Positions 1 through 64,000 of a stretch of 64,000 bases of DNA are shown one piece after another (positions within the stretch are counted from its first letter, which is position 1; each line of letters starts with the position of its first letter). The position numbers and the translations under genes were made by a program. The notes under the pieces are model-generated. The model was given only the letters and a program-made list of their open reading frames with translations, ran no database searches and had not been told where the DNA came from. Source of the stretch: Methanobacteriota archaeon (GTDB taxonomy: Archaea; Thermoplasmatota; Poseidoniia; Poseidoniales; Thalassarchaeaceae); contig JAERST010000013.1 in assembly GCA_016845365.1 (NCBI GenBank), positions 44,090-108,089 on the forward strand, written 5' to 3'.

Positions 1-1872
1 CGCATCGTCAGCGGTAGCGATATCGCGAAGATGCATTCTCGCATGCGCTTCGGTTAAGCGGATTAGGGCTTCAAGCGCACGCGGAGTAATCGGAATCACT
101 TCGGTTTCAGTGTACTGCGCCTCATCTCGGCTGAATGATTGGCGCTCGTTCGTGTAGTATTCTAGAATCATCGCCTTAGCATCCTTGTTCAGATCAGGAT
201 GGATATTGCGCTTCGCGTAGGCGATGTATTTGCGAAGGAATTCAATTGTAAGGTGCTGAGAACCATCAACTCCTTCGCCGTAGATTTGTCCTTCATCGGC
301 TTCTCTAAGGTCGAGTTCCATCGCTTCATCCAACTTCGATTCACTGATTCCTTGAGTTCTGACTTCCAAAATATGCCGAGCAATCCGCTCATCGTCGTCT
401 ACTCGAACCTCGTCGCGGAGCATCCAGATGATGTCGAAACGCGAGGCGAGGGGAGGAGGTAGGCCAGTTTCATTGAATGAGTGCATCACACTCTCATTTG
501 AGCCACGCTTTGTGAACCGCCCTTGGATTGGATTGGCTGCCGCAAGGACCGCGCAACGGGTGTTCAATGTCGCCTTTACACCACCCTTCGATACATCCAG
601 CCGCTGCTGCTCCATGGCAGGGTGCATTGTTCTCCTATCCTCTTCACTAATCTTGTCAAATTCGTCGATGGCTGCCATTCCTCGGTCAGAGAGTGGTAGA
701 ATTCCCGCTTCGAGGGCGAAACGGCCTCCGCCGCCGAAATCGTCCCGCACCGCCGCTGCAGTCAGACCGGCTCCCGAGACACCTCCTCCTGTTGCGAACA
801 TGCCGCGAGGGGAGAGTTTAGACATGTAATTCAGGAGTTGAGATTTTGCTACACCGGGATCACCCATCAACAGAATATGGATGTCGCCACGCGAGCGGGT
901 TGCGTCCTTGTTAACTCTCGAAACCCCGCCAAATAGTTGCATTGCGAGGCTGCGTTTGACATAATGCACGACTCCGGTGGCGTAGACCGAAGGTGCGATT
1001 GACTGCTGCATCAATTTCAGCAGGTCGGGGCGAGAGCCGATGTCGAGAATCGCTTCACGGTCCTGGTCTGAGATTTTGATTTCAGTGAATGGAGTACTCT
1101 CATGCTCCGAACTGACGAGGTGATAGATGATATCGAACATCGGGGTTTTCTTGTTCCTTTTCACCTCGGAATGAACCACTGGAATCACATTGACGACGAC
1201 TCTCTGGCCGGGTAGGTGCTTGTTGACGAGGTCGCCTTCGACGAGAACGTGCCCTCGAGAGGGTTGGGCACCGCTCGGCACGTTCTCGGGAACCTCTTGA
1301 ATCTCAATCCACTGATTGTTGACCATGCGAGAGATGTTCATCACGAGGACGAAGCGGGTGCCGCCGTTGCGACCAGCCATCTCTCCGCAACCGGTCTCTT
1401 CAGGGCACTTTAGCGGCTCTTTCAATTCCCGCTCGTTATCCTGAATCTTCTCGACGGTGTGGCCGCAAGCCTCGCATTGGAAGACCGCTCGGTGAATGCG
1501 AGGCTTGATTTCGCTGATTTTTGTGACGATTACCTCAGCGCTTCGTAATCGCTCGATATCTCGACTGCCCATGTCGCGTAGGTCTCGCCGACTATCCTTG
1601 GGCAGCTCGCCAACTCGTAGAAGACAGTCGAGGTCTTCGCCTCGCTCGCGGCAGATTTCGTTGAGCGTCTGGCGGCCTTTATCGAGAATCTTGCGAGGAT
1701 CGATTAGAACGTCCTCTGCGAACTCAGGGTCAAATGCCTGAAGCTCGTGAAAGGTGACGTCGAGGACAGCATTTTCGAACTGCTTTGACAGGAGCAAAAC
1801 AATCTCCGGTTCCTTGGCTTCGGTGAAGAAAGTCCTCCACCGCGCCGATGAATCATGTGCTGCCATTGTCAT
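1..1872 (-). CDS. mcm: MCM replicative helicase (partial, runs off the left edge; missing from the ORF track)
   Basis: Manual translation from ATG 1872/1866 gives Zn finger CEAC...CPEETGC, Walker A RGDIHILLMGDPGVAKSQLL, Walker B AAIDEFDK, MEQQ, AAANP and Arg finger SRFD. Confidence 0.96.
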   Translation of the reverse strand, partial: MTMAAHDSSARWRTFFTEAKEPEIVLLLSKQFENAVLDVTFHELQAFDPEFAEDVLIDPRKILDKGRQTLNEICRERGEDLDCLLRVGELPKDSRRDLRDMGSRDIERLRSAEVIVTKISEIKPRIHRAVFQCEACGHTVEKIQDNERELKEPLKCPEETGCGEMAGRNGGTRFVLVMNISRMVNNQWIEIQEVPENVPSGAQPSRGHVLVEGDLVNKHLPGQRVVVNVIPVVHSEVKRNKKTPMFDIIYHLVSSEHESTPFTEIKISDQDREAILDIGSRPDLLKLMQQSIAPSVYATGVVHYVKRSLAMQLFGGVSRVNKDATRSRGDIHILLMGDPGVAKSQLLNYMSKLSPRGMFATGGGVSGAGLTAAAVRDDFGGGGRFALEAGILPLSDRGMAAIDEFDKISEEDRRTMHPAMEQQRLDVSKGGVKATLNTRCAVLAAANPIQGRFTKRGSNESVMHSFNETGLPPPLASRFDIIWMLRDEVRVDDDERIARHILEVRTQGISESKLDEAMELDLREADEGQIYGEGVDGSQHLTIEFLRKYIAYAKRNIHPDLNKDAKAMILEYYTNERQSFSRDEAQYTETEVIPITPRALEALIRLTEAHARMHLRDIATADDA

Positions 1873-2089
1873 CGATTTCACCGCCGGGCGCGGGAAGTGA
1901 GAATCCGTGGTCTATGAACAAAGCGGGTAGGGAACTCGACCCCTTCACTTCCGGTGGAGGAAATCACCGCCTCACGTCGTCAAAATGAGGGGCTGAGGCC
2001 TTCCACTGCAATTTCTTGGTCGTCAGCGCCGAGCCCACAGGAAGTGTACCTTGGGATTTGTTCAAACACCGATTCCCAATCGCTAGGTC

Positions 2090-2518
2090 ATGGAGTACAC
2101 ACGTTCAGGCAGTGACATCCTCGTGCGAATTGACCAAGGTGAAGAAATTCACACGGCGCTGAAGGAATTGACAGATGAGCTTGGATTCGATGCGGCTGCT
2201 ATCACAAGTGGTATTGGTCGAACTCGTGACAATCAATATGGATACATGAACTCAGAAGGTGTCTACCAGAGGCACCCATTGGATTCTCCTTCTGAATTGG
2301 TCAGCCTTTCGGGCAATATTGCTCGCACCCAAGAAGGAGCCCCATTCACCCACATCCACTGTTGCTGGTCTGATGATGACAACAATGTGCATGCAGGACA
2401 CATGTTTCAGGCGACCGTACATGTCGTCGCTGAAATTCACCTCCGAGTGATGGATCATGCCTCGATGACGCGATGTCCTCTCGCTGAGTTTGAATTATTG
2501 GGCTTGGAATTTGATTAG
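2090..2518 (+). CDS. PPC/DUF296 domain protein
   Basis: VRIDQGEEI, SGIG, ELVSLSGNI, HIH and AGH motifs typical of DUF296. Confidence 0.85.
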   Translation: MEYTRSGSDILVRIDQGEEIHTALKELTDELGFDAAAITSGIGRTRDNQYGYMNSEGVYQRHPLDSPSELVSLSGNIARTQEGAPFTHIHCCWSDDDNNVHAGHMFQATVHVVAEIHLRVMDHASMTRCPLAEFELLGLEFD

Positions 2519-2536
2519 AACCAATTCGATGGGCGG

Positions 2537-3154
2537 ATGATGATGCGGATTCTGTGGGCTCATGGCCTAGAGGGAAGTCCGGGTGGTTCGAAGCCGACTT
2601 GGATTGTTGAGAATCTCGGCTGGGAAGTTGTTTCGCCAGCGATGAGTGAGCGAGGCTGGACCATCGCTGAGCAAACCGATGTCGTCGTTGAGGCGATTGC
2701 TGCTGACGACGACCTTGATGTCATCATGGGGTCATCCTACGGCGGGCTCGCCATCGCCAATGCCGCCGCACAATTTCTCAACCGTGATTTGCGAATTGTG
2801 CTGATGGCGCCCGCCTTCGGCCTCGCCGAGAATTTTCGAAGGATTGCCGGCGAGGCCGGTGTGCGCGAATGGGAGGAGACCGGCTCGCGCCCATATTTTC
2901 ACCATGGATTCGGCCACGAGGTCGAGTTCGGCTGGGATTTCATCACCAGTGCCGACGAGATGTCGTGGCCAGACCTTCAGCATCCGACCGTAATCATCCA
3001 CGGAACGTCGGATGATATCGTTCCAATCGAATCATCTCGCAAAGTTGCGACCTCGAACGAATTGGTCGAATTAATCGAGGTCGATGACGGCCATCGTCTA
3101 GCCGAATCTTTGCACCTCATCCCGCTGGCCGTCCAGCGCGTTCTCGCTCATTGA
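2537..3154 (+). CDS. alpha/beta hydrolase (YqiA/YcfP-like esterase)
   Basis: HGLEGSP, nucleophile elbow GSSYGG, IIHGTSDDIVP, DDGH. Confidence 0.85.
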   Translation: MMMRILWAHGLEGSPGGSKPTWIVENLGWEVVSPAMSERGWTIAEQTDVVVEAIAADDDLDVIMGSSYGGLAIANAAAQFLNRDLRIVLMAPAFGLAENFRRIAGEAGVREWEETGSRPYFHHGFGHEVEFGWDFITSADEMSWPDLQHPTVIIHGTSDDIVPIESSRKVATSNELVELIEVDDGHRLAESLHLIPLAVQRVLAH

Positions 3155-3233
3155 GGACTGAGGGAATTAATCCCGCGCGCGTGTGGGCGAAGCGTATTAA
3201 TGGGGCTGAAATTGCCCCGACAAATCCCTTCAA

Positions 3234-3950
3234 TCAGTGAGACCCGAGGAAGTATTCCCCAATTTCAGGGTCGGTCAGAATGTGTTGAGCATCACTCGTG
3301 TGAACCACCTTCCCGCTCGCCAAAATGTAGCCACGGTCAGAGCGAGCAAGGCTCAACCGAGCGTTCTGCTCGACGATTAAAACAGTAATTCCCTCCTCAC
3401 GCAGAGCATCAATCCGCTCGATGATTTGTTGCTGATATAGCGGAGACAGCGCCGCTGTTGGCTCATCTAAAAGCAAGAAAGTCGGATTGGAAATGAGCGC
3501 CCTCGAAATCGCCAACATCTGGCGCTCACCACCAGAAAGTGAAGCAGCCAAATCGTGGGTGCGATCGCGCAAATCTGGGAACATCTTCAGAGCGCGCTCG
3601 ATGCGCTCATTCAGCACCTTAGTAGGCAATTTATTGCCACCCATCTGCAAATTTTCGTGCACAGTCAGCGAAGGGAAGACATTGTTCACCTGCGGAACGT
3701 AAGCGATGCCGCGGTTGACCAATTGGTCGGTTCGCCAGCCGGAGACGTCGTCCCCATCGTGCTCAACGGTTCCCGAGTAGTGGGTGGCGATGCCGAAAAT
3801 CGTCTTGATGAAAGTGGATTTTCCGCAGCCGTTCGGGCCGATGATTGTCACGAATTCGCCCTTGTCGACGTAGAGGTCGATATCGTAGAGAATCTGCACA
3901 GAGCCGTAGCCGCCGTTCAATCCCTTGACCTCGAGGATGCGCTCGCTCAT
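3234..3950 (-). CDS. livF: branched-chain amino acid ABC transporter ATPase, LivF type
   Basis: GPNGCGKST, LSGGERQMLA, LLDEP, VEQNA. Confidence 0.93.
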   Translation of the reverse strand: MSERILEVKGLNGGYGSVQILYDIDLYVDKGEFVTIIGPNGCGKSTFIKTIFGIATHYSGTVEHDGDDVSGWRTDQLVNRGIAYVPQVNNVFPSLTVHENLQMGGNKLPTKVLNERIERALKMFPDLRDRTHDLAASLSGGERQMLAISRALISNPTFLLLDEPTAALSPLYQQQIIERIDALREEGITVLIVEQNARLSLARSDRGYILASGKVVHTSDAQHILTDPEIGEYFLGSH

Positions 3951-4756
3951 TCCTCCTCGCCCCCTTCGCCTTGGGCCTCGCCCTCATCGCCAGCCGCGCC
4001 CAGATAGGCCTCGATGACAGCACGATTGCTGCGAACCTCGTCCGGAGTGCCGACCATGAGGATTTCACCCTCGTTCATGACGACGATTCGGTCGACTCCT
4101 TGTCGAAGAATGAAATCCATATTGTGTTCGATAATCAGAACCGAAATGCCCGTCTCATCGACAATCTTTCGAAGATTGTTGAATATCTTCATCGCCAGCG
4201 GACCGGCTACACCCGCAACCGGCTCATCGAGAAGCAGAAGTTGCGGGTCACCCATCATCGAGCGGCCGATGTCAACGAGTTTCGACTGGCCACCAGAGAG
4301 TTCGCTGGCGAGATTGTGCGCCATGTGCGGAACTTCGAGCTGGTCCAGAACCTCGTAAGCACGTGCCAATCGGTCTTGCTCGGCGGGTCGAGAAAATGGT
4401 TGCAGAATCGCCTGTAGCGGATTCGGTTTGAATTGCTCGCGAGGCGGCACCAAGAGATTCTCGATGACCGTCATCTGCCGCCAGAGCCGAGTGTGCTGGA
4501 AAGTGCGTGTAAAGCCGAGATTCTGAATCTCGTCCGGCCGCATATCAGATGCATCCTCTCCGAAGACTTCGACACTTCCAGAGGTCTGCTGCAGCAATCC
4601 ACTGATGCAATTGAAAGTGGTTGATTTGCCGCATCCGTTCGGCCCGATCAAACCTACGAATTCACCCGGGCCGACCTCAAAAGAGACATCCTTTACAGCG
4701 ACCAGCCCACCGAATTCCTTGCGAAGATTCTGAATCTTCAACACAGGTTCACTCAT
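3947..4756 (-). CDS. livG: branched-chain amino acid ABC transporter ATPase, LivG type
   Basis: FGGLVAV, GPNGCGKST, RTFQ, LSGGQ, LLLLDEP, IEHNM, C-terminal VIEAYLG. ATG 4756 overlaps the permease stop. Confidence 0.93.
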   Translation of the reverse strand: MSEPVLKIQNLRKEFGGLVAVKDVSFEVGPGEFVGLIGPNGCGKSTTFNCISGLLQQTSGSVEVFGEDASDMRPDEIQNLGFTRTFQHTRLWRQMTVIENLLVPPREQFKPNPLQAILQPFSRPAEQDRLARAYEVLDQLEVPHMAHNLASELSGGQSKLVDIGRSMMGDPQLLLLDEPVAGVAGPLAMKIFNNLRKIVDETGISVLIIEHNMDFILRQGVDRIVVMNEGEILMVGTPDEVRSNRAVIEAYLGAAGDEGEAQGEGGEEE

Positions 4757-7700
4757 TCGAATCACCTCCGGATGTCGAGTCCGACCGGGTAGGCCGGCTC
4801 GGAACTTCTGGCATCAAGCCCTTCGGATTGAACTTGAGAGAGAATAGAATCAGACAGCCGATTAGGAAGACCTTGACGTAGGCCATATCGGCTTGGAGTC
4901 CACCGATGAAAGCCTCGTCAATTGAGCGTTGGCCCATCATCAAGCCGGTGAAAGTGAAGGTGACAGCACCGGCTAATCCCACTTCTCTGAGCCCTGCCTT
5001 CCCGATTAACCAACCGAGTAAGCACAGAATGATGCAGAGGTTGACCACTTCCCACGAGTCGACAACTAGCCACTCAAACAGGCTATCGATACGCGCGGCC
5101 GTCGTGTGCAAGGGTAAGTCTGCAGAACCTTGGCCGGCGACTAGAACGTTGAAGACGAATTCCATCAGTACGATGATGAAGGCGCCGACGACCATTCCTC
5201 GGTTATTCGCGGCTCCACCAACGATGAAAGCAGCCCAAACGAGGAATGTCGACCTTGCTGGCATCATATGGTTGGGCTGGAATCCTGTAAGCTTCCAAGC
5301 CCAGAGTGCCCCTGCGAAGGCGGCGATTGCCGCGCCGAGAGCGAGGCTCGCCGCCTTGTGAGTCAAGACATCGTGTCCGTGGTGTTGAGCGACTTCTTCG
5401 TCCTCGCGGATGGCTCGCAGAATGCGACCCCATGGTGAGGCGAGCACCGTGTCGAGAAGCCACCAAATCAGAACGGTTGCGACGATTCCGATTATGGCTA
5501 GCAGGAGCATGTAAGGAGCTGGCTCACCCAAATTCAGCAAGTCGCCAACCGAAGCCGCGGGACTTGACAAATCCACTACATCGCGGCAATCTGCCGGTTC
5601 CATCTTCGAGATGATATCATCCGCAGTCCCCAAAGTGGCATCCGGTCCAGCCAAAGGCGCCTTATTCGGAACATCGGAACCGCAGAACCACCATGATTCA
5701 CCCGGCAGAGTATACCGTGAGATTCCAATCGAGGAACCCCAAGAACCAGCGCGTAGCAAGGGTTCACCAGCAAGCAATACGCGTACGATTTCACCGAGTG
5801 AAATCGTCACGATTGCGAAGTAATCCATCCGCAATCGAGCGGTTGGATAAGCCAGCAGCCAGCCGGCGAGAGCGGCGATGAGGACAGCCGCTATCGTCGC
5901 CGGAATCACGGGCCAATCGTAGCCGTGTAATTCAGAGGGAGCGCTCAGAATCCCCACGACGATTGACCCGATACCAACAAAGAATATCACACCAAAATTC
6001 ACCATTCCCGTGACACCGGTGTGGAGGTTTAGTGAGAAGGCCATGAGGGCGAAAATAGCCAGTGTGACCAGCACGTTTGAGACTTGTAGGACCTTGATGA
6101 AGCGCATTCCATCCTGTTCTGCGACCGGCAACCAAGCCAAGAATAACAGCAAAATGAACATCATTACACTGAACATAATCCACGAGCCCTTCGGACTCTC
6201 ACGCCCGTACAATGCAAGGTGATCTGTGCCGCTAGACTCCGGTCGAACTCGCGAAATCAATGGAGAAATCTGCTCTGAAATTTGCACAGTGAATCCATCG
6301 ATCTGCGCAGAGACCCTCGTTGGAATTGTGTTGAGTTTGACAGCGAGTTGATTCAAGGAAGTCGAGAGATTTCCAAAGCCCGGGCTCGCGCTCGCTGTTA
6401 CGTCTTCAATCATCGAAGTTATTCGGCGAAGTGGGTCTTCATCACGCCCCTTCAGCAGATTGATTCCCTCGACAATTGCGATGAGCCACACCAAGATTGG
6501 TAATGCTGGCCAAATCACATCTCCGAGGGTGCCAATGATATCGAGTAAGGCCAGCTCGCTTGACATCAAGTCAAACCAAGTCTGATTCATGAAATCGAGA
6601 TGTTCTGCCGTCCAGCTCTCGTGCAGATATGGGGCTACGTCGCTGGGCGGCGAATCGATATTCGATTCTGTGAACGGGGCATCGGCCAGAGTGAGTGAGC
6701 CATCGCTTCTGCCCGTAACCAATTCGAGATTGGTTGCGATGCCTTCTGAGTCTTGGCAGGTTTGCGAGCAGGCGCCCTCAGAGAATGAGTTCGCGCCGAT
6801 GAATTGTGAGATTCTGTGGAATACGTAAGCACCAATCGTCGCTATCAGCATCGATTGACCACGAGCCTCTTTGCGCTGCTGGAAATTGTGTAGACCCAAT
6901 GCACCGGTTGGCAGAATCGCAAGGATTCCTCCTGTCTTCTTGTTCGGTGCCCGGTCTTGCTCAGCGCGTTTTCTGAGTCGGTCGACCTTCCATTTCTCAT
7001 AGGCATCGCCGATTCCCTCGGGCATAATCATCAGGATAGCGATGAGGAAAATGTAGGGCATTACTCCGTCGAGTGCTGTGTAATTTGAGCGCCCGAGTGG
7101 TTGTCCTATACCGATTAGGACGGGGGATGAAAGGGCGCGAACAAAACCGACGATTAGCGAGCCGATTATCGCTCCGGGAATTGAGCCAATGGTTCCGAGG
7201 ACGATTACTGCGAACGATGGAAGAAGGAGTGTGAAGGCCGTTTCAGGCGTGAAGCGGAGCGTCATCGCGAAGATGGCCCCACCCATCCCAGAAAGGCCGG
7301 CCGAGAGGAAGGCGCTGGTCATTTGCACCCTCTCGACGTTGATACCGCTGGATGCGGCAAGGTCTGGGTTGTCGGCAACAGCGCGCATGCGGCGGCCGAG
7401 GCGAGTCTTGTTGAGGAGAATCAGAAGGAGAATTACCGAGATGAAGATCACAACCGGCATGGCACCCTTGTAGTAGGCATAGCCGGTTGTGGCTTGGTCG
7501 ACACAATTTGTCGCCAAATCATAGGTCTCGAAGAGTGGTTTGCTTCCTTCGACGACAATCCTCTCGCCGCCCTCAGCATCGCAAGAATTCAGAGTATAGG
7601 TCGAGCCTTCCTCGATACTGCGGTCGCCGAGGTAGAGGCGAAGTTTGGTTGTTGGAATGTCCCACCGCAGGGAAGGTACGCGCCAATCTGCATCTGGCTC

Positions 7701-8474
7701 GAACATATTCTTGCCTGCACCAAATCGAAGGTAGACGAGTGCGCGCAAAATCAGTGCCACACCCAGCGATGCGATCATCATCACCTGAGGTGAAGCATCG
7801 CGCTCGCGGAATCCGCGATAGACCAAACGATCGATGACAATGCCAGCGATTCCAGTCAGTACAAAGGCGCCTAAGACTGTCCACAAGAGGAGAGACCAGA
7901 CGATTACACCGTCTCTAGGAGCAGCGGCAAGTGGGTAGAAATGATCTACCCAAACCATCACCATTGCCAAATACATACCAATCATGAAGAATTCAGATTG
8001 GGCAAAATTTCCGTAACGCTGGACCTTGTAGGTCAGGGTTAATCCGACGGCTATCGCAAGATATGTCGTCGACCAAGTTAGCGTTCCGACTCCAACCGAT
8101 ACTAGGTCGAGGGTAATGATTGCATCATCGGCCATTCCCTTGAACAAGAGGTCCAAGGTTAACCAGACAATGAATAAGAGAAAAAGTGGAGAACAAGCGA
8201 TTCCGATAGAACGGGCGGTGCTTTCTGGGACATCATCGAAGAGGATTTTGATCAGCATAAATCCGCCTGAGATAGCCACGACGGTTTGCAATAACCATAC
8301 CATATCATTCGGAATTCCTCCCCCGAGGATAGCGTCACTGTGATTGAGTAGACCGAAGCCGTATCTCAAGCCCAGCCAAGCATCGAAGATGATGATTAGC
8401 GAAATCACCAGGCGCTGGCGGCCACGGTCAAGGGATTTCCAGCCGGAAGTCACAGATTCAATCATCTGGCACAC
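4749..8474 (-). CDS. fused LivH-LivM ABC permease (1241 aa) with extra TM segments and a TM2-like insert
   Basis: LivH half: AVGLTLTY..NFAQSEF, TRLGRRMRAVADNPDLAASSGIN, VIVLGTIGSIPGAIIG. LivM half: SLNLHTGVTGMVNFG, RLRMDYFAIVTISLGEI, SPWGRILRAIREDE, PKGLMPE. Confidence 0.9.
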   Translation of the reverse strand: MCQMIESVTSGWKSLDRGRQRLVISLIIIFDAWLGLRYGFGLLNHSDAILGGGIPNDMVWLLQTVVAISGGFMLIKILFDDVPESTARSIGIACSPLFLLFIVWLTLDLLFKGMADDAIITLDLVSVGVGTLTWSTTYLAIAVGLTLTYKVQRYGNFAQSEFFMIGMYLAMVMVWVDHFYPLAAAPRDGVIVWSLLLWTVLGAFVLTGIAGIVIDRLVYRGFRERDASPQVMMIASLGVALILRALVYLRFGAGKNMFEPDADWRVPSLRWDIPTTKLRLYLGDRSIEEGSTYTLNSCDAEGGERIVVEGSKPLFETYDLATNCVDQATTGYAYYKGAMPVVIFISVILLLILLNKTRLGRRMRAVADNPDLAASSGINVERVQMTSAFLSAGLSGMGGAIFAMTLRFTPETAFTLLLPSFAVIVLGTIGSIPGAIIGSLIVGFVRALSSPVLIGIGQPLGRSNYTALDGVMPYIFLIAILMIMPEGIGDAYEKWKVDRLRKRAEQDRAPNKKTGGILAILPTGALGLHNFQQRKEARGQSMLIATIGAYVFHRISQFIGANSFSEGACSQTCQDSEGIATNLELVTGRSDGSLTLADAPFTESNIDSPPSDVAPYLHESWTAEHLDFMNQTWFDLMSSELALLDIIGTLGDVIWPALPILVWLIAIVEGINLLKGRDEDPLRRITSMIEDVTASASPGFGNLSTSLNQLAVKLNTIPTRVSAQIDGFTVQISEQISPLISRVRPESSGTDHLALYGRESPKGSWIMFSVMMFILLLFLAWLPVAEQDGMRFIKVLQVSNVLVTLAIFALMAFSLNLHTGVTGMVNFGVIFFVGIGSIVVGILSAPSELHGYDWPVIPATIAAVLIAALAGWLLAYPTARLRMDYFAIVTISLGEIVRVLLAGEPLLRAGSWGSSIGISRYTLPGESWWFCGSDVPNKAPLAGPDATLGTADDIISKMEPADCRDVVDLSSPAASVGDLLNLGEPAPYMLLLAIIGIVATVLIWWLLDTVLASPWGRILRAIREDEEVAQHHGHDVLTHKAASLALGAAIAAFAGALWAWKLTGFQPNHMMPARSTFLVWAAFIVGGAANNRGMVVGAFIIVLMEFVFNVLVAGQGSADLPLHTTAARIDSLFEWLVVDSWEVVNLCIILCLLGWLIGKAGLREVGLAGAVTFTFTGLMMGQRSIDEAFIGGLQADMAYVKVFLIGCLILFSLKFNPKGLMPEVPSRPTRSDSTSGGDSNE

Positions 8475-8529
8475 CGTCGGGAAAAAGGAATCAGTTTCAA
8501 CTCTGCAGTTTCAAAAATAGGGTTGGGGG

Positions 8530-8562
8530 GCTCCCCAGCGAGCGTGTTGCCCGCTGGGGAGC
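8530..8562 (-). terminator. GC-rich stem-loop between the binding-protein and permease genes
   Basis: gctccccagcg (8530-8540) is the exact reverse complement of cgctggggagc (8552-8562). On the minus strand the stem extends to ~14 bp with a G-U pair. Confidence 0.6.
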
Positions 8563-8592
8563 TTTACGTTCCCAGTGCGTGTCTCTACGAGT

Positions 8593-11500
8593 TCACGCGT
8601 TCGTTACGCCGCCGTCGCGTGACCAGAAGCGGTCACAATCGAACGACACGGCACCATCATCGGCGACGTTGAACGTACCGACGCAGTATCCGTTACCAGC
8701 GACATCACCAACAGCATCGAAGCTGTGGACACCAGAGGCGCCCACGAAGCCTTGACCTACAGCCGAGATGAGAGCGCTCAGAGGGGTTCCCTCTGGGCTC
8801 GAAGCCAATGCGAACACCGAGTAACCGATGATGATCATGGCGTCGAATGCCTCTGCGGTGTAGATTCCACCAGCGCAGTCAGGCACAGCGCCGCAAGCCG
8901 CGGCGAATGCCATCGAGCGCTCGTTTGGTGTTGCTGATGCTGGCTTGGTAGCCACCGCACCGTCTAGCAGAGAACTGTCTGCCATGTCGGCTGCGATTCC
9001 TTCCTCAGCGACTCCGTCGCCACCGTAGATAGCTCCGGAGAAGCCCTGAGCACCGAGTTCCTCGATGATTGCGGCTCCATCACTCGCGTACGAGATCAGC
9101 ATGACGCTGTCGCAGCCACCGTCGACAACAGACTGCACCTGTGAGGTGAAGTCAGTCTCGGTGTCTGCGTATCCGACCTTCGTGCAAAGTGCGTTACCTG
9201 CATCTGTCCAAGCAGCCTCGAAGGAGTCTGCAAGACCAGAACCGTAGTCGTTGGTCATGTAGAGCAGTGCAATGTTGCTGTGGCCACCGGCGGTGACAAC
9301 ATCAGCGAGTGCAGGTCCCTGAATCGCATCGCTTGGCACGACACGGAAGAACAGCGGGTATGCCGAGGCATCGCTGAGTCCAGGGTTAGTGCTCGCGTAC
9401 GAAATCATTGGGATTCCAGCAGCCGATAGGACTGCGTTTGCACCCATGGTTGCACCAGAGCAGGCTGCTCCAGCAACTGCGACTACACCGGCGTCGATCA
9501 GAGTCTGAGCGCCGGTAGCAGCGACGGTTCCGTCACAGCCCGAGTCAGCGAATACCAACTCGAACTGTAGGCCTGAGCCCCATCCTGCAACGTTCATCAT
9601 CTGAAGAGCGATTCCTGCAGCAGCTGCGAATCCTGGCGCGTAAACAGCGATAGGACCGGTTGCTGGATTTAGGAATCCGATCTTGACCGTCTGGCCGGTG
9701 AAATCGCTTGCAGCGACTCCACCGTCACGGGTCCAGTGTGCTCGGCAGCTGAAGAAGACATCAGTGCTCGACAGAGCGTCGAAGCGGCAGATATCGTATC
9801 CTGCTCCTGCGACGTCTCCGCTCTCATCGAAAGTGTGAGATCCGGATGCGCCTTCGTAGTCGGTTCCGACCATGCCAAGGTGGGAAGCCATGTTAGCTCC
9901 CTCTTCCATCATTGCAGCCTTACCGATCATCATGACCGCATCGTAAGTCTCTGCAGTGTAGATTCCACCAGCACAGGTCTCGTCAGCAGCGCAGCGCTCA
10001 CCGAAGTCACCAGCACCGGCTACGGCGCGTGGCTTGGTGGCCTGGACGCCGTTTGCAGCACCAGGTGCGCTGAAGTCGTCGAGGAAGCCGGCGTCAGCGA
10101 TTCCATCCGCGCCGAATGTTGGCAAGGATAGGCCGACGTAGGCCATTGTCTCGAGGATTGCAGCACCGTCGGTTGCGTAGGTGACCATCACGACGGAGCC
10201 ACAGCCCGCGTCAGCGATTGCTTGGACCTCAGCAGCGAAGTCGGTCTGAGTGTCCTCGTAACCGATCTTTGTGCAAAGGTTGTCCGATCCCCATGCGCCC
10301 TCAAAGGCGTCTGCTAGACCAGAACCGTAGTCGTTGGTCATGTGCAGAAGTGCCGGGTTTGATGCACCAGCTGCTGTTACCATTGCGGCGATTGCAGGAC
10401 CCTGGATTGCGTCGCTTGGAACGACGCGATAGAAGCCTGGGTAAGCCGAGGCGTCAGAGAGACCAGGGTTTGTGCTGGCGTATGATACCTGCACGATTCC
10501 AGCCTCGCTGAGGACAGCGTTTGCACCCATTGAGGCACCAGAGCACGCGGCTCCAGCGACACCGACAACGCCGGCGTCAACAAGGGTCTGTGCGGCTCCG
10601 CTTGCGACGGTTCCGTCACAGCCGGAGTCTGCCTCGACGAGTTCGAAGTCGCCGCCCATTGCGTTCAGGTCAGCGATTGCCATGTTGGCAGCTGCTGTGA
10701 ACGGTGGTGCGTAAACTGCGATTGGTCCAGTCAATGGATTTAGTAGACCGATCTTCATCGACTCTACTGGCTCTTCTGGAGCCTCAAACATTGGGTTATC
10801 GTTACCCATGTAGTGAGCAGCGATCTCATCGACGAGCGCGTTAGCGACGTCGACATCGAATCCGACAGCGTTACCATCTTCGTCAATGCTCTCGAACGGC
10901 GGGTAAGCCGTGTCCGAGCAGAGCTTGAGCGAACCGGACTCGAGAACCGCTGAGAGGGTTGATCCCTCGCTCGGGCTCGGGTAAGCGGTTGCAGTGTTGT
11001 CGTCGCGGTCATCTGTTAGGACAACAGCGCCATCGAACCAAGCACCGAAGATAGCGTCGTACTCGCCGGAGTCGACAATCGCGGTGATTGCGACGTTGAG
11101 GGCATCGAGCAATTCGCCCGAGTCCTCGCGGACAGCGAGTCCGAAGGTCTCATCCGAAAATGTCGTCAATAGGTCACCGGACAATGCCAGCACGGGCGAA
11201 TCGCCCATAGCGTAGTCCGCCTCACCATTTCCAACAGCCGCTACGACCGAGGGGAAGTCAGCGTATGCGACGATTGTCGCGTCACCGAGGTTATCCTGGG
11301 CGTAGAGATCGGAGGTCGTTCCGGATTGAACAGCGACGGTTGTACCAGCCGCATTCAGTTCCGAGACGTCCGAGATAGCTGCAGCACCAGCCGCACCGAT
11401 TACACCCTGGCTACTCGTGTAGTAACCGCGGGTGAAGTCGACGACTTGGTCGCGCTCCTCCGTCTTCGTCATCGCCGAGATGATGGCATCGCACATCTCG

Positions 11501-11694
11501 CCGCCGTTCAAGTTGGGAATAATCGGATCCCAATCAGACGTAACAAAGTCTGCCGACACATCGTCGGCTGGACTCAGTTCCCACGTCTCTTCAGGTTCCA
11601 CTTCCCCGCCCAGACATCCTGCGAACGCAGCCGCAAGCATGCTGAGCGTCATCAGCATTGCAGTCATTTTCTTGTCTAACATGGCGTATCTCAC
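8593..11694 (-). CDS. three-domain solute-binding lipoprotein: circularly permuted family-3 (polar amino acid) domain plus two LIV-type domains
   Basis: Lipobox AFAGC. Family-3 motifs DWDPIIP, DAIISAMTKTEER, GTTS, YPPFE, GFDVD. Two repeats of KIGxLNPxTGPIAVY...DSGCD...GAACSG...SYASTNPGLSD...RVVPSDAIQG. ATG 11682 is an alternative start. Confidence 0.92.
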   Translation of the reverse strand: MRYAMLDKKMTAMLMTLSMLAAAFAGCLGGEVEPEETWELSPADDVSADFVTSDWDPIIPNLNGGEMCDAIISAMTKTEERDQVVDFTRGYYTSSQGVIGAAGAAAISDVSELNAAGTTVAVQSGTTSDLYAQDNLGDATIVAYADFPSVVAAVGNGEADYAMGDSPVLALSGDLLTTFSDETFGLAVREDSGELLDALNVAITAIVDSGEYDAIFGAWFDGAVVLTDDRDDNTATAYPSPSEGSTLSAVLESGSLKLCSDTAYPPFESIDEDGNAVGFDVDVANALVDEIAAHYMGNDNPMFEAPEEPVESMKIGLLNPLTGPIAVYAPPFTAAANMAIADLNAMGGDFELVEADSGCDGTVASGAAQTLVDAGVVGVAGAACSGASMGANAVLSEAGIVQVSYASTNPGLSDASAYPGFYRVVPSDAIQGPAIAAMVTAAGASNPALLHMTNDYGSGLADAFEGAWGSDNLCTKIGYEDTQTDFAAEVQAIADAGCGSVVMVTYATDGAAILETMAYVGLSLPTFGADGIADAGFLDDFSAPGAANGVQATKPRAVAGAGDFGERCAADETCAGGIYTAETYDAVMMIGKAAMMEEGANMASHLGMVGTDYEGASGSHTFDESGDVAGAGYDICRFDALSSTDVFFSCRAHWTRDGGVAASDFTGQTVKIGFLNPATGPIAVYAPGFAAAAGIALQMMNVAGWGSGLQFELVFADSGCDGTVAATGAQTLIDAGVVAVAGAACSGATMGANAVLSAAGIPMISYASTNPGLSDASAYPLFFRVVPSDAIQGPALADVVTAGGHSNIALLYMTNDYGSGLADSFEAAWTDAGNALCTKVGYADTETDFTSQVQSVVDGGCDSVMLISYASDGAAIIEELGAQGFSGAIYGGDGVAEEGIAADMADSSLLDGAVATKPASATPNERSMAFAAACGAVPDCAGGIYTAEAFDAMIIIGYSVFALASSPEGTPLSALISAVGQGFVGASGVHSFDAVGDVAGNGYCVGTFNVADDGAVSFDCDRFWSRDGGVTNA

Positions 11695-12038
11695 GCTCCT
11701 TAGCCCTCGTACGACATTTCCTATTTGTTATAGAAGTTCGCAATATTGTTCCAGAAAACACCGTTTCGGTATGTTGGTGAAATGGAATCCTGAATGATTG
11801 GAAACTGAGGTAATGCGCGGATATGATTCCCTTTTGTGATAATTTTCTTCCATATTTCTACAAATTCTAGAAAATGGCGCATCGGAAATTCCCCACGAAG
11901 TGGATTTTTTAGAAATCCGAATTTTTCGTGAGTTTTGAGAAGGGGGCCTCAAACTCTTTGCTAGTTTTTTTCTGAGTTTGAGCAGCCGATTGAATCATGA
12001 AGTTGGCCCTGCGCGTTCGGTGCGTGGCAGACACCCCC

Positions 12039-13142
12039 ATGGACTATGCCAGCAGCGGGGTCGACATCGATGCCGAGGGAGCTGCGATTGCCAGTCTAAT
12101 CGGTTCGTTGAGCGGCTCGGTCCGACAGCCTGGGACGAGGGGAGCTCCGATTCCTCTTCCCGGGGGCTTTGGTGGTATCATCGAATTCGGTGATTCACGC
12201 TTGGCTCTGGCGACCGATGGTGTGGGTTCAAAATTACAACTTGCTAATTCTCTCGGTCGCTACGAGGGGGTCGGCATCGATTGTGTCGCAATGAATGTCA
12301 ACGACTTGCTCTGTGTAGGTGCCGAACCACTCGCCTTCGTAGATTACATCGCCGTGCCTGCAACCGACCCAGCGACTCATGCCGTCATCGGCTCATCGCT
12401 TGCTGAGGCTAGCCGACGCGCGCGAATTACTTTGGCCGGCGGCGAGACTGCAACCCTTCCAGGTATTGTTACCGAACTGGATTTGTCCGGTACCGCACTT
12501 GGTTGGTTTCCAGCAGGTGGAGCGATTACGGGTGAGAGGTTAGAGGCCGGTGATGTGGTCATCGGTTTGCCGAGTAGCGGCGTCCACTCAAATGGCTACA
12601 CTTTGCTCCGAGCAGTGGTTGAGAAATCAGGACTCTCGCTGACCGACGCGGCACCATTCGATTCGGAGCACGCCGGGCGAGTGATTGAGGGGGCGGGTGA
12701 AGCAGGTGCGAGCCTTGGCGAGGTTTTGTTGAACCCGACTCGAATTTATGTTGACCCAATTATCGATTTGATCGATGCTTGCCGCGACGGATCGGGCCCT
12801 TGTGCGAGCGAGGATTTGAAGGCGATTGCTCACATTACAGGTGGAGGTTTGTCGAACCTACTCCGACTTCACGACTCGCTCGGTTGGCACATCTCAGACC
12901 CCTTGCCGGTTCCGCCTGAATTCGGTTGGATAGCAGAGGTTGGCCCTGTCGAGAATCTCGAGATGCACAAGGTCTTCAATATGGGAATGGGGATGTGTCT
13001 CGCCGTATCTGAGGATGTTGTTGATTCTGTCGAAGAATGGCTTGCTGCGAGGCTGTCGGGCAGTCGACGAGTGGGTGTTGTGACCGATGAAGGACATCGG
13101 GTAACCCATGCTGATTCCGATGTTGTGTTCGAACATTATTGA
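12039..13142 (+). CDS. purM: phosphoribosylformylglycinamidine cyclo-ligase (AIR synthetase)
   Basis: MDYASSGVDI, GGFGG, TDGVGSK, DCVAMNVND, GGETA, SSGVHSNGY, HITGGG, FNMGMG. Confidence 0.96.
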   Translation: MDYASSGVDIDAEGAAIASLIGSLSGSVRQPGTRGAPIPLPGGFGGIIEFGDSRLALATDGVGSKLQLANSLGRYEGVGIDCVAMNVNDLLCVGAEPLAFVDYIAVPATDPATHAVIGSSLAEASRRARITLAGGETATLPGIVTELDLSGTALGWFPAGGAITGERLEAGDVVIGLPSSGVHSNGYTLLRAVVEKSGLSLTDAAPFDSEHAGRVIEGAGEAGASLGEVLLNPTRIYVDPIIDLIDACRDGSGPCASEDLKAIAHITGGGLSNLLRLHDSLGWHISDPLPVPPEFGWIAEVGPVENLEMHKVFNMGMGMCLAVSEDVVDSVEEWLAARLSGSRRVGVVTDEGHRVTHADSDVVFEHY

Positions 13143-13214
13143 GACTCATTTCGTGAGTACTCACCATTCTGTCCGAGCAGTCAAGCCAATGTGTGAGGGC
13201 TCATCCGAGGCGAC

Positions 13215-14543
13215 GTGACATCTCCAACTCCGCGCGGTTGGCCCGGCCTTGTCCACAGAGAGGGAAGGACGCTTACTCGCGTGACGAAATTGCCGGAATC
13301 CACCGCTCGAGGACCGGCGGCAAAGAGTGCCGATGGAGTGTTTCTGAATCCGGCGATGGCAGGCTCGCGCACGCGGAGCGTGCTGTTGATGGCGCATGCC
13401 ATCGAGTCTGGAATACTCGGTGATGGGAAAATTCGCGCCCTCGATGGATTGAGTGCGTCTGGGTTGAGGCCCCGGCGTTGGTTGCGCGAATTGCCCGAAG
13501 ACGCCGCCGCGCGATTGATTGCGACCGCGGGTGACATGGATCAGAATTCCTTGGACTGGGGGGCGGCGACCGAGGCTGAATTTCCTAGTGGCCGCGGAGA
13601 ATTGCACTCACTTCTCGGTGACCTTCGCACCAGCGTCCTCTCCCAAGGTTGGCACTGGATCGACATCGACCCCTTCGGCTCGCCGGTTCCATTCCTCGAC
13701 ACGGCAGTCCAAGCTTTGGCACGCCGTGGTGTTCTCGAGGTCAGCGCAACCGATACAGCCGCACTTACCGGCTCTTCGAAGAATCCCTTGATGCGCCGTT
13801 ACGGGGCCAGAGTGCGGCTGGACAAACTCAAACACGATTCAGGGCTTAGAGTTCTGATGGCAACGGTCGCGCGCGCGGCTGCGCGCCACGACCGGAGCAT
13901 CACGCCCCTGCTCTCAATTTGGGATTCGCACCACCTACGAGTCTCGGTTCAGGTACGTCGAGTCATGGGTGGTGCGAATGATATCGAGGCATCGCTCGGC
14001 TGGCGAGTTTTCTCGCCAGACCAGTCCGAGGTCGATGCTTCGGTTGCGGCAGGTCTGCTCCCGGCTGACTCCGGAAGCGACCTGCCAATCCGTTGTTTCC
14101 TACCTCTTTCTCACCCCGTCGCCCGCGGCGATAAGCGGGTGTCCGGGCCGATGTGGATCGGCCCGCTCGGCGATGCGGATACGATGGCTTCGATGAGCCA
14201 AGAGCGCGCACTCGAATTGTGTGGACCGGCGGCTGGAGAAGCCGAAGACCCTGCGTGTTGGAGCGAGAAGCAATTTGAAGCCGAGCGAAGACGAGTTGCA
14301 CGCGCCGTCAGAAACATCGCAGAAGAATCTCAAGCCATCGACGCAGCCCATCTGATCGCCGTCGATGAACTATCCAGTTGGCTGGAAAGAGGCAGCCCCC
14401 CAAGCCCAGCCAAGATGGTTGCCCACCTCCAAAAACAAGGCCACTGCGCGGCAGTCTCACACTATGCAGAACCCTCGTTCAGCACCGACGCGCCGTGGTC
14501 AGCAATCCTCGCCGCCTTCGATGAAATCACGGCAGGCGAGTAA
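13215..14543 (+). CDS. trm1: tRNA (guanine26-N2)-dimethyltransferase
   Basis: VFLNPAM..SR, LDGLSASGLR, IDIDPFGSP, SATDTAAL, GPMWIGPL. Confidence 0.85.
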   Translation: MTSPTPRGWPGLVHREGRTLTRVTKLPESTARGPAAKSADGVFLNPAMAGSRTRSVLLMAHAIESGILGDGKIRALDGLSASGLRPRRWLRELPEDAAARLIATAGDMDQNSLDWGAATEAEFPSGRGELHSLLGDLRTSVLSQGWHWIDIDPFGSPVPFLDTAVQALARRGVLEVSATDTAALTGSSKNPLMRRYGARVRLDKLKHDSGLRVLMATVARAAARHDRSITPLLSIWDSHHLRVSVQVRRVMGGANDIEASLGWRVFSPDQSEVDASVAAGLLPADSGSDLPIRCFLPLSHPVARGDKRVSGPMWIGPLGDADTMASMSQERALELCGPAAGEAEDPACWSEKQFEAERRRVARAVRNIAEESQAIDAAHLIAVDELSSWLERGSPPSPAKMVAHLQKQGHCAAVSHYAEPSFSTDAPWSAILAAFDEITAGE

Positions 14544-14546
14544 AAC

Positions 14547-15563
14547 TCAACCGCCGATATACGACATTTCAATCCGCGGAAGCGCAGAAGCAGAAGTCTC
14601 CTCGGAACGGAGTTCGGAATATCGGTCGGCGCGACGCTCCCAGATAGCAGCAATTGCAGCGGTCAAATTTCCACCATTCGCGCCATTTTGAATCAGCGCA
14701 CGTAAATCGTGCCCACCAGAAGCGAAGAGGCAAGTGAAGAATCTGCCATCTGCAGAAATACGCGCGCGAACGCAATCTCCACAGAAAGGCGCGCTAACAG
14801 AAGAAATCAGGCCGATCTCGCCCGACCCATCGGAATGGCCCCACCTCACTGCAACATCGGAGGCGCGCTCGGCCGCGAGCGGAATCAAATCGAATTCACC
14901 ACGAAGATGCTCGAGTAAATCCCCGCTCGCCACAACCTCACCCAAAGTCCAGCCATTGGTCCGGCCCACGTCCATGTATTCGATGAAGCGGACGGTGACG
15001 TCGGTGCCGCGGAAGTGGCGTACGAGTTTTGCCGCCTGTTCTTCGTTGACCCCCCTGCGAATAACGCAATTCACCTTCACCGGAGCTAAACCCGCCTCCA
15101 GTGCAGCGTCTATTCCATCGAGGATTGTTTCGACGGGGATATCGGTATCGCTCATCGCCCGGTGGACATCATCGTCGAGGGCATCCAGACTTACTGTGAC
15201 CCTCGTCAAACCGGCGGCTGCGAGGGCGGCTGCGTTGCGGCGGAGCAGCGAGCCGTTAGTTGTCAATGCGAGCTCGATTTCGAGGTCTGATAGGCGTTTG
15301 ACTAAGTCGGCGAGGTCAGGACGGAGTAGAGGTTCGCCGCCGGTCAGTCTAACTTTTTCGAGGCCGAGTGGGATGCTCGCGCGGACGACTTTTTCGATTT
15401 CGTCGAAGGAGAGGAAGGCGCGGCGCGGAAGGAAAGTGTGCTCCTCGCCGAAGCGCTCGCGCGGCATGCAGTAAGGGCAGCGGAAGTTGCAGCGGTCGGT
15501 GACTGAAATTCGCAAGTCCTTGAGTTGTCTTCCGAGTCGGTCGGTGACCTGCTCGGACGTCAT
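14547..15563 (-). CDS. moaA: GTP 3',8-cyclase (molybdenum cofactor radical SAM enzyme)
   Basis: LRISVTDRCNFRCPYC, RLTGGEP, RFIEYM, FCGDC..R..ADG..TCLF, C-terminal MSYIGG. Start set at ATG 15563 because the longer ORF only reads through the 17-bp repeats. Confidence 0.95.
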   Translation of the reverse strand: MTSEQVTDRLGRQLKDLRISVTDRCNFRCPYCMPRERFGEEHTFLPRRAFLSFDEIEKVVRASIPLGLEKVRLTGGEPLLRPDLADLVKRLSDLEIELALTTNGSLLRRNAAALAAAGLTRVTVSLDALDDDVHRAMSDTDIPVETILDGIDAALEAGLAPVKVNCVIRRGVNEEQAAKLVRHFRGTDVTVRFIEYMDVGRTNGWTLGEVVASGDLLEHLRGEFDLIPLAAERASDVAVRWGHSDGSGEIGLISSVSAPFCGDCVRARISADGRFFTCLFASGGHDLRALIQNGANGGNLTAAIAAIWERRADRYSELRSEETSASALPRIEMSYIGG

Positions 15564-15590
15564 GGTCGCTTGGTGTGTGCGATGAGTCAA

Positions 15591-15675
15591 AGGCTTGGTG
15601 ATGTCGAAGGCTTGCTGTTGTCGAAGGCTTGCTGATGCCAAATGCTTGCTGATGTCGAAGGCTTGGTGATGTGGG
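15591..15675. repeat. degenerate 17-bp tandem repeat, 5 copies, in the moaA/nfuA divergent intergenic region
   Basis: aggcttggtgatgtcga / aggcttgctgttgtcga / aggcttgctgatgccaa / atgcttgctgatgtcga / aggcttggtgatgtggg. Confidence 0.9.
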
Positions 15676-15804
15676 TTTGGTGATTGATGACTCAAGATTT
15701 GAGTGGCTGAGTCCGGGATTTGTTTGGCGGATCACTTTCACTTTCTGCTCAGCCCACTCGCCCGCAGGTTGAAGACGGGTGGGCTTGTGAACGGGGTGAG
15801 AGCC

Positions 15805-16365
15805 ATGCTGTCGATCACCCCGAAGGCGCGCGAGATGCTCGATTCATTCGCTGAACAAGCTGGCGAAGATGAGCTCTCGCTGCGCGTAGAAATCATCGGT
15901 CGTGGTCCAAATGGATTCCAGTACGACCTGCAATTCGTCGGCGCCCAGGGCGGCGGCGAAGACGACCTCATCGTTGAGGTCGAGGGAATGAAAGTTCGAG
16001 TCGCCGCCCGCAGCGTGCAATATCTCGATGGTTCAACGCTCGACTTCAAGGAGACGCTGATGGGCGGCGGATTTTCATTTGACAATCCAAATCCTATGTG
16101 GGTCGACGAGCTCTCAAAGAAGGTCGCTGAGATCATCAATAACGAAGTAAATCCAGCCGTGGCCAGCCACGGCGGAGTAGTCGAACTCGTCGGTGTTGAC
16201 GACGATAAGGCAATCATCGCCTTCGGTGGAGGCTGCCAAGGCTGCGGCATGGCGGATGTAACTCTCAAGCAAGGTGTTGAGGTGATGATCAAGGAGAAGG
16301 TCCCTGAAATCACCGAGGTCATCGATTCAACAGACCATGCCGCTGGAACAAATCCGTTCTATTGA
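15805..16365 (+). CDS. nfuA: Fe-S cluster carrier NfuA-like (degenerate IscA/HesB domain plus NifU C-terminal domain)
   Basis: ITPKA..., LDF.ETLMGGGFSFDNPN, VNPAVASHGG, GGCQGC, DSTDH..GTNPFY. Confidence 0.88.
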   Translation: MLSITPKAREMLDSFAEQAGEDELSLRVEIIGRGPNGFQYDLQFVGAQGGGEDDLIVEVEGMKVRVAARSVQYLDGSTLDFKETLMGGGFSFDNPNPMWVDELSKKVAEIINNEVNPAVASHGGVVELVGVDDDKAIIAFGGGCQGCGMADVTLKQGVEVMIKEKVPEITEVIDSTDHAAGTNPFY

Positions 16366-16392
16366 GTCGTTCAACACGACTTGAACTGCGGC

Positions 16393-17163
16393 TCAGTATA
16401 CCATTCTGACTTCATCGTCGTCACGATTGTCACCAGGCGCTGGTAGAGCATTTGCCTGCGCCCGCTCAAATGCCTCGCGCACGCGCTCTTCGATAGCGCG
16501 CGCATCCTCGAGCAAGCCCTTGACGGGAATCTCCATGTCGAGTAAATCGCAGACTCCCTCAATCGCTAGAAGAGCGGCTCGAGCATCCGGATACATCGGA
16601 TTGCACTCAGCTAGAAGTGCTGTAACATCGAGTCCGCGTCGCTCACCCTCAGCAATCAGATAGCCGGAGATTCCTGAGACGATTCCTTGCTGAATTCGTT
16701 GAATCCCGGAATCGTCGAGCGCATCGCGCCCAATCGCAGTCGAGGAGACTCCCCAAAGGTCGCTCTCCTCCTTGATTCCCAAATCATTGCTAACCACCCC
16801 GTCGATGACGATTAGGCGCTCGAAGCCACCTTTGGTGAACCACTCGAGAACGGTCTCGCCGAAGTGGACGTCGTTTTGGGGTGGGAATTGAATCTCGGCG
16901 ATGAAAACGCCGAGGTCTTCGCCTTGGTAGACGCGAACCGGGTGCTTAGGAACCGAGTCGTGAATCAGCGCGATGGCTGGAAATTCTGGATGGAGCACGG
17001 TTCCCATCGGATTCAGTTCGAGGGTCTGTATGATGTGAGACATCGCGATGACCCCGACCGAACCAACCGTCGAAAAGCCACAAATCGCTGTACCACCAAG
17101 CCTTGTGGGGTCCGCTGCGGAGTGCAGGACGAGGGGGTAGGCCGAGTTGTCGTGTCCACCCAT
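16393..17163 (-). CDS. proteasome assembly chaperone (PAC2 family)
   Basis: GFSTVGSVGVIA, HPVRVY, GIVSGISGYL, YPDARAA, LLEDARAIEE; ends MVY. Confidence 0.85.
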   Translation of the reverse strand: MGGHDNSAYPLVLHSAADPTRLGGTAICGFSTVGSVGVIAMSHIIQTLELNPMGTVLHPEFPAIALIHDSVPKHPVRVYQGEDLGVFIAEIQFPPQNDVHFGETVLEWFTKGGFERLIVIDGVVSNDLGIKEESDLWGVSSTAIGRDALDDSGIQRIQQGIVSGISGYLIAEGERRGLDVTALLAECNPMYPDARAALLAIEGVCDLLDMEIPVKGLLEDARAIEERVREAFERAQANALPAPGDNRDDDEVRMVY

Positions 17164-17347
17164 CGTGTCGTTGCCGGGTTCGGTCCGTCTTGAATCAAAC
17201 GGTCGCGCGAGGGGGCGGTGAGAAGGTGGGCATATGTCGGATAGGGAGCGGCCGGGAGGACGGCCGGAGTAATGCCTGCCGCTCTGAAAAATGATATGAT
17301 TTGCGCGTCGATTTTATCAAAAGGAGGCTTTTGCTCGCGTCGATAAC

Positions 17348-17893
17348 ATGTCTGAGGATGAGAATACAAACATCGGACGCATCTGGATTCGAGTCGGGTC
17401 GACCGAGGTCGATTTGACGGGATCAGCCCGCGAAGTCAATGATTCTTGGCTGAAATTGAAGGATCAAGACACCTGGGCATCTGCTCTTTCGAAGATTCGA
17501 GCGGCCAGACAAGACGCTATCGAGGCCGCTCGGCAATCGTTGAGCGAAGCGGGTGTGCCTGAACGCGGCTCAGCCTTCAGGCGATTGCTTGAGAATTGCA
17601 ATATCTATCGAACCGGAGACGTGATTCTTGCCGCAATTCACTACCTGCGCTCGGTCGAGAAAGAGGAGGATACTCCACCTCGCGCAGTCAAGAAATTGAT
17701 TGCAGATTCTGGTCGCTGGGATGAGGTCGAGCTCGAAAAGTGGAACCTCTCGCTCTACATCAATCGCATGCTCGATGATTCATCGGCTCGCGGAAAACCA
17801 GCCCTTCTGACATATCCGGAGGGCCGCGAGAAAAATCGCTACGTCATTCTGACCGACGCGGGGCGCGACTATCTCGAGAGGCTGTCATCGTGA
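17348..17893 (+). CDS. hypothetical protein, possible C-terminal winged-helix domain
   Basis: Clean 181-aa ORF whose end RYVILTDAGRDYL resembles a wHTH wing; stop overlaps the next start. Confidence 0.6.
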   Translation: MSEDENTNIGRIWIRVGSTEVDLTGSAREVNDSWLKLKDQDTWASALSKIRAARQDAIEAARQSLSEAGVPERGSAFRRLLENCNIYRTGDVILAAIHYLRSVEKEEDTPPRAVKKLIADSGRWDEVELEKWNLSLYINRMLDDSSARGKPALLTYPEGREKNRYVILTDAGRDYLERLSS

Positions 17894-18315
17894 GCGAGAA
17901 TGTCGAAGAAGGCGAATCGGTCGGTGATGGTGAAGAAGCCAAGGATTGGTCCTTCACCTCGCACGTCGGTGCTGATTTGCGCGGCGCGAACCTTGCTGGT
18001 GCGAACCTGCGCCGCGCGGTTTTCGACGGGGCTGACCTTGAGGGCGCCGACCTATCAGGAGCCGATTTGCGCCGCGCTTCCTTCAAGCGAGCCAATCTAA
18101 TGAAAGCCGCTTTCGATGGCGCGGACATGCGCGATGCGAGTTTCATCAAAGCACGCATGAACCTCTCAAATTTCCAATGGTGTAGACTCGACCGCGCTGA
18201 CCTGCGCGGAATTCGCGGTCGCTACGCCATCTGGCGCGAAGCGAATTGGTGGGACGCGATTATGGATGATGACCTTCGCGCCGCCCTAACCAAAAAATGG
18301 CCAAAGAAAGAGTGA
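17890..18315 (+). CDS. pentapeptide repeat protein
   Basis: ADLRG ANLAG ANLRR AVFDG ADLEG ADLSG ADLRR ... repeats. Confidence 0.92.
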   Translation: MSENVEEGESVGDGEEAKDWSFTSHVGADLRGANLAGANLRRAVFDGADLEGADLSGADLRRASFKRANLMKAAFDGADMRDASFIKARMNLSNFQWCRLDRADLRGIRGRYAIWREANWWDAIMDDDLRAALTKKWPKKE

Positions 18316-18341
18316 CTGCACCCCAGTCAAGCAAACTCAAT

Positions 18342-18758
18342 TCATTCTGGCGCCATCTTCGCGAGCCCTTCACGCATCCAGTCTGGTACCGAAACCTTCT
18401 GCTGAATCTCACTCATGTCGACACAAACTGTCACTTGGTCGGCACTCCAACAAAGAGTGCCGTCTTGATTGCGAAATTCGATACGCCAGGTAATCGAAGT
18501 ATTGCCCACGCGAGGGACAGTGATCGTGCAGTGAACGGTATCGCCATAGGCCAGTGGATGGTGAAAATTTGCTTCGGAATGAACCAACGGGAAACCGATT
18601 TGATGTTTCATCAGCACCTCATTGTAATGCATGCCACACGAAAATTCCCACGACTCCTCGTAAAATCGGTGCGCCAAATCCCAAAATCGCGGATAATACA
18701 CGATACGCGCGAGGTCAACCATGGGGAAGTCGACGCGGCGAGTCGAGGTGAATGCCAT
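18342..18758 (-). CDS. acyl-CoA thioesterase (4HBT/YbgC hotdog fold)
   Basis: VDFPMVDLARIVYYPRF, ANFHHPLAYGD, VGNTSI. Start set at ATG 18758. Confidence 0.85.
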   Translation of the reverse strand: MAFTSTRRVDFPMVDLARIVYYPRFWDLAHRFYEESWEFSCGMHYNEVLMKHQIGFPLVHSEANFHHPLAYGDTVHCTITVPRVGNTSITWRIEFRNQDGTLCWSADQVTVCVDMSEIQQKVSVPDWMREGLAKMAPE

Positions 18759-18914
18759 GTCGCCGCGTCGGGGCTCAATCAATTGAACATACAGGTGGGT
18801 TCGCCATCTGGGCTTACTTTCGTTAACAAGCGCCGAGATGGCGGACCTCCCGCACAATCACAGATTGCGCTCAGGTCCACCATTCAGGAATGCATACGCC
18901 TCCAAACGCCTGAA

Positions 18915-18991
18915 TGGCGGACCCACCGCGATTCGAACACGGGTTTGAGGCTCCGCAAGCCCCAGTGATATCCAGGCTACACTATGGGTCC
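18915..18991 (-). tRNA. tRNA-Arg(GCG), CCA encoded
   Basis: GGACCCA/TGGGTCC acceptor stem, anticodon arm GGGGC-TTGCGGA-GCCTC, T loop GTTCGAATC. Confidence 0.93.
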
Positions 18992-19045
18992 AGCGAGCCG
19001 CTCGACCTGTGACTTCGGTTTAATTCCGACGGTCGCTGGATGGGC

Positions 19046-19396
19046 TCAGAGACTGAGCGGAAGAACCGTCTTCCAGCGAGGCTCTGCGAGCTTCTTCGCA
19101 TTGGGGCCGTCGCGCACATTCCTAGTCTTGTGAGTCAGTACACCGTGCATGCCATCGACAGAGAATTTGACACGAAGTTCGACCATTCGATCGCGCTCAG
19201 CAGCATTCATCTGGTCGCCATCCAATTCGATGGTTCCACCAGCATCAGCGCCAGCATTGGTGATGCTCAGTGAATTGCCTTCCATGCTGGCGCGCGGAGC
19301 AAAATCGAAGTCGTTTGGGTCGTTCATGAAAACGTCGACATCGACGATGAGACGGTCTCGAACCGAGGCCTTCTTTATCTCGATAGAGCGCACCAT
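19046..19396 (-). CDS. hypothetical protein
   Basis: 116-aa ATG ORF filling the gap between the PKD gene and the tRNA; no motif recognised. Confidence 0.65.
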   Translation of the reverse strand: MVRSIEIKKASVRDRLIVDVDVFMNDPNDFDFAPRASMEGNSLSITNAGADAGGTIELDGDQMNAAERDRMVELRVKFSVDGMHGVLTHKTRNVRDGPNAKKLAEPRWKTVLPLSL

Positions 19397-19450
19397 CGTA
19401 GCCTTCCACAGGCCGGGAGTTGAAAGGCCTTCTCCATCGGAATTGAGGCT

Positions 19451-20650
19451 CTAGACGCCGACTTCGCTGACCCTTGGAATCAGAATTACGTAATCGATTG
19501 TTAGTGTCCAGTCGTTGCCTGTATCGGGGTCCAGTCCATCGATTGGAATGTCCGGGTCACACTCGTCAGCCGTTACTGTCCAAACCCACTCCCCCTGACC
19601 AAACCTCGCTCCTGCTTCGTTGAGCAAACTCGCTATGAGGCTCTCAGAGGAGTCGGCACTGACGGTGTATCCACTCTCGGGCCACGGATTCATCTCGCCT
19701 CGGTCGATGCGCGCGGTCGCGTTGAGTGTGACATTATCCTGAGCGGTCTGCGCGCTCGTGGTCCAACCTGTCATCGGCACGTTGAGTCTGAGCGTGAAAT
19801 TGTCTTCCGGCCAGTGAATAGGGAGTAGGTCTCGTGCCAGAGTCAACGTCGCATTGACCTGCATGATGCGTGCTCCTTCACCAGGGATATGCTGGTTCAC
19901 CGTGCTCTCCCCTTGCTCGGTGTGCCCATTCCATTCGACGCTGATGTGCTGCTCTTCCCATACTACGTTGAACATGCGCTTGACGACCATCAGACTCCAC
20001 GTCTGAGTGGTCGTCGCGCCATTATCGTCGATGAGGGTCAGCCGGCCTGTTTGATTGCCCGAATCGGCTGAGGAAATTTCGACTGAAGATGCGGTGGAGT
20101 CTGCATCGTTGGCTGGGTCTCCATCGCCATTGCGGTCGAAGGCGAGGTCGAGATCCCAGATGTACTCGACTCCCCCGCCTTCGGGGTCGTACGATGCGCT
20201 GGCATCGATGGTCGCCGTCTCGTTCGTGCGAACGTATCCGGGCATGTCGAGGACGACGATTGGAGGTGAGTTGACGAAGATTCCAATCGAGGCGCGGTCG
20301 CTCTCTCCCTCGTCGTTGAATACCTCGACCTCGACGTCGTGGTTTCCTGATTCGGCGAAGGTGTGGAAGGTGATTCCTGTGCTCGTAGTTCGCTTCTCAC
20401 CTTCGCCAAAATCCCAGACATATTTGTCGATGATCGTAGGTTCGGGAGTACTCGATCCTCGCGCATCGAAGTTGACTGTCTCGCCTACATTGACCGTTGT
20501 GCGGTCCGCGGTGATGTCCGCGATAGGGGTTGTTGAGGCGAGTCCGGTGCAGCCTGCGAGGGGGGTTGCGAGAAGGATGAAGGTGAGCAGGAGGGCGTGA
20601 GTCGCGCGGCCACTTGTCGCTGAGTTGGCAACACTCTCCCCGCTGTCCAT
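19451..20650 (-). CDS. PKD-domain surface (lipo)protein
   Basis: Signal peptide with LAGC, two PKD domains (VNFDARGS..YVWDFGEG; IDASASYDP..YIWDLD) and a DRNGDGD Ca loop. Start set at ATG 20650. Confidence 0.85.
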   Translation of the reverse strand: MDSGESVANSATSGRATHALLLTFILLATPLAGCTGLASTTPIADITADRTTVNVGETVNFDARGSSTPEPTIIDKYVWDFGEGEKRTTSTGITFHTFAESGNHDVEVEVFNDEGESDRASIGIFVNSPPIVVLDMPGYVRTNETATIDASASYDPEGGGVEYIWDLDLAFDRNGDGDPANDADSTASSVEISSADSGNQTGRLTLIDDNGATTTQTWSLMVVKRMFNVVWEEQHISVEWNGHTEQGESTVNQHIPGEGARIMQVNATLTLARDLLPIHWPEDNFTLRLNVPMTGWTTSAQTAQDNVTLNATARIDRGEMNPWPESGYTVSADSSESLIASLLNEAGARFGQGEWVWTVTADECDPDIPIDGLDPDTGNDWTLTIDYVILIPRVSEVGV

Positions 20651-20741
20651 CGAAGACTTGGCGCGAAGGGGCGCAAATAGGCATGACGGGTTCAAGCCCG
20701 CCGCCACAGAAGTTCATGGGGGGCCTCTCGCACGAGCCGCC

Positions 20742-21557
20742 ATGGCCGGGGGGATGCTGTCTGGGTATCGCGTTCTTGGCTTCGATTTGGAGACTACAGG
20801 TCTCAATCCGCGCTCGGATAGAATCGTTCAATTTGCGCTGATTGGCAGCGACGAGGATGGCTCGCACATCAATCACACATCTCTCGTCGACCCGCGACGC
20901 GCGATTCCTCCCGGTTCCACGCGCGTCCACGGAATTACAGATCTTGATGTCAAAGGGGCTGGGCAGTTTTCTGAGCACTTGCCCGAGTTGAGTCGATTGA
21001 TGGATGGGGCGGTTATCGTCGGACACAATGTCACTCGATTCGATTGGAGATTTCTCGAGTTGGAGTGTATTCGCGCGGGATTTGAGGTGCCGGTACCGCG
21101 CGCTATCATCGATACTCTGACCTTGGCGAGCAAGTTGCGAATTCCTGGCCGTCACGCGCTCGGACCACTTTGCGCGCGCTACAATATCAGCATCACTCGC
21201 GCCCACACGGCCGATGCCGATGCGGGCGCGACACTCCTCTTGCTGTGGTCGATGATGCAGAGTCATCCGAATGAGTTCCGCGGTGGCCTCGACGATTTGC
21301 AAGACATGCTCTCAGGCAACCGCGGGGCTAGCGACCGGCTCGGTCCGGGAATGGCTGACCTCGAGCCGGTCGAAGGAACAAATGGCAGGCTGCGGCACTC
21401 TGAGAATGGCGTAGTCCTCGCCTTCGGTAAACACAAGGGACGCACTTTGCAAGAGCTGGAAAGCCTCGACAAGCGCTACTTGGATTGGTTGGCTTCGCCA
21501 TCTTCGCCGATTCCTTCGAAGACGGTATCGGAATTGCTGCGAAGCCAGCGGGAATGA
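20742..21557 (+). CDS. DEDDh 3'-5' exonuclease (DnaQ/ExoX-like) with C-terminal FGKHKG domain
   Basis: FDLETTG, GHNVTRFD, IDTL, AHTADADA, FGKHKGRTL...YLDWL. Confidence 0.9.
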   Translation: MAGGMLSGYRVLGFDLETTGLNPRSDRIVQFALIGSDEDGSHINHTSLVDPRRAIPPGSTRVHGITDLDVKGAGQFSEHLPELSRLMDGAVIVGHNVTRFDWRFLELECIRAGFEVPVPRAIIDTLTLASKLRIPGRHALGPLCARYNISITRAHTADADAGATLLLLWSMMQSHPNEFRGGLDDLQDMLSGNRGASDRLGPGMADLEPVEGTNGRLRHSENGVVLAFGKHKGRTLQELESLDKRYLDWLASPSSPIPSKTVSELLRSQRE

Positions 21558-22768
21558 TCGTGCGCGTGGCCCTCATTCAGCGGTGACCAAGGAAGCACCT
21601 CACACCAATCTCCTAAGTGTGCCACGCGCCCATCCATGCGCGCGCTGCCAAGGAAAATCGCGCCTTCGTGACCCGAGTCAAGCAAATCGGTGAGATGCTG
21701 CAAGGCTTGGTCGCGTAGAACCGCACCAAATTTGTGGTCCGAAGGCGCCAATTCTCCCTCATCTCCGACCGGAGGCATGCGCTGGAAGAGAGCCGCTCCC
21801 GCCTCACGGTCGAAGCGTACGACGCTGACGACCTCATCACGGAACATGTGGCCCGGCGACAGCAGCCCATCGCGTCGAGCCGACCACCAAATTGGGCACC
21901 AAGCCTTCCACTCGCACCAGCCGCATTGCTGGTCGCCAGGTGTTGCCGGTAGAGGCGTGGTCGAAGGTCGCATTCCTTCCCACGCCTCAAGCGCAGCCTC
22001 CAGAACATCCGGCCCATCCGCCTGATGCACAGTCTGATTTGCCGAATACCAACCCTCAGCGACAACCGGTGGGTGGTCCGGATTATTCTGTTTCAGCAGG
22101 TCACGATAGAATCTCAACTGCCTGCTGACCTTCTCATTCAGACTCGGAGATGGAGGCCGGCCGGTCTTCAGGTCGGCGACAATCCAGCCGCGAGATTCAC
22201 CATTTTCATCCAAATCAGCGACAAGCAAGTCGAGGCGACCCATCATCCGGCCACACTCGGAGACGAGAGTCCCCTCGTTAGCCAGAACAATCGACTGAAC
22301 CTCTCTCCATGTACCGACGGTCACCTCGGAGAAATTCTGCACTTCGACATTCGATTTGCTGAATAGGATGTTGAGAGCGCCGATCAAGCCATCGTGGGCT
22401 TTGGTGATTTGTTCGTCCTTCCAGCGGGGGTGACGTGGGGTTCCCAGAAAGTTGTCCTTCTCGATTTGCCAGTGACGGTCGAGCACGGCCTTTGCGGTCG
22501 CGGGAAGCCAGTCGGACTCGTCTTCTTCTCGGCCTTCAAGGTCCAAATTGCAGAGGTCTTCGACAGAGTTGTGGACTGCGTTACCCAGCGCTGCGGGCAT
22601 GCTTGCTTTGCGCGGGAGACCTTGTCGTGAGAGCCAGTATTTGCGTGGGCATTCCTCGTAGCGGTTCCACGAAGATGGCGATAATTGGTGGGCGATGAAT
22701 CCCTCTTGCGATTTCTCGTCAGACGGTTCTTCCTCCTCCGAGGAAACCTCCTCCTCCGCGGTCGACAC
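21476..22768 (-). CDS. PD-(D/E)xK nuclease (Cas4/AddB/RecB-like) with four-Cys Fe-S ligands and a C-terminal extension
   Basis: LSPSSWNRYEECPRKYWL, GNAVH, E..GRLDLL, IVADLKTG, QLRFY, CGWCEWKAWC. Start uncertain (GTG 22768 chosen to avoid overlapping the PAC2 gene). Confidence 0.85.
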   Translation of the reverse strand: MSTAEEEVSSEEEEPSDEKSQEGFIAHQLSPSSWNRYEECPRKYWLSRQGLPRKASMPAALGNAVHNSVEDLCNLDLEGREEDESDWLPATAKAVLDRHWQIEKDNFLGTPRHPRWKDEQITKAHDGLIGALNILFSKSNVEVQNFSEVTVGTWREVQSIVLANEGTLVSECGRMMGRLDLLVADLDENGESRGWIVADLKTGRPPSPSLNEKVSRQLRFYRDLLKQNNPDHPPVVAEGWYSANQTVHQADGPDVLEAALEAWEGMRPSTTPLPATPGDQQCGWCEWKAWCPIWWSARRDGLLSPGHMFRDEVVSVVRFDREAGAALFQRMPPVGDEGELAPSDHKFGAVLRDQALQHLTDLLDSGHEGAIFLGSARMDGRVAHLGDWCEVLPWSPLNEGHAHDHSRWLRSNSDTVFEGIGEDGEANQSK

Positions 22769-22820
22769 GGGCTGTCTGTGGAGGCCAATGATTAACAGTA
22801 TCTCGGTCTGTTCCGCACCG

Positions 22821-23630
22821 ATGAGCGGGGCTCCTGTGGTTGCGGTCGACGAGAGTTTGAACGCTGAAGATGCACTTGTGGTGACTTGTTTTCCGTCGGC
22901 TGGGTTCGTGAGCAGCATCGTTGCGCACTACTTGGTCGACCGTTTGGGGTTGAGCTTCGTCGGCGGTGCCAGAGGCAATGGCCTACCGCCGGTTTGCTTG
23001 GTGCAGGAGGGCAAGCCTCTGCCTCCCCTTCGCTTCTATGCGGGTGAGCCGATTTGCCATATGGATAGGTGCGATAAGGTCGTTTTGATCGCTTCTGAAA
23101 TTCAGGTTGCTGCGGAGCAGTCGCTGCCATTGACCGATGCTATTCTCGATTGGGTCGAGGCTAGTGGCGCGACTCAAATGATGATGATTGATTCCTATTC
23201 TCATGGGCCTGACCAAGCACATTCTATCTTCGATGATGATGATTCGGATGAATCGATGTTGGGGATTGGTTCTACGGATTCTGCTCATGAATCGCTGGGG
23301 AAGATGGGAGTTCCCTTGCTCAAACATGGTGTTGTTGGCGGCATGAGTGGAGTGATGCTCGGTGAATGCCGCCGTCGCCAAATCGATGCGATGGCGATAC
23401 TTGCTGAGTCGGGCGATGATTTGGCGAATGGTGCGATTCCCGATGCTCGTGCGGCGGCTCGGATAATCGAGCGCTTGGATGGGCTCTTGCCTGCGATAAA
23501 ATTGGACCCCGAGCCTTTGTTGGAGGAGGCGAAGCGAATCGAGGAGCAGATTCGCGAGATGATGGCGATTCAACTGAATCAATTGCAGCACGAGCGCTCG
23601 GGCGGCGAGAGTTCGGCGATGTATGGCTGA
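22821..23630 (+). CDS. proteasome assembly chaperone (PAC2 family)
   Basis: FPSAGFVSSIVAHYL, PPLRFY, GVVGGMSGVML, IPDARAAA, LLEEAKRIEE; C-terminal HbYX motif MYG. Confidence 0.87.
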   Translation: MSGAPVVAVDESLNAEDALVVTCFPSAGFVSSIVAHYLVDRLGLSFVGGARGNGLPPVCLVQEGKPLPPLRFYAGEPICHMDRCDKVVLIASEIQVAAEQSLPLTDAILDWVEASGATQMMMIDSYSHGPDQAHSIFDDDDSDESMLGIGSTDSAHESLGKMGVPLLKHGVVGGMSGVMLGECRRRQIDAMAILAESGDDLANGAIPDARAAARIIERLDGLLPAIKLDPEPLLEEAKRIEEQIREMMAIQLNQLQHERSGGESSAMYG

Positions 23631-23666
23631 TTTTGGTCGATTCGCCCTCGTAGGTGTCCTCGTGGG

Positions 23667-25802
23667 TCAGTAATCCCCAAGCGACATTTGTTGAGGGCCG
23701 GTGTCAGCGACGATTTCACCGCTCGGCTCATCTTCTGGGATTGCTTCACCGCCGAGCATCAATTCCAATTCGGCCTCGCTTAGGACGTTGACTGAGAGCC
23801 TATTCGCTTTGTCGAGTTTTGAGCCGGCGGATTCTCCGGCGACGAGGTGGTCGAGTTTGCCGGAGACTGCCGAGACGACTTTTCCGCCCGCGGCCTTGAT
23901 CATTAGCGCGATTTCTTTGCGCGGGCGGGTGAGAGTTCCAGTGATGCAGAATGTTTGGCCGGTGAGCGGTCCATCTTCGGTCTCGACGGCTTCTTCGGGA
24001 GTGATTTCGATTGCTTCCGCCAGCCCTTCGACCATCGATTGGCGCTGGCTGAGTCCTTCGAGGAATGAGCGGGCGACCGTCTCACCGACTCCATCGATTT
24101 TTACCAGTCGAGGAATGGCGGAATCGTGGTCTGATAGTAGTTCGAACATGCTTTCAGTATCGCGAATTTCGCGGGCGAATGCGGTTGCGAGTTCGGGTCC
24201 GATTCCTGGTAATCCGAGGGCTGAAAGGAAGGCTGAGAGTTGTAGCGAGCGCGTTGAATTGAGTTGTTGGATGACGTTTGCTGCGGATTTTTCGCCCATT
24301 CGCTCGAGGCTCACAATGTCCTCGTGACTCAATACGTAAAGGTCGGGCAGGCTCTTCACAAGGCCTTGTTCGCAGAATTGTTCGGCGAGCTTCTCGCCGA
24401 TTCCGTCCAGTTCGAGCGCGCGGCACCAGTATAGGATTGCGCGCTCTAGGCGCGATGGGCAGTCGAGATTTGTGCAGCGGATGAATGCTCCATCCTGCAC
24501 TAATTCGGTGCCGCATCGCGGGCAATCGAGCGGGATTGCTACGGCTTGGCGCAGCGGTAGCGGGTCGCCGAAGGCTGTGCCATCCGCACGGAATCTGTTT
24601 TCGAGGTCCACTGATTTGGCTGGGCCGAGAACCTCGATAATTTTGGGAATCACATCGCCTCGGCGGACGATTCGTACTCTATCACCGATGTTGATTCCTA
24701 GTCTTTCGATTTCTCCGGCGTTGTGGAGAGTTGTGTTCTCTACTGTGACGCCGGAGACTGTTACCGGCGCGACCCGGGCGACGGGGGTTACCGTGCCGGT
24801 TCGGCCGGTCTGCCAATCGACTCCCATCAGAACGGTCGATGCCTCCTCGGGCGGGAATTTCCAAGCCAGTGCCCAGCGGGGATGGTGGGCTGTTTGACCG
24901 AGGAGGTCGCGTTTGGCAAGGTCGTCGAGTTTGATGACGACTCCGTCGATTTCCCAATCTGCTGAGTCGCGGGCGGCGGTCCAGCGGTTCGTTGTAGCGA
25001 GGATTGCGTTGGTGACCGATTCGTCGTCTTGTCCGCTGACGACTTCATTTCCCGCCGCTTCGATGCCGTTGGTGATTAGCCAATCGATCTCTTCGGAGTC
25101 GAAGGTGAATGCGGGGGGCGCTGGGCTGTCGGGATGACGATTGGCCACATCTGGGAACATGACATCGTAGGCGTGGAAGGAGAGGTCGGCTGCGTCACCC
25201 TTTCCGGCATCGGCGCTCTTCTGGCGCAGGCTTCCCGCCGCGAGGTTGCGCGGATTCGGGGCTATCTGGGCATACTTTTCGCGGAAGGTCGCCAAGGGCA
25301 TGACCACCTCACCGCGCACGTGAGCATCGCCTTGCCATGCGAGTTGTGAGGGGATATTCGGGATGCGGCGAGCGTTTGCCGTGACATCTTCTCCACGCTC
25401 GCCATTTCCGCGCGTTGCCGCGCGAACCAATCGGCCCCGGCGATATTCCAATGAGAGGGCCGAACCGTCTAATTTTGGCTGACAAACAAAGCGTCTGCCG
25501 TGGGCGGTGGTTTCGGCAACAAAGTGGGCGACCTCTTCGGTTTCGGTGGCCTTGTCGAGGCTGCGCATTGGGAATAGATGGTCGACTTTTTGTGAGCCGG
25601 GTGCGGGGTCTGAACCGACCTTCGAGAGTTGCGGATGCTCGGGTGCGAGTCGCTTCAATTCGTCGAATAGCGCATCGTATTCGGCATCGATAATCTCGGG
25701 CGTGGCGAGATTGTAATAGAGGTTTGAATGGTGGGCGAGGAGCCCTGCGAGCTCCTCGATTCGGGCGCTGTTCGCCCACTCATCGGTGCCCTCCGGGACC
25801 AT
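23667..25802 (-). CDS. ligA: NAD-dependent DNA ligase
   Basis: YYN...DAEYD, PMRSLDK, KLDG, TRGNGERGEDVT, RGE, NPRNLAAGSLRQ, DGVVIK, GRTG, Zn finger CPRC..C..C, HhH repeats, BRCT. Confidence 0.97.
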   Translation of the reverse strand: MVPEGTDEWANSARIEELAGLLAHHSNLYYNLATPEIIDAEYDALFDELKRLAPEHPQLSKVGSDPAPGSQKVDHLFPMRSLDKATETEEVAHFVAETTAHGRRFVCQPKLDGSALSLEYRRGRLVRAATRGNGERGEDVTANARRIPNIPSQLAWQGDAHVRGEVVMPLATFREKYAQIAPNPRNLAAGSLRQKSADAGKGDAADLSFHAYDVMFPDVANRHPDSPAPPAFTFDSEEIDWLITNGIEAAGNEVVSGQDDESVTNAILATTNRWTAARDSADWEIDGVVIKLDDLAKRDLLGQTAHHPRWALAWKFPPEEASTVLMGVDWQTGRTGTVTPVARVAPVTVSGVTVENTTLHNAGEIERLGINIGDRVRIVRRGDVIPKIIEVLGPAKSVDLENRFRADGTAFGDPLPLRQAVAIPLDCPRCGTELVQDGAFIRCTNLDCPSRLERAILYWCRALELDGIGEKLAEQFCEQGLVKSLPDLYVLSHEDIVSLERMGEKSAANVIQQLNSTRSLQLSAFLSALGLPGIGPELATAFAREIRDTESMFELLSDHDSAIPRLVKIDGVGETVARSFLEGLSQRQSMVEGLAEAIEITPEEAVETEDGPLTGQTFCITGTLTRPRKEIALMIKAAGGKVVSAVSGKLDHLVAGESAGSKLDKANRLSVNVLSEAELELMLGGEAIPEDEPSGEIVADTGPQQMSLGDY

Positions 25803-26050
25803 GTTCTGCGAGCCTCGCCAGACCCCTAAAAGGTGCGTATTTCGAGACGTCTGAAGTCGCCGTCAAGTGCCTATTTTGAGCAAATTGAGCGCGTCCAGCA
25901 ATGAAATTTCAGCAATAATCGGCCGAAGGCCGCTGACTCCGAAGCGGTCGATTTTGAGTCTAAACGAGATTGTATTCAATCAGTCGCGAAGCGACTCTAG
26001 ATGAGTGCAGTCGCGCTCTAGAGAGCGCGACAGCTCGACCGCAAGGAGTA

Positions 26051-26073
26051 ATGGTGGGCCATCCAGGATTTGA
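26051..26073 (-). repeat. direct copy of the tRNA-Pro 3' end (att-like scar)
   Basis: atggtgggccatccaggatttga matches 26233-26255 atggtgggccagccaggatttga at 22 of 23 positions. Confidence 0.75.
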
Positions 26074-26233
26074 CCTTCGAACTGGATTACTGCGAAGATT
26101 ATGTTCGAAGGCGCAGCCAATCTATGATTGGCCAAGCGACCAAGCGACTAGATTCAATTGACTGACATGTCGCGAGGTTCTGTCAGCAATTCTCGGCTGG
26201 CCACCATCGATTGCTATCGCTGATAATCATCGA

Positions 26234-26311
26234 TGGTGGGCCAGCCAGGATTTGAACCTGGGTCGCGCGGCCCCCAGCCGCGAAGTATAGGCCAAGCTAA
26301 CCTACAGGCCC
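26234..26311 (-). tRNA. tRNA-Pro(GGG), CCA encoded
   Basis: GGGCCTG/CTGGCCC acceptor stem (U6-U67 mismatch), anticodon arm CGCGG-CTGGGGG-CCGCG, T arm CCAGG-TTCAAAT-CCTGG. Confidence 0.92.
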
Positions 26312-26367
26312 CTTGTGTGTGGTCTTGCCGTGATTCGATTCTCACAAAGCCTTGACGGCCGGTGGAA

Positions 26368-26574
26368 TCAATCCTCGCGAGCGATGCTGAAAGGCGCAAC
26401 CTCATCGATCAAATCGATGTGGCCGACGTACATCCTTCGGCAGCAATATCGCTCGAGGCCGATGTCGTCGAGTACCTTTTGTGGGTCCTCGCCAGCATCG
26501 ACTGCAGTCTTGAACTGGTCATACAGGTGAGCGACGACTTTGCCGCAGCTCCAACAACGAACTGGAATCAACAT
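26368..26574 (-). CDS. rpoN: RNA polymerase subunit N (Rpo10)
   Basis: MLIPVRCWSCGKVV ... RYCCRRM. Confidence 0.97.
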   Translation of the reverse strand: MLIPVRCWSCGKVVAHLYDQFKTAVDAGEDPQKVLDDIGLERYCCRRMYVGHIDLIDEVAPFSIARED

Positions 26575-26580
26575 CTTGCA

Positions 26581-27015
26581 TCACCTGTACGACTTCTGCC
26601 ACTTCTTGCGAGCGCCGCGGCCCATTTGGTGCTTCGGCTCCTTGCGTCGTGGGTCATTAACCAGCAGGCTTCGGTCAAATCGTAGGTACTCGTCACGGAG
26701 TTCCTCATCAATTCCCTCGGCACCGCCGTTGTAGTGTACGAGACCGCGAGCAATCGCTGTGCGGATTGCGTCTACTTGTCCCATTTGTCCACCGCCCTGA
26801 ACATCGACGACTACGTCGACATCAGCGAGGCGGTTCATCGCCTCAGCGATTTGAACTGGCTCGAGCGCCTTTCGGCGAGCGAGAGCCGGCTCCATGATGT
26901 GAATCGGCTGGTGGTTGATACGCACTCGACCTGCACCCTTGCGCACGGTTGCGCGGGCGATTGCGGTCTTGCGCTTGCCACTCATGTTGACGATCTTCGC
27001 CTTCTTCCTTGCCAT
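26581..27015 (-). CDS. rps9: 30S ribosomal protein S9 (uS9)
   Basis: [30 protein letters not shown]. Confidence 0.97.
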
Positions 27016-27503
27016 CACTGGTCACCTCCCCATCTGCTGGAGTCCACTCCAAGGTGGGCGCTGATTTCACCGAGGCGCACGAACTTCTGTGGAAGAGCGC
27101 GCTCGAAAGTGCTCGAATCTCCCCATGCGTGACCTTCTGGTAAGTTCTCGCCAGCGAGGTTTGCTGGAGTTCCAATCATAACTCGCAGGTCGCGAACCGC
27201 GTTGCGTCCGCTGCTATTCTTCTGGTAAGGTAGCATACCGCGCACAGTGCGCTTGAGGATCTGGTCCGGCATGCGTGGGAAGAACGGACCCTTACGAGGG
27301 TGGTTCAACTTGTACTTGTGATCGTACTTGGCGAAGACCGCGGTCTTCGGGCCGGTTACAATCGCCTTCTCGGCATTTACGATGATGACGCGCTTCTGGC
27401 CTCCGGCCTTGCGCGCTGTTAGCAACTCGCTAGCCACATGGCTGGCGAGGCGCCCGAGAACCTTGTCCTGGGCATCGAAAACGAGGGTACTTGCATCAGC
27501 CAA
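27015..27503 (-). CDS. rpl13: 50S ribosomal protein L13 (uL13)
   Basis: [38 protein letters not shown]. Confidence 0.96.
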
Positions 27504-27861
27504 GGATCCTCACCCCCTTGCCATTCGGGTTCTCGTCCATCAATTCGCGGATCGTGAGGACACGTCCGCCTGCTGCTTCAATCTTCGAGCGTGCGCCAGT
27601 GCTGACACTGTAAGCGGCGACGCTCGGCTTACCGGACACATCACCGCTGCCGAGAAGCTTGCCAGGAACGAGGACGATGTCCTCATCGGCAGCGTATCGG
27701 CTCAGGCGGCTCAGGTTCGGTTCAGCCCAGTTGCTGCGGCTCTTCTCGAGCCTAACAGCGACGTCTCGCCACAGTGCAGAACCGGTCGACCTGCTCTGGT
27801 CCTTCAAATCGCCGATTAGGGCGATAAGGGCCTGGTTGGTCTTTCTCATGTTCTTACTCAT
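27496..27861 (-). CDS. rpl18e: 50S ribosomal protein L18e
   Basis: [43 protein letters not shown]. Confidence 0.96.
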   Translation of the reverse strand: MSKNMRKTNQALIALIGDLKDQSRSTGSALWRDVAVRLEKSRSNWAEPNLSRLSRYAADEDIVLVPGKLLGSGDVSGKPSVAAYSVSTGARSKIEAAGGRVLTIRELMDENPNGKGVRILG

Positions 27862-27964
27862 AATGACTCCCTCGACGTATGCTTGGGTAGCGCGCCCACC
27901 TGACTGCCTGTTATGAATGCTACGGGTTGCCCCTACGGGGCATAGCGCCGCAGTGCATCGAGAA

Positions 27965-27999
27965 GAGGGAGAAGCGGGCCTGAACCCACTCCTTCCCTC
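27965..27999 (-). terminator. stem-loop just 3' of the giant surface-protein gene
   Basis: Minus-strand GAGGGAAGGAGTGGG-TTCAGG-CCCGCTTCTCCCTC forms a ~14-bp stem with G-U pairs and one bulge. Confidence 0.5.
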
Positions 28000-28011
28000 G
28001 ACTCTTCGTCA

Positions 28012-31000
28012 TCAGATTCGGAAGCCGCCGTCGGAGTCAGAACCATCGTCGATTCCGGCGATGCGCTCCTGTCCCTCGGAATCGACGAAGGAACCTGCCT
28101 TCACGATCGACCCGTAGAGGCCGGATTCTGTAGCCGCGGTGCGGCTCAGCATTCCCTCGCCCAATGAGGCGCTGATGTGGTTGATAATCGACTGCAGCGC
28201 GCCGATGGCTCGGTCGCGCTGGTCGGCTCCAATCTCGTGGTCAGAGTACCTCGCCTCCTCGAAGAGCGAGAAGAAGACGTCGAGGTCCTCTGGCGGCGCG
28301 ATGCCGCTGAGCATGCTGGTTACAGCATCCTCGAACTCTCGAGTAGTCTCGTAGACCTTCTTCATAGCGCCGCGGCTGCGGAAGAATCTCACCAATTCCT
28401 TGTAACAATTGAAGATGGTATCTATGTACTCATTCGAAGCCTTCAGCGACATCAGCGAATCGGTGAGGATTCCACGCAGAATCTCGATTCGTCGGCGCTC
28501 GATGTAATTGCGATACATGATCGCGCCAACCATCAAAGCGAAGGCGAGCGCAATTCCCATAATCGTCAGAACTTGCACTGTGAAGAAGCTGGTTTCGCCC
28601 TTTGCAATCGGTTCGCCTAAGAATATCGAAGGGGTGCTGTTGAGGTATTCCTCTTCAAACTCGTGAGAGCCCTTGAAGTGGATGATAACCTGCCATTCTC
28701 CTCCGGATACGCAATAACCGCCTTGACTGCATTCGAGTTCACCGGGGACATCTTCTCCTGAATATTCGAAGCTGAACGCAGCAACTCCCAATTCGTTCGT
28801 CGTGCCATAAACCACGTTGTGCGGTATCCACTCGCCCTCCTCGGCATTCCAATACTGGTAGGTGAAAATCACCGTTTGATGCTCGACCGCGAGGTCGAGA
28901 CGGTCGCGCAGAATCGCGACCGACCCGTTGATCCAATCTCCTTCTTGGTAGCCATCTGGGTTAGACCAGTGGTTCTTCAGAAGGATGTCGACTCGGCTCC
29001 TGACGAGGACTTCGACATCGATGAAGGAGCCGTTGACAACAGGAGTCGTTTCGGCTCTACAACCACCTGGTAATTCCTTAGTCGGCTCGTAAGCGATACG
29101 TATCACTCTGAATCCTTCCATCAAATCGCCGACCGGCTCAACACCGCGTCGACTCGGATTATCATCCGGATCGCCGCTAAACCACTCGATTTCGCCGGTT
29201 CCATCACGAGTGATGGAAGTGGCCATCGGGCGGGTGTTGACCTCAGGGTCGAGGTAGATATTCAGACACTTGCCGCCGATTGGGTTGCCATTTGTTTGAG
29301 TCAACTTAGCATCCAAGTGGAATGATTCCTTCAGGTAGAGAACCGGGAAGACCGATCCATTCTGGAAGGAGTAGGAATCCACGTCGTTGCGGAACGGTCC
29401 AACCTCTTGCAGGTGTAGGGTCGAGTTCGAGAAGACCGGGAATAATCGCGTTACGCTGGCGTTGTGGTAGCGATATCGGTCGTTATTCTCGTAGGAATTG
29501 AACTCGACCTTGACGCGAGCTTGCCCGGCTTGAACACCGCTCAGCGGGCAAGTAATCTCGAAGAATCCGTGGACGTTTGTTGCGCCCGGCAGACAACCGG
29601 TTACACCAGTCTCTGAGCCAACCATCTCGTAGGTCACGCGGACAGCGCGATTCGAGAGGTTGGAACCCAATTCGTCGACGAGTTGTCCTGTGACGACCAT
29701 CGGCTTCTCAATCGGTTGGCCCGTGTGAGGGTCAATTTCTGAGGTGTAGACAATTTGGTCGTCGACATTGAGATTCGTTCTGCCGATTAGGCTGAATCCA
29801 TCGACCTGGAATTGCATCACTCGGCGGTAGTGGTCGCTGTTGACGACTTGGGCGCATGGGTCCCATGCGCCCGAGGTGCTGAGCGAATCCGCGTCGAGCG
29901 GTTCGCAACCCTCGTGAGGTAGATTCTCCTCGAAGCGCAGAATGACGTTGACTGGTCCGAATCCATCCGGTAGGAAGGATTGCGGGTCATCGCGTAGTAG
30001 TTGCGGGTCGAGGACCATCTCGTGGTGGATGTTTCCTGCGTTCGGGCAAAGCGTCTCGACGATTTGCCTGTGCGTTCGGTCCTCGAAATCGGTTCCCTCC
30101 ATGATTAGGAGGACTTCTCCACCGTTTGCTCCACAGCCATCGAGAGCCTGTCCGGCATCCTTGACGATGGCTGTGCGATTATCATCGGTCACCTGAGCAG
30201 TGAATTCCCAAATATCGCCGTTTGACCGTATATTCGGAGTCGTATCCTGTAACGTAACGTACGTACGCGATACAACCCAGAGATCCATTTGTCCCGAAGT
30301 GCCCTGATGGCGTGGGTCGCCTGGATAATTGTAGGTCAAGGTGAAGTTACCCAATTCGTGATTCTTGTCGATTGTTAGATTGACCTTGAACCAGCCAGTT
30401 CCGTCGGTTTCTGCGATTCCGTTCGTTCCATCTGCGGACCAGACGTAATTGATGTGGGAATTCTTCAGAGGTTGTAGCGAATTGTCCAGCAATTGCACTT
30501 CGATGGAACGATTCTGGCCACGGTACAATCGAGGTTCGAGTAATTCCTTGAACTCGGTAGTTCCAATCACGGAGACGTTGAGATATGCTCCGGTTGGAGC
30601 GAGAACCGCGCTCTGATTACCTGTGAAGTAGAAATTCGAATTGGTGAAATCCGCGCGGATTCCGTAGTGGCCAGCAGCGTACTGCGAGTACCATGTCCAA
30701 TTGTAATCGAATGTTGCGACACCGTTGATCATCTGTGGGGCTCGCGCGTAACCAGTCTCCTGCGAGCCAGCAAAGATTCCATTGTGGTCGAGGTCGACTT
30801 GCAGCGTCATCGGGTCGTGAGGCCATGGGACCATCGTGCGATTCCAGACACTTCCGATAACTCGCAGAGTCTCGCCGGTGAACATTTCAGGAATAATTTC
30901 GCAACGAATGTCACTATCCGGGTCGGTCGGTGTGACCGGCCCGCACGGTGGGACATTGAAGTCGCCACCGTTCTGCATGGCGATTCTCCAGTGAGTGCCA

Positions 31001-34000
31001 TTCGAGGAGAGGAATGGTCGCAAGCGCGAACTCTCTCCTGTCAGACCTTCGGGAGTTCCATCCCATGACATTGCGTATGGCTTGCCTAAGCTCACGTCTG
31101 CATAATCGAGTCCTGCGGCATCGAGGCTCGGCTGGTGGAAGAGTGCTCTCCACGCACCGAAGGACGAGCCGGTGAATTGTGTTGAATCCCAGAAGAACAC
31201 CGGCCGAGTTGAGGCCGTGTACATATCCGCCTCAATGTACATTCTGTGCATCGAACGGATTGCGAAGGCTTCGGTCTCCGAGCCTTCGAGGTATGGGAAT
31301 GGCCATTCATCGCCAAGGTCAGGTCTAGCGAATCCTATGAAGGCATAATCGCCGATTGGTAAGCTGGTATTGGTGTAATCATAACGGCCGAGGACATAGT
31401 GATCCTTGGCGTTATCATCCCAGACGATTTCCTCGTAGCCACCAGGCAATTTGCCAGGGCCATTATCCATGGTAGAATTCCACTGTACCTGCTTCCATTG
31501 GCCCTGCGCGCCGGCGGTCTGGACGAAGGTCAATGAGACCCATCCGCCCGAATCGGCGCGGTAACCGTAGCCGTATCCATCGAAGACCGTCGGGTGAGTG
31601 TGGTTCCCGAAAGGACCGCCGTGGACGCGGAACGAGATTGGCGCGTGAGAGATTCGATTGTCGAAAATTCCACGGTCCCAATCCGCTGCGTAGTGAACCT
31701 TGTAATCAACGAAGAGAGGTTGTTCATCGCTTCGGAAGTAGGTCCAAGCGACGTAATCAATCGTTGTATTAGCGCGGATTTCAACCGGCATCGGTTCGGT
31801 TTGTGAACCGTCGTGGTAGAACATCTCGGTCACTTCTGCATACACATTGTATGTGGTATTCGGACCGACGATGAGATCCTCTGGGAAGAGGAATTGACCG
31901 ACGACGAACTCACCCGCAGCGTCGGTCAAGACATCGACGGTTTCGAGGGCGAGAGTGCCGTTTCGAGCCCATTCGATCGTCACTTGTACCGGAAGGTCAG
32001 GCGCTGGCTCGAAGATGCCTGTATCTGGGTCGAGCCAATTCACAGTTCCACTGAAGATTGCAGGGTTGACAGCATCGAGCCAGAGGACATTGGAGCTGGT
32101 TAGAGTAATTCTAGTCGGCACCTTGTCATCCTCGTCGAGGATGCCGTCATTATCGTGGTCCCAATCAGAGGTATTGGACCAATCCTCCTCGAAGTGGTCC
32201 CAATCTCTGTCTGGGCGTTCATCAGAATCGTCATCCTCGTCGATTGCATCAGGGCCAGTGAATGGATCTGAGGGGTCGGCAAGGCCAGAGCCATTGCCGA
32301 AATCATCGTGGTCCCATGGATTGGTAGACTCCACACCGAAGCGCGACGGCCAGAGCATGACCTCGTCTTTGTCGAGCATTCCATCCGCGTCGTCGTCGAG
32401 GTCAACATCATCGCGTAGGCCGTCGTTATCGTGGTCCCACGGCGAGATGAATGGCGTCGCTGTGTTCAATTCGAGGGTATTGACCAAACCGTCGGCATCC
32501 CAGTCATCATCAGCCCAATTGAGGATGCCGTCGTTATCATGATCCCAGACACTCTGCTCTTCTCCGACGAAACACAATGTCTCCTGAACAACGTCAGAAA
32601 CCCCGTTATTATCGTCGTCTGGGTCTTCTCCATCAGGCACTCCGTCGTTATCATTGTCGACATCGTAGAAGACTGGGAATAGGAGTGCCTGCCCTAACAC
32701 TCCCTTATCCCAAACCGCTTGGTACCAACCATCCTCATCGGGGTCGGTATCCCTACCATCGTCGTCATTGTCCTCACAATTCGTGCCGGTGAAGAAGCTT
32801 GGAGCGTGGGTATTAGCATCGTCGTCAAGGTCGTCATTGCTGTCGACTTCGAAGTAATCCCATATTCCGTCATTATCATCATCGACATCCCAATGATCGT
32901 ACACTCCGTCGAAATCATCATCCAAATCTGCTGTATCATTCACCATACATTGTGGATTCATATTCCCTGAAACAGGAGCTCCACAATCATCGTCGGGGTC
33001 GACATCATTATTCAACAAATCAGCGACTTCATCGGGGAATAGATTTGCATTGCTATCAGAAGTCCAACGGAAGAATCCAAAATTAATTCCTACCCAAGCT
33101 GTGTACAAATCCCGATTGTCTTTCATCTGGTTGTAATTTACAGCCGCACTCGGTCCAGCATCACCTTCTCCAAGGAAATCGAAATGCCAACACTGAGTTT
33201 CACAGGTCCACTGGCCCTGTGAATTGGTTCCATTGTAAGCTCCTTGGTCAAACTCAACATCGGGTCTGCTGGAATATGGAATAGTGAATGGCATCCCATT
33301 TGTGCGGCTGGCCGGAACAACCGGATAGCCGTAAAGCCAAGCGTAAACTAGCCCGCATCCTTGAACGGCTGCTTGCTGGGCGACTAGAAGCCACCAGAAG
33401 GTGTATCCACATTCGTTATTGTCGAATGAGCCTCCTTGGCCGGGATCATTGACATCGAGAATTCCATCGTTCCCTTCATCTTGGTCCCACCAATCTGGAA
33501 GTCCATCGCCATCCAAATCGATGTCGATTCCATTTTGTAGCGAATCTCCGTCGACATCGATGTCGAAGTAGTTAGGACCGTTCCAAGGGCTCCAATGCAT
33601 CAGAACGTACCAATACATCTCAGGAATCTGTCCATTGGTAAGAGGGACCGTTGAGTCATCGTAGCCGTTGTGAGGATAGATGAATCCATTGTCCTCTGTG
33701 AACGGATTGAAGTGCCACCACATATCCCAATGTGTGTCTTCAAATTGTTGCCAAAGTTGACTGTCATCAGAACCGTCGATTAGCTCGCCATCGCCGTGTG
33801 AGTAACCATAGTAGGTCGCGAATGGGTCGGTTGCGTCGTTGTCAACCTGCCCACAGTTTCCATCATCTGGGTCGTAGTAATCTGAGATTCCGTCGTTATC
33901 GTCATCCCAATCCTCGTCATTTTGCAATCCATCTCCATCGACGTCGGTATCGATGTCGTTCGGACCGTCATCTCGGTAACGAGAACCGTTCAGAAGGTGC

Positions 34001-35988
34001 AGATCGTTATCGTCATCCAAATCACAATTCGGGTCGATATCGAGCCAATCGAGAATACCATCGTTATCGTCATCTCGGTCTTCCCAATTGTTAATTCCGT
34101 CCCCATCCCAGTCGTTATTGCCGGTGTATGACTTGCGAGCTACTGTGCAATTCATGTCGGAATTCTGCGGGTTTGGATTGTTCACGGTAGCGCAATCCCA
34201 TTGCTGGACCTGTTCGTCGGTCGCAAGCATGTAAGGGTCGGCCTCATTGAGGATGCCGTCATTGTCCAAATCGTATGGCTCGTCGTCAGGGTCGGTGCGA
34301 GGAGCACCGTTTGGATTGTCGAGTTCGTCGCGCTCTAATGCACCCATATCGGGGTCCATCCAGTCCCAAACCAAATCGTAGTCCATATCGATAGACCGGA
34401 AACGATCATCGTCCAAATCGCGGTCGTAATCTATCTCACAATCGCGTCCCGGAATTTGTATTTCGAAAGCATTCGGATAATCGCCCTCGTCATCCATATT
34501 TGTATCGAGTTGCATGCACTCGTCAGGGATTCCGTCGTTATCGTCGTCTACATCGTACATGTCGAGCAGGCCGTCGTTATCGTCGTCTGTATCGGCAGAA
34601 TCCGGTGAACCATCGTTATCGTTGTCTGGGTCAAGGAAATTCGGGATTCCATCCCCATCGAGGTCTCCATCAACAATCTCGGTGAATGATTGATTCCTTG
34701 GGTGCCAAACATTCGCTTCCATTGAGACATAGTCGACACCGCCGATGAATTGGGAGTAGGTATTGTCGGCGTCGTCGGCAGCGGCTTGTACGGTGATTGT
34801 GCCAGTCATCGCTGGGTGAATTGTACAGGTGTAGCCGTAGGTGCCAGAATTCTCGAAAGTGAATGACCAGCTGGCACCGGGAGCGATGGTTCCGCTGTCG
34901 AAGGCGCCGATATCTGAAGTCACGGTGTGGTCCTGAGTGTCTTCATTGGTCCAGATGACCGTGTCGCCTTCGTTAATCGTCAAAGCACGGGTGCCGAAGG
35001 CGCCAGCGTTTATTGAAATCTCGTAGGTTTGAGCGGAAATCCATTCGTAATAATCGTCCCAAAGAGGGGCTGTCTCGGTGATGTTCGTAGTGACTGTGGC
35101 ATCCCATGGGTGGGAGTCGTATAGGTCGACTACGCCGTCGTTATCATCGTCGGCATCGAAGTAATCCATAGCTCCGTCACCATCGAAATCGCATGGCCAG
35201 GTGAATTGGTCGAGGCGAGCATCGTTATCATCGTCCTCGTCGTAAGAACCGCGGCCACTTCCATCGATATCTTCGTCGGTAACACCGTCGTTATCGTGGT
35301 CCATCGGATTCTGGTCTACTCTGTAACCAGTGCCGACCGGAGTACCGGTCCACGGGTGGACCGAGTTCGGCATTACGTAGCGATCGGCGCTGACATTCCA
35401 AGGGTCGGCACCTTGTGAGTAATCGATTGGACCCTCAAGGATTCCATCGTTGTCGTCGTCCCAATCGTCCTCGTCTGAGATTCCATCGTTATCGTGGTCG
35501 AATGGGTCGGTGCCATAGCAACCATCGAAGCGCTCGATGAGATCGCTGATTCCATCGTTATCATCATCGAGGTCGTCTAGATCATTGATTCCGTCGTTAT
35601 CGTGGTCTTCGGTATTGGTCTCTTCCAGATGGAATCCGTATCCTGGGTCGGTTAGGAGTACGGATGGGTCGGAGATCTTCCCAACATAGGAAGCGGGGTC
35701 GACCCAATTAGCATCGGAAAATGCGGGATGGTCGAAATCGGCCATCGCCGCTGGCTGGCCTTGTGTATCGCCAGCGGTCGGCCCGGCACCTTGTTGGAAT
35801 TGCTGGTAAGCAGTCCGGGCCGGCATCTCCTCGACCGTTTCAAGACTGGATTCAGTCTCTTCTACACCGATGAAATTGTACATCTGTGTGCTCAGTAGCA
35901 TCAGGGCGACCATCGCCAGTGCTGACACGCTCTTGCTTCTATTTTCTCGACTGTACCATGTCTGTGTTGCTTCGTTCATTCCGACCAC
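28012..35988 (-). CDS. giant membrane-anchored surface protein (~2655 aa): DxDxDG/TSP3-like Ca-binding repeats, cupredoxin domain, Ig-like stalk, TM helix, DUF4129-like tail
   Basis: Dozens of D-x-D-N-D-G repeats; HTVTSD...YTCTIHPAMTG type-1 Cu site; beta-rich repeats; TM IMGIALAFALMVGAIMY; tail FEEARYSDHEI. ATG 35979 is an alternative start. Confidence 0.9.
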   Translation of the reverse strand: MVGMNEATQTWYSRENRSKSVSALAMVALMLLSTQMYNFIGVEETESSLETVEEMPARTAYQQFQQGAGPTAGDTQGQPAAMADFDHPAFSDANWVDPASYVGKISDPSVLLTDPGYGFHLEETNTEDHDNDGINDLDDLDDDNDGISDLIERFDGCYGTDPFDHDNDGISDEDDWDDDNDGILEGPIDYSQGADPWNVSADRYVMPNSVHPWTGTPVGTGYRVDQNPMDHDNDGVTDEDIDGSGRGSYDEDDDNDARLDQFTWPCDFDGDGAMDYFDADDDNDGVVDLYDSHPWDATVTTNITETAPLWDDYYEWISAQTYEISINAGAFGTRALTINEGDTVIWTNEDTQDHTVTSDIGAFDSGTIAPGASWSFTFENSGTYGYTCTIHPAMTGTITVQAAADDADNTYSQFIGGVDYVSMEANVWHPRNQSFTEIVDGDLDGDGIPNFLDPDNDNDGSPDSADTDDDNDGLLDMYDVDDDNDGIPDECMQLDTNMDDEGDYPNAFEIQIPGRDCEIDYDRDLDDDRFRSIDMDYDLVWDWMDPDMGALERDELDNPNGAPRTDPDDEPYDLDNDGILNEADPYMLATDEQVQQWDCATVNNPNPQNSDMNCTVARKSYTGNNDWDGDGINNWEDRDDDNDGILDWLDIDPNCDLDDDNDLHLLNGSRYRDDGPNDIDTDVDGDGLQNDEDWDDDNDGISDYYDPDDGNCGQVDNDATDPFATYYGYSHGDGELIDGSDDSQLWQQFEDTHWDMWWHFNPFTEDNGFIYPHNGYDDSTVPLTNGQIPEMYWYVLMHWSPWNGPNYFDIDVDGDSLQNGIDIDLDGDGLPDWWDQDEGNDGILDVNDPGQGGSFDNNECGYTFWWLLVAQQAAVQGCGLVYAWLYGYPVVPASRTNGMPFTIPYSSRPDVEFDQGAYNGTNSQGQWTCETQCWHFDFLGEGDAGPSAAVNYNQMKDNRDLYTAWVGINFGFFRWTSDSNANLFPDEVADLLNNDVDPDDDCGAPVSGNMNPQCMVNDTADLDDDFDGVYDHWDVDDDNDGIWDYFEVDSNDDLDDDANTHAPSFFTGTNCEDNDDDGRDTDPDEDGWYQAVWDKGVLGQALLFPVFYDVDNDNDGVPDGEDPDDDNNGVSDVVQETLCFVGEEQSVWDHDNDGILNWADDDWDADGLVNTLELNTATPFISPWDHDNDGLRDDVDLDDDADGMLDKDEVMLWPSRFGVESTNPWDHDDFGNGSGLADPSDPFTGPDAIDEDDDSDERPDRDWDHFEEDWSNTSDWDHDNDGILDEDDKVPTRITLTSSNVLWLDAVNPAIFSGTVNWLDPDTGIFEPAPDLPVQVTIEWARNGTLALETVDVLTDAAGEFVVGQFLFPEDLIVGPNTTYNVYAEVTEMFYHDGSQTEPMPVEIRANTTIDYVAWTYFRSDEQPLFVDYKVHYAADWDRGIFDNRISHAPISFRVHGGPFGNHTHPTVFDGYGYGYRADSGGWVSLTFVQTAGAQGQWKQVQWNSTMDNGPGKLPGGYEEIVWDDNAKDHYVLGRYDYTNTSLPIGDYAFIGFARPDLGDEWPFPYLEGSETEAFAIRSMHRMYIEADMYTASTRPVFFWDSTQFTGSSFGAWRALFHQPSLDAAGLDYADVSLGKPYAMSWDGTPEGLTGESSRLRPFLSSNGTHWRIAMQNGGDFNVPPCGPVTPTDPDSDIRCEIIPEMFTGETLRVIGSVWNRTMVPWPHDPMTLQVDLDHNGIFAGSQETGYARAPQMINGVATFDYNWTWYSQYAAGHYGIRADFTNSNFYFTGNQSAVLAPTGAYLNVSVIGTTEFKELLEPRLYRGQNRSIEVQLLDNSLQPLKNSHINYVWSADGTNGIAETDGTGWFKVNLTIDKNHELGNFTLTYNYPGDPRHQGTSGQMDLWVVSRTYVTLQDTTPNIRSNGDIWEFTAQVTDDNRTAIVKDAGQALDGCGANGGEVLLIMEGTDFEDRTHRQIVETLCPNAGNIHHEMVLDPQLLRDDPQSFLPDGFGPVNVILRFEENLPHEGCEPLDADSLSTSGAWDPCAQVVNSDHYRRVMQFQVDGFSLIGRTNLNVDDQIVYTSEIDPHTGQPIEKPMVVTGQLVDELGSNLSNRAVRVTYEMVGSETGVTGCLPGATNVHGFFEITCPLSGVQAGQARVKVEFNSYENNDRYRYHNASVTRLFPVFSNSTLHLQEVGPFRNDVDSYSFQNGSVFPVLYLKESFHLDAKLTQTNGNPIGGKCLNIYLDPEVNTRPMATSITRDGTGEIEWFSGDPDDNPSRRGVEPVGDLMEGFRVIRIAYEPTKELPGGCRAETTPVVNGSFIDVEVLVRSRVDILLKNHWSNPDGYQEGDWINGSVAILRDRLDLAVEHQTVIFTYQYWNAEEGEWIPHNVVYGTTNELGVAAFSFEYSGEDVPGELECSQGGYCVSGGEWQVIIHFKGSHEFEEEYLNSTPSIFLGEPIAKGETSFFTVQVLTIMGIALAFALMVGAIMYRNYIERRRIEILRGILTDSLMSLKASNEYIDTIFNCYKELVRFFRSRGAMKKVYETTREFEDAVTSMLSGIAPPEDLDVFFSLFEEARYSDHEIGADQRDRAIGALQSIINHISASLGEGMLSRTAATESGLYGSIVKAGSFVDSEGQERIAGIDDGSDSDGGFRI

Positions 35989-36074
35989 CGAAGTGCCCGT
36001 GGACCTTCGCCCACCTTATCAACGGAACCCCTCGCATGCGCGCGAGCGTATCAGGCAGGCTTTCGGGTATCATG

Positions 36075-36152
36075 ATTCGAAGCCAAATGAGAATTGTTGC
36101 CAGGCTTTCGAATTCGAAGCAGAATGTGATGGTCTCTTGGCCTTCGAATTCG
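36075..36152. repeat. degenerate ~36-37-bp tandem duplication with TTCGAATTCG palindromes in the giant-gene/panD divergent region
   Basis: attcgaagccaaatgaga (36075) vs attcgaagcagaatgtga (36112); ggctttcgaattcg (36103) vs ggccttcgaattcg (36139). Confidence 0.55.
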
Positions 36153-36204
36153 CCCCCTCAAGCCGCCCTCGCATTCAAAAACGGCGGGCGGGTCGCCCGG
36201 TTCG

Positions 36205-36585
36205 ATGACTCCCCTTCGCTGGGTTCTACGCTCGAAAATTCACCGGGCTACGGTGACTCAAGCTGATTTGGATTATGTTGGGTCTGTATCGATTGATGAG
36301 GATCTTCTGGATGCTGCTGGAATCGTCGAGTGGGAGAAGGTCACCGTACTCGACGTGACCAATGGGGCGCGCTTGGAAACTTACGCGATCAAAGCGCCTC
36401 GCGGCTCGGGTGAAATCTGTATCAATGGAGCCGCGGCTCACCTCGTTCACCCGGGCGACTTGGTGATTCTGCTTACTTTCCAAGCAGTCGAGGAAGGTGA
36501 GATCGACGCTCACGAGCCTCGAATCGTTCACGTCGACGAGAAGAATCGAGTCGTCGAACTCGTGACCGCAGAATCCAATTTCTGA
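36205..36585 (+). CDS. panD: aspartate 1-decarboxylase (pyruvoyl-dependent)
   Basis: [21 protein letters not shown] (Gly-Ser cleavage site), [17 protein letters not shown]. Confidence 0.96.
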
Positions 36586-36626
36586 GGTCAAAAATCTCGG
36601 CAGTCAGCGCAAGCTGTTAACCAATT

Positions 36627-37061
36627 TCAGGCGCGATGATAAGGCAGCCCTTTGATAATCGTCGAAGCCCGATATAATTGCTCCAAAAGCACCACTGCGG
36701 CCAATTCATGTGGGAGCGTAATCAGCCCCAGCGAGAGCGAAGACATCCCATCTGAATGCTCGCCAAAACCTCCGGGCGGGCCGACGACGAGGTGAACGTC
36801 GTCGCCCGATAATCGCCAATTTTTCATCTTCTCAGCGTAGCCCATCGAGTCGAGATTCTCACCCCTCTCCTCCAAGACGATGACATTCTTCGCACCAGCC
36901 TTGGCGACGATCGACTCGAGGTAGGGACCAGGGTCGGTACGGTTGCGGTGTTCGGAGAGCGAGACCCCCTCGCCCGAGAGTCGGTTGGCATAATCCGATA
37001 TCGCCATTCGGAAGGCAGCATCCTTCGCCCGCCCATGCAGGTGAACAACAATGCGCCCCAT
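36627..37061 (-). CDS. rlmH: 23S rRNA m3-pseudouridine-1915 methyltransferase-like SPOUT protein
   Basis: LEERGENLDS, VVGPPGG, LSLG.ITLPHELA.VVLLEQLYRA.TI..G.PYH. Start set at ATG 37061. Confidence 0.88.
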   Translation of the reverse strand: MGRIVVHLHGRAKDAAFRMAISDYANRLSGEGVSLSEHRNRTDPGPYLESIVAKAGAKNVIVLEERGENLDSMGYAEKMKNWRLSGDDVHLVVGPPGGFGEHSDGMSSLSLGLITLPHELAAVVLLEQLYRASTIIKGLPYHRA

Positions 37062-37142
37062 GTTGACCCTCCTGTGCGCCACATGACTTGAGGGATTCGC
37101 AAGCATCAAGGGTGACGGCTTGCGCGATTCGGTTGAGAATCC

Positions 37143-37472
37143 ATGGGTTGGTGGCCGTTCAAGCGCAAGCCGGCGCCGCTGCAGGATGATCTGCACATTC
37201 GCGGCACTCGTGTTTGGTTGCAAGACCTGCGCGAGGCTTGTGAGAGGAATTTCGACAATCCCGAAGAGGGGCGCCGATTGGTTCGCCAAATGCAAGTTGA
37301 ATGGAGCGATGCCCACTCTGAGGGTGAGGTCGATGAGGCCTTGCGCGATGGTCTTGACAGGCGCGCACTGCGCCTGTTGCGAGCCACGGATGACGAGTGG
37401 TTGAAGTGGCTCGATAACGATGATTTTTGGAAGCCTGGATGGCGAGACGAACCTAGAGGTGAGGTGGAATGA
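37143..37472 (+). CDS. hypothetical protein
   Basis: 109-aa Trp-rich ORF whose stop overlaps the next start (ATGA), with a GAGGTGAGG SD for the next gene inside its 3' end. Confidence 0.7.
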   Translation: MGWWPFKRKPAPLQDDLHIRGTRVWLQDLREACERNFDNPEEGRRLVRQMQVEWSDAHSEGEVDEALRDGLDRRALRLLRATDDEWLKWLDNDDFWKPGWRDEPRGEVE

Positions 37473-38224
37473 GTTCGAGCAGTATGCCGATTCTTGACTT
37501 GTGGATTGTTTTGTTTTTGGCGCTCGGTGCGGTGTCAATCTATTACGCGCGCCATCAGCCATTTCCCGAGTATGGAAGTCGCTTCGGCTGGATTAGTCTT
37601 GGATTCGGGCTGGTCTTTTTGATCAGCCGAAGCGCACCCCGAGAAACTGCAATTCTCGCGCCGACAGTCATCGCCGCTATCTTCGGCGGTCTTGCTGTGG
37701 TCTACGGAGTTCGGCACATGGTTGTGACACAAAGAGACGTGTTGGTCGCACCGTTCGGAGGGATTCTACTCTGCTTCGGAACATTGAGTTTGATGACCGA
37801 TGCTTGGAGCGGAATGGACCAAACTTCGCAGATAATCTCCTTCGTCGCGGCCTCGGTCGTAATTCTTCTCGAAATCTACCTCGCATTCCGTGGACTGGTC
37901 GTCGGTGTGCAAGGAATTACATGGTCAAAATCCGGCTTGAGACAAGTCAACCGTGGTCTCCTCGAGGGGCCGCGAGGAGCTATCTCTCACTTCGAGCGTT
38001 CTTGGGATATGGATGACCAATGGCTCAACGCGATGAGCCATGCCGCTCTAGCTAAGATTCACCAGCATCTCGGCGACGAGGCTGCGCACAAGGAACACGT
38101 CGCCGAACTGAAAGCAGTAGGTGGCTGGGAGTCCGTCGATAGTGCTTGGACCGAGGCCATTTCAGACGGCTTAGCCGCCTTGACAACTGCTCAGCAGGCG
38201 CCGACTGCCAGCGGGGACGATTGA
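37469..38224 (+). CDS. integral membrane protein (~5 TM) with a helical/TPR-like C-terminus
   Basis: Successive hydrophobic segments followed by GAISHFERSW...HAALAKIHQHLGD. Confidence 0.75.
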   Translation: MSSSSMPILDLWIVLFLALGAVSIYYARHQPFPEYGSRFGWISLGFGLVFLISRSAPRETAILAPTVIAAIFGGLAVVYGVRHMVVTQRDVLVAPFGGILLCFGTLSLMTDAWSGMDQTSQIISFVAASVVILLEIYLAFRGLVVGVQGITWSKSGLRQVNRGLLEGPRGAISHFERSWDMDDQWLNAMSHAALAKIHQHLGDEAAHKEHVAELKAVGGWESVDSAWTEAISDGLAALTTAQQAPTASGDD

Positions 38225-38254
38225 AAGCGGTAAGCCCAATCCGGAGTCGATATC

Positions 38255-38872
38255 ATGGTCCGTATCACCAAGGTCCACACCGGCGGCGGGGATACAGGAG
38301 ATACTTCGCTCGTCGATGGAACGCGAGTGGGGAAGGAACACCCGCGCGTAGCGATTTACGGCACCATCGACGAGGCCAATGCGGCGATCGGTGTAGTTCG
38401 CATGGAACTCGACCGAGCGCCGACCCATTCTCCCGATGGCGGCTTCATGGCCGCCATCGTTCCAATCTACGAGCAGGCCGACGGCCTGCTCGGCCGCATT
38501 CAGCAGGAACTCTTCGATGTCGGAGCTGAATGCGCCTGCCCGCCCGGCGGCGTCCCCGAACAAATGTCGGTAATCGGCGCCGAGTCGGGCGAGCGGCTCG
38601 TGGCCGAAATGGATACGATGCTCGAAGACCTCGAGCCGCTAACATCCTTCATCCTCCCGACGGGCAACCCCGCAGTAGCCCATTTGCACGTCGCTCGGAC
38701 CATCGTTCGCAGAGCCGAACGCGAAGCCTGTGCGATGCGTGACGAGGTCCGTCCAGAAGTCATCAGTTACCTCAATCGGCTCTCCGACCATTGTTTCGTT
38801 CTCGGGCGCTGGCTCACAGCGAAAATGGGCGACGATGAGACGCTCTGGACTCCGCTTGGAAAGCGCGAGTAA
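38255..38872 (+). CDS. pduO: ATP:cob(I)alamin adenosyltransferase (PduO type)
   Basis: TGGGDTGDTSL, YGTIDEANAAIG, IQQELFDVGA, FILP, ARTIVRRAER, YLNRLSD. Confidence 0.93.
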   Translation: MVRITKVHTGGGDTGDTSLVDGTRVGKEHPRVAIYGTIDEANAAIGVVRMELDRAPTHSPDGGFMAAIVPIYEQADGLLGRIQQELFDVGAECACPPGGVPEQMSVIGAESGERLVAEMDTMLEDLEPLTSFILPTGNPAVAHLHVARTIVRRAEREACAMRDEVRPEVISYLNRLSDHCFVLGRWLTAKMGDDETLWTPLGKRE

Positions 38873-38896
38873 AGCCTCGCTCGCCGCCCGAGAAAT

Positions 38897-39328
38897 TCAG
38901 ACAACTGCCCCGCTCGCAGCCAAGTAGGCGCGAGCGTCCCGCAGCAGAGCTTTCTCTTGGTCGAAGGTCAGCTGCGCCTCTGCCTCGTCGAAATTCAACC
39001 AGAGATAATTCGTATGCTCATGCGAGAGAGTGACATCCAATTCATTCGTCGAGGCGATGTACCAGAAGACCTGTTTGTCAATCCGGCGACCTTTGTGGTG
39101 GAAGGAGTATTCAGTGCGTTGAGACCAGACAGAATCGATCTCGACATCGCTGATTCCAGTCTCTTCCATCAACTCCCGTCGAGCCGTGGAAAAGTGGTCC
39201 TCGTCGCCTTCGACATGCCCCTTCGGGTAGGACCAATGTCCCTGTGGGTACTGTAGGAGGAGGACGCTGTCGAAATTGACCAGCACGAAGCCGCAAGAGG
39301 TCTCCATAGGAGCCGGGATAGGCATCAT
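38897..39328 (-). CDS. NUDIX hydrolase, Ap4A-hydrolase-like
   Basis: SCGFVL, GHWSYPKGHVE, Nudix box TARRELMEETG, LSHEH..Y.W. Start set at ATG 39328/39325. Confidence 0.88.
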   Translation of the reverse strand: MMPIPAPMETSCGFVLVNFDSVLLLQYPQGHWSYPKGHVEGDEDHFSTARRELMEETGISDVEIDSVWSQRTEYSFHHKGRRIDKQVFWYIASTNELDVTLSHEHTNYLWLNFDEAEAQLTFDQEKALLRDARAYLAASGAVV

Positions 39329-39358
39329 CCATATCTCAATTATCCTTCTCGCGTCAAT

Positions 39359-39468
39359 GGGTTTTCGGTGAATTTTACTCAGGATTTCGGCAAATTTTGC
39401 TTTAATTTTCGGTGAACTTTGCTTGGGTTTTGGGTAAACTTTCACTGGGTTTTCGGTAATTCGTTGGC
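39359..39468. repeat. degenerate 22-bp tandem repeat, 5 copies, in the NUDIX/DHH divergent intergenic region
   Basis: gggttttcggtgaattttactc / aggatttcggcaaattttgctt / taattttcggtgaactttgctt / gggttttgggtaaactttcact / gggttttcggtaattcgttggc. Confidence 0.8.
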
Positions 39469-39524
39469 TGGCTTGCAAGGCCTTGTGTTGCAAACAGATG
39501 ATAGGGGGGGCGCGGCGCAGTCCT

Positions 39525-40520
39525 ATGATGGCTCACCGCGCACTCGGACTCGACATCCGTCGGATTGTGACGGATTCTGACCTCGACGGTGTCGTCACAG
39601 GGGCCATCCTGCGACGCTGGTGGCCCGAGGCTGAGGTTGTCTTCGGGCATCCCGGCGCTCTGCGGGCTGGGATGCTCGACGATGTGATCGATCGGCGGAC
39701 TGCCGTCTGCGATTTGCCCCGGCACCCTGCTTGTGGTTTGAGTATCGACCATCATCAATCGAATGAGCCTGAGGGCTCGGATTCGGATGAAGATGAAGGC
39801 GAAATGGTGGTGGTTTGGCGACCGACACTTTCGGCGGCCCGAATCGCCTTCGATTTGGTTGGCGAGGTGGTCGATGTCAGCGATTTGGCTGCGCTAATGG
39901 AGTGGGTCGACAAATTGGATGGGGGCGCGGTCACCAAGGACGAGTATCTCTCAGACCACCCAGTGGTTTGGCTGGGCCGAGTCATCGGTGGAGACGATGG
40001 GGTGGCTCTGGAGATTCTCGAATCGCTGACTCGAGGCGATTCGGTTGAGGCGATTCTTGCTTCGGACCGAATCGCCCCTGTGGTTGTTGAGAAAGGTGAG
40101 CGCTACGCGCGCGCTGATGAATTAATTCGCGAGCGAATGGAAATCGTTGACAGGCTCGCAATAGTCCGATTAGAAGACATGGGAGTTCGCTCCAATGGCT
40201 ACCGTGTAACCGCACTCGCAGGTAACGAGTGCGATGCCTGTTTGGTTGTTCATGGAGATGTCGGAGCGAGTTTTGGCGAGGAGGATCGCTACCCCGTTTC
40301 TGCATCATTTTACACAAATTCATTTTTGCATCGAGGCGGGGGAATCTACGACTTAACCCGCCTCGCAACCCGCTTCGACCCCGACGGAGGAGGACACGCG
40401 AATGCCTGCGGTTGCCGAATCCAAGCCCTCGCCGAGGGAGTTCGGGTCGAGCGTTCAGTTGTGGTCGAAGACATCGGCCAAAATATCGCCGAATGGTTGG
40501 CGATGTGGGCCGAGCGTTGA
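39525..40520 (+). CDS. DHH/DHHA1 family phosphoesterase
   Basis: TDSDLDG, CDL, IDHH, SAA, DKLD, GGGHANACG. Confidence 0.87.
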   Translation: MMAHRALGLDIRRIVTDSDLDGVVTGAILRRWWPEAEVVFGHPGALRAGMLDDVIDRRTAVCDLPRHPACGLSIDHHQSNEPEGSDSDEDEGEMVVVWRPTLSAARIAFDLVGEVVDVSDLAALMEWVDKLDGGAVTKDEYLSDHPVVWLGRVIGGDDGVALEILESLTRGDSVEAILASDRIAPVVVEKGERYARADELIRERMEIVDRLAIVRLEDMGVRSNGYRVTALAGNECDACLVVHGDVGASFGEEDRYPVSASFYTNSFLHRGGGIYDLTRLATRFDPDGGGHANACGCRIQALAEGVRVERSVVVEDIGQNIAEWLAMWAER

Positions 40521-40582
40521 AGCCCAGAATTGAGGCCCAACGTTGAGGTCGAGAACTGGCGGCGATGAGCAGATGCTCAGCC

Positions 40583-41056
40583 TCAGCCAACCAATTGCAG
40601 AAAGTAGAGGAAGCCAAGGAATGCATGAATGGCGATTAGGGCAACCATCACATCGGCAAGTCTTCCATGCAGCATTTTGGTTCGAGCAAACTTCTCCCCG
40701 GCCGCTTTCTGAGCACTGACTCTGCGGCCAAGCATCCAAAGATAAGTCATCAAAGCCAAACCCAACAATCCAGCCCAACCATGGAAATGTCCGGGCAAGA
40801 AAACCCCTACTTCGAGGCTCTTGCCCGCCAACACAACCGATACCGCGCGGGCAAGAAAGGCGAGGCCGACAACCGCGAGAACCATCCGAAACAGTCGCTC
40901 GCCATCGGCCTCGTGGCGCTCTAGAGCTCCAGCCCTCTCAGCGCCCTTCAGCGCGAGACTTTCCTTACGCCACTCGCGCTGCCTCAAAAACTCCCGAATG
41001 ACGAGCAGTGCAGCGATAGGGTGGAGCAGGAGGATGAAGACCTGCGTGGGTTCCAC
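40583..41056 (-). CDS. four-helix membrane protein (DUF4079/cytochrome b561-like)
   Basis: Four hydrophobic helices with conserved-looking His residues (HP, RH, HFHG, HGR). Confidence 0.65.
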   Translation of the reverse strand: MEPTQVFILLLHPIAALLVIREFLRQREWRKESLALKGAERAGALERHEADGERLFRMVLAVVGLAFLARAVSVVLAGKSLEVGVFLPGHFHGWAGLLGLALMTYLWMLGRRVSAQKAAGEKFARTKMLHGRLADVMVALIAIHAFLGFLYFLQLVG

Positions 41057-41169
41057 GAATTGACGCTGAACTGTGGGGGTCTTGAGTCCTCTCTTTCACG
41101 CCTTGCATAGCAAGGCGATGTGTTGATGTATGGAGGGGCGGGGCGAAGGGCCTACCGGAGCGACTCAAC

Positions 41170-44100
41170 TTGGAGGACTATCTGCTCGATTGCGTCGAGG
41201 AACTGCAGCGTGCAGGCGACGACCCGGGCAGGCGAAAAATGCGAGTTCAACGGCCAAAGGCATGGACTCTCCTGAGCAAGGAATGGAAGGCTCTGGCTCT
41301 ACTCGCGGCAAACCAAGCAGCTCCTGAATCGGTAGATCCCGATGCTCCCGATGCTGCGAATTCTCGTCCGGCGAGGGGTGCTCGCCGAATCGGTCGCAGG
41401 GGAGGGCGAGGCGCGGGGTCCGGTCTGGAGGACCGGCTTGAAGCGCCTCGAACGGTGATTTCATCGAATGAATCGGCTGCATATCGGCTTGCAGTCCTCA
41501 TCGCTCAGAAGCAGAAGATGGGAGATTCCTGGAAGGCTGAATGGGACGATGAGGCGACTGCCCTGAGGGCTGAATGCGAGGATGGAGTGCATCCAGTCTG
41601 GGAGCGGATGGCTCGTGAAGCACCGCTTCTGGCTGAACTTGGGCGCTTCCCACAGGCTGAGACTGTCGTGACGACTGTAGATTCGAGCGAGTGGGCGGCG
41701 GCAGCACGATTCGACCCACTCGACCAAGATGCTCTCTTGGGTTGGTTGGAGACCTGTGCGCTGAGTTTGGATATTCATCAAGCCTCAGCGCTGCAATCGA
41801 TTACTCGTGATTTGAGGTCTGGAAAGACTCGCCCGAAGAAATGGCGCAATTGGATGAATCCGGCGCTACTCGGGCTCGAGGGTGATGCAGTCATTCTCGA
41901 GGCAATGTTGCTCGCTGCTAGTTTGGATGCGGGCGCGATTGCAAGATTCGAGGCGGTTGATTCGCAGGAGTTGCAGACAATTGCCTCGACTCAATCTCAA
42001 CTTCTGAAAATGCGAAGCGGCCAGACTGAGGATTGGACTTCGGCCGCTTCGACGAAGGGCGATGATGCACTATCCTCAGCCCTTCGACTCGAGGCGTGGA
42101 AAGGATTCACCAGCGCTGAGGGCGCTGATGTCGATTTCCTCTTTTCCGGTTTGCAGACGCTGAATGAGGCTGGCCTCACAGCGCCAGATAAATTGCGCTG
42201 GCAAGTAATCTCAGGTTTGGTCAGCGCAGGCCGATTTGAGGAAACCTCAGGCCTGCTCGACGGCTTGGACATCGATAGCGAAGAGGAGATGTCCATCGCG
42301 TTGGCTTTGATTTCAAAATCGGGCGACTCAGGACTGACGGACACAGTCATTCGAGCAATGAATAAGTCATCTAACGAGGTGATTCTCTCAGTTATGCGCG
42401 ACTCAGCGGCTCCGCTCAGCATTCGCAAGAGAGCTGCTGACTTACTCTCCGACAAGGGCCTCGATATCGCTGAAGAAATCCTCGATATCTACACACTCTC
42501 TGCAGATGTCCAAGGACTTAGTCGAGAATTCCTCTCACACCTCGACTTGGCTGCGCAATTCCCTCACCGGGCCCTCATGGTCTGGCACTTGATTCCAGCA
42601 AATCAGGCGGTCGCCGTCCTCGAGGATCTCGAAACCATGCGACGGACGGCGATTACTTCGCTGTCCGAGAGCGATGAAGATACTACTCTCACAGGTGCAG
42701 CTTCATCTCTCATCGCTCTACTAAGTGGAACTCCATCTCAAATGGATTCGGTCCACGATAAGTTGGATTCCGATGGTGTTCTCGCTCTCAACGAGGTTCG
42801 TCGCGCCCTCTCAGCTGATGGCGATGGAATCGTGCGCGAGAATCGCATTGAGACTCTTGAGCAGGCGGTACTCAATGCGCAGTTGACATATCTTGAACGC
42901 AGCTTGTTCAGTTCCCTGCTCAACGCCCTGCGCCTCAATCGGGCAACCATAGATCTGCAGAGCGGAGTTGCAGAGCGAGGCGAATTCGCCATTGCAGCCT
43001 TGGGTGCACTGTGCGCTGAAGCCGAGGTCACGATGCGCACGATTGGTTTCGCAACCGACCTCGTTCTCGAGCACGATGCCGCTATTCCCGAGCTCGAGAT
43101 GTGGTATCGATTACACGATAATGGCTCGGCTGAGCATCAGATTGTTCGAGCCACCATCGCCTGCTCAAAGGACGACCGCATCAATGCAGCTCGCTCATAC
43201 CGCGATGCTGCGATGAAGGTCCGCGACGATTTCGAGCAATCCGCCCTGCTCCTCAGAAAGTCGCTCATCGAATTCGCCCACGCAGGCGGATGGAAGGAGG
43301 CGGTCGACATGATTGACCGGCACTCCGAATTGACCGCCGCGGTCACCTCGAGATTCCAACTCTACCTGCGAACCTGCGCCGATGCGGTCGCAGGACGCAA
43401 CGAGGTGGCAACCCAGCGCATCATCGAATATGTTAGCGAGCGCGAGCCGAGCGACCCAGAGATTGAGGGCATCGATAGAGAGGCTGTCAAGCGACGGCTC
43501 GAAGTCCTCGATAGAGCTCTACGATACGCTTCCGAGCACCGATTGCCCGAGGATCCATTCCGCGGAAGAGTCCTCGCAGCGCAAATGATGATGCGCCGAA
43601 GAGAGAGCAGTAGGCGAAGCGAATTGGAAGGCAGATTCCTGCTTGAACTCAATGAGCGAAAGGATGTTCTCGAAATTACCCTCATCGCCGAGGAAGTCGC
43701 CGAAATCTCACCGATTCGCGGCCTCAGAATGTTTGAGACGGCGATTCAATCGGGTAATTTCGACCTGCGCCAAATCCAGCAACTTGTCCGCTCACAAAAG
43801 GCCCTCTTCCGCCGTTATAGTCGAACAATTCCAGTGCGTCAGAGGAGTTCTCTCAGCCACCTCTCACTCCGGCCACTCGTGCTCATCGACACCAATATTC
43901 TCATCGACGCGCTGAAGGATGATTTGCTCAGCCAAATCTCGACCGATCGCCTAGGAACCTTCGATTGGACGGTCGAGCGAGCCTTCGTTTGGATGCTCAA
44001 GCGCCGCAATAGCGAGGGCCGTGTCCACCTCTGCATTCCGGCATCCGCACAAGCTGAATTCCTCAACCGAACCCGCAATCCAAGCGTCGCTCTGGGCTTG

Positions 44101-44550
44101 TTCAACAATGTCTACGTCGACCGAAAGGCGTGGAAAGAGACGGTCACCGACGAACTTCTGCAGGAGAGGGTTCAATCGGTTCTGCGAACCTTCGGCTCTT
44201 TCCGCACCGAGGTCGATGAGGAAGCGAAGGCCGCCATCGACCTCGACTCATTCTTGCAGCGTCACTCGGCAATTTTCGAGAAGATATCCGAATCCAAACA
44301 ATTGGCTCGGGACAATCCACCTCCTCGAAGCGAAATCGATGGGGTGGCAATCTATCCTGAATCTGGCGACCTCGATATCATGCGCGATTCGACGGTTCAC
44401 GCAGCCTCGAATATGCCCGATGTAGGCTGCGTTTTGGTGGCCACGCGCGATTCTGACTTCATGCTCATCGCGCGCGCATTACACGATAATTTCGGATTCG
44501 GCGCTATCTGGACTGCACAGCAATTGAATAGCCACATCATCCGAAATTGA
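41170..44550 (+). CDS. large alpha-helical protein (1126 aa) with a C-terminal PIN nuclease domain
   Basis: PIN motifs LVLIDTNILID, IPASAQAEF, ESGDLDIM, VATRDSDF; N-terminal RG-rich patch RGARRIGRRGGRG; TTG start. Confidence 0.8.
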   Translation: MEDYLLDCVEELQRAGDDPGRRKMRVQRPKAWTLLSKEWKALALLAANQAAPESVDPDAPDAANSRPARGARRIGRRGGRGAGSGLEDRLEAPRTVISSNESAAYRLAVLIAQKQKMGDSWKAEWDDEATALRAECEDGVHPVWERMAREAPLLAELGRFPQAETVVTTVDSSEWAAAARFDPLDQDALLGWLETCALSLDIHQASALQSITRDLRSGKTRPKKWRNWMNPALLGLEGDAVILEAMLLAASLDAGAIARFEAVDSQELQTIASTQSQLLKMRSGQTEDWTSAASTKGDDALSSALRLEAWKGFTSAEGADVDFLFSGLQTLNEAGLTAPDKLRWQVISGLVSAGRFEETSGLLDGLDIDSEEEMSIALALISKSGDSGLTDTVIRAMNKSSNEVILSVMRDSAAPLSIRKRAADLLSDKGLDIAEEILDIYTLSADVQGLSREFLSHLDLAAQFPHRALMVWHLIPANQAVAVLEDLETMRRTAITSLSESDEDTTLTGAASSLIALLSGTPSQMDSVHDKLDSDGVLALNEVRRALSADGDGIVRENRIETLEQAVLNAQLTYLERSLFSSLLNALRLNRATIDLQSGVAERGEFAIAALGALCAEAEVTMRTIGFATDLVLEHDAAIPELEMWYRLHDNGSAEHQIVRATIACSKDDRINAARSYRDAAMKVRDDFEQSALLLRKSLIEFAHAGGWKEAVDMIDRHSELTAAVTSRFQLYLRTCADAVAGRNEVATQRIIEYVSEREPSDPEIEGIDREAVKRRLEVLDRALRYASEHRLPEDPFRGRVLAAQMMMRRRESSRRSELEGRFLLELNERKDVLEITLIAEEVAEISPIRGLRMFETAIQSGNFDLRQIQQLVRSQKALFRRYSRTIPVRQRSSLSHLSLRPLVLIDTNILIDALKDDLLSQISTDRLGTFDWTVERAFVWMLKRRNSEGRVHLCIPASAQAEFLNRTRNPSVALGLFNNVYVDRKAWKETVTDELLQERVQSVLRTFGSFRTEVDEEAKAAIDLDSFLQRHSAIFEKISESKQLARDNPPPRSEIDGVAIYPESGDLDIMRDSTVHAASNMPDVGCVLVATRDSDFMLIARALHDNFGFGAIWTAQQLNSHIIRN

Positions 44551-44578
44551 GGCGACTGAGACGCGACCGCGTCTCGGT

Positions 44579-45556
44579 TCAACTCGTGCTTAGCGAGTCG
44601 CCGAGTCGTGACATGATCACAGTCGCCGACTCGATATCGTCAACGGTTTCAACACTCTTTCCAGCCGAGAAAAATTCCTTCTTTTTCTGAGTCGAACCTT
44701 TGCCCTTGGCGAGGCGACGAAGTTTGGAGAAGGAGAGGAAGTTAAGGAACATTCGAGCCGAGTGTTTCCAGCGACTATTGAGCCAACGACTCATCAGCCA
44801 GCCGTTCTCTTGTTGGTAGCCGTCTGAGCGAATTACCGAGATTGGAACTCCGGTCAGGCGGTTTGTCCAAACGATATCTGTCTCGCGCGCGTCGACGATT
44901 GCCTGCTTGTAATCCTCGGGCGAATTGCACTCTGTGGTGGCGATGAATCGCGTACCCATCTGAACCCCCGCATAACCCATGGCCATGACCTCTGACAACT
45001 CGGCCTCGCTGCCGATTCCTCCCGCGCAGATGAGTGGTTTTCCTAAGTCGCTGAGTTCGGCGAACATCGCTGCTGCTGAATCGGTACCAAGATGTCCGCC
45101 GGCCCGATTATTGACGCAGATTAGGCCATCAACTCCACACTCTATTCCCTTGATTGCGTGCTTGCGCGTGGTCACATCATGGTAGACATAGCCGCCTTTG
45201 GCGTGGACTCGCTCGCAAACCCAATCGGGTTTGCCGAGCGAGGTGACGAAGAAGCGGATGTCTTCTTCGAGCGCGATATCAATCCATTCTGACATGCGCT
45301 CGATGTATTTCTTCGAGCCTTTTTCGATTAGAGCGTTGAAGCCGATCGGCTTGTCCGTGAGGCTTCGGATGTAGCGGATTCCTTCTCGTAAATCCCAGCC
45401 GTGAACATAGGTCAGTGAGACCGGCTGGAGGATTGCCATGCCGCCGCCCTCGGCGGCGGCGGCGACTAATTCTGGGTTCGAGCAAGGATACATGGCACCG
45501 CAGATGATTGGGTGCTCGACCCCAGCGTGCTCGGTGAAAGCGGTGCTCATTCCCAT
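44579..45556 (-). CDS. nitronate monooxygenase/FabK-like FMN oxidoreductase
   Basis: HPIICGAM, ELVAA, KPIGFN, AGGH, ICAGGIG, GVQMGTRFIATTE. Confidence 0.88.
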   Translation of the reverse strand: MGMSTAFTEHAGVEHPIICGAMYPCSNPELVAAAAEGGGMAILQPVSLTYVHGWDLREGIRYIRSLTDKPIGFNALIEKGSKKYIERMSEWIDIALEEDIRFFVTSLGKPDWVCERVHAKGGYVYHDVTTRKHAIKGIECGVDGLICVNNRAGGHLGTDSAAAMFAELSDLGKPLICAGGIGSEAELSEVMAMGYAGVQMGTRFIATTECNSPEDYKQAIVDARETDIVWTNRLTGVPISVIRSDGYQQENGWLMSRWLNSRWKHSARMFLNFLSFSKLRRLAKGKGSTQKKKEFFSAGKSVETVDDIESATVIMSRLGDSLSTS

Positions 45557-45580
45557 GCAATCTCCTCCTGTGATGCGCCC

Positions 45581-46087
45581 CTAACGATTCTCGCGAGCAC
45601 GGAAGTTCCACTTGAATACCCACTCGGAGACGATATCACCTGACGAGTCTCGTCCTACCGCGCGCATATCGAGGTCGATACTCTCGCCGCTCGCAAGCGT
45701 CTCTTCGATTGCAGCGCGAACGGCACCAACATCCTCGCAAGTGAACAAAATCTTGCCCTTCGCGCGTTTGACGAATGTCGCCTCAGTGCCGACAACAAAC
45801 ATGCGAATGCCGCGCTCACTGGCACGTGAAATTGCAAATGGATGCACACCGGTAGAGAGTTCAGCAGCCATTCCCTGTGCCGCCCAGTACATCGTTTTGA
45901 AGGGATTTTGTGAGCGCCAGCCACCCGGAATTGAAGTCACGCAAACTGAATCATCGGCGCGAATTACTCGAAGCCCGACGAAGGCAGCCGAAGGCATCGA
46001 GAGCAGGGTAAATGCCCGAAATCGCGCCCAGCCTGAGAAGCCACTCAACTCGCGCTGAAGTCGGGCTTCGTCGATCATACGATTCAA
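45581..46087 (-). CDS. hotdog-fold thioesterase (DUF4442-like)
   Basis: WRSQNPFKTMYWAAQGMAAELSTG, F.KRAKG.I.F.C. Confidence 0.75.
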   Translation of the reverse strand: MNRMIDEARLQRELSGFSGWARFRAFTLLSMPSAAFVGLRVIRADDSVCVTSIPGGWRSQNPFKTMYWAAQGMAAELSTGVHPFAISRASERGIRMFVVGTEATFVKRAKGKILFTCEDVGAVRAAIEETLASGESIDLDMRAVGRDSSGDIVSEWVFKWNFRARENR

Positions 46088-46371
46088 CTCGGTGAAGGAT
46101 TAGCCCCGCCGCTCATCAGCCTCTCGACAACGGCGATATAGCGCTCCATCGCATCCTCGACGCTGGTCCCGCGCAACTTGCGCCAAGCCCGCCATTTTGC
46201 CATTCCAACCATGCCGCCCGAAATCGGTCGCGGGCTCTTGGCATCGCCTTCAGTGGCCTGTTTGTAGAGCGCGTATAACTCGAGTAGGGTCATGTCGTCG
46301 GGGCGTTCTTTGAGTCTCCAGACTCGCTTTGCGGCTTTTTCGAATCGCTTGGTTAGATTCATTTTACTCAC
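46084..46371 (-). CDS. acyl-CoA-binding protein (ACBP)
   Basis: FEKAA...LLELYALYKQATEGD...AKWRAW..LRG.S.EDAM..YI. Confidence 0.92.
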   Translation of the reverse strand: MSKMNLTKRFEKAAKRVWRLKERPDDMTLLELYALYKQATEGDAKSPRPISGGMVGMAKWRAWRKLRGTSVEDAMERYIAVVERLMSGGANPSPS

Positions 46372-47422
46372 TCATCATTGGCTTCAACCACCCCTCAACC
46401 AATTGTGCACGCACTGCTTGGTCCTCGGTCGAAGTATGGTGCATACCCTCGACTAAGTGGATGGATGAATAGGAATCGTTGGCTTCGAGATGCTCGCTCA
46501 GTAACTCGTAATGGTCGAGACCGAGCGTCTCGTCTTCTCCTGCTTGAATCACTAGGAATGGTACCTTCGGAGTGCCCCAATAGGGCAGCTCCGAATTGGC
46601 GTAGCGCACGTTGAGATCTGGGTGGATGCGCTCGTACTCCCGGCGCAGGACATGTCTTACCCAAGGCTTGGCCATGACCATGCGCCCGGGTAATTTCTCG
46701 TCGATGATTTTCGGGAATGATGTGACGGGGGATTCGAGGATTATTCCTTGCAATTTATTCTCCCACCATCCGGATGGATGGCTGGCAAGTCGGATGGTGA
46801 TGAATCCCCCCATCGAATGCCCGTAGACCCAGACGCGCTCGGGCTCGAAACCGAGGTGCTGCGGCGCTTCTTCGAGCAAAGCCTCGGCGTCTGCGACCGC
46901 CTTCAATAAGGTCCAATCGAGACGGCCGTCCTGTCGCCCAAAACCACGCTGGTCTAGCCCGATGACCGTAGGGCCGAGCCCGTTGAGGTGTTGGCAGCGT
47001 GTCTCACCTCGTCCGAGCGAGGAACTGTAGCCGTGGAGGTAGAGAATGAGGTCTCGATTCGCGGGCGAGCCGGGCAAAATTTGAGCCTTCAACTCCTCAT
47101 CTCCCCAGCCGCAGAAGCCGATGGCTCGCCAACGCTCATCGGTGATATCGACGAAATCGCGTGTTGGGGTTGTGAAAACCGAGAGGTAGATTTTCCAGTA
47201 GACGAAGAGCCATGCTCCGAATGGAATTGAGGCTCCGATCAGGAGCACGATTGCACGATTCGCAATCATCTCTGGCCAGAGCACAATCGCCAGTAATTCG
47301 ATGCCGAACATGACCGACAAAATCGTTGGGATACTCGGTGTCCAGCGGACTGGAGTCTTGGCGTAAGCGGCCGCTCGACGAGTCTTCAATCGAAGCTTTT
47401 CTTGGCGGCCTTCATGCATCAC
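46364..47422 (-). CDS. membrane-anchored alpha/beta hydrolase (lipase/lysophospholipase-like)
   Basis: Two N-terminal TM helices, LHGY, DQRGFG, GHSMGG, GEDE, GMHH. Confidence 0.85.
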   Translation of the reverse strand: MMHEGRQEKLRLKTRRAAAYAKTPVRWTPSIPTILSVMFGIELLAIVLWPEMIANRAIVLLIGASIPFGAWLFVYWKIYLSVFTTPTRDFVDITDERWRAIGFCGWGDEELKAQILPGSPANRDLILYLHGYSSSLGRGETRCQHLNGLGPTVIGLDQRGFGRQDGRLDWTLLKAVADAEALLEEAPQHLGFEPERVWVYGHSMGGFITIRLASHPSGWWENKLQGIILESPVTSFPKIIDEKLPGRMVMAKPWVRHVLRREYERIHPDLNVRYANSELPYWGTPKVPFLVIQAGEDETLGLDHYELLSEHLEANDSYSSIHLVEGMHHTSTEDQAVRAQLVEGWLKPMMSE

Positions 47423-49221
47423 ATCATCGCCTCAGGATAATCCATCAAATCCTTGTGTCCTGCCTGAATATTGGCTCCCAGTGCAATGGTTTCAGGGTAA
47501 ATGCGCTTGAAGAAAACTCGCGCGGATGCGAGTTTTGCTTGGTGGAAATCAGAGTCTGGATGCTCGAGGCAGACGCGTGCCATCCGTGCCCACATGTATG
47601 CGAGCATGATATTGCCGAAGTAGCGACAATAATCGGTTGCTCCGGCGGCCAAAAAGTGAGGGTTGCCCATGCCTTGGCTGATCATTAGCAGGGTCAATTG
47701 CTGGAGTCCACGAACGCCCTTGTGGAGTGGTTTGTTGAACTCAGCCATCTCGGGAATATCTCGATTCTCCTCGATGAATTCGACAAGCGGCCACATCAGA
47801 TAGCGTAGGTTTCGACCGAGATCTTGAGTGATTTTACGGCCGGCCAAATCCAAGGCTTGGATGCCATTTGTTCCTTCCCAAATCTTCGAAATGCGCACGT
47901 CGCGATAGAATTGCTCAACGCCGTACTCAGAGCAATATCCAGCACCACCCATCACTTGCATGCAGGTGCTGGTGGTCTCGCAACCAAGGTCGGTAAAGTG
48001 AGCTTTGACGACCGGCGTGAGAAGGGCGATTAGGGCCTCGGCACGCTCGCGGGTTTCCTCGTCCTCCGAGCCCATCTCGTCGAGTAGCGTGCCGACCCAA
48101 ACACCGAGGGCTCGGCAGCCCTCGTTGTTGACTTTAGCAGTGAGTAACATACGGCGGACATCTGGGTGAACGAGGATATTGTCCGCCGATTCCGACGGGT
48201 CGCGGACCCCTTTGAGGTCGCGACCCTGTCGTCGCTCTCGCGCCCAGGCGAGAGCGTTCTGGTAGGCGATTTCACCTAAGCCAAGACCCATCATTCCGGT
48301 CGCCAATCGCTCGCGATTCATCATCTCAAACATCAGCGACATGCCGGTATTCAATTCACCTACCAGCCAGCCGACCGAGTCATCGAAATTCAGCACACAG
48401 GTCGGCGAAGCATGCAGTCCCATCTTCTCCTCGATGCCAGAACAAGTGACGCCATTCCTGGCATCGCTCAACGACCGTGACAGACCCGCAACACCGCCCG
48501 ATTGCCAATCCTTTGGCAAGTATTTCGGCACCAAGAAAAGTGAGATTCCCCGCGTTCCCTCGGGCGCATCGGGCGTCTTTGCCAGCACCATGTGAACGAT
48601 GTTTTCCGAGAGATCATGCTCACCTGCGGTGATGAAAATCTTCGTCCCAGTCACGCGATACGAACCATCGTCTTGGGGCACCGCCTTTGAACGAATTATC
48701 CCCAAGTCGGTGCCTGCGTGCGGCTCTGTCAAACACATAGTGCCGCACCAATGCCCGCTCGCCAAAAACTCGGCATAATGGTCAATTAATTCCTCAACAC
48801 CATGATGAGTTACCAACTCGTAGACACCGAGTCCAAGAGCGGGCACAACTGACAATGCCATATTCGTCGCAATAGCAATCTCATCGACTCCATTGCGAAC
48901 AAATTGCGGCAAGCCCATACCACCGTGTTCAGGCTTGCAAGTAGCTGCAAACCAACCAGCCTCGACGCCTTCCTTCCAGGCGTCGACGAATCCGCCAGGC
49001 ATCCGAACCTCACCGGATTCGAAGCTCAACCCCTCGCGGTCACCAACCTCGTTGAGGGGCATGAGCACCTCCGTGCAATAGTCTCCCCAACCCTCCATCA
49101 CCATGCGGATGAAGTCGCGGTCGATGTCTTCGTGGCCGAGGCGTTTTGCGAGGTCGAGAACGTCGAAAACTTCGTGGAAAAGGAATTCATATTCTTCGTA
49201 GGGTGCGTTGTAAACTACCAT
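47419..49221 (-). CDS. acyl-CoA dehydrogenase
   Basis: GGMGLP, GTMCLTEPHAGTDLG, GTKIFIT, GISLFLVPK, EKMGLHASPT, MGGAGY, IWEGTNGIQALDL. Confidence 0.95.
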   Translation of the reverse strand: MVVYNAPYEEYEFLFHEVFDVLDLAKRLGHEDIDRDFIRMVMEGWGDYCTEVLMPLNEVGDREGLSFESGEVRMPGGFVDAWKEGVEAGWFAATCKPEHGGMGLPQFVRNGVDEIAIATNMALSVVPALGLGVYELVTHHGVEELIDHYAEFLASGHWCGTMCLTEPHAGTDLGIIRSKAVPQDDGSYRVTGTKIFITAGEHDLSENIVHMVLAKTPDAPEGTRGISLFLVPKYLPKDWQSGGVAGLSRSLSDARNGVTCSGIEEKMGLHASPTCVLNFDDSVGWLVGELNTGMSLMFEMMNRERLATGMMGLGLGEIAYQNALAWARERRQGRDLKGVRDPSESADNILVHPDVRRMLLTAKVNNEGCRALGVWVGTLLDEMGSEDEETRERAEALIALLTPVVKAHFTDLGCETTSTCMQVMGGAGYCSEYGVEQFYRDVRISKIWEGTNGIQALDLAGRKITQDLGRNLRYLMWPLVEFIEENRDIPEMAEFNKPLHKGVRGLQQLTLLMISQGMGNPHFLAAGATDYCRYFGNIMLAYMWARMARVCLEHPDSDFHQAKLASARVFFKRIYPETIALGANIQAGHKDLMDYPEAMM

Positions 49222-49230
49222 TTTCTCACC

Positions 49231-51651
49231 TCAATTCCTCAATGGCTTCCCCTTCGTCACCATGTGCTCCATCCTTGCCAAAGTGGCTTCGTCGCGCGAA
49301 AGTTTCGAAATTGCAGCGAGTTCCATCGCCAGGATTTCGTCCTCGCTGAGCTCATCGAGAATATCGGTGTCTCCGCCCGAGAGAATGTGGGCGAGTTCAG
49401 CGGTTACTACGACGTCGTGCGGAGTGGCTTGGCCGGACCGTGCGAGGTCGGCAACCGCCATGTCGAGTGCGGCCTTCGCGGTGGGGCCGGGAAGGTTGTA
49501 CGTGTGCGGTTCAGGGGGAGTGTAATCTTGGGCTAACTCGAGGAGTTTTGCTTTGGCGTCAGCGATGAGCCGGTCGCGGTTCATCGTGACCTTGTCTGTA
49601 GGGCTGAGGAAGCCCATTCTTCGTGCTTGTTCGGCTGATTTTGCGACTTGGGCTGTGCCGATCATCTCGAAGGCTTTCATGACTGGTCCCATTGGGCCGC
49701 CTGCTGCGATTCCGAATTTGCGCAGGCGGGCGAGCATCTCCTTGCAACCACCCCATCCAGGGACAATTCCGACTCCTACTTCGACGAGTCCGATGTATGA
49801 TTCAGCGTGGGCTTGAACAGCGTCGCAGTGCAGCAGAATTTCGGCTCCGCCGCCGACGCAGATTCCAGTTGAAGCTGCTACTACTGGGACTTCTGCGTAC
49901 TTGAGAGCCTGGTAGGCTTCTTGGCCCAGCGAGATGAATTCCTCGACCTCGGTCCATGCTGCGAGGTTTGCTGCGAAGAGTGCGAGGCCGAGGTTGGCTC
50001 CGGCGCAGAAATTCTTGGAATCGTTGGCGATGAGGATTCCTTGCCAATCGCCGAATTCCGCCATGTCGACTGCGGCGAGGATTATCTCCATCGAAAGTGG
50101 GTCCATGGCGTTCATTTTCGAGTGGTATTCGATGAGGAGGACTCCGTCTCCAGCGTCCCAGATGCTTGCTGATGCATTGCGCTGGAGAGGTTTGCCGCGG
50201 CGCTTGAGGTCGGCGACTGTCAGGGTGTCCGGTCCGCGGGCGACTTGGGCTCTTGTGCCGCCTGGTGTGAGCCGCTGGATTTCGGATTCTTCGATTGTGT
50301 AGAAGCCGCCTTTATCGGCTGCGAGAGTGATGAATTCCGGGACTGCTTTACCGGCGGCTTCGAGGCGTGCGACGATGCTTGTCGCACCTACTTCGTCCAT
50401 CATCTCGAATGGGCCGCGCTTCCAATTGTAGCCGACTCGCATCGCTCCGTCGATATCGCTGATGTCTTCTGTGACCTCTGGTACGAGGCTTGCTGCGTAG
50501 CAGAAAGTGTCGAGCAGTACCTCATTTACGAAGGCGGCGCCCTCATCGTGGTGGTCGAGTAAACGGGCTAGGCCTTGCTTGGCCATCTTGGCTGAGGGAT
50601 AAGTTGCTTTGCGGTTGGCAGTCGCGTATTCTCCAGTTGTGAGGTTGCGAGCTTCCTTGATTCGCTTGCCGCCCTCGGTGTTGAGTCGGAAGAAACCACC
50701 CTTGCCCTTGCGGCCGGTGTATCCGTCTGCGATCATTGTGCGGATTATCTCGTCTCCCGCACCGGCGATTTCGTGGAAGGCATCGTCTGGTTGGAGGTGA
50801 GCGAGCATGCTCTCCATGACGTGAGGGATGAGGTCGATGCCGACCAAATCCATCAGCGCGAATACTCCGGTTTTGGGCAGGCCGATTGGTCGGCCTAGCA
50901 TGGCATCTGCCTGTTCTACTGTGAATCCATTATCCAGCGTCGCCTTGAAGGCGCGCTGGACAAAATACACGCCCAAGCGGTTGCCGATGAATCCGGGCGT
51001 GTCGTTGCAGAAAGTGACGCGCTTGCCTAAGCGAACATCGCCAAATTCGGCAAAGCGCGTAACGACCGTTTCGTCAACTTCTGGCCCCGCCACGACTTCA
51101 AGCAATGGAAGATATCGTGGCGGATTGAAGAAATGAGTGATCAAAAAACGGCTAGCCACATCGTGCGGCATCCCGTGGGTTAGGGCTGAGCGCGGCAGGG
51201 TCGAGGTATTCGATGAGAGAATCGTATTAGTGCCGAGATGTTCGATGAGTTTCGCGTAAAGTGAGCGCTTGATTTCGAGGTTCTCGATGATGACTTCGAC
51301 GACCCAATCAAAGTCTTTGAGAAGTTCGAGATGGTCTTCGATATTACCCGCAGTGATACGTTTTGCGTAGGATTTGTGCATCAGCATTTCCGGGTCCGAT
51401 TTGAGCATCTTCGCAATCGCTCCCTTGGCCAAAGCATCCCTGTCCTCTGCACCTTCGGGAACTATGTCGAGAAGCATCACTTCGCAGCCGGCATTGGCGC
51501 AATGAGCGGCGATTCCAGCGCCCATCACTCCGCTGCCGATGACGGCCACGCGCTCAATTCCGAGAGGTTTTGCGCTTGCCGAACCGAGTTCGGAGGCCTC
51601 TGCAGCCTCGCCGGCTTCAGCCGCCGATTTACCATCCAATCTCGCACCCAT
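49231..51651 (-). CDS. fadN: 3-hydroxyacyl-CoA dehydrogenase/enoyl-CoA hydratase fusion (FadN type)
   Basis: GSGVMGAGIA, SNTSTL, HFFNPPRY, PGFIGNR, then crotonase FCAGANL, GGGAE, GLVEVGVG, KPLRN. Confidence 0.93.
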   Translation of the reverse strand: MGARLDGKSAAEAGEAAEASELGSASAKPLGIERVAVIGSGVMGAGIAAHCANAGCEVMLLDIVPEGAEDRDALAKGAIAKMLKSDPEMLMHKSYAKRITAGNIEDHLELLKDFDWVVEVIIENLEIKRSLYAKLIEHLGTNTILSSNTSTLPRSALTHGMPHDVASRFLITHFFNPPRYLPLLEVVAGPEVDETVVTRFAEFGDVRLGKRVTFCNDTPGFIGNRLGVYFVQRAFKATLDNGFTVEQADAMLGRPIGLPKTGVFALMDLVGIDLIPHVMESMLAHLQPDDAFHEIAGAGDEIIRTMIADGYTGRKGKGGFFRLNTEGGKRIKEARNLTTGEYATANRKATYPSAKMAKQGLARLLDHHDEGAAFVNEVLLDTFCYAASLVPEVTEDISDIDGAMRVGYNWKRGPFEMMDEVGATSIVARLEAAGKAVPEFITLAADKGGFYTIEESEIQRLTPGGTRAQVARGPDTLTVADLKRRGKPLQRNASASIWDAGDGVLLIEYHSKMNAMDPLSMEIILAAVDMAEFGDWQGILIANDSKNFCAGANLGLALFAANLAAWTEVEEFISLGQEAYQALKYAEVPVVAASTGICVGGGAEILLHCDAVQAHAESYIGLVEVGVGIVPGWGGCKEMLARLRKFGIAAGGPMGPVMKAFEMIGTAQVAKSAEQARRMGFLSPTDKVTMNRDRLIADAKAKLLELAQDYTPPEPHTYNLPGPTAKAALDMAVADLARSGQATPHDVVVTAELAHILSGGDTDILDELSEDEILAMELAAISKLSRDEATLARMEHMVTKGKPLRN

Positions 51652-51660
51652 TCGCTCACC

Positions 51661-52794
51661 TCATTCGTACTTCTCAAGGACGGTGGCGATACCCTGACCG
51701 CCGCCAACACACATGGTTGCCAGAGCGCGCTTTGCCCCATTCCGTTGCAAGAGACTTGCAGCCTTCCCTGTGATTCGCGCACCGCTAGCACCCAGTGGGT
51801 GCCCCAGAGCAATGGCTCCCCCATCGATATTGACTTTCGAAGCGTCCAATCCAAGCTCTTCGATAACCGCAAGTGATTGTGCGGCAAAGGCCTCGTTGAG
51901 TTCGACGATGTCGATATCATCGAGGGTCAATCCGGCACGCTCGAGCGCCTTGTTAGTCGCCTCGACCGGGCCGATGCCCATGATTTCAGGCGCGCATCCA
52001 CTGACAGCAGTAGAAAGGATGCGCGCAAGCGGCTTGAGAGCGTGCTCTTTCGCGAATTCCTCGGTGCAAACCAGCACGAAAGCCGCCCCGTCGGTAAGCG
52101 GTGATGATGTCCCAGCAGTGACCGACCCCTCAGCATCGAAGGCAGGCCTCAGCCCCGCCAGAGTATCAGCATCGGTTCCAGGCCGGATACAACCATCAGC
52201 ATCAACCAAGCCATCCTCTGTCTCGATACCGACTATCTCGTCAGCGAGGTTCCCAGCCTCGCGCGCACCCGCGGCGCGCGCGTGACTCTCTACCGCGAAC
52301 GCTTCCTGCGTCTCGCGGTCAATCCCGTATTTCACAGCCAAATTCTCAGCAGTAATTCCCATCGAGGTGAAGGCATCAGGTGCCACCTCGGACATACGCG
52401 GATTCGGCATCGGATTGAAGCCCGTCATCGGAATCCGCGTCATCGATTCAATCCCACCAGCGATGAACGCCTCACCAGCGCCCATCGCTATGCGTCCAGC
52501 AGCATCGTGAATCGCTTGCATGCTGGAGCCACAAAACCGATTGATAGTAACTCCCGGAACCGACTCGGGAAGTTCGGTCAGGAAGGTAATCATCCGAGCG
52601 AGGTTGAATCCTTGCTCCCCCTCAGGGAAGGCGGTTCCGACAATAATGTCCTCAACCAGAGCAGGATCAAGACCTAATTTGTTGAGCAGTCCGTCGACGA
52701 CCGTTGCGGCGATATCGTCAGGGCGAGTGCGAGCGAGTGCCCCCTTTCGAGCGGGCGTGAAAGGCGAGCGTGCGTATCCGGCGATTACGGTCAT
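51661..52794 (-). CDS. fadA: acetyl-CoA C-acyltransferase (thiolase)
   Basis: NRFCGSS, NEAFA, GHPLGASG, CVGGGQG. Start set at ATG 52794. Confidence 0.95.
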   Translation of the reverse strand: MTVIAGYARSPFTPARKGALARTRPDDIAATVVDGLLNKLGLDPALVEDIIVGTAFPEGEQGFNLARMITFLTELPESVPGVTINRFCGSSMQAIHDAAGRIAMGAGEAFIAGGIESMTRIPMTGFNPMPNPRMSEVAPDAFTSMGITAENLAVKYGIDRETQEAFAVESHARAAGAREAGNLADEIVGIETEDGLVDADGCIRPGTDADTLAGLRPAFDAEGSVTAGTSSPLTDGAAFVLVCTEEFAKEHALKPLARILSTAVSGCAPEIMGIGPVEATNKALERAGLTLDDIDIVELNEAFAAQSLAVIEELGLDASKVNIDGGAIALGHPLGASGARITGKAASLLQRNGAKRALATMCVGGGQGIATVLEKYE

Positions 52795-52805
52795 GTAGTA
52801 AATCA

Positions 52806-52912
52806 ACACTCGGTGCAATAATTAAACCGTGAAGTGATAATAATCACAACGGCTACAATGATTTACAGTCGGTGCAATTCACTACACCGCCTCTATACGC
52901 CGAATTGCACCG
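52806..52912 (-). promoter_or_regulatory. candidate promoter/operator of the beta-oxidation operon
   Basis: TATA-like TTTAATTA (minus strand, 52819-52826) ~25 nt before the ATG; three CGGTGCAAT boxes (52811, 52870, inverted 52902-52912). Confidence 0.5.
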
Positions 52913-52984
52913 GAAGCGAAGGAGTTCTTGCTGAAATGCGGAAAAATATCAGAATTTGCCGACGAATTCTTGAAATTCTCAAAT

Positions 52985-53719
52985 TCAGTAATTTCCGCCC
53001 GGGAAATCATACAAATCCTTGTGAGTCAAGAAAGGCATCTCAGGTTTCCCTAGTGGGCGGCCATCTGGAGTGAGGTCAAACATGAAATTGTACTGCACAT
53101 ATTCGAGCAAATGGCTTCCATAAATCGAGTAGGTATGATACACATTACCATCTGAATCCTTCTTGAAAATCGATATCCCCGGCAGGTTGGGTGGTCCTTC
53201 GTCACCACCTGGCCATGGGTTGACGTAATCGTACATACCCTCCGCTCCAGCGTAACCTCCGTCTTTTGTAACTCCGAAATCTTCTGGGAAGGTGTTCTCG
53301 GAGGCTGAGTAGATATCCCAAATCCAATTATTGTGTGAAATCGCTCTCATCAATGATTCATATTCTCCCTTTGCTATGATTGCGAAGGTCATCAAACCAG
53401 AAGCTTGGACGTGTAATTTCATCGATTGAAATTGGTCGAGAAGTGATGTGCACCTTGGACACGCTCGATCCTGCCTACTCGCGTACATCAAATGGTAAAC
53501 GAAGAGCGTGTCCGCCTTCCCGAAGATCTCTGAGAGCGACTTCTTACCCAATTCCCCACCGTCGAAGACATAGTCTTCGGTGACTTTTCTCCAAGGAAGT
53601 GAACGTCTTTTTTCGGCTAAAGCCAGCGTTGCTGCTTTGTGCGCTTTTTCATCTTCCATGAAGGCGATTCGCGCCTGTACCCATTCTTCATCGGAAACAA
53701 CATTCGGATGTGCACTCAT
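52985..53719 (-). CDS. DUF899 family (thioredoxin-like) protein
   Basis: VVS.EEW..AR...EK, RRSLPW, Y.FDG, YHLMY, CPRCT, GISIF, VYHTYS, DLTP.GR. Confidence 0.85.
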   Translation of the reverse strand: MSAHPNVVSDEEWVQARIAFMEDEKAHKAATLALAEKRRSLPWRKVTEDYVFDGGELGKKSLSEIFGKADTLFVYHLMYASRQDRACPRCTSLLDQFQSMKLHVQASGLMTFAIIAKGEYESLMRAISHNNWIWDIYSASENTFPEDFGVTKDGGYAGAEGMYDYVNPWPGGDEGPPNLPGISIFKKDSDGNVYHTYSIYGSHLLEYVQYNFMFDLTPDGRPLGKPEMPFLTHKDLYDFPGGNY

Positions 53720-53799
53720 TATTCGTCTGCCAAATTGGCAGTGACTTATAGATTGTTTAATCCGAAGTCGAATCTTAGAAGGTGCGAGTCGCCCGCCGC

Positions 53800-55206
53800 C
53801 TAATTTTGGCCCCGGCGGTTGTGTTTTTGCCGGCGGCGATTATCTCCTTTAGATCTACGCCGCTTCTTTCCGCCGCTCTGCTGATTCTGATTCTTCTTCG
53901 AGCGGCCTGACTTCTCCTTTCCAAGAGGCTCGCCGCTCTTGCGATTATTGTACGAGCGCGGCGGCGAGTTGCTCCTTTTCCCGCGTGCGCCTCTGCCTCC
54001 TTTGCCATCTCTTCGGCCTTGTCGGAGCTTTTTCGGCGCCTTCTCTCCCTTTCGTGACTTGGCTCTCTCCGAGTGGAATGGGTGGTCTTCGTCGACTGGG
54101 ATTTCTTGGCGGATTGTCTTCTCGATTCCTCGTAAGTACTCGCCTTCATACTCATCGCAGAATGCAATCGCAATGCCACCTTGCCCCGCTCTGCCTGTTC
54201 GGCCAATGCGGTGTACGTAGACCTCTGGCTCGTTGGGCAGGTCGTAATTGATGACGTGGCTGATGTCGGAGACGTCGATTCCGCGGCTTGCTACATCTGT
54301 GGCGACGAGGATTTGTAGGGAGCCGTCGCGGAATCGGCCAAGGGCGCGCTCACGCGCACCTTGACTCTTATTTCCGTGAATGGCGAGAGCATCGAAGCCA
54401 TCCCGTTCGAGGATTTTGACTATCCTGTTGCAGCCGTGTTTGGTGCGCCCGAAGACAAGCATTTTTTCAGGATTTTCTTCTAGTAAAATATGCCTGAGAA
54501 GCGAACGCTTGTCGGCTTTCATAACAAACATCAATGATTGATTAATCGCTTCGACGGTAGTCGATTCTGGGGTGATTGAGACATTGACAGGATCTCTCAA
54601 CATATCCTTCGATAACTCGACGATTGGCCTCGGCATCGTAGCGCTGAACAGAAGGCTCTGCCTTCTTTCTGGAATGTGTGCGAGAATCTTTCTGATGTCG
54701 CGAATAAAACCCATGTCGAGCATTCTGTCGGCCTCATCGAAGACGAGGAACTCAACTGAGGAGAGGTCGACATGGCGTTGTGAAATCATGTCTAGAAGTC
54801 GTCCGGGGGTTGCGACGAGAATGTCTACTCCAGTTCGGAGTTTCTTCTCCTGCGGTTTTTGCGAAACTCCGCCAAACATTGCCATGCTTCGAATGTCTAA
54901 ATTTGCAGCATACAATTCGATATTTTCGTGGATTTGAGCGGTTAGTTCGCGCGTTGGACAAAGCATCAATGCGCGAATTTTTCGCTTGCCGGCCGTTGGA
55001 TCTTTTGCCATTGCATGCAGAATTGGTAGCGTGAATGCGGCTGTTTTACCAGTGCCTGTTTGAGCACAGCCGAGCATATCTCGGCCCTTCAGGAGATGGG
55101 GAATTGCTTCTTCCTGAATGGGCGTAGGCGTTTCATAGCCAATTTTTCGGAGGGCTTCCAGCAAGGGCTGGCACAAATTGAGCCCTGCAAAATTCAACCT
55201 AACCAC
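53800..55206 (-). CDS. rhlE: DEAD-box RNA helicase (RhlE type)
   Basis: PTPIQ, AQTGTGKT, PTREL, TPGRL, DEAD, SAT, HRIGRTGRAG; basic C-terminal tail. Confidence 0.95.
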   Translation of the reverse strand: MVRLNFAGLNLCQPLLEALRKIGYETPTPIQEEAIPHLLKGRDMLGCAQTGTGKTAAFTLPILHAMAKDPTAGKRKIRALMLCPTRELTAQIHENIELYAANLDIRSMAMFGGVSQKPQEKKLRTGVDILVATPGRLLDMISQRHVDLSSVEFLVFDEADRMLDMGFIRDIRKILAHIPERRQSLLFSATMPRPIVELSKDMLRDPVNVSITPESTTVEAINQSLMFVMKADKRSLLRHILLEENPEKMLVFGRTKHGCNRIVKILERDGFDALAIHGNKSQGARERALGRFRDGSLQILVATDVASRGIDVSDISHVINYDLPNEPEVYVHRIGRTGRAGQGGIAIAFCDEYEGEYLRGIEKTIRQEIPVDEDHPFHSERAKSRKGEKAPKKLRQGRRDGKGGRGARGKRSNSPPRSYNNRKSGEPLGKEKSGRSKKNQNQQSGGKKRRRSKGDNRRRQKHNRRGQN

Positions 55207-56436
55207 TCACATGTGGGAGACGAGCGCCTGTCCAAAGGCAGAGCATGAAAGCAGGGTCGCATCATCCATCAGGCGCTCGAAATCATAGGTCACGGTCCCG
55301 GCTGAAATTGCCCCTTCCATTCCCTTGACGATGAGGTCAGCAGCCTCGCCCCAGCCCATGTGACGCAGCATCATTTCTGCGGACAAAATCAGGCTTCCGG
55401 GGTTGACCTTGTCTTGGCCTGCGTACTTTGGTGCAGTGCCGTGCGTGGCCTCGAAAATTGAGATTCCTGTGTCGTAATTGATGTTGGCTCCAGGCGCGAT
55501 TCCGATGCCTCCGACCTGAGCGGCGAGAGCGTCTGAGATGTAGTCGCCATTGAGATTCATCGTCGCCAAAACTCCGTACTCTCGCGGGCGCGTGAGGACT
55601 TGTTGCAACATTGCGTCGGCGATGACATCCTTGATGGTGATCGTATTGCCAGTCTTCGGGTTGGTCAGAGTGCACCATGGGCCTCCGTCGAGCTCCGTTG
55701 CTCCGAATTCGTCCTTTGCCAATTGGTAGCCCCAATCGCGGAATCCGCCTTCTGTGAACTTCATGATGTTGCCCTTGTGGACTAGGGTTACCGAATCCTT
55801 GTCATTGTCAATTGCGTACTGGATAGCCGCTCTAACGATGCGCCCGGTTCCTTCTATGCTGATTGGCTTGATTCCAATTCCCGATGTGTTCGGGAAGCGG
55901 ATTTTTGTGACTCCCATTTCGTTTTGTAGGAATTCGATTACCTTAGCGACTTCCTCGCTTCCCGCCTCCCACTCGATGCCCGCGTAGACGTCTTCGCTAT
56001 TCTCGCGGAAGATGATCATGTCAACGTCGCCTGGGTTGCGAACAGGGCTTGGTGTTCCTGCGTACCAGCGTACTGGGCGGACGCAAGCAAAGAGGTCGAG
56101 TTGTTGGCGCAGTGCCACGTTTAGGCTGCGAATTCCGCCGCCGACTGGCGTGGTGAGCGGGCCCTTGATTGAGACTAATCCTGTGCGCATTGCGTCGAGG
56201 GTTGCTTCTGGTAGCCACTCGCCGGTGGCGTTGAATGCCTTCTCACCGGCGAGGACTTCTGACCAGTGGATTTGGCGAGTTCCATCGTAGGCTTTTGCGA
56301 CTGCTGAATCGACGACTGAAATCATCACCGGAGTGATGTCGACGCCGATTCCGTCACCCTCGATATAGTGGACGATGGGCTCGTCTGGGACGTTCAATCC
56401 GTTCTCTCCCATTGTGATCGCAGCGCCACCGGTCAT
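55207..56436 (-). CDS. icd: NADP-dependent isocitrate dehydrogenase (E. coli-type)
   Basis: [62 protein letters not shown]. Start set at ATG 56436. Confidence 0.96.
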
Positions 56437-56583
56437 ATCTCTCAGGCGCGCGACCTGCCATCCATTGATGAAGCCAACCCATTGACTTGAGCTACTGGCA
56501 AGGGTGGGATTCTCGGTTTTTGGGGGGTTGAGGTGAATTCTGTAAGGCCGAAGCCTCAAGACTGACTGGCTTGAGGGCGCTCC

Positions 56584-56976
56584 ATGAAGAGCACAGTGCG
56601 CTGGACTGGCGGTCGCACGATGGAGGGCGAGACCGAGGCGGGCAAGCTCGCGCCTATCTACTCGGATACTGCTCCGAGTCCGATGGAATTGGTTTTGCAA
56701 GCCCACGCTGGATGCTCACTCGTCGATTTGCGCGTGGGCTTGAAGCACAGAATGGATAATGTCCGCGCGATGTGGATTGAGGTCGAAGGCGACCGCGCGG
56801 AGGAGTCGCCCCGCGTCTTCACCGCGGTGCGCATGCACTACGTCATCCAAGGCGATGTGCCAGAGAAGCTCGTGCGACGAATTATCGCCCATTCGCACGA
56901 GCAAGATTGCTCAGTCGGAATTATGATTTCGCGGTCCGGCGCAAGTGTAGATTGGACACTGGATATCCAAGCCTGA
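56584..56976 (+). CDS. OsmC-family protein
   Basis: [19 protein letters not shown]-terminal CSV. Confidence 0.87.
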
Positions 56977-57141
56977 CCGGCTAACTTTCACACTGCGAGA
57001 AGACGCGGATTATACATTTCCCAAGGTCAATCCATCTCTACCGACAAGGTCCATTCCTCAATCATTAAAGTCCCTCCTTGAGCACAACCGAATCCTTCGC
57101 GCCTGCGAAGGACAGAATCGACCCGGGGAAATGATTCGGAA

Positions 57142-60100
57142 GTGGTAGAGATGCAGACGCGAACAGAGGATGAAACGGTCGCTGACGTTGGAGAGGCTGA
57201 GAAGGGCCTAGTCATCGAACGCCGCTTTACTTCTGCAGGCGCTGACCCCTTCGATGCGTTCGACTGGATCGAGATGAATGTCGAGATTCGAAACCCCGAC
57301 GGAAGCCTCGCGCATGAGATCGAAGGGGCTCGCCTTCCTTCGGGATTCGCAGGAGTTCCCGGAAAGGTCTGCGCTCAGAAATACCTCAGAAAAGCCGGCG
57401 TACCAGCCGTTCTGCGCAAGGTGGCAGAAGATGGTGTGCCGGTTTGGCTGCAACGCAGTGAGCCTGACCACGAGAAGTTGCAGACTCTTGCGGCCGAGGA
57501 GAGATTCGTTGGAGAGACCGATGGCCGCGAATTATTCCGCCGCCTCGCTGGGACCTGGACTTACTGGGGCTGGAATTACGGTTACTTCGCCAGCGAGGCC
57601 GATGCTCGAGCTTACTACGATGAGATGTGCTATCTCATCGCAAGCCAGCGCTCGGCCCCGAATAGCCCACAGTGGTTCAATACCGGACTAAATTGGGCCT
57701 ATGGAATTGAGGGTCCTGCCCAAGGTCACCACTATGTTGACGGTACGACGGGTGAGTTGAGACTCTCAGAAGATGCCTACACTCACCCGCAGCCTCACGC
57801 CTGCTTCATCCAATCCGTCTCAGACTCGCTAGTCGGTGGTACCGAGTCGATTATGGGGCTTTGGAACCGTGAGGCTTTGCTCTTCAAGTACGGTTCTGGG
57901 ACCGGCTCCAATTTCTCTCGAATTCGTGGAGCCGGCGAGCCGCTCTCCGGAGGCGGCTCGTCCAGCGGCCTCCTGTCATTCCTGAAGATTGGAGACCGCG
58001 CCGCGGGAGCGATAAAGTCGGGCGGAACTACTCGCCGCGCCGCCAAGATGGTCACCCTCGACCTCGACCATCCTGACATCGAGGAATACATCGATTGGAA
58101 GCTCTCCGAGGAAGAGAAGGTCTCTGCCCTCGTCATCGGCTCAAGCATACTGCAGAAGCACGCCGACTCGATCATGTCAGCAATCTGGGCTCACGACGAG
58201 GACGACTCGCGCCTAGATCCAGCTGCCAACGGCGCGCTGAAGATGGCGATGGTCAAGGCTGTGCGAGACAGCGTTCCTCAGCCTCACATCAAGCGAATTC
58301 TAGACCTCGCCGGCCAAGGCTGGAAGCAGATGACTTTCGAGAAGTTCGACACCGATTGGCAGGGCGAGGGATACAATACAGTCTCAGGTCAAAATTCCAA
58401 CAACTCAGTGCGTGTTCCAAACTCATTCATGGACGCACTGCGCGAAAATGGAGAGTGGAATCTCTACCATCGAACCGAGTTGGAGCGAGCGGCCGAGGCC
58501 GGCCGCGAGCCGGCGCCAAGCCGCTCGATGCCTGCAAACGAACTCTGGGACAAAATCGCCTACACAGCATGGGCGTGCGCTGACCCGGGAGTGCAGTTTG
58601 ACACGACCATCAACGAGTGGCACACCTGTCCGGAGGGTGGGCGAATCAACGGTTCAAACCCGTGCAGTGAGTACATGTTCCTCGACGATACCGCTTGCAA
58701 TCTCGCGAGCATTAACCTGCTTCACTACTACGATAAGAGCACTCAAACCTTCGACGTGGAAGACTTCCGTCACTCGGTCAGATTGTGGACTGCAACCCTC
58801 GAAATCAGCGTTCTGATGGCTCAATTCCCCTCCGCGGAAATCGCTCGCAAGTCCTACGAATACCGCACCCTGGGCCTTGGCTACTGCAACCTCGGCTCGC
58901 TCTTGATGCACATGGGAATTCCATATGATGATGAGCGCGGATACGCGATTTGCGGCGCTCTAACATCGGTGATGTGTGGAGAATCCTACGCGACGAGCGC
59001 CGAGATGGCATCCGTACTCGGTCCATTCCCGAATTATTCCGACAATGCCGACCACATGCTGCGCGTGATGAGAAATCACCGCCGCGCCGCATACGATGCT
59101 CCAGCTGAGGAATATGAGGGTTTGACCGTCGCTCCGATGGGAATCAATTCCAAGAAATGCCCGAAGGATTTGCTCGAAGCTGCTCGCGCTGCTTGGGATC
59201 GCGCTCTGCGCGAGGGCGAAGAGCACGGATTCCGTAATGCTCAGACTACTGTTATCGCGCCCACGGGTACAATCGGATTGGTAATGGGCGCGGATACCAC
59301 TGGTGTCGAGCCGCAATTCTCTCTTGTTCAATACAAGCAATTGGCTGGTGGCGGCTCGCTACGAATCATCAATCACGGAGTTCCAAACGCCCTCAGGCGA
59401 TTGGGATACTCCGACAAGGAGACCGAAGCGATCCAGGAATACATCATGGGAACTGCATCGCTTCGCAATTGCCCGACGGTCTCTTCCAAGGCGCTCAAGG
59501 CGGCTGGATTCAGCGCGGCCAAAATCAAGACCGTCGAAGCCAGCTTCCCAGATGTTTTCGACTTACGTTCAGCCTTCGCGCCTTCGATTCTTGGCGAGGA
59601 GTTCTGCACTGAAACACTCGGCATGACGAAGGCGCAATTCGAGGACCCGTTCTATGACACTCTCGGCCGCCTCGGGTTCTCGTCAACAGAGATTGACCAA
59701 GCCAATGACCACGTATTCGGTTACGGTACAATCGAGGGCGCGCCCGGATTGAAGAACGAGCACCTCGCCGTCTTTGATTGTGCAACGCCTTGCGGAAAGT
59801 ACGGCGAGCGCTCAATCGATTGGAAGGCTCACGTCTTGATGATGGCAGCCGCTCAACCATTCATCTCTGGTGCAATTTCAAAGACGATCAATATGCCAGC
59901 GGATGCAACGATCGAAGAAATTCGCGCGGCTTACGAATTGAGTCATGAGACGATGAACAAAGCATGCGCGGTCTATCGTGACGGTTCCAAACTCTCGCAG
60001 CCGTTGATGAACCAACTCGTCGATTCGACGATCCTCTCCGACGAGGAGGAAGAGAACGAGGCGGTCACCGTCGTCCACAAGATGGTCGAGGAAACTGCTG

Positions 60101-60801
60101 CAGCCCTACCGATTCCAGCTCCGGCAGCGACTGTGATTGCAGAACAATTCGTCCACAATTACATCGCCACGCGCTGCCCACTGCCTGATGTTCGCTCGTC
60201 GAGTACGATGAAGGCGCGCGTTGGCGGCCACACCGTTTACCTGTCTTCGAGCACTTACGATGATGGTCGACTCGGCGAGATTATGATCACCACTTCCAAG
60301 GAAGGAGCCGCTTGGAGATCTTTGCTGAACCAATTCGCTATCGCCGTGTCAATCGGCTTGCAGTACGGCGTTCCTCTGGATGCTTTCGTGAAGTCATTCA
60401 CCTTCCAGAAGTTCGACCCAAGCGGTATGGTAAGCGGCGGAAGTGGTCGAGTCAAGATGTCGACTTCCATCGTCGATTACATCTTCCGCGAGCTCGCCAT
60501 TCAGTATCTCGAGCGCGACGACCTCGCTCACGTGTCGGCCGAAGACATGGAGACGACCTCGATCAGCCGGCCCGAACAGACTGAGGATGGAGTCGTTCGA
60601 GTCCAAGGTGAGAAGCGCAATATCCAACCAACTCTCAACGCTTACACACCCGTCGAAGACGATGAAGCTCGCATCCGCCGAATGGCTCGCGAGCGTGGAT
60701 TCACCGGAGATATCTGTGATGATTGTGGCGGCAGCCAGATGGTTCGCAACGGAACCTGTCTGAAGTGCAATGCTTGCGGTGCGACCACCGGCTGTTCCTG
60801 A
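57142..60801 (+). CDS. nrdJ: class II (adenosylcobalamin-dependent) ribonucleotide reductase with TSCPD domain and C-terminal Zn ribbon
   Basis: PNSPQWFN, QPHACFIQ, GGTTRRAA, SNPCSEY, TACNLAS, IAPTGTI, SGAISKTIN, CDDCG..RNGTC.KC..CG.TTGCS. Confidence 0.96.
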   Translation: MVEMQTRTEDETVADVGEAEKGLVIERRFTSAGADPFDAFDWIEMNVEIRNPDGSLAHEIEGARLPSGFAGVPGKVCAQKYLRKAGVPAVLRKVAEDGVPVWLQRSEPDHEKLQTLAAEERFVGETDGRELFRRLAGTWTYWGWNYGYFASEADARAYYDEMCYLIASQRSAPNSPQWFNTGLNWAYGIEGPAQGHHYVDGTTGELRLSEDAYTHPQPHACFIQSVSDSLVGGTESIMGLWNREALLFKYGSGTGSNFSRIRGAGEPLSGGGSSSGLLSFLKIGDRAAGAIKSGGTTRRAAKMVTLDLDHPDIEEYIDWKLSEEEKVSALVIGSSILQKHADSIMSAIWAHDEDDSRLDPAANGALKMAMVKAVRDSVPQPHIKRILDLAGQGWKQMTFEKFDTDWQGEGYNTVSGQNSNNSVRVPNSFMDALRENGEWNLYHRTELERAAEAGREPAPSRSMPANELWDKIAYTAWACADPGVQFDTTINEWHTCPEGGRINGSNPCSEYMFLDDTACNLASINLLHYYDKSTQTFDVEDFRHSVRLWTATLEISVLMAQFPSAEIARKSYEYRTLGLGYCNLGSLLMHMGIPYDDERGYAICGALTSVMCGESYATSAEMASVLGPFPNYSDNADHMLRVMRNHRRAAYDAPAEEYEGLTVAPMGINSKKCPKDLLEAARAAWDRALREGEEHGFRNAQTTVIAPTGTIGLVMGADTTGVEPQFSLVQYKQLAGGGSLRIINHGVPNALRRLGYSDKETEAIQEYIMGTASLRNCPTVSSKALKAAGFSAAKIKTVEASFPDVFDLRSAFAPSILGEEFCTETLGMTKAQFEDPFYDTLGRLGFSSTEIDQANDHVFGYGTIEGAPGLKNEHLAVFDCATPCGKYGERSIDWKAHVLMMAAAQPFISGAISKTINMPADATIEEIRAAYELSHETMNKACAVYRDGSKLSQPLMNQLVDSTILSDEEEENEAVTVVHKMVEETAAALPIPAPAATVIAEQFVHNYIATRCPLPDVRSSSTMKARVGGHTVYLSSSTYDDGRLGEIMITTSKEGAAWRSLLNQFAIAVSIGLQYGVPLDAFVKSFTFQKFDPSGMVSGGSGRVKMSTSIVDYIFRELAIQYLERDDLAHVSAEDMETTSISRPEQTEDGVVRVQGEKRNIQPTLNAYTPVEDDEARIRRMARERGFTGDICDDCGGSQMVRNGTCLKCNACGATTGCS

Positions 60802-60848
60802 TTTTCAGCGAATTCTCTCGCATAGAAAGTCGGACGGCCCGCCAACGC

Positions 60849-62201
60849 TCACCTGAGTAGTGCGAGAGATTCCGGGCTGCGCATCTCAATCCAGCGAAGT
60901 AATTCACCATGGGCTGCAGAGTCACTCTGGGCAATACCCGAACAGGTCTCGACAAAGGCTTGAGGGGCGACGGCAGCCTGCTCGACAATGAGATTCCCTA
61001 TGCGAGAACGCCCCACTGAGGATGAGGCGAGCCAGGCTGAAGTCAGCATTGAATGTGGGTCGCTTGGATTTGCAGAGAGGTGGTCGCGCAGCCCAGATTC
61101 GACAAGGCGTTGGACTGCGCGTTCATTGCCGCCAGCCAAGATTTTTAGTGAGCGCGGCACAAATTCTTCCTCCGAAAGTCGAGCCAGTCCGCCGACGAAG
61201 GTTGCGGTGAGAATCACCACGGAAAAGTCCTCGTCAAGCAGAAGGCGATCAGCGATAGTCAGCGCTAACTCCCCTTCCTGCGCGTGGATTCGTGAGAGTG
61301 ACTCGGCCACGGTTCTGCGAGCGGAAGAGGAACGGTGGTCAGCGGAAGCAACCAAGATATCCCGGGCTTCATCGGGCGAGTGAGAGAGCATCTGCAATCC
61401 TGCCCGAACGAAAGGATTGCACGCCTCACCCTCAGCCTGTACCAATCCATCGAGGACGCGTGTGGCAACGTCGAGGGTTGGACAGAGACGAAGTGAAACC
61501 GAGAGGTTCTCTAGCCAGTAAGGCAAGACTCCGGCTGCTGATTCGGCACGCATCGATAAGGTGTCGAGAATGCTCGTAGCTGCCATCGCGCCGGCCGGAT
61601 GCGGAGGGAGCGGTTCAGCGGTTGTTCGTTGCTCCGACCAAGCCAATTGATGCCGCCCAGAGACATTTGAGTACGGCAAATTCCCAGGCGTCACCGCGTA
61701 GGCAATCGCCTCGAGCAGGTAGTAACAATCCTCACGGGCAACCTGAGAACCTCCCAAAGCAAGGCCTTGAACAAGAGCCGCGCCGAGATACCAACGGTCG
61801 GTATCGGGCGAGAATTCGTCAAGCGCGACCGCAAGCCAATCTCGCGCCTGTAAAACCAATACTCGCTCGGCTAATTCAGCAGCATTCGATTCCATCCAAT
61901 TCGATTCGGCCTCTTCCGGGTCGATTGCCCGCTTCGCGTGGTCCGGAAGGTGCTCATCGGTAATTTCGCTCAAGCGCAAATTGAATCCCTGTCGATCGAT
62001 TGCGAAGATCCCTGCCGCCTGCCGAACCAGAGAATCTGCATCGATGGGCGGAATCGCAGGAAAATCGGGAAGTTCGAGCGGCGGATTAGGAAGCGGTGCA
62101 ATCTCAAACGCTTCGCGCACAGCACGCTTCAGCCGCTCATCGGTCAACTGCCAAACCAAGGCACTGCCTTCGCGTCTGGCCATCCGGGCCACCCGACTCA
62201 A
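60849..62201 (-). CDS. hypothetical alpha-helical protein with HEAT-like repeats
   Basis: 450-aa ORF whose start overlaps the tfb stop; segments such as [15 protein letters not shown] and [17 protein letters not shown] look HEAT-like. Confidence 0.7.
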
Positions 62202-63124
62202 ATCTCGAGTTCGATATTCAGGTTCTGGATGAGTTCCTTGTACCTGTTTCGAATAGTAACCTCAGTCACTCCAGCGACCTCGGCAACCTCGCGCTGAGTT
62301 CGGCGCTTGCCACACAGAACCGATGCGATGTAGATGATTGAAGCGGCGATTCCAGTAGGACCTCGTCCACTGGTCAATTCCTTCTCCTGAGCCTTGGCGA
62401 TGAGTTCGTACGCCTTCGCCTGAACCTCGGCGTCGAGGTCGAGGCCCGAGCAGAATCGAGGAATGTAATCCTCGGGCTTGGTTGGTGGAATCTTCATCTT
62501 CAATTCGCGCACCATGAATCGGTAAGTTCGGCCGATTTCCTTTCGGCCAGTTCGGCTAGCCTCGCCGATCTCATCGAGTGTGCGCGGATTGTTGCACTGG
62601 CGGCAAGCTGCATAGAGGGAAGCAGCCGCCACACCTTCGATTGAACGACCGCGGATGAGTCTCTTCTCAACCGCTTTCTTGTAGTTGACAGCCGCCGTCT
62701 CGCGGATGCTCTTCGGCAAGTCGAGGCGGCTGGCCATGCGATCCAACTCAGCTAGTGCCATGGCCAAATTGCGCTCGGTTGCATTGCTCACACGCGAGCG
62801 CTTCTGCCACTTCCTCATTCGATAGAATTGAGAGCGGTAGCGGGAGGAGATGGTCTTACCAGAGTAATCCTTGTTCTGCCAATCGATATCTGTCGACAGA
62901 CCCTTGTCGTGCAGCATGACGGTCATCGGAGCACCGGTTCGCGCACGCTGGTCGCCCTGCTCTGGGCTGAAAACGCGCCACTCGGCTCCTTGGTCGATGA
63001 CCTTGTCTTCGAGAACGAGTCCGCAATCATCGCAGACGACCTCTCCTCGAGTCTCGTCTCGGTTCAAATTTCTCGAACCGCATTCGCTGCATTTCACTAT
63101 GTCTTCAACCAGATACTCTGACAT
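62198..63124 (-). CDS. tfb: transcription initiation factor IIB
   Basis: Zn ribbon CSECG...CDDCG, B-reader EWRVF, RARTGAP, two cyclin repeats ([13 protein letters not shown]; [14 protein letters not shown]). Confidence 0.97.
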
Positions 63125-63176
63125 CCCCTCGCACCCCCTTTCAGACAGAAAGGTAAAATATTCGCAATGGACTTCC

Positions 63177-63184
63177 TATTTAAA
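63177..63184 (-). promoter_or_regulatory. candidate TATA box of tfb
   Basis: Minus-strand TTTAAATA ~55 nt upstream of the start, with a purine-rich SD-like segment in between. Confidence 0.4.
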
Positions 63185-63297
63185 CCTTAGAGGTTGCAGA
63201 AATCCTCTTGCAAATGATGCTCTGCGAGCCTGTGTCGGGCTTTACGAACGGTGAAATAGCAACGGACCTTGGCGAGCACTGTCTGTGAGGTGCTGAT

Positions 63298-64000
63298 GTG
63301 GAGTCATGGCCGCCATCTGAAGTCGCTTTGACTCCCGGAAAGAGGGTGCTTTTCCTCACCAAAGACCTCGAGTTGATTCGCGCGCAATTGTATGATGGGC
63401 TCGACCTGAGAATGGAGGATTTGTCGGTCGATGACTTGCTTGACGACATCAATACTGATGTGATGACTCCCGCTTGGGTTTGCTTCGACCACGATCCCGC
63501 TATCCTCGCCGAAAACGGCTACGCCGGACTGCTCCACGAAGGGCGTCGGGTCTTCGAAGAACGGGCTTTGATTGACGGTGGCTTTGAGGTGATTGTTAGC
63601 GGCCACCGAAAGGGGACTGGAAGTAGCCGCGAGACGGCTGCTCAATGTGAGCGATGGTCGGGTATTCGCATCGTCATCGCGGCTTCCTTTGCGCCCATCC
63701 ACGAGCGAAATAACATCAATCTCGGCCAGTTGATGGGCGACCATTCGATGCTCGAGCGGCTGCAGGCTGGTGAGAGCATCGACCTTGGGGAGTTCACTGG
63801 TAAGTACGACCCTGTCACTCAATTGATTATCGAGAATGGGGGGATTTTTCCATTCGCTAAGAAGCTCAAATCGGGTGAGGTTGCCTTGCCGGTGGTTAGC
63901 ACGGATGCCATTCCAATGACGATGGCTGAGAAGATGATCTCCAACAAATTGCTTGGGCAGAATGGTTCGCGCGGTTATGTCAAGCCGGGTGATGCTGTGA
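63298..64000 (+). CDS. aconitase/isopropylmalate dehydratase family protein with N-terminal swivel (LeuD-like) domain fused to a LeuC-like domain (partial; missing from the ORF track)
   Basis: From GTG 63298 (SD GAGGTG): ...DDINTDVMTP...GTGSSRETA...AASFAPIHERNNINLG..., followed by MTMAEKMIS...VKPGDAV. Confidence 0.88.
   Translation, partial: MESWPPSEVALTPGKRVLFLTKDLELIRAQLYDGLDLRMEDLSVDDLLDDINTDVMTPAWVCFDHDPAILAENGYAGLLHEGRRVFEERALIDGGFEVIVSGHRKGTGSSRETAAQCERWSGIRIVIAASFAPIHERNNINLGQLMGDHSMLERLQAGESIDLGEFTGKYDPVTQLIIENGGIFPFAKKLKSGEVALPVVSTDAIPMTMAEKMISNKLLGQNGSRGYVKPGDAV

Follow-up and report, generated by a model that had tools for sequence, protein, structure and literature searches.

A probable circular permutant of the SBP_bac_3 fold in a three-module archaeal binding lipoprotein

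A gene for a three-module binding lipoprotein lies on the reverse strand of the window (the whole stretch of DNA analysed, 64,000 nucleotides), followed by genes for a fused LivH/LivM-type permease and two ABC ATPases (Table 1). As the protein-collection record of the same protein has 1029 aa, against 1033 aa when counted from the GTG, translation likely starts at the ATG of residue 5 (11680-11682), giving 1029 aa. The signal peptide ends in a lipobox whose lipidated cysteine, Cys27 (codon 11614-11616), is kept in 127 of 129 homologues. Beyond the tether, the first module carries the binding motif SAMTKTEER and Cys68 (11491-11493) in segment 1 and Cys259 (10918-10920) in segment N, with the motifs and both cysteine codons found where an earlier, sequence-only reading had placed them. 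That reading also described a linker of about 25 aa; the linker itself stands, while its length by HMM coordinates is 20 aa (aa 222-241), the larger figure including a few flanking residues.

Table 1. Features of the lipoprotein gene and its operon neighbours (window positions; residues counted from the GTG).
Feature	Position	Strand	Residues or size	Basis
Whole gene, three-module binding lipoprotein	8593..11694	-	1033 aa from GTG	
Signal peptide and lipobox AGC	11614..11682	-		Direct reading of sequence
Acidic tether, lipid anchor to domain	11560..11613	-	aa 28-45	Low pLDDT, model's first block
Segment 1, from canonical second strand of lobe 1	11395..11559	-	aa 46-100	PDB and HMM alignments
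Segment 2, lobe 2 with QSGTT and GDSPV motifs	11137..11394	-	aa 101-186	PDB and HMM alignments
Segment 3, return into lobe 1 and canonical C-terminal helices, WF last	11032..11136	-	aa 187-221	PDB and HMM alignments
Linker, old C-terminus to old N-terminus	10972..11031	-	aa 222-241 (20 aa)	HMM coordinates
Segment N, canonical first strand, YPPFE loop, first helix GFDVD	10816..10971	-	aa 242-293	PDB/HMM alignments, model, conservation
Spacer, domain's new C-terminus to first LIV-type domain	10759..10815	-	aa 294-312	Pfam boundaries, sequence
LIV-type binding domain 1, Peripla_BP_6 / ANF_receptor	9775..10758	-	~aa 313-640	Pfam
LIV-type binding domain 2, Peripla_BP_6	8596..9690	-	~aa 669-1033	Pfam
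Fused LivH/LivM-type permease, two BPD_transp_2 domains	4749..8474	-	1241 aa	Profile matches
Two ABC ATPases: LivG-like 3947-4765, LivF-like 3234-3950	3234..4765	-		Profile matches

The first module matches the SBP_bac_3 family in rotated order. The Pfam profile (PF00497) scores 92.5 bits in two stretches (Pfam cut-off 26.4) rather than as a single collinear match. Run on the genome, it has profile positions 38-131 on window 11032-11559 (aa 46-221), and positions 1-37 follow downstream in the protein, on window 10819-10929 (aa 256-292). The swapped order had been predicted from the letters and was found by Pfam and equally by a canonical HMM of 265 positions, built from 28 relatives in canonical order, in which aa 45-221 correspond to HMM 80-261 and aa 242-292 to HMM 30-80, the two parts being exactly complementary. 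A phmmer comparison with PDB chains (query beginning at aa 29) aligned aa 46-220 (query 18-192) with residues 62-245 of AncCDT-1 (5t0w) and aa 244-292 (query 216-264) with residues 13-61, which puts the chain break precisely at the 61/62 junction of the canonical structure. The domain thus begins at the second strand and ends after the first helix (GFDVD), and its new C-terminus runs into the LIV-type domains, both as first proposed. Complementary rotated segments (HMM 80-261, then 30-80) with a linker between the old termini are part of what defines a circular permutant. With 132 positions, the present Pfam model appears to cover lobe 1 alone, since P0168, a protein without lobe 2, is matched almost over the full length; lobe 2 was examined via the 265-position HMM and the PDB alignments.

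The structure prediction that the sequence-only reading had called for gives a single confident domain (AlphaFold2, mean pLDDT 93.7, pTM 0.89), in which the relocated strand and helix reach pLDDT of at least 95 and the linker 89-98. The predicted fold is the two-lobed alpha/beta fold of the family, as also indicated by the Foldseek match to 5t0w (179 columns, rmsd 1.6, E 1.4e-15, 35% identity), made with a sequence-order aligner for which the relocated segment is outside reach. Judged by model confidence and secondary structure, the placement of aa 242-293 in lobe 1 is supported. Of the 47 columns conserved to at least 75% among 43 canonical proteins, the module (P0001 in our alignment) retains 39, and with them all six invariant canonical columns, including the Arg of T..ER. 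Present in the binding cleft are that Arg, SxT, GTT, the Asp of GD.P and YPPFE, which we take to be the ligand-contact positions of the solved LAO/HisJ/GlnBP structures.

Taken as modelled, aa 46-293 would constitute a complete type II (cluster F, SBP_bac_3) amino-acid-binding domain of two lobes with its chain order rotated. The chain runs from the canonical second strand of lobe 1 through lobe 2 to the canonical C-terminal helices and crosses the conserved 20-aa linker. It then reaches the strand, loop and helix of the canonical N-terminus, which would complete lobe 1, and enters the two LivJ/K-like domains. The domain would hang from the lipid anchor at the cell surface and, because both hinge crossovers are retained, should shut around an alpha-amino acid by the customary Venus-flytrap motion. 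It shares its predicted two-lobed fold with the canonical proteins of type II / cluster F, GlnH, HisJ/LAO and ArtJ (best solved match AncCDT-1), and, from the signal peptide and lipobox, an extracytoplasmic location. It differs from them in its rotated chain order, with termini between first helix and second strand, in its fusion to a pair of type I LIV domains, and in the LivHMGF-type importer, instead of a PAAT-type one, that is encoded next to it.

The same order is kept across 535 homologues, the best 120 of which are 71-100% identical and have an identical Pfam set. In the survey of Poseidoniales that the sequence-only reading had suggested, the permuted domain occurred in 64 of 201 genomes. 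These 64 belong to a single family within the order and are spread over six genera. The break point of the protein studied here, termed type A, accounts for 38 of 80 loci from species-representative genomes in a genome-contig scan with a 6-sequence alignment. With swapped complementary HMM matches, a confident single-domain model and an order kept in homologues, the proposed circular permutation has held up, and we regard it as highly probable that aa 46-293 are a genuine, folded, ligand-binding circular permutant of SBP_bac_3.

The sequence-only reading saw one break point; the wider family, as its sequences are read here, has several, its chain ends having apparently moved repeatedly. Two further break points, with the same linker of about 20 aa, are seen in relatives from Marine Group III and from Asgard archaea. 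Types A, B and archaeal C form one clade (38 rows, support 98/94) together with P0133, a canonical-order member known as a single sequence without genomic context, and the clade also contains a tandem form, P0130, which groups with the type C protein P0140. The linker, 18-22 aa long with one motif common to the clade (VVLTDD..NTAT.YP in permutation types A, B and C), is absent from the 61 other rows. Since a single linker is common to a clade in which a tandem, a protein of canonical order and three rotated frames occur side by side, we infer an origin by duplication and truncation. A single origin of all permuted forms was rejected by AU tests, and the Actinomycetota lipoproteins are, on the sequence evidence, independently permuted. 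How many terminus shifts took place inside the archaeal clade is uncertain: monophyly is rejected only marginally for type B (p-AU 0.049), and for archaeal type C the test does not reject it (p-AU 0.077). At least five natural break points can be discerned in the SBP_bac_3 family, three of them sharing one linker and one clade. Foldseek of a type C model against the PDB, again with a sequence-order aligner, gave poor collinear matches only, the best being the tandem 6h30 (rmsd 20). In PDB sequence searches, the best 60 of 89 matches for type A and the best 60 of 85 for bacterial type C included no solved permuted member.

The importer served by the permuted module is a separate question. For the LIV domains, the likely partner is the LivHMGF-type importer encoded alongside; these second and third modules and the downstream operon belong with LivJ/LivK and LivHMGF (the HAAT family), whereas the permuted module does not. 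Its encoded neighbours are BPD_transp_2 and LivG/F proteins rather than a BPD_transp_1 (PAAT-type) permease and ATPase. On the main rival reading the permuted domain also delivers its ligand to the adjacent LivHM permease, so that three modules feed one importer, as its place in one polypeptide with two LIV-type domains and in one operon with the fused LivH/M permease and LivG/F would suggest. We consider this unlikely: relatives within the clade whose surroundings were examined adjoin a PAAT-type permease instead, a homologous BNR-domain/BPD_transp_1 protein beside seven of nine type C loci in archaea and the single type B locus, followed by an ABC ATPase in the three Pfam-scanned loci. To our knowledge, moreover, no type II cluster F protein serves a BPD_transp_2 permease. 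The genome itself has an orthologous PAAT permease-ATPase pair on a different contig, between the genes for SAICAR synthase and glutamate dehydrogenase; a binding-protein gene is missing from beside the pair in this genome. Nor was a stand-alone relative of the domain found in any of nine other genomes of the genus. Sister genera have stand-alone copies (15 genomes), of which the one examined lacks the invariant Arg along with further conserved residues.

Because other permuted types adjoin such an importer, and the importer here has no binding-protein gene, we tentatively propose, at a little short of an even chance, that the domain may pass its ligand in trans to the PAAT-type ABC importer encoded elsewhere. 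Across the 201 genomes, domain and PAAT permease occur together in 63, the domain alone in one (G117, without a PAAT permease at E<=1e-40), the permease alone in four and neither in 133, a co-occurrence confounded by descent as the same six genera have both. Complex prediction for the domain plus two copies of the membrane part of the PAAT permease scored 0.05, which gives no reading either way. A fuller picture is possible, though we hold it with more doubt than service in trans: one surface lipoprotein would feed two unrelated ABC importers, the LIV modules LivHMGF and the permuted module the PAAT importer in trans, the latter having lost its own binding-protein gene in the genus; the archaeal clade would at the same time be a living series of permutation by duplication, with a tandem, three rotated frames, a return to canonical order and one linker. 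Speaking against service in trans, the genome has another SBP_bac_3 gene, situated on contig 11 near other permeases.

Other accounts of the rotated order concern the domain itself. By three-dimensional domain swapping, the relocated segment would complete lobe 1 of a neighbouring molecule to give a dimer or chain; permuted and tandem forms do occur together in the clade, and a swapped arrangement would be equally compatible with the sequence constraints. The monomer model nevertheless keeps the segment, with the confidence given above, in its own chain, and all 18 type A rows keep the linker, itself confidently modelled, at 18-20 aa, which makes swapping quite improbable. Still less probable is a remnant of a tandem pair, with one copy lacking its N-terminal 50 residues and a second reduced to its first 50, leaving a vestigial spacer and a defective domain. 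Tandem SBP_bac_3 proteins do align collinearly with the query, and a tandem is also the likely evolutionary route, but the two HMM matches are exactly complementary, the YPPFE and GFD motif positions of the relocated piece are at least 90% conserved in 129 homologues, the model integrates that piece, and a vestige would not be expected to stay invariant over six genera. An assembly or gene-calling artefact, of which no sign was found, is of negligible probability, as the E-values and the order kept in 535 homologous proteins from independent assemblies, besides the 64 genomes, exclude chance and misassembly, and one RNA-library contig from a relative (85-95% identical) bridges segment 3, the linker and segment N (window 10787-11130). 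The contigs of the four marine RNA runs, this one among them, are 85-95% identical, and so represent relatives rather than this strain; word shares in marine RNA libraries are small (0.05-0.07), and the contigs speak to the bridging of the junction only, with no expression level readable from them and no meaning in the stretches they leave uncovered.

TpMglB-2 (Tp0684) of Treponema pallidum, described as 'Type Ic / Cluster Bc', is a membrane-tethered ABC-transporter binding protein which binds its ligand with a conformational change and is a natural circular permutant, with N-lobe strands at its C-terminus (PMC4990184). It belongs to the sugar-binding class of type I, whereas the domain here is type II; its permutation adds a fourth hinge crossover, whereas the hinge count is unchanged here; and the part moved in TpMglB-2 is only 13% identical to the canonical N-terminus, while the moved part here is clearly homologous. 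Within the type II fold, CPSARST detected circular-permutation relations among OpuAC / ProX, molybdate-binding proteins and CysB (PMC2395249), which are different families of less than 24% identity whose permutation was found by structure only; the available portion of that paper describes no shared linker, intermediates or within-clade series of break points. In the portions of the literature available to us, natural permutation is represented by TpMglB-2 and the betaine-binding case of CPSARST, with none for polar-amino-acid binding proteins, and the CIRPIN survey (PMC13552848), whose supplements may list some, makes no mention of such binding proteins in its main text. The SBD1-SBD2 pair of GlnPQ (6h30) has two SBP_bac_3 domains per chain, and the permuted query is collinear across their junction; unlike the domain here, both follow the canonical order, and the GlnPQ permease is fused to the pair. 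A tandem of the GlnPQ kind is the sort of precursor which permutation by duplication requires.

Type II binding proteins are textbook models of ligand-induced closure and common biosensor scaffolds, and binding proteins of this fold have been permuted by hand by engineers. Three break points with one linker in one clade, together with a tandem and a canonical-order member, would make a rare natural record of permutation by duplication. In types B and C the chain is cut at a hinge crossover and one connection remains between the lobes, which tests ideas on hinge requirements. As the protein comes from Marine Group IIb archaea, the ligand and importer of the module bear on amino-acid uptake in the surface ocean.

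The two cysteines had been suggested to form a disulfide joining the relocated part to the remainder, an idea that is strengthened, though not proven, by conservation of the pair and its recurrence elsewhere. Cys68 and Cys259 are both present in 128 of 129 homologues (the lone exception being a gap) and co-vary: in 233 other domain fragments the same two columns have both cysteines in 11, a single one in 12 and neither in 210. A disulfide between neighbouring strands of lobe 1 is somewhat favoured on this pattern. Since the canonical-order relatives P0238, P0202 and P0133 also have the pair, it is to be read as a recurrent family feature and not as a staple invented for the permutation.

The sequence-only reading held that the SBP_bac_3 domain of the three-module lipoprotein is circularly permuted and would give two HMM matches in swapped order, and these were obtained, with PF00497 positions 38-131 falling on aa 46-221 and positions 1-37 on aa 256-292. 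A search against solved structures matched residues 62-245 of AncCDT-1 (5t0w) to aa 46-220 and residues 13-61 to aa 244-292, while a canonical HMM of 265 positions, made from 28 canonical-order relatives, gave the division listed for type A in the table. The pieces complement one another exactly, with a 20-residue linker (aa 222-241) between them. The AlphaFold2 model, covering aa 28-310 and built from an alignment of 45 rows, has a mean pLDDT of 93.7 and a pTM of 0.89, with pLDDT of at least 95 in the relocated strand and helix and 89-98 in the linker. Foldseek aligned it with 5t0w at an rmsd of 1.6 across 179 columns, its sequence-order alignment being unable to place the relocated piece. 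Conservation of 75% or more is seen at 47 columns across 43 canonical proteins; the permuted domain matches 39 of these, among them every one of the six that are invariant.

Natural permutation of transporter binding proteins is already known from two cases lying outside the polar-amino-acid binding proteins. TpMglB-2 is a natural circular permutation of type I (PMC4990184) and the betaine/molybdate/CysB group one of type II (PMC2395249). The domain described here is of the polar-amino-acid binding type. A search of literature listings, abstracts and text passages found no description of natural permutation in that type. When the PDB was searched with type A and type C sequences, only canonical or tandem entries appeared among the matches listed.

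Pfam assigns the lipoprotein an SBP_bac_3 domain (92.5 bits in two stretches) followed by two Peripla_BP_6/ANF_receptor domains. The matching protein-collection record is 1029 aa long, which makes the ATG at residue 5 the probable start. An MCM gene at the start of the window identifies the source as archaeal, and the ordinary upstream neighbours comprise an AIR-synthase-related protein, a Trm1-type tRNA methyltransferase and one further ORF.

Coordinates of the lipoprotein gene and its neighbours (window positions) and segment order of the five permuted types (canonical HMM positions)
Feature	Coordinates	Strand	Description or occurrence
Lipoprotein ORF	8593-11694	-	1033 aa counted from GTG
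LivH/LivM-type permease	4749-8474	-	single 1241-aa fusion
Upstream neighbour	11997-14543	+	
Upstream neighbour	14547-15695	-	
Type A (gene studied)	80-261 (aa 45-221), then 30-80 (aa 242-292)		Thalassarchaeaceae
Type B	about 229-262, then 30-233		Asgard archaea
Type C	about 137-150 to 262, then 30 to about 140		Marine Group III, Asgard archaea, Actinomycetota
Type D	208-262, then 33-207		library proteins P0183, P0265
Type E	164-264, then 33-168		library protein P0243

There are 535 homologues of the lipoprotein at E<=0.001, and those with names belong to Candidatus Poseidoniales / Thalassarchaeaceae. The best 120 of the 535 share 71-100% identity and all contain PF00497, PF01094 and PF13458; across 129 aligned homologues, conservation reaches 90% or more at the YPPFE/GFD motifs of the relocated piece. 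The permuted domain occurs in 64 of 201 sampled genomes of the order, concentrated in six genera, with 63/99 in the window's own family, 0/99 in the other large family and 0/2 in a third. This distribution fits the pattern given in two published studies, in which livK-type receptors are found in MGIIb, where they are among the most transcribed genes, and are absent from MGIIa (PMC9723583, PMC6336850).

From 1.84 billion representatives HMMER returned 8471 matches, the best 150 of which were typed by segment order and then by canonical-HMM coordinates, revealing five break points besides the canonical order. In types B and C the chain is broken at a hinge crossover. The source names of B and C proteins include Candidatus Kariarchaeaceae / Heimdallarchaeota, and the archaeal ones begin with a signal peptide and end in a C-terminal membrane anchor, and are therefore complete. 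The model of a type C protein, P0139, is confident (domain blocks at pLDDT 89-98), and no collinear solved match was found for it. Species-representative genomes yielded 80 loci: 38 of type A, labelled Thalassarchaeaceae or otherwise as Poseidoniales, together with one copy truncated at its 5' end; eight full and one partial of type C in Poseidoniia labelled MGIII; one of type B in Heimdallarchaeota; 17 of bacterial type C, as Actinomycetota/Coriobacteriia lipoproteins; 13 canonical and one unclear. Two further library proteins, P0168 and P0176, carry a domain without lobe 2 (order N-1-3), flanked by LDL-receptor class A and EF-hand modules.

For the trees, fragments of each protein were placed in canonical HMM columns (IQ-TREE, LG+G4, 104 rows, 233 columns; support as ultrafast bootstrap / SH-aLRT). 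One clade of 38 rows (98/94) unites types A, B and archaeal C with the canonical-order P0133, canonical-order Heimdall/Hodarchaeota proteins forming the next branch outward (99/92). Type A groups with P0133 at 100/100, and P0133 with two type A rows at 96/95. Types B and archaeal C were each monophyletic in 0/200 bootstrap trees, although AU tests rejected monophyly only at the borderline for B (p 0.049) and did not reject it for archaeal C (p 0.077). An independent character, a junction 18-22 aa long bearing one motif, is found in all 34 A/B/C rows and agrees with the 38-row clade; its strict pattern matches 25/34 of these rows vs 0/61 others, and a T-A-T-x-aromatic-P core is visible by eye in nearly all 34. 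P0133 bears the halves of the motif on either flank of its canonical domain, and P0130 consists of two type C units in tandem, 82% identical to each other. The most economical interpretation is that tandem forms gave rise to permutation by duplication on several occasions. Bacterial type C has a different junction (11-13 aa) and its clade is nested among canonical bacterial proteins, as types D and E are likewise nested among canonical sequences. Grouping bacterial type C with the archaeal clade was rejected (p-AU 3e-44), as was a single clade for all permuted forms (AU test, p 4e-4). Permutation thus has at least five origins in this sample, itself biased since the query is permuted. The large proteins P0133 and P0126 resemble each other in their N-terminal regions, and both have LDL-receptor class A modules and an anchor at the C-terminus; the binding domain is canonical in the former and type A in the latter.

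Gene contexts suggest a polar-amino-acid (PAAT-type) importer as a possible partner. A permease of about 600 aa, with an N-terminal BNR/Ycf48-like domain and a BPD_transp_1 domain, adjoins the gene in 7/9 archaeal type C loci and in the single type B locus, followed by an ABC ATPase in 3/3 loci scanned with Pfam; bacterial type C genes precede a BPD_transp_1 permease and ATPase. The window's genome carries an orthologous permease-ATPase pair on a different contig (61% identical across the membrane part). SAICAR synthase and glutamate dehydrogenase flank it, and the 41 bases in front of it contain no binding-protein gene. At that spot, in the same synteny, a genome of a sister genus (G149) has a stand-alone type C gene of 331 aa (L108:4763-5758), in which the invariant Arg has been lost along with many more of the conserved residues; its product may bind something else, or nothing. 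Stand-alone copies occur in 15/101 genomes of the family (8/9, 4/9 and 3/10 in three genera), and no such copy was found in two additional genera or in nine other genomes belonging to the genus of the window. Across 201 genomes, 63 have both domain and permease, one the domain only, four the permease only and 133 neither; because the same six genera carry both, the number of evolutionary events behind this is one or a few rather than 63. Taken together, gene contexts, the missing binding-protein gene, stand-alone copies and co-occurrence make service in trans to the BNR-permease importer the most likely reading, to be held tentatively. Delivery to LivHM is a less likely alternative; the genes downstream of the lipoprotein gene on its strand encode a permease with two BPD_transp_2 domains and a pair of ABC ATPases, of which one bears the branched-chain C-terminal motif. 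Delivery to both importers, or to neither, is possible.

About 300 residues between the BPD_transp_2 domains of the fused LivH/LivM permease (roughly aa 480-790) match no Pfam family. The PAAT-type permease (L107:6240-8294 on contig 11 of the window's genome, G000; also loci L024, L028, L039 and L108) has an N-terminal domain of about 400 aa matching PSII_BNR, a Ycf48-like beta-propeller and an unusual extracytoplasmic addition to an ABC permease, in an architecture conserved from Heimdallarchaeota to Marine Groups II and III. In Coriobacteriia locus L071, adjacent canonical and type C SBP_bac_3 paralogues (4737-5648, 5782-6714) lie upstream of one permease-ATPase pair.

The proposed disulfide would involve C68 (EMCDAII) and C259 (LKLCSD), the only cysteines of the domain besides that of the lipobox, in HMM columns 102 and 47. 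Column 47 is Gly in 36/43 canonical proteins, and column 102 is a bulky hydrophobic residue in aligned solved relatives. Of the 129 aligned homologues, 127 retain the lipobox Cys and all 129 have C259; C68 is present in 128, the remaining one having a gap there. Since in the established topology the first and third strands of lobe 1 adjoin, the disulfide is plausible, and in type A order it would tie both domain ends together. The pair is found in 18/18 type A rows and likewise in P0238 and P0202 (both canonical), P0265 (type D) and P0133, and so is not peculiar to permuted forms; of 233 other domain fragments, 11 have both cysteines, 12 one and 210 none. Marine Group III type C proteins (L023, P0139 and relatives) have a Cys pair of their own at different positions, in the first helix region (G-N-C-V-G-F-D-C-D).
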